A stretch of 18,464 nt of DNA from a virus (Duplodnaviria > Heunggongvirae > Uroviricota > Caudoviricetes), in the IMG/VR virus record IMGVR_UViG_2925846512_000001; one strand, 5' to 3'. Positions 1 to 18,464 of the stretch are shown one piece after another (position 1 is the stretch's first letter; every line of letters begins with the position of its first letter). Position numbers and translations under genes: made by a program. Under the pieces are notes generated by a model. That model saw nothing but the letters and a program-made list of their open reading frames with translations. It did not search any database and was not told the DNA's origin.

Positions 1-2
1 CG

Positions 3-329
3 ATAGATCAGTCCGCAATTACAGAAGAAATTCTCAGAAAGTTTAATCAGTTCGTAAAGCCTCTACTGCCACTGCATATAGTGTTTGATGGGCTTACGCT
101 CTATTTGTCGGTTGTTGTAAATGAACAGGCCGACATGATCACTTTGAACGAGATTTCTGATACCGAAAAAGCATTCTGCTGGTTTGAAACTTCGGATACA
201 ACTTCGCTTACTGGAGTTACGTCGATTAGCGCCCCGATCACCGCAACGCCTGGTGGCACTATTGTGAAAGCGACACCTACGTTTGATCGCACACGCGCAG
301 ATGATTTGTTGCTGGATAGCGACGCCTGA
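3..329 (+). CDS. 3' end of baseplate/tail structural gene (P1 gene 16-like), truncated by the window edge
   Basis: Frame is open from position 3 (IDQSAITEEILRKFNQFVKPLLPLHIVFDG...) to TGA at 327-329. It lies directly upstream of R, as gene 16 does in P1. Confidence 0.7.
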   Translation: MDQSAITEEILRKFNQFVKPLLPLHIVFDGLTLYLSVVVNEQADMITLNEISDTEKAFCWFETSDTTSLTGVTSISAPITATPGGTIVKATPTFDRTRADDLLLDSDA

Positions 330-332
330 CAA

Positions 333-357
333 TCACCCCGTCCGCAGGGCGGGGTGA
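333..357 (+). terminator. GC-rich hairpin after gene 16, no U-tract
   Basis: TCACCCCGTCC-GCA-GGGCGGGGTGA, an 11-bp stem with one G-U pair, 3 nt after the stop codon. Confidence 0.45.
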
Positions 358-358
358 C

Positions 359-377
359 AAGTTACTTCTCTTACAAT
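359..377 (+). promoter_or_regulatory. P1-type late promoter (Lpa-binding los element plus -10) for the R-S-U operon
   Basis: AAGTTACTT (359-367), 4-nt spacer, TACAAT (372-377); matches P1 late promoter architecture. Confidence 0.85.
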
Positions 378-407
378 GAGGCTTCACAACATTGATTAGG
401 GAAAATC

Positions 408-842
408 ATGTCTGACGTCTCAACAAACCTCTATAAGAGTCAGTTGTTGGACTATTACTATCAGCGGCGCGCTGAATCGTCCATTAACAAAGGCTCTCGA
501 TTTTTAATCAGCAAGGCCGTTTTCGGTACCAGTTCACTGGTTACTAAGAAAGGAGATGGCACTTATGAGATTGGAGAACTGCCAAAGGTTTTCGATCTGG
601 CAGAACTGACCAGTCAATTTTGCACCATCAACCTCGTCCCAACCTACTCAGGCGGGATAATTACTGTCCGAATGGACCTTGATCAAAGCCAGTTGCAGGA
701 AGGGAAAAACTACCCATTCAACACTCTGGTTGTTCTGGATAACGAGAACAAGCCAATCGCCATTATTTGTGTCCAGGAAGACTCGCTGTATGTGGGCAAA
801 ACATATACCGCAGTTATGGCCATAAACACGACAACAGCATAA
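408..842 (+). CDS. R: Tail fibre structure/assembly protein gpR
   Basis: 144 aa ORF with AGGGAAAA RBS, between a late promoter and S; P1 synteny. Confidence 0.85.
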   Translation: MSDVSTNLYKSQLLDYYYQRRAESSINKGSRFLISKAVFGTSSLVTKKGDGTYEIGELPKVFDLAELTSQFCTINLVPTYSGGIITVRMDLDQSQLQEGKNYPFNTLVVLDNENKPIAIICVQEDSLYVGKTYTAVMAINTTTA

Positions 843-853
843 GGATATGCTTG

Positions 854-2572
854 ATGAATGACGTTACAGTTGTTACATCAGTTACTTACCCATCACCCGA
901 GTCGTTGGCTCTGGTGGCTGATGTGCAATACCACGAACCATATCTGTCAGCCGCGCTAAACCGAAAATTCAGGGGGATTGTTGACCCGGGATTTTATGCC
1001 GGTTTCTTACCTAAGCCTGGCGGTGGGATGAACCTGTTAATCACCTCAGTGGATGGTGATAAAACCGCAGGCGCGGCGTCGGTGGATATTGGTGAATTCT
1101 ACCAGGTAACTATTCAGCACCGTAAGGATATTTCTCTTGCACTTAGTGCAGGCAAGAAATATGCAATTGTGCTGAAGGGAAGATACCTCCTTGGAGAGGA
1201 TACCTATCAGGTTAATACCGCGTCACATATTCATGCGGCTGAATTTGTTGCCCGAACCTATACCGATTCATATCAGTTAGGAGATGGGGAGCTGCTTGTT
1301 TGTACGGTGAATATCCCTGCTGGCGTATCAGCCATTACCCAGGAGATGATTGATACATCCGAGCGTATTAACCGCACGATCGGCATTGATATTTCAGACT
1401 CTGTAACCAGTAGCAGAAGTGATGTTGCTGCAAGTTCGCTGGCAGTTAAAAAAGCCTACGATCTGGCGAAAAGCAAGTATACGGCGCAGGATGCAAGCAC
1501 AACGCAAAAGGGATTAGTTCAGCTCAGTAGCGCAACTAACAGCGACAGCGAAACAATGGCGGCTACCCCTAAAGCCGTTAAGTCTATAAAAGATCTGGCT
1601 GATACCAAAGCGCCAATAGAAAGCCCGAGTCTGACAGGAACGCCAACCGCGCCGACGGCAGCGCAAGGTACAAACAGCACGCAGATCGCAAATACAGCCT
1701 TTGTTAAGGCAGCTATAACTGCACTTATCAACGGTGCGCCTGGCACACTGGATACGCTGAAAGAAATAGCGGCTGCGATCAATAACGACCCGAATTACAG
1801 CACAACTATCAACAATGCCTTGGCTCTCAAAGCGCCTTTGGCAAGCCCTGCATTAACGGGTGTCCCTACTGCGCCTACGGCTGCACAGGGCACAAACAAT
1901 ACGCAGATCGCTACGACTGCTTACGTACGGGCTGCTATCTCTGCATTGGTCGGATCATCACCTGAAGCTCTTGATACCCTGAATGAGCTTGCAGCAGCAC
2001 TGGGCAATGACCCGAACTTTGCGACAACAATGACAAATGCGCTGGCAGGGAAACAGCCACTTGATGCAACTTTAACCGCGCTTGCTGGTCTTGCGACAGG
2101 CGCAAATAAATTGCCGTACTTTACCGGTACAGACACTGTTTCTCAGACTGACTTAACGTCAGTCGGTCGCGATATTCTGGCCAAAACAAGCGTTCTTGCT
2201 GTTATCCAATACCTTGGTTTGGGAGAGGCGGCGAAAAGGGATGTGGGCACAGGAGATAATCAGATACCGGATATGGGAGCATTCGCTTCTGGTTCGGGAT
2301 GGTTCAGGCTACCAGGTGGATATATTGTTCAGTTTGGCACTTTTGCAGGAAACACGACCCGCTTTATCAGTGGACACTTTCCTATACCATTCCCTAATCA
2401 GCCGCTTGTTTCAGTCGGTGTTATGTCTGATAACGTTCAGTCAGACCCGTCGAGTCCTGCCCCGCAGGTTTTGTCTGTAAATTTTGAACATATCAGTAAT
2501 TCAGCGTGGCGTGTGGCAACCAGTGATATCTCACAGCACTACAGATTCAGTTATATTTCGATAGGACGGTAG
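854..2572 (+). CDS. S: Tail fibre protein S (constant part Sc to ~2215 plus variable part Sv), 572 aa
   Basis: The likely start is ATG 854 with RBS AAGGAT (841-846), not 767. It has tail-fibre motifs (ASTTQKGLVQLSSA, PALTGVPTAPTA), an in-frame cix site (IQYLGLGE), and a short C-terminal domain (GWFRLPGGYIVQFG...SYISIGR). Confidence 0.92.
   Translation: MNDVTVVTSVTYPSPESLALVADVQYHEPYLSAALNRKFRGIVDPGFYAGFLPKPGGGMNLLITSVDGDKTAGAASVDIGEFYQVTIQHRKDISLALSAGKKYAIVLKGRYLLGEDTYQVNTASHIHAAEFVARTYTDSYQLGDGELLVCTVNIPAGVSAITQEMIDTSERINRTIGIDISDSVTSSRSDVAASSLAVKKAYDLAKSKYTAQDASTTQKGLVQLSSATNSDSETMAATPKAVKSIKDLADTKAPIESPSLTGTPTAPTAAQGTNSTQIANTAFVKAAITALINGAPGTLDTLKEIAAAINNDPNYSTTINNALALKAPLASPALTGVPTAPTAAQGTNNTQIATTAYVRAAISALVGSSPEALDTLNELAAALGNDPNFATTMTNALAGKQPLDATLTALAGLATGANKLPYFTGTDTVSQTDLTSVGRDILAKTSVLAVIQYLGLGEAAKRDVGTGDNQIPDMGAFASGSGWFRLPGGYIVQFGTFAGNTTRFISGHFPIPFPNQPLVSVGVMSDNVQSDPSSPAPQVLSVNFEHISNSAWRVATSDISQHYRFSYISIGR
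1607..2050 (+). repeat. Tandem 222-bp (74 aa) repeat inside S
   Basis: KAPIESPSLTGTPTAPTAAQGTNSTQIA...NNALAL (1607-1828) is followed by KAPLASPALTGVPTAPTAAQGTNNTQIA...TNALAG (1829-2050). Confidence 0.85.
2202..2227 (-). other. Invertase crossover site (cix) inside S
   Basis: TTATCCAATACCTTGGTTTGGGAGAG; the reverse complement CTCTCCCAAACCAAGGTATTGGATAA fits the hix/gix/cix/pix consensus with central AA. Confidence 0.9.
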
Positions 2573-2574
2573 AA

Positions 2575-3015
2575 ATGCAGAAATATATTTTCAGTGCCGA
2601 TAAAAATGCGTTTTTCCCTGTGGAGCTTAAAATCGCTTATCAGGAATCCGGCGAATGGCCCGGTGATGGAATCGAAATTGACGACACTGTTGCCGCCGAA
2701 TTTATGAAGGAAGCACCAGAAGGAAAATACAGAGGCGTCATCGACGGAATGCCTGCATGGATTGATATTCCACCGCCAACTCATGAGGAACAAATTGCCG
2801 CAGCCGAACTGAAAAAGCAGCAATTGATTAATCAGGTCAACGAATACATAAACAGTAAGCAATGGCCTGGTAAAGCGGCGATTGGTCGCCTGAAAGGTGA
2901 GGAGCTGGCGCAATATAATTTGTGGCTGGATTATCTGGACGCACTGGAACTGGTCGATACTTCCGGTGCGCCAGATATTGAATGGCCTACGCCTCCGGCA
3001 GTTCAGGCCAGATGA
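2575..3015 (+). CDS. U: Tail fibre assembly chaperone (U/Tfa family)
   Basis: 146 aa, 2 nt after the S stop, with the Tfa-type C-terminus WLDYLDALELVDTSGAPDIEWPTPP. Confidence 0.88.
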   Translation: MQKYIFSADKNAFFPVELKIAYQESGEWPGDGIEIDDTVAAEFMKEAPEGKYRGVIDGMPAWIDIPPPTHEEQIAAAELKKQQLINQVNEYINSKQWPGKAAIGRLKGEELAQYNLWLDYLDALELVDTSGAPDIEWPTPPAVQAR

Positions 3016-3595
3016 CATCAGGCGCGGTGCTGGTATCTGTTGCCTCCACCGCGTCAATGTAATCCAGCACAGCGTTAAGTCGGGTGGTTTCTGCCTGCGT
3101 CAGCTTCCGCCCGGCCCGTAATTTCAGCTGAATCAGACTGATGGAAGCCATTGCAGCATCAATCAGCGACTGGCGCTTTGCTTCTGCCGCTTCTACTGCG
3201 GCACTATGCTGTGCCTCGGTATCCATCACCCATTTCTCACCATCCCATTTATCATATGGCGTTAACGGGGCGATAGTGGTTGTATTTTCAGGGTAATCAC
3301 CCAGAGCTGTGATTTCTTTCGATTCTCCTGTTTCGGTGCTATAGATGATTTCACCGCGATGGTCTGGCACATATTCCCAACCAGTTGAATCAGCATTACG
3401 GCGTATTGCGAAACCGTCTTTATTGCCGCCTGGTGCATCAACGCATGAATGGGCAGGAACACCGACGCCAAACGGCAGATATTCAACCGATGAACCAATA
3501 TATTCACGCGTCGAACCATCGTAGTTGTAAACGATAATATAGCCCGCATCCGTGGCAAATCCGTTTTCGTCTAAAGTAATTTGTTTCGTTGTCAT
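2987..3595 (-). CDS. U': Alternative tail fibre assembly chaperone (U', TfaE-like)
   Basis: 202 aa with Tfa motifs (WEYVPDHRG, YDKWDGEKWV, APDVIWPELP). It overlaps the Sv' stop by 1 nt. Confidence 0.88.
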   Translation of the reverse strand: MTTKQITLDENGFATDAGYIIVYNYDGSTREYIGSSVEYLPFGVGVPAHSCVDAPGGNKDGFAIRRNADSTGWEYVPDHRGEIIYSTETGESKEITALGDYPENTTTIAPLTPYDKWDGEKWVMDTEAQHSAAVEAAEAKRQSLIDAAMASISLIQLKLRAGRKLTQAETTRLNAVLDYIDAVEATDTSTAPDVIWPELPEA

Positions 3596-4071
3596 TATGC
3601 TGCCCTCACTATGAAGTTGAACGCTATGTTACGCGGGCGGTTTTCTGTGGCAGTTGGGACTTTGGTAGATGCGTCAAAATAAGCACTTGCGTATTTGAGG
3701 TTAGTGTCAACAGTTGAATCAGTAGCTACTGTCCTTTGGTTTACTCGATCTCTCCCCGAAAATACACCAGACACATTAGATAAAAGGCCATCTCCATACC
3801 AACCTACAGTACCAGTAATATTCCGAATGGCGTCACCCTGAGCAGACAGAATTTCGCGCCCCGCGTCAATACCGCGCCCGTCATCCCAGCCACGAATAAA
3901 CTCACCACGTAAATCTGGCAATTCATTTGTCGGATAAACTTTTGCCAGTTTCGGATACTCTTCGGCAGAAAAAGGCGCACCATTGCATTTCAGCCAGCCT
4001 GTTGGCGGAGTGGCTGAAGGCCACGGAACAGGTACACCAACGGGTAATGCCGAACCTTCTCCTAAACCAAG
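3595..4071 (-). CDS. Sv': Silent variable tail fibre tip Sv' (tail collar domain), no start codon of its own, expressed after inversion
   Basis: Open frame from the cix codon CTT (4071) to the stop at 3595, 158 aa: LGLGEGSALPVGVPVPWPSATPPTGWLKCNGAPF...LPDLRGEFIRGWDDGRG...RPRNIAFNFIVRAA. The ORF track shows only the 3595-3921 part. Confidence 0.88.
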   Translation of the reverse strand, partial: LGLGEGSALPVGVPVPWPSATPPTGWLKCNGAPFSAEEYPKLAKVYPTNELPDLRGEFIRGWDDGRGIDAGREILSAQGDAIRNITGTVGWYGDGLLSNVSGVFSGRDRVNQRTVATDSTVDTNLKYASAYFDASTKVPTATENRPRNIAFNFIVRAA

Positions 4072-4082
4072 GTTTAGGATTG
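4057..4082 (+). other. Invertase crossover site (cix) overlapping the cin stop codon
   Basis: TTCTCCTAAACCAAGGTTTAGGATTG, inverted relative to the 2202-2227 site. Confidence 0.9.
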
Positions 4083-4634
4083 AAATGATGACGCCGGAAA
4101 CTTCTTATAAAGCGTGGAAACAGCCACATCATAGATGATTGCAACCTGCTTACGGGGGATGCCCTTCTCGAGCAATCGCCGCATTTGCTGCCATGTTTCT
4201 TCTTGGTATTTAGGCCGACGTCCACCTATACGACCTTCTGCGCGAGCTGCATCAAGTCCAGCGCGTGTACGTTCAACGATAAGCTCACGTTCCATTTCTG
4301 CCAGCGCCCCCATTACGTGAAAGAAAAAGCGCCCCATTGGTGTACTGGTGTCGATGGAGTCAGTGAGACTCCGGAAGTTAATGCCTCTGTCACGCAGCTC
4401 TTCCACCAGCACAACTAAGTGACGCATGCTGCGCCCAAGACGATCTAACTTCCATACGACTAGGGTGTCACCTCTGGAAAGCATACGGAGAACCTTTTTT
4501 AACCCAGGGCGTTCAGCCTTTTTGCCGCTCGCCTTGTCCTCAAAAATTAGCTCACATCCTGCGCTTTCAAGAGCGTTTCGTTGTAAAGCAGTGTTTTGTT
4601 CATTTGTTGATACGCGTACATAGCCTATTAGCAT
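4074..4634 (-). CDS. cin: Serine DNA invertase Cin
   Basis: 186 aa with the catalytic motif GYVRVST, VVWKLDRLGRS and a C-terminal HTH; ends PASSFQS as recalled for P1 Cin; adjacent to cix. Confidence 0.95.
   Translation of the reverse strand: MLIGYVRVSTNEQNTALQRNALESAGCELIFEDKASGKKAERPGLKKVLRMLSRGDTLVVWKLDRLGRSMRHLVVLVEELRDRGINFRSLTDSIDTSTPMGRFFFHVMGALAEMERELIVERTRAGLDAARAEGRIGGRRPKYQEETWQQMRRLLEKGIPRKQVAIIYDVAVSTLYKKFPASSFQS
4560..4634 (-). promoter_or_regulatory. Probable Fis-binding recombinational enhancer (sis) in the 5' end of cin
   Basis: The enhancer is established to lie within the first ~75 bp of cin/hin/gin. The boundaries are approximate and the Fis sites were not mapped here. 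Confidence 0.45.
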
Positions 4635-4761
4635 ATTTTCTGCTCACTATCGTTATTTATAGCAAGCTGCGGATTTTAATTAACAAAAACCAGTATGTGT
4701 GGAAATCACAAAGTACATACCGTTTCCCAATGATATTTAATTCACTATTAAGGAAATAGTT

Positions 4762-5043
4762 ATGTGTGATTTCACAATAATGCTCCTCTCCATCCTTGGC
4801 GGGGTGCATTCGTTTCTGAATGGGGTTCGTGAAAAACGTTACGAAGCGTCATGCAGGCAATTGATGGCCGAGTGTATTGCTGCCGTACTTGCAGGCTTTA
4901 TAGGCATGTATTTCGCGGAATATAAGGGTATGGATGAAAGTCTTCAGAATTGCGTGACTATTATTTGCAGCATCAATAACAGGCTCATTCTTGAAAAGTT
5001 ACAAAGGATTATCGATTCGCACCTCAATAGAAATGCCTCTTAA
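4762..5043 (+). CDS. lydC: Holin-like protein LydC
   Basis: 93 aa with two hydrophobic segments and RBS AAGGA; sits between cin and lydA as in P1. Confidence 0.8.
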   Translation: MCDFTIMLLSILGGVHSFLNGVREKRYEASCRQLMAECIAAVLAGFIGMYFAEYKGMDESLQNCVTIICSINNRLILEKLQRIIDSHLNRNAS

Positions 5044-5063
5044 GCAACAAATGACCGGTTGAG

Positions 5064-5082
5064 AAGTTACTTTGCATACCAT
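5064..5082 (+). promoter_or_regulatory. Late promoter for the lydA-dar operon
   Basis: AAGTTACTT (5064-5072), 4-nt spacer, TACCAT (5077-5082). Confidence 0.85.
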
Positions 5083-5110
5083 TACCTCCTGACAACGTAG
5101 GAGGGAACTT

Positions 5111-5440
5111 GTGCTTGACACACAGGAATTAGCTCCAGTTGCTATTGCGCTCCTGCTTTCAGTAATTGGTGGGATAGGCACGTTCCTGATGGATGTCCGA
5201 GACGGTCGCCAGTCTGGCAATTTGTTGGGATTGGTTACGGAGATCTTTGTTGCAGTGACAGCTGGCGCGGTGGCGTACCTATTGGGGCAACACGAGGGCT
5301 GGGAGTTATCAATTACGTACTTAATGGTAACGATAGCCAGCAATAACGGTCATGAGGTGATTTCAGGGATGAAACGAGTGAATATCGATAGCATTCTGAA
5401 TGTTCTTACAAGTTTGGTGAAAAAGGGAGGCGGGAAATGA
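5111..5440 (+). CDS. lydA: Holin LydA
   Basis: 109 aa, GTG start after GAGGGA, three hydrophobic segments and a basic C-terminus. Confidence 0.88.
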   Translation: MLDTQELAPVAIALLLSVIGGIGTFLMDVRDGRQSGNLLGLVTEIFVAVTAGAVAYLLGQHEGWELSITYLMVTIASNNGHEVISGMKRVNIDSILNVLTSLVKKGGGK

Positions 5441-5880
5441 TTGGCTGGGGTGTATGCGTTCTTGCGTTAGCCTTAGCCGATCGCTATTTGCTAAAACGCA
5501 AGGACATCACGCATTTAGAACTTGGTGATGTGGAAATTAAACCGGGTTTCATCCGGGTGCCGTTCAAATACCGGTCTAAATTCCCGTTTTTGCGCGGCGC
5601 AACGGTCAGATATTGGATCCGCGATGTTCAGAAGCCGACGACAGTGATTGAAGGCGAACAACGTTGTCTGACGTCGGCTGAACAGGGCGAAAACAGTGAA
5701 TGGTTGTACATACCCACTGAATATATGGGTAAAGGAGAGCGACTGTGGCATTTCAACGTCATGGTTACGCATGGCGACTCGTTCATTAACCCGTTGTATC
5801 GGATTTTCCCTGTTACTCAGCAAATCCGCAGAAGTTACGTAATAAATCTCGCACAGGATGTGTCAGATGACGAAAAATAA
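5437..5880 (+). CDS. lydB: Antiholin LydB
   Basis: 147 aa with an ATGA overlap with lydA; P1 synteny. Confidence 0.85.
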   Translation: MIGWGVCVLALALADRYLLKRKDITHLELGDVEIKPGFIRVPFKYRSKFPFLRGATVRYWIRDVQKPTTVIEGEQRCLTSAEQGENSEWLYIPTEYMGKGERLWHFNVMVTHGDSFINPLYRIFPVTQQIRRSYVINLAQDVSDDEK

Positions 5881-6469
5881 GTATGCAACGGTCGATTTTG
5901 ACCAGGTTAATGAAAAGGGGCTGAAATCCCTTATCGCGGCGATCAATAAAACCGGGGTTACGGTAATTGAGGTTGACTCCAGCAACCGCGCAACAACGAA
6001 AGATGGCGTTAAAGTTAAAACCGCAAAGCTGGTTCTTAACGACGGACAAATTCTTGCCATACAGGTAAACGATACTGGCGATATATCGTCTGTGAAACTG
6101 AATGGAAAAGCTATTCCTAACGCTCAGTCGCCGGATATCAAGACGCTTGGTACCGTCATGGGACAGGCGGCTCGCAAAAACTCCGCAAAATTCCAGAAAT
6201 CACTGATCGCCAAAGCGAAGCGTGTTGCCAATCCGGTAGACAAGAAACCGGCAGTTAAATCCAACTTTCAGCGCCTGCAAGAAGCAAAACAGCGGAATGC
6301 TCAGGTGGTTGCCGCTTATAAATCAGCTCAGAACTCGGTGTCTTTCAATCAACAGCAGATCACTGATTTGCGGGCGAAGCTGGATAAGGAGACAGGCCGA
6401 CTCAATAACGAAAAGGCCCGAAATGGCGAACTCAAACGCCGTCTTAAGCAACTGAAAGCAGGAAATTAA
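5858..6469 (+). CDS. hdf: Hdf (homologous to a DarA fragment; antirestriction/head morphogenesis)
   Basis: 200-203 aa (ATG 5867 has better RBS spacing). It shares KNSAKFQ plus a coiled coil with DarA. Confidence 0.85.
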   Translation: MCQMTKNKYATVDFDQVNEKGLKSLIAAINKTGVTVIEVDSSNRATTKDGVKVKTAKLVLNDGQILAIQVNDTGDISSVKLNGKAIPNAQSPDIKTLGTVMGQAARKNSAKFQKSLIAKAKRVANPVDKKPAVKSNFQRLQEAKQRNAQVVAAYKSAQNSVSFNQQQITDLRAKLDKETGRLNNEKARNGELKRRLKQLKAGN

Positions 6470-6470
6470 C

Positions 6471-8390
6471 ATGGAACAGTTCAATATCAATAAAGGGGTG
6501 ACGCTCAAGCCTGGGCTTGACGTGCTTCCCCCGCCAGTGACTGATGATGAATATCGCGCATTAATGGCCGGTGAGGACCGCTATCTGATGACGGAATCCA
6601 ACACCCTGGAGGAAATCGAGGCTACGTTCTTCTATGACACGCCGATCCACTGGTGTGCTACGGATTTACTGGAGGCGATTAGTTCTACTCGTTTGCAGTT
6701 ACACCGGACCATGCAGGCATTTGTCCGGGCATTGAACCAGAAGCTGAATGGTACCGGAATCTCTGCGGGGAGTGATAAAACGGGGGATGTGGCCCAGAGC
6801 GGCGCGCGCGCGATCGGCGGCGCTGAAATTGGCCGGGCACGTAACGTTAACGGGCTGCCGGTCTTGCCAGCCATTATTCCGCTCAGTGATGGTCAGACTA
6901 TCAGCATTCTGTTTCATAGCCCGACAGCGGAAAACCGGATCACCAATAGCGATACGCTGGTTGCTTTCCAGTTCTTACTGAATAAAAAAGACGTTACTCA
7001 CACCGTTGCTCCGATGAGTGGACGTGATATGACGCTGGCGCAGGTCACCATGAAACTTGCCAACCTTGCAGAGAAAAACTCGGCAAAATTCCAGCGTGCG
7101 CAGAAGAAGAAAAAAGCCCTTGTTGATGAAATAACCCAACTACAGGCTGACAGTGACCAGAAAGAGGATGCCATGAGCGACCTCGCGGATCAGGTGGCAG
7201 CGGTAGAAGGGCAGAAGGCAGATCTGGAGCAGAAAATTAACGCTGTTGCATCGGAAGCGGATTCTCTTTATGAAGAGAATGAGCGTTTGCAGACGGAGAT
7301 TGATCAGCTCAATCGCACTGGTGGGCGCGATACCATTGCTCCAGCGGGGATGACTGGTGGGCACTCTCGCGCGCTGACGGATCGCCTTGCCAGTATCAAA
7401 AATCGTATGCATATGGACGGGGAAGCGACGCTCAGTAATGGTGCATCAATGAAGCAATTCATTGGGGATGGTGAAGGGTATATCCAGTTAACCGATCCGG
7501 ATGGCAGCGTATACATGATCAAGGCTAAATCCATACAGGGTGTGGACATGGCAGATGCGATCGGCAAGCTGTTTAAAGCCTATAAAGCGGGTAATGTATC
7601 GGAATATCTGGTCCAACCAGAAGAACATAAACCGGAAAACGTCGAACCTGAACCAGCGGAGGATACCGGTAGCTCTTCGCCTGAACCAGAAGTCTCTGTA
7701 GGTGCATATCGATATGCCCTGCAAATGCGTCCGGCGGCCCCTGGCGCAATACCTGAAGGTAACAAAGCGATTCTGCCGCGCCCTGATGAAGGTGACCCGT
7801 ATTATGAATATGCACGCTACGGCATTGCTACTTACGATACCCCGCTTTCTGATCAGCAAATGAGTGAGTACGACCTGAAGTTATTGCCTCGCGAGGATTC
7901 TTTCGACTTCCTGGCGAAGACACTTACTAATGGTCCGTTTGGCAAATATGCACAAAAAGCTCTGGAGCTGGCCACCAGCTCACCAGACGAGTTCCGCGTA
8001 ATGCTGAAAACTCAGTTTCAAAAAACTTTCCCCAATATTGCGTTTCCTGGGGGCGCTGGCACCGAGAAAATGGTGCAGAGCATGATCAATGCATTGCAGG
8101 CCGAAGTCGGTGAGATTACTCAGCCAGAACCGGCCCCGGCACAGCCTGATGAAACGGTTAGCGAAGCAGATGCAGAGGCTAATAAAGCCATTGAATATCT
8201 CAATAACGTAATGGATATGCAAAGCACTGACATGGCGGAGATCCGTAACGCCCGGGGCAATATCCGGGAAGCGATTGCAGCCCTTCAGGCTGCCGGACGT
8301 TTTGAGGAAAACGAAGAGCTGGTTAACGGCGCAGCTCGCCACCTGGCTGATCTGTTGGTAGCAATCCAGAAAGCGGGGGTAGCGGCATGA
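6471..8390 (+). CDS. darA: Antirestriction virion protein DarA
   Basis: 639 aa, the length recalled for P1 DarA, with a central coiled coil; lies between hdf and ddrA. Confidence 0.9.
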   Translation: MEQFNINKGVTLKPGLDVLPPPVTDDEYRALMAGEDRYLMTESNTLEEIEATFFYDTPIHWCATDLLEAISSTRLQLHRTMQAFVRALNQKLNGTGISAGSDKTGDVAQSGARAIGGAEIGRARNVNGLPVLPAIIPLSDGQTISILFHSPTAENRITNSDTLVAFQFLLNKKDVTHTVAPMSGRDMTLAQVTMKLANLAEKNSAKFQRAQKKKKALVDEITQLQADSDQKEDAMSDLADQVAAVEGQKADLEQKINAVASEADSLYEENERLQTEIDQLNRTGGRDTIAPAGMTGGHSRALTDRLASIKNRMHMDGEATLSNGASMKQFIGDGEGYIQLTDPDGSVYMIKAKSIQGVDMADAIGKLFKAYKAGNVSEYLVQPEEHKPENVEPEPAEDTGSSSPEPEVSVGAYRYALQMRPAAPGAIPEGNKAILPRPDEGDPYYEYARYGIATYDTPLSDQQMSEYDLKLLPREDSFDFLAKTLTNGPFGKYAQKALELATSSPDEFRVMLKTQFQKTFPNIAFPGGAGTEKMVQSMINALQAEVGEITQPEPAPAQPDETVSEADAEANKAIEYLNNVMDMQSTDMAEIRNARGNIREAIAALQAAGRFEENEELVNGAARHLADLLVAIQKAGVAA

Positions 8391-8752
8391 CACTATCAGC
8401 TATTGAGTTAATGGATCTCAGCGATAAGTTGGATGCTCTGATGTCCAAAGCGGCCACCGCGAGTGGCATGGAGTTGCTGGATATCAGCGATGAAATTGAC
8501 CAGATCATGCAACAGATGGGGTACGGCGCGTCCGGCGGTGGTAGTGGCGATGAAAAACAACCTTCGGAACATGATGGTGTGCCAAAACTGGTTGCTGATT
8601 TCCTGGCTGATAAATTCGTCGATCAGAGCACAGATGCATTTATCGGTACCTTGCAGGACTTGAGTCAATATGTTGGCACATACATCGACCTGGACCAGGT
8701 TAAACAGCACACGGCGGCATGGATAGCCGCCAACATTAAAGAGGCAGCATAA
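8387..8752 (+). CDS. ddrA: DdrA (dar operon virion protein)
   Basis: 121 aa, acidic, with an ATGA overlap with darA. Confidence 0.82.
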   Translation: MTLSAIELMDLSDKLDALMSKAATASGMELLDISDEIDQIMQQMGYGASGGGSGDEKQPSEHDGVPKLVADFLADKFVDQSTDAFIGTLQDLSQYVGTYIDLDQVKQHTAAWIAANIKEAA

Positions 8753-8764
8753 GGCGTAACAGGG

Positions 8765-11752
8765 ATGAGCTTAAGCGATCAGGTGGTAATGGCCACCAGC
8801 ATAGAAACGCTGATCGAGCTGCTAAAGAACCTGCCCGATTATGGGCGGGTTTCGTATGTGGTGACAGCGAAGGGAGACGAGGTAAAAACAGCGTTTGATA
8901 TCGTCGATGCCTCAGCTCTTTTGGTATCCAATACTCTGGATGGGAAAATTAATCCTGACTATCCCCAGGAACTTCAGCCGCGCGACCGGACCCGCGCATC
9001 CAGCCTTCTTCAGGTTAACCAGATATCCAAAGATTTGCGGCCTGCTCAGCTTACTGATTCCGGTTTATCCAGCCATGGCGCGCCGATAATTGGTGAGGAC
9101 AATGCCGTTGAGTCAGGTAATGGACGGACCATGGGGATCATCAAAGCCTATCAGGACGGTAATGCGGATCGGTATCGGGAGTACCTGATTGAACATGCGA
9201 CCGAATTCGGCATACGGCCTGAAAAGGTTGAATCAATGACGGCTCCGGTACTGGTGCGCCGCCGGTTAACGAAGGTTGACCGTGTTCAGTTTGCCAAGGA
9301 CTCAAATATTTCTGATCTCCAGGAAATGGCAGCCAGTGAAAAGGCTTTTGTTGATGCCGACAGCATAACACCGGCGATGATGGCGTTGTTTAACCCGTCA
9401 GAAAGCGGAGATCTGCTTAGCCGCAGTAATGACGCGTTTATTCGCGGATTCATGACGCAAGTTGGTGCCACACAGGCGGCTGGCCTTGTAACTGAAGATG
9501 GGCGACCAACACGGCAACTTGTTGACCGTATACAAAACGCGATCTTTGCCAAGGCATATAAGGATGCGCGCCTGGTAAGGATGGTTGCAGAAGAACCTGA
9601 TCCGGATATGCGTAATGTTCTGACGGCGCTTAATGCGGCAGCCAATGATTTTGTCCAGATGCAGGCTTTATCAGGAGAAGCGCACAAGCAGGCTGTGACA
9701 ACTATTGTTGATGGCATTGAGACAGCGGATAGCCTCGATAAAAAGGCGCTGGCGGCATTGAAAGATGCGGTAGACTTGGTAAGGCAATCGAAGGAGTCAG
9801 GCCAGCATATTACCGATGTTATTGCTCAGGGGGATATGTTCAGCGAAACGGCCCCGGAAGTGAAAGCACTCGCGTTGTTCATCGTCGCGAATAACCGTAG
9901 CGCGAAGCGTATGGCCACCGCCTTTAAGTTGATGGCGCAACGTATCAATGATGAGTTACAGCACCAGGGCCAGGCGCTCGGGGATATGTTTGGCGGCGGC
10001 GATGTGTCGTTACAGGATATCCTTCGCCAGGTGTCTCAGGAACTGGAATACGAAGGCATGCAAGGGATATCCGGCGGTCTTTTCGAGTCCGTTTCCGGCG
10101 GTAGTTACAACGGTGTTGCTCCGTATACCAGTTTGCTATTACATCGGGCATCCGGCATCAAAGACATTATTCATCTGATCAGGCTGCTTTCCCGCACAGA
10201 TCCCCAGGATGAACAGCTTGTACAAGTGCTTGCGCATTTTGTTCGAATGCCTGTTGCCGACGTGAAAAAATGGTGCCGATTATTCGGTATCAGCAATTCG
10301 TTACTTCGCGGCTTGTTAAATCACGCATCCTCCCTTGGGCGCGATGGCTTTGACGAGATAGCGCAGGCGATAAAAAACGGAGATATGCCACCAGCTATTG
10401 ACTGGTTTTCCATTCGCCCAACCAGGGTGAAAGCATTCCTTAGCGCGGCGCATTCGGCATCACCATTGGCAGAAATGGTTCAGAGGTTGTCGCTCATATT
10501 CACAGACCATACCGCGTTGGGTGATCTGACTCTGGACGAGATGAAAGAAGCCTCCATTCAGTGGGCCGATCAACAAAATGAGGTTAACTCAGACTTCTTG
10601 CCAGCATTCAGGAAGGCCGTTAGTAAAGCTGATGATGCCCGTGGAATTCTGAAGGCATTTAAGGCATTGCAAAGTCAGGTTAATAAACATGTCGGTGATA
10701 TCGATGGGGTAACGGCGGAAGGCAGGGATATCCTTAAAGAGCACGGCATAACGCCAGAGTTTATTGATGAGATCAGGACTGATATGCAGCGTGAGGTCGT
10801 ATCGTCCCTGCAAATTGTAGCCAGGGCGTTGGCGGATGCTAATCCGAAGAGTGCGGCCATTGTTAACCGGGTTATTGGTGATATTGAAGCATCGGAGGGC
10901 ATGGGGGCGCTGAAACTCTTCCTTTCGCGAGCGTTTAATCCTAACGGCAATATTCTCCCTGGCATTATTGGTGAGGCTAAAAAGTATGTCAGTGAAGAAG
11001 AACTTGAGCAGCTTGACCAACTACTTAAGCGATTCTCATACAACCCGCAGACACGCTGGCAAATGAATCAGCGAAGTATGGGTTCGGTCCACGAGAAAGT
11101 GTTATCTGCCATGAACAGTGCGATCGCAAACTCATCCGTATCTGAAGAAAAAGCTCTTGAGTGGGCCGACTCTTTTATCACGGAAGAAGTGGAAGAAGCC
11201 CGCGCTGGACAGAATGGTGGGATAGACCTGCGCAAGGAACTTGCTGATATTTATCGCCTGACCGGCGGTAAAATTTCGACCTTATCAAAGGTGGTTCACC
11301 ACAAGGGAAGGGCATATGCAAATCTTAATGGTGTTGTTGCTGTCAATTTGAACGATGAAAATGCAAGTGCACTGTGGCACGAGCTGGGTCATCATCTTGA
11401 GTACAGTAACCCTGGTTTGTTAGAGAAAGCCCGGTCATTCCTGAAGGCCAATGTTGAAGGGGATAAGCCATCTTTCGTTAATATCGGTGGGCGTGGCAAG
11501 CCTGAATGGTGCTTCAGATCTCGATTGAGTAATATTTATATGGCGAAGGTATACCCGCCAGTCTCAGTGAGTAACTCCGGGAAAATTCGGCAGAAATCAC
11601 CGACCATTTCCAAAACGTCAGCAACGGAAGTATTCTCTATGGCTCTTCAGTTGTATCATGACAAAGAGGCCGCTGCCGCATCACTGATGAATGGTGACGG
11701 ATTGCTGGAACTGTTATTAGGTGTGGCAAAGGAGCTAAATAATGCAGATTAA
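8765..11752 (+). CDS. ddrB: DdrB, large dar-operon protein with an N-terminal ParB-like motif and a C-terminal HExxH motif
   Basis: 995 aa; ESGNGRT at 9113-9127 and WHELGHHLE at 11378-11392; P1 synteny. Confidence 0.85.
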   Translation: MSLSDQVVMATSIETLIELLKNLPDYGRVSYVVTAKGDEVKTAFDIVDASALLVSNTLDGKINPDYPQELQPRDRTRASSLLQVNQISKDLRPAQLTDSGLSSHGAPIIGEDNAVESGNGRTMGIIKAYQDGNADRYREYLIEHATEFGIRPEKVESMTAPVLVRRRLTKVDRVQFAKDSNISDLQEMAASEKAFVDADSITPAMMALFNPSESGDLLSRSNDAFIRGFMTQVGATQAAGLVTEDGRPTRQLVDRIQNAIFAKAYKDARLVRMVAEEPDPDMRNVLTALNAAANDFVQMQALSGEAHKQAVTTIVDGIETADSLDKKALAALKDAVDLVRQSKESGQHITDVIAQGDMFSETAPEVKALALFIVANNRSAKRMATAFKLMAQRINDELQHQGQALGDMFGGGDVSLQDILRQVSQELEYEGMQGISGGLFESVSGGSYNGVAPYTSLLLHRASGIKDIIHLIRLLSRTDPQDEQLVQVLAHFVRMPVADVKKWCRLFGISNSLLRGLLNHASSLGRDGFDEIAQAIKNGDMPPAIDWFSIRPTRVKAFLSAAHSASPLAEMVQRLSLIFTDHTALGDLTLDEMKEASIQWADQQNEVNSDFLPAFRKAVSKADDARGILKAFKALQSQVNKHVGDIDGVTAEGRDILKEHGITPEFIDEIRTDMQREVVSSLQIVARALADANPKSAAIVNRVIGDIEASEGMGALKLFLSRAFNPNGNILPGIIGEAKKYVSEEELEQLDQLLKRFSYNPQTRWQMNQRSMGSVHEKVLSAMNSAIANSSVSEEKALEWADSFITEEVEEARAGQNGGIDLRKELADIYRLTGGKISTLSKVVHHKGRAYANLNGVVAVNLNDENASALWHELGHHLEYSNPGLLEKARSFLKANVEGDKPSFVNIGGRGKPEWCFRSRLSNIYMAKVYPPVSVSNSGKIRQKSPTISKTSATEVFSMALQLYHDKEAAAASLMNGDGLLELLLGVAKELNNAD

Positions 11753-12050
11753 AATCGCAGCGCCATTAGGCGGAGATGCCATTATCGAATTTGATGATAA
11801 TGAAGAAGTTTCCGGGCGTTTAAGCATTATCTCCGGTGACATTACCGAGGACATGATCGCTGAAGCCATAGCTGGAGCAAATCCCAATAGCTATATGGGA
11901 TTCGTTAACACCCTTGATGCTCCCGCAAGTGATGTTCTCCGAACGCTGTATCTTTACGCTGGCTGGTTTGTTGATTGGCCAGCAGTAGATGGTGGCGATG
12001 AGGACGACGACGATGATTTTGGTGATCATATAGACCAGATCATATATTAA
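11742..12050 (+). CDS. hxr: Hxr, small very acidic protein
   Basis: 102 aa, overlaps the ddrB stop, RBS AAGGAG; last gene of the operon, as in P1. Confidence 0.75.
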   Translation: MQIKIAAPLGGDAIIEFDDNEEVSGRLSIISGDITEDMIAEAIAGANPNSYMGFVNTLDAPASDVLRTLYLYAGWFVDWPAVDGGDEDDDDDFGDHIDQIIY

Positions 12051-12052
12051 AG

Positions 12053-12078
12053 AAATCCCGCCAATCGGCGGGATTTTT
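12053..12078. terminator. Bidirectional intrinsic terminator between hxr and the convergent ssb operon
   Basis: AAATCCCGCC-AATC-GGCGGGATTT-TT, with an A-tract before and a T-tract after the stem. Confidence 0.85.
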
Positions 12079-12081
12079 ACC

Positions 12082-13176
12082 TCACGAGAAGCTCTTTTCT
12101 GATGTCAGCCAACAGTGCTCGTGCAAATCTCTCGGAGGTTTTTCGACAAATGCCTCTTCAGCCACATCCTGCCAGGGGATTTGTTTAGCCCATTCAGCTA
12201 TAGCGTTATGGTTTGCCGAGAATAACGGTATTGTATAGGCCTTCAGCCAGTCTAATGTGCTGGAGTTGTGTTTTTGAGCGTGATGTTTCGCATGGTGTTT
12301 GGCGATCACGATCGTAGGCACTACCCATTTACTACCGTCAGTCATTGTGAAGTGCATATTACGGGGAACAGATGACTTTTCCATCAACTCCCGAATCCCG
12401 GGAAATTTCCCCAAGATCAATCGGCGATATTCATCGCTATTGCGCCCACCAAACTCTTTGGCTTTGAATTCAAGATATGCTTCAGAAACGAGAGGCGAAT
12501 CCTCTGTGTTTAGAGTTATCGCCGTGAAAAAACCAGCAGGATTGTTTTTACTATGGGCCAACCGGTGATGCGAATCATAAAAGTACCCTTTCTCGCGTTC
12601 CGATGGTTTCGACAGCAACAGCAGGCGCGAGTCATAATTGGTTAAATTGCCAGTTATCACTGCATGAGCGCGATCGCTGATTTCCGCCGAGTTAATAACG
12701 ATGAAAAGATCGTGCGGTCCAGTAAAACCAGCCAGAGACACTTCGTTATTCAGACAATAGGTTATATAGACGCATCCCCATGTTTCACTGATATGCACCA
12801 ACCCTTTGTCAGGGTGCATTCTGAAATGATTGCCAAGAAAAGGGTGTTTTTGGGTAACTCGCTCCCAATAACGGAACATATAGTCAATTATTGTTTTTCG
12901 ACTATCGTTAATAGCAGGAGAAACAACCACTGTACGGGAACACGAATACAGTATTGTTTGCAGGATGCTAATCACTGCCACAATAGAGGTTTCCCCAATA
13001 CCATGTGGTGTGGTGGCAGTGACTTTGGCTCCGGTGTTCTTTATCGCGTTAATAATTTTTGCTTGATGAGGTGTTAACTCAATATCAAGCAACTCTTTCG
13101 CTGCCAGTTCCCAATTGTCTTTATACTGTTCTATCAGTGCTAACCAGGCAGATTCATTCTGTATACGATTAATCAC
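12082..13176 (-). CDS. Degenerate PacB-like terminase ATPase domain fused to an unrelated C-terminal domain
   Basis: 364 aa, GTG start after GAGGTGG. It aligns by eye with the recalled P1 PacB N-terminus (GYFYDSHHRLA, FTAITLNTEDSPLV, VITGNLT, LLLLSKP, FGGR, GKFP). Walker A reads HGIGET and Walker B reads FIVINS. Confidence 0.78.
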   Translation of the reverse strand: MINRIQNESAWLALIEQYKDNWELAAKELLDIELTPHQAKIINAIKNTGAKVTATTPHGIGETSIVAVISILQTILYSCSRTVVVSPAINDSRKTIIDYMFRYWERVTQKHPFLGNHFRMHPDKGLVHISETWGCVYITYCLNNEVSLAGFTGPHDLFIVINSAEISDRAHAVITGNLTNYDSRLLLLSKPSEREKGYFYDSHHRLAHSKNNPAGFFTAITLNTEDSPLVSEAYLEFKAKEFGGRNSDEYRRLILGKFPGIRELMEKSSVPRNMHFTMTDGSKWVVPTIVIAKHHAKHHAQKHNSSTLDWLKAYTIPLFSANHNAIAEWAKQIPWQDVAEEAFVEKPPRDLHEHCWLTSEKSFS

Positions 13177-13963
13177 TTTCCACCTCTTCCGTGGTGTTTT
13201 CTCGCAGTTCTGTTAATGCAGCACGACACAGGTTCCGGGCTTTGGCTATAGCCACACTTTTTACCTCATCCGTCATTGTGCAGGTAATGTACTGATCGAG
13301 TTCTTCAGCTCGGATGATGCTTTTCCCTATCATAAACTCTATTTGCCAGAGCAGATCGGCATCCATCGCCAGTATTTCAGCCTGGCCTTCTGGGCCTGCG
13401 GGGAAGCAAACATAAGACTGTTTGCCCAGGCCGATAACTCGACAACTTGCTTCAAGAATTGCACGCTTGAGGTCTGACTTTGTAACTGAAACAGGTTGAT
13501 TTTCACCTGTGATTACGCCGTTGACATGGACGTGGAAGGGCATGTAGCTTGAAATTCGCTCTACTTTCCATACGCCAGCAAGCGATCCTTCATGCAGCAC
13601 GATGGGGGTAACCGCGAGTTTCATCTCACCATATAACTGCTGGCAGATAACTGGATTACTGAATACATCCAGAGGTTCACACTCAAACAGCGGCGCAATC
13701 TGCATGAGGTCCATCATGGTCATACCAGGGGTACGAGCAGTAATGAATCTGCGCATTCCAGTATCCATTGTGCGCCAGATAGCTACACCATGCTTTTTGC
13801 TCACTTCTTCAGTAAAGCCAAGGTGGCACATGATGGTTTTTTCGATAGCCAGATCAGAGATAGAAACCTTTTCGCCTGGCACTCCATCGTTATTGATGGT
13901 CACTTCGACACTCTGGCCATTACGTAGGCGGTATTGAATGGTTTTAGTATTTTGTGCTGTCAT
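13169..13963 (-). CDS. Hypothetical protein (264 aa)
   Basis: Long ORF with ATG start whose stop overlaps the next gene's start by 8 nt; no recognised domain. Confidence 0.8.
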   Translation of the reverse strand: MTAQNTKTIQYRLRNGQSVEVTINNDGVPGEKVSISDLAIEKTIMCHLGFTEEVSKKHGVAIWRTMDTGMRRFITARTPGMTMMDLMQIAPLFECEPLDVFSNPVICQQLYGEMKLAVTPIVLHEGSLAGVWKVERISSYMPFHVHVNGVITGENQPVSVTKSDLKRAILEASCRVIGLGKQSYVCFPAGPEGQAEILAMDADLLWQIEFMIGKSIIRAEELDQYITCTMTDEVKSVAIAKARNLCRAALTELRENTTEEVESD

Positions 13964-13977
13964 AGTCTTTTCTCTGC

Positions 13978-14160
13978 TTAAAAACTGATGTATTGCGCCT
14001 TCAGGTTGGTTAGGAATGTTTTCCCACCAGCGAAAGCAATATCTCGGGGTGTTCTATTCGTTAAAAGCGCGTGCCATTGCCAACTTTGGCGTTTTTGAGC
14101 GAGTTCGTGCTTTTGTCGGCGTCTGGACCACCGCTTTTCTTTCAGTCGTTTTTTACACAT
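13978..14160 (-). CDS. Small basic hypothetical protein (60 aa)
   Basis: Its ATG directly abuts the ssb TGA, and it fills the gap to the next ORF (14 nt). The N-terminus is Arg/Lys-rich. Confidence 0.55.
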   Translation of the reverse strand: MCKKRLKEKRWSRRRQKHELAQKRQSWQWHALLTNRTPRDIAFAGGKTFLTNLKAQYISF

Positions 14161-14649
14161 TCAAAACGGAATATCGTCGTCAAAGTCCATTGGAGGTTCG
14201 TTATTGGCGTTGCTCTGAGGTTTACCGCCACCACTGTATTGCTGGTGGTTTTGAGGTTGGTTTGATTGCCCCCAGCCATTTGAGGACTGTGAATCGTCAC
14301 GGCGAGCGCCGATCATTTGCATGGTGCCGCCCTGGCTGACGATAATTTCCGTCGTGTAACGTTCTACACCGGCGTCATCTGTCCACTTACGGGTTTTAAG
14401 TTTCCCTTCGATGTAGACCTGAGAACCTTTTCGTAAATATTCACTCGCAATTTCAGCAAGTTTTCCGAACAAAACTACTTTATGCCATTCTGTTTGCTCT
14501 TTCTGTTGGCCCGTTTGCTTGTCGCGCCATGATTCATTCGTTGCGATGCTGAGTCTTCCGACCGCTCCGCCATTTGGTATATACCTGATCTCCGGGTCTT
14601 GCCCCAGGGTACCAATCAGGATGACTTTGTTTACACCGCGTTGTGCCAC
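14161..14649 (-). CDS. ssb: Single-stranded DNA-binding protein
   Basis: 162 aa, GTG start; OB-fold motifs ([29 protein letters not shown]) and the acidic tail DFDDDIPF. Confidence 0.97.
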
Positions 14650-14669
14650 TTTTCTTACCTAATAAAATA

Positions 14670-14686
14670 AATTAATTAGAGCAATA
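14670..14686 (-). promoter_or_regulatory. C1 repressor operator (Op21-like) upstream of ssb
   Basis: The minus strand reads ATTGCTCTAATTAATTT, 1 mismatch from the P1 C1 consensus ATTGCTCTAATAAATTT. Confidence 0.88.
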
Positions 14687-14712
14687 ATGTATATCTTTGA
14701 AACGTGGCTAAC

Positions 14713-14731
14713 AAGTGATTTGCATTATCCT
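14713..14731 (+). promoter_or_regulatory. Late promoter for lyz-lydD
   Basis: AAGTGATTT (14713-14721), 4-nt spacer, TATCCT (14726-14731); a degenerate los element. Confidence 0.65.
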
Positions 14732-14818
14732 GTGCCTTCTAAAGGGATCGAGTCAGTCGGTATTGGCTGTGAATGAGTGTTTGTCCTGGAGCGTAAAAAA
14801 TTCGCTTATGAGGTCTTT

Positions 14819-15376
14819 ATGAAGGGAAAAACAGCCGCAGGAGGCGGTGCAATTTGCGCTATCGCGGTGATGATTACCATCGTGATGGGTAATGGCAATG
14901 TGCGAACCAACCAGGCGGGGCTTGAGCTGATTGGTAACGCTGAAGGTTGCCGACGTGATCCATACATGTGCCCGGCGGGGGTATGGACTGACGGGATTGG
15001 TAATACACACGGGGTAACGCCGGGTGTGCGAAAAACCGACCAGCAAATCGCCGCTGATTGGGAAAAGAATATCCTGATCGCTGAACGCTGTATTAATCAG
15101 CACTTCCGGGGCAAAGACATGCCCGATAATGCCTTCAGTGCAATGACAAGCGCGGCATTCAATATGGGATGCAATAGCTTACGGACCTACTACAGCAAAG
15201 CGCGAGGCATGCGAGTAGAAACGTCCATCCACAAGTGGGCGCAGAAAGGGGAGTGGGTGAATATGTGTAACCATCTCCCTGATTTCGTGAACAGTAACGG
15301 CGTGCCCCTGCGAGGTTTAAAGATTCGCCGTGAAAAAGAACGCCAGCTTTGCCTGACGGGGCTGGTCAATGAATAA
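14819..15376 (+). CDS. lyz: SAR endolysin (lysozyme) Lyz, 185 aa
   Basis: Start ATG 14819 after GAGG. It has the SAR segment GGGAICAIAVMITIVMG and the catalytic region NAEGCRRDPYMCPAGVWTDG (E42/C51/T57). Confidence 0.95.
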   Translation: MKGKTAAGGGAICAIAVMITIVMGNGNVRTNQAGLELIGNAEGCRRDPYMCPAGVWTDGIGNTHGVTPGVRKTDQQIAADWEKNILIAERCINQHFRGKDMPDNAFSAMTSAAFNMGCNSLRTYYSKARGMRVETSIHKWAQKGEWVNMCNHLPDFVNSNGVPLRGLKIRREKERQLCLTGLVNE

Positions 15377-15623
15377 ACTCCGGCAGCTCCGCCGACTTTC
15401 GACAATGAAGTTATCGCTGGCGGCGATAGTTTTCGACTCGATTTTCATGGCGGTATATGTGCTCAATGAGACGTGGCCACTGGAACCGCTATTGTATGCT
15501 GGGCTTCGGCTGTGCCTGACATTTTTGAGCATGGCTGCAAGATTGATGCAGCAGAAAGAAACCGCTTCAGATTGTCCACGCCGCGCGGTGCGCAAATATA
15601 TGGCACGCAGGCGAAGGCGATAA
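15369..15623 (+). CDS. lydD: Putative holin LydD
   Basis: 84 aa, overlaps the lyz stop, with two hydrophobic segments and basic termini. Confidence 0.78.
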   Translation: MNKLRQLRRLSTMKLSLAAIVFDSIFMAVYVLNETWPLEPLLYAGLRLCLTFLSMAARLMQQKETASDCPRRAVRKYMARRRRR

Positions 15624-15634
15624 TAGTTAACGAG

Positions 15635-15662
15635 AACCCCGGCATCCGCCGGGGTTATTTTT
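15635..15662 (+). terminator. Intrinsic terminator after lydD (converging with pro)
   Basis: AACCCCGGC-ATCC-GCCGGGGTT-ATTTTT. Confidence 0.82.
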
Positions 15663-15667
15663 GGTGG

Positions 15668-18398
<2,731 letters not shown>

Positions 18399-18431
18399 TT
18401 AATTAGAATAATTCACATCGTGTTTGAACGG

Positions 18432-18450
18432 AATTTAACACTAGTCACTT
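18432..18450 (-). promoter_or_regulatory. Late promoter for prt-pro
   Basis: Minus strand AAGTGACTA (18450-18442), 4-nt spacer, TAAATT (18437-18432). Confidence 0.7.
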
Positions 18451-18464
18451 GTTAAGGATTACCA

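Follow-up and report, generated by a model that had tools for sequence, protein, structure and literature searches.

The large terminase (TerL) is a main protein by which bacteria recognise tailed phages, as with Avs1–3 and Upx. The ATPase domain of TerL is the part that is sensed by EcAvs2 and Upx, and SeAvs3 and EcAvs2 recognise the residues of the active site and the ATP bound to the terminase (PMC13601566). In papers from 2024 to 2026, further phage proteins with terminase-ATPase-like folds were described, namely Ksap1, Ksap2 and T4 vs.8 (PMC11564622, PMC13601566). Ksap1 and Ksap2 are small phage proteins that activate KpAvs2 and sit in the sensor pocket of an immune protein that detects the terminase (PMC11564622, PMC13601566). 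T4 vs.8 is an uncharacterised protein, a paralog of the ATPase domain of gp17 that stands alone (PMC13601566). T4 vs.8 and Ksap1/2 are non-terminase proteins with TerL-ATPase-like folds that engage Avs2, and anti-defence was raised as one possible function of them (PMC13601566).

No description of a catalytically dead terminase paralog was found in the literature searched, which is itself an incomplete set. Satellites such as PICIs interfere with the terminases of their helper phages. The SaPI protein Ppi and the PICI protein Rpp are non-enzymatic, and they act on the phage terminase by binding. Here we describe a gene of a P1-like phage-plasmid, the product of which retains the fold of the PacB ATPase domain without its catalytic motifs, and we compare it with these systems.

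The gene and its operon

The whole stretch of DNA that was analysed, called the window here, is an 18.5-kb segment of a P1-like phage-plasmid. According to megablast, it is 94–99% identical to P1, RCS47, SJ46 and other Punavirus records. The plus-strand part contains, in this order, the tail-fibre/cin region, lydA, lydB, hdf, darA, ddrA, ddrB and hxr. After hxr, the dead paralog, isaA and ssb are located on the minus strand, and lyz, lydD, pro and prt follow. The coordinates of the features are listed in Table 1.

Table 1. Positions of the paralog, its parts and its operon in the window
Feature	Coordinates	Strand	Details
Dead terminase paralog, full ORF	12082..13176	-	364 aa, GTG start, stop codon 12082-12084
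Shine-Dalgarno sequence AGAGGTG	13181..13187	-	4 nt upstream of the paralog GTG start
GC-rich hairpin terminator	12053..12076		Between the convergent hxr and dead paralog
TerL/PacB-type ATPase-domain fold without catalytic motifs, residues 1-262	12391..13176	-	BLASTP, PHROGs, AF2 and Foldseek
Degenerate Walker A TPHGIGETS, residues 56-64 (PacB SGHGTGKSD)	12985..13011	-	Glu62 is GAA at 12991-12993
Degenerate Walker B LFIVINSA, residues 157-164 (PacB LYIIDEAS)	12685..12708	-	Sequence alignment
Degenerate C (coupling) motif SKPS, residues 189-192 (PacB-type SQPT)	12601..12612	-	Column comparison
Small phage-only domain (beta-beta, three helices), residues 263-364	12085..12390	-	Replaces the nuclease half
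isaA, upstream gene, 264 aa	13169..13963	-	phrog_2326, E 3e-149; 97% nt identity to the P1 isaA region
ssb, first gene of the operon	14161..14649	-	Comparison with the annotated P1 region
C1 repressor operator ATTGCTCTAATTAATTT	14670..14686	-	Identical to P1 Ossb (former Op21), in the ssb promoter region

In the preliminary description, the gene was placed at 12397–13176 on the minus strand. This range corresponds to residues 1–260 of the paralog, and the ORF is longer by about 100 residues. The strong ribosome-binding site and the intact frame were found as described there, with AGAGGTG in front of the GTG codon and an open frame throughout. The protein matches phrog_5902, an uncharacterised phage protein family of PHROGs, over its full length (E = 5.7e-184, residues 1–364 against positions 1–359 of the 359-position profile). 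The protein cluster at 90% identity has 851 members, and its 364-aa representative is 98% identical to the window paralog. No Pfam, NCBIfam or PADLOC family matched the paralog, and the PADLOC defence-system models gave no hit to the paralog, to IsaA or to Hxr at E values up to 1.

The paralog is the last gene of the ssb–isaA operon. The stop of isaA overlaps the start of the paralog by 8 nt, and the two frames also overlap, by 14 nt, in a divergent P1/D6-type element (L008). No terminator-like site was found on the minus strand from ssb to the paralog, and a strong hairpin terminator, common to the convergent hxr, is located after the paralog. In the ssb promoter region 118 of the 121 aligned bases match P1, and the 17-bp C1 operator is identical. 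Because the C1 operator is conserved and no terminator lies ahead of the paralog, we infer that the gene is expressed early in the lytic cycle under repressor control, ahead of the late pacAB operon. The early timing of the paralog is drawn from the P1 annotation.

IsaA shows no recognisable fold or family in Pfam, NCBIfam, PADLOC or ESM Atlas. A relationship of IsaA to PacA, the small terminase, was considered and rejected: BLASTP showed no similarity, and Pfam, NCBIfam and PADLOC gave no family. The alignment of IsaA contains only about three effective sequences. IsaA and the paralog do not always occur together: IsaA is present alone in SJ46 and P1, and distant dead paralogs are present without IsaA.

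Homology of the N-terminal domain to P1 PacB

The translation of positions 91722–93206 of the P1 record NC_005856 was used as the PacB reference. In BLASTP, residues 11–272 of the paralog are aligned to residues 11–274 of PacB with 93 identities in 269 positions (35%), 56% positives and 12 gap positions (E = 2e-50). The likeness of the N-terminal part to the PacB ATPase domain, which had been proposed by eye in the preliminary description, is borne out by this alignment. The strings quoted in that description are also found in it. GYFYDSHHRLA is identical in the two proteins, FTAITLNTEDSPLV of the paralog is paired with FTAIILNSEESPLV of PacB, and LAGFTGPHDL is paired with LAGEHADHLL. The profile of terminase large subunits, phrog_2, gives a weaker match to the paralog (E = 1e-7) than phrog_5902.

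The AF2 model of the paralog, calculated with a 90-sequence alignment, has a mean pLDDT of 88, with values above 90 over the N-terminal domain. According to Foldseek, the best PDB matches of the model are Sf6 gp2, the P74-26 TerL ATPase and T4 gp17 (E values from 1e-9 to 1e-7), and the top PDB matches are all TerL ATPase domains. The homology to the TerL ATPase domain is thus found in both sequence and fold. These results support a genuine paralogy of the protein to the ATPase domain of PacB.

Loss of the catalytic motifs

The alignment with PacB confirms that both Walker motifs are lost, as the first reading of the sequence had suggested. In Walker A, GHGTGKS is changed to PHGIGET, and the consensus GxxxxGK[ST] is not retained: the Lys is replaced by Glu62, and Thr63 is located at the Ser position. 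In Walker B, YIIDEAS is changed to FIVINSA, and the consensus hhhhDE is replaced by FIVINS. The 16 active relatives all have Asp161 and Glu162, and both residues are gone in the paralog. The C motif SQPT is not retained either; Gln190 and Thr192 do not vary among the 16 active PacB-type TerLs, but they do in the dead clade described below. The RNase H-like nuclease domain is absent, as the PacB alignment ends at residue 272 and no nuclease match follows. Finally, the gene is located in the ssb–isaA operon near hxr and is not an essential gene of a late packaging operon beside the small subunit. Five of the six features that define a large terminase are therefore absent, the homologous ATPase domain being the one present, and the paralog is not a terminase.

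Because the P-loop Lys, the Mg-binding hydroxyl, the Walker B acids and the coupling motif are all missing, the domain should be unable to act as a motor. Because the nuclease is absent, the protein should be unable to cut DNA. With both the motor and the cutting lost, the paralog probably acts by binding something. Nucleotide itself is presumably not bound, judging from the residues lost.

The dead PacB-like clade

When 1.8 billion representatives were searched exhaustively with HMMER, 643 relatives of the paralog were obtained. Nearly all of them are canonical terminases with GK[ST] and DE. Both motifs are missing in the highest scorers (P0004, P0006, P0008, P0009, P0011, P0012, P0015, P0016, P0044 and P0059). 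In a maximum-likelihood tree of the ATPase domains, 11 of the 12 motif-less representatives, including the paralog of the window, form one clade with an SH-aLRT value of 100. The dead clade is located beside P1 PacB and the nearest active relative of PacB. In the twelfth representative, P0042, the motifs were lost in a separate event. The absence of Walker A and Walker B is thus common to the whole clade and is not a one-off mutation. The tree supports a loss that is ancient and clade-wide.

The dead clade was compared column by column with the 16 active PacB-type TerLs. At 19 positions, the residues are strongly conserved in the active proteins and freely variable in the dead clade, and all 19 positions fall in or beside the ATP-handling motifs. 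They include Q37, S56-G57-H58, K62, S63, H152, D161, E162, S164, R184, Q190 and T192. The position of the former P-loop Lys is occupied by E, R, H, T, M, I or C across the dead clade. The active and dead groups both retain the N-terminal helices and the GYFYDSHH segment; conservation restricted to the dead clade is seen at W22, Y198, D226, R251 and P259. Such a pattern would be expected for a fold that is retained for binding after its chemistry has been abandoned.

The C-terminal domain

Residues 263–364 are conserved in two orthologs with 48–53% identity (P0004 and P0006), and they match the C-terminus of phrog_17928 in PHROGs. The small domain is also found in other arrangements. It is present alone in P0126, it precedes the dead TerL domain in P0024, in reverse order, and it is located at the end of the long coiled-coil proteins P0156 and P0157, the latter of which has an R67-DHFR-like N-terminus. 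The small domain is missing from several dead paralogs with a length of about 260 aa; of these, at least P0009 is complete, as it lies inside its contig.

A separate AF2 model of the small domain has a pLDDT of 84.6 and shows two strands followed by three helices. No PDB match was obtained for it by fold or by profile. Its matches in AFDB and BFVD are uncharacterised phage-type proteins only. The AFDB cluster representative I4A6A3 matches the model with an E value of 6e-4, a TM score of 0.60 and 25% identity. This protein is automatically named 'large polyvalent protein associated domain' and is the sole named structural relative of the small domain; no Pfam LPD model matches the small domain. 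The language-model look-alike search in ESM Atlas gave nothing informative for the small domain or IsaA. Both domains of the paralog are near neutral in charge, with no hint of DNA binding.

Distribution and locus

In PLSDB, pacB is found in 594 records, isaA in 336 and the paralog in 120. The paralog is thus carried by about one-fifth of the P1-like plasmids, and it is an accessory gene. In the preliminary description, the gene was taken as a second, repurposed copy in P1. This does not hold, as the window is P1-like and P1 itself is without the gene. Around this locus, P1 shares only the stretches 11700–12050 and 13153–14700 of the window, and between them it contains IS1 and the unrelated isaB. 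The related proposal that the real pacAB is located elsewhere stands for the two nearest records, G001 and G002, each of which contains an intact pacB as well as the paralog. A single allele of the paralog, at 98.6% nucleotide identity, coexists with PacB variants that are only 88% identical and differ in the ATPase domain.

The locus corresponds to the published variable hot spot RD-2 (PMC6906374), and the genes of P1 at the corresponding locus are dispensable (PMC10695390). It adjoins the dar anti-restriction operon. At this locus, a 281-aa gene and isaA are located in SJ46, a porin gene in JL22, and a DUF2829/Tad2-like gene, isaA and a 95-aa gene in the phage Ro157c2YLVW. In L008, the order is a cre-like integrase, two small ORFs, a dUTPase, a Tad2-like gene (PF11195), IsaA, the dead paralog and doc-phd. 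This is a different locus, and the IsaA and dead paralog of L008 are 47% and 48% identical to the window proteins, respectively. More distant dead paralogs, without IsaA, lie in arrays of early genes in other temperate phages; in one case a radical-SAM gene immediately precedes the paralog. Among these neighbours no recognised anti-defence genes were found, and the arrays are generic early-gene arrays.

Three further candidates were rejected. They are P1 isaB as a remnant of the paralog (BLASTP E value of 0.08, and hhalign probability of 1% against the small-domain profile), the 95-aa protein of Ro157c2YLVW as a carrier of the small domain, and a second pair of IsaA and dead TerL at the start of L013.

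Selection and intactness

Four distinct sequences of the gene were compared, that of the window (identical to the L006 copy in G002) and those of L007, L015 and L016, down to 94% nucleotide identity. In all of them the frame is open and the dead motifs are unaltered. The pairwise dN/dS values of the paralog are 0.10–0.36, lower in the C-terminal domain, and those of isaA are 0.03–0.22 for comparison. The values up to 0.36 correspond to moderate constraint only. Of the 120 matching PLSDB plasmids, 119 contain near full-length copies (at least 80% gene coverage and at least 90% identity). In one plasmid the gene is split by an IS4-like element, and in one phage record a 1-bp indel is located near its 3′ end. 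The dN/dS values and the near full-length copies agree with the earlier suggestion of a maintained pseudo-enzyme rather than a decaying pseudogene. We conclude from the sequence comparisons that the paralog is a selected pseudo-enzyme, probably a binding-only pseudo-terminase.

Possible functions

We tentatively propose, with a probability of roughly 0.4, that the paralog is an early-made structural mimic of the terminase, serving as an accessory counter-defence protein in phage–host conflict. The protein is a non-catalytic derivative of the phage's own PacB in which the ATPase fold is retained. Its transcription, together with that of ssb and isaA, would start at the early promoter repressed by C1, and it would be made before the late PacB. 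As ATP would not be bound or hydrolysed normally, the paralog would act by binding. It would mimic the ATPase domain of the terminase and engage host factors aimed at the terminase, the candidates being Avs1–3- or Upx-like sensors, or terminase-binding inhibitors. The small C-terminal domain would be an added binding module.

Three roles had been put forward in the preliminary description: a poison of the packaging motors of competing phages, a decoy or antagonist for terminase-sensing defences, and a brake on the phage's own packaging. Among them, the role in terminase-sensing immunity seems to fit the genomic context best. An optional gene in a hot spot, the Tad2-like genes at the locus near dar and before IsaA in L008, and a promiscuous phage module point to conflict rather than housekeeping. 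Since EcAvs2 and Upx detect the ATPase domain of TerL, and since vs.8 and Ksap1/2 fit the Avs2 pocket, an early mimic of the terminase is favoured.

Some observations are against the conflict reading. The ATP-site features that are read by SeAvs3 and EcAvs2 are those that the paralog lost (PMC13601566), and this counts against a simple competitive decoy. The loss of the ATP site could result in weak binding to the sensor, or in binding without activation. The proteins vs.8 and Ksap1/2 are activators, not inhibitors. In addition, the distant dead paralogs are without recognised anti-defence neighbours, and the PADLOC and Pfam searches were empty.

A bolder form of the proposal, which we regard as rather unlikely, is that of 'stealth terminase mimics'. 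Early, ATP-blind copies of the TerL ATPase domain would occupy and blunt the receptors or inhibitors before the real terminase appears. The loss of the ATP site would then be adaptive, removing the ligand-dependent contacts that switch Avs2 and Avs3 on. If true, these proteins would be the first anti-defence proteins derived by duplication of the very protein that immunity senses.

Packaging interference is an unlikely explanation, and the conflict mimic is favoured over it. Here, the dead domain would keep the PacB surfaces for PacA, the portal or the neighbouring motor subunits, and poison the terminase when another P1-like phage co-infects or superinfects the cell. Conservation within the dead clade is highest in the N-terminal helices (W11, Y18, W22, A25-A26 and E28), which are common to PacB, the clade has its origin among PacB-type TerLs, and the interference of satellites with helper terminases points the same way. 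However, the control by the C1 operator would make the protein scarce in lysogens, where exclusion is needed, and the paralog would meet the phage's own PacAB too. Moreover, a single paralog allele is found with PacB variants that differ in the ATPase domain itself.

A partnership with IsaA is improbable to a similar degree. IsaA and the dead ATPase scaffold would act with Ssb on replication or recombination intermediates, apart from immunity and packaging. The overlap of the isaA stop and the paralog start in both the window and L008, the recurrence of the pair at another locus with 47–48% identity and the operon shared with ssb are consistent with it. On the other hand, IsaA is present without the paralog in SJ46 and P1 (336 against 120 PLSDB records), distant dead paralogs are present without IsaA, IsaA has no recognisable fold or family, and the charge of the paralog domains is not that of DNA-binding domains.

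We consider it very unlikely that the paralog is a regulator of the phage's own packaging, an early protein which keeps PacA or the pac site inactive until the late PacB builds up. Its putative expression precedes that of the late pacAB operon, and the N-terminal and lid-subdomain features of PacB are kept; but about 80% of the P1-like plasmids, and P1, package without the paralog, and PacA itself is late. The idea of a functionless relic, a decaying fragment of a duplicated pacB, draws on the loss of all the catalytic motifs, the dispensability of the gene and the single IS interruption and indel, and it appears already close to refuted by the frame that is open across the whole clade at 30–50% identity, the dN/dS values, the residues conserved in the dead clade only, the fusion, in either order, with another conserved domain and the near full length of 119 of the 120 copies.

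The dead family offers a natural experiment on terminase-fold proteins, being clearly terminase-derived, without catalysis, selected and optional, and it is located in genetically tractable P1-like phage-plasmids of E. coli. The partner, once identified, would reveal either a new principle of counter-defence, in which a sensed protein is mimicked, or a further level at which packaging is controlled or interfered with. The results also bear on annotation. The gene is labelled 'hypothetical protein' in about 120 PLSDB plasmids and in the 851-member cluster, and metagenomic copies are wrongly labelled 'terminase large subunit'.

Comparison with known systems

The paralog shares with P1 PacB and the PacB-type TerLs the homology and fold of the ATPase domain, the N-terminal helices, the Q-motif, the P-loop glycines and the GYFYDSHH segment. 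PacB has the Walker A Lys and Ser, the Walker B Asp-Glu, SQPT and the nuclease domain, whereas the paralog has none of them and contains the added small domain. PacB is essential and is encoded in the late pacAB operon, whereas the paralog is optional and belongs to the putatively early ssb operon (PMC10695390).

The nearest published analogues are T4 vs.8 and Ksap1/2, with vs.8 the closest in kind. Unlike the paralog, vs.8 retains Walker A (GKS) and Walker B (DE). It is derived from a T4-type TerL and has no extra C-terminal domain, whereas the paralog is of the PacB type and has one. The profile relationship between the two proteins is not significant (hhalign probability of 1.6%, E value of 0.03), with the Walker regions in register. 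Ksap1 and Ksap2 resemble the paralog in being lineage-restricted and dispensable, with a reported likeness to the terminase ATPase core. Both are far shorter than the paralog (74 aa in the case of Ksap1), show no homology to TerL at the sequence level and are known as triggers only.

The large polyvalent protein associated domains, which are compared here with the C-terminal domain only, occur in polyvalent proteins of phages and conjugative elements. Like the small domain, they are promiscuous modules joined to varied partners. SaPI Ppi and PICI Rpp are the model behind the reading of the paralog as a poison of packaging motors. They are not homologs of TerL, their target is the small subunit, and their genes belong to satellites, not to the phage itself.

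Mosaic pacB in the two nearest records

The pacB genes of the two records nearest to the window were compared (L004:1501-2982 and L005:1501-2982). Residues 1-39 of PacB are identical between the two, and the nuclease half shows little difference, with a dS of 0.67. The ATPase-domain residues 40-260 are deeply diverged, with a dS of about 2.9 and a dN/dS of 0.06. In the same pair of records, the dS of PacA is 0.15. PacB is a mosaic between the two records. Most pacB matches in PLSDB also belong to one of two identity bands, at ≥99% or at 80-90%. The terminase ATPase domain seems to exist as two old allelic classes swapped via recombination.

isaA start and operon end

The isaA product has 320 residues in the P1 annotation, in which the start lies within the region of the 60-aa ORF listed below, and 264 residues in the window, where the sequence upstream is in a different frame. 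Thus, judged from the reading frames, the longer start in P1 is doubtful. The hairpin at the other end of the operon has the appearance of a two-way terminator.

Features in the window flanking isaA and the dead-paralog gene
Feature	Position	Strand	Location
60-aa ORF	13978-14160	-	occupies the ssb-isaA gap
GC-rich hairpin, 10-bp stem	12053-12076		intergenic, where hxr and the dead-paralog gene converge

Variation and context of the dead paralog

The gene of the dead paralog (the PacB ATPase-domain homologue lacking the Walker motifs) is disrupted in only one of 120 PLSDB matches, the Escherichia albertii plasmid pEA13_2, by the IS4-like ISEc60 (L017:1379-3777). Among the phage-collection records, only vB_EcoM-813R1 (L002:4583-5676) carries the entire gene, with a 1-bp gap near the 3' end relative to the window; the annotated product is shorter (356 aa).

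In a divergent P1/D6-type element (L008:6515-9101), dUTPase and Tad2-like (PF11195) genes directly precede IsaA and the dead paralog, which are convergent with doc-phd. The ssb locus of phage Ro157c2YLVW (L020:2267-4267) likewise has a DUF2829/Tad2-like gene ahead of isaA.

In the protein P0024 (L013:8001-10384), the small domain, which replaces the nuclease half in the dead paralog, is N-terminal and precedes a dead TerL domain; the window has the two domains the other way round. The P0024 ORF is shortened at the start of an opposite-strand ORF of 548 aa; an inserted mobile element may lie here. The long coiled-coil proteins P0157 and P0156 carry the small domain at their end, and one of them has an odd architecture with an N-terminal SH3 domain like that of R67-type dihydrofolate reductase (PF06442). 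A distant dead paralog of 264 aa, P0009 (L009:7027-8795), is 43% identical to PacB and lies 18 nt downstream of a radical-SAM gene. It belongs to an array of small genes of phage or plasmid type, a ParE-like gene among them.
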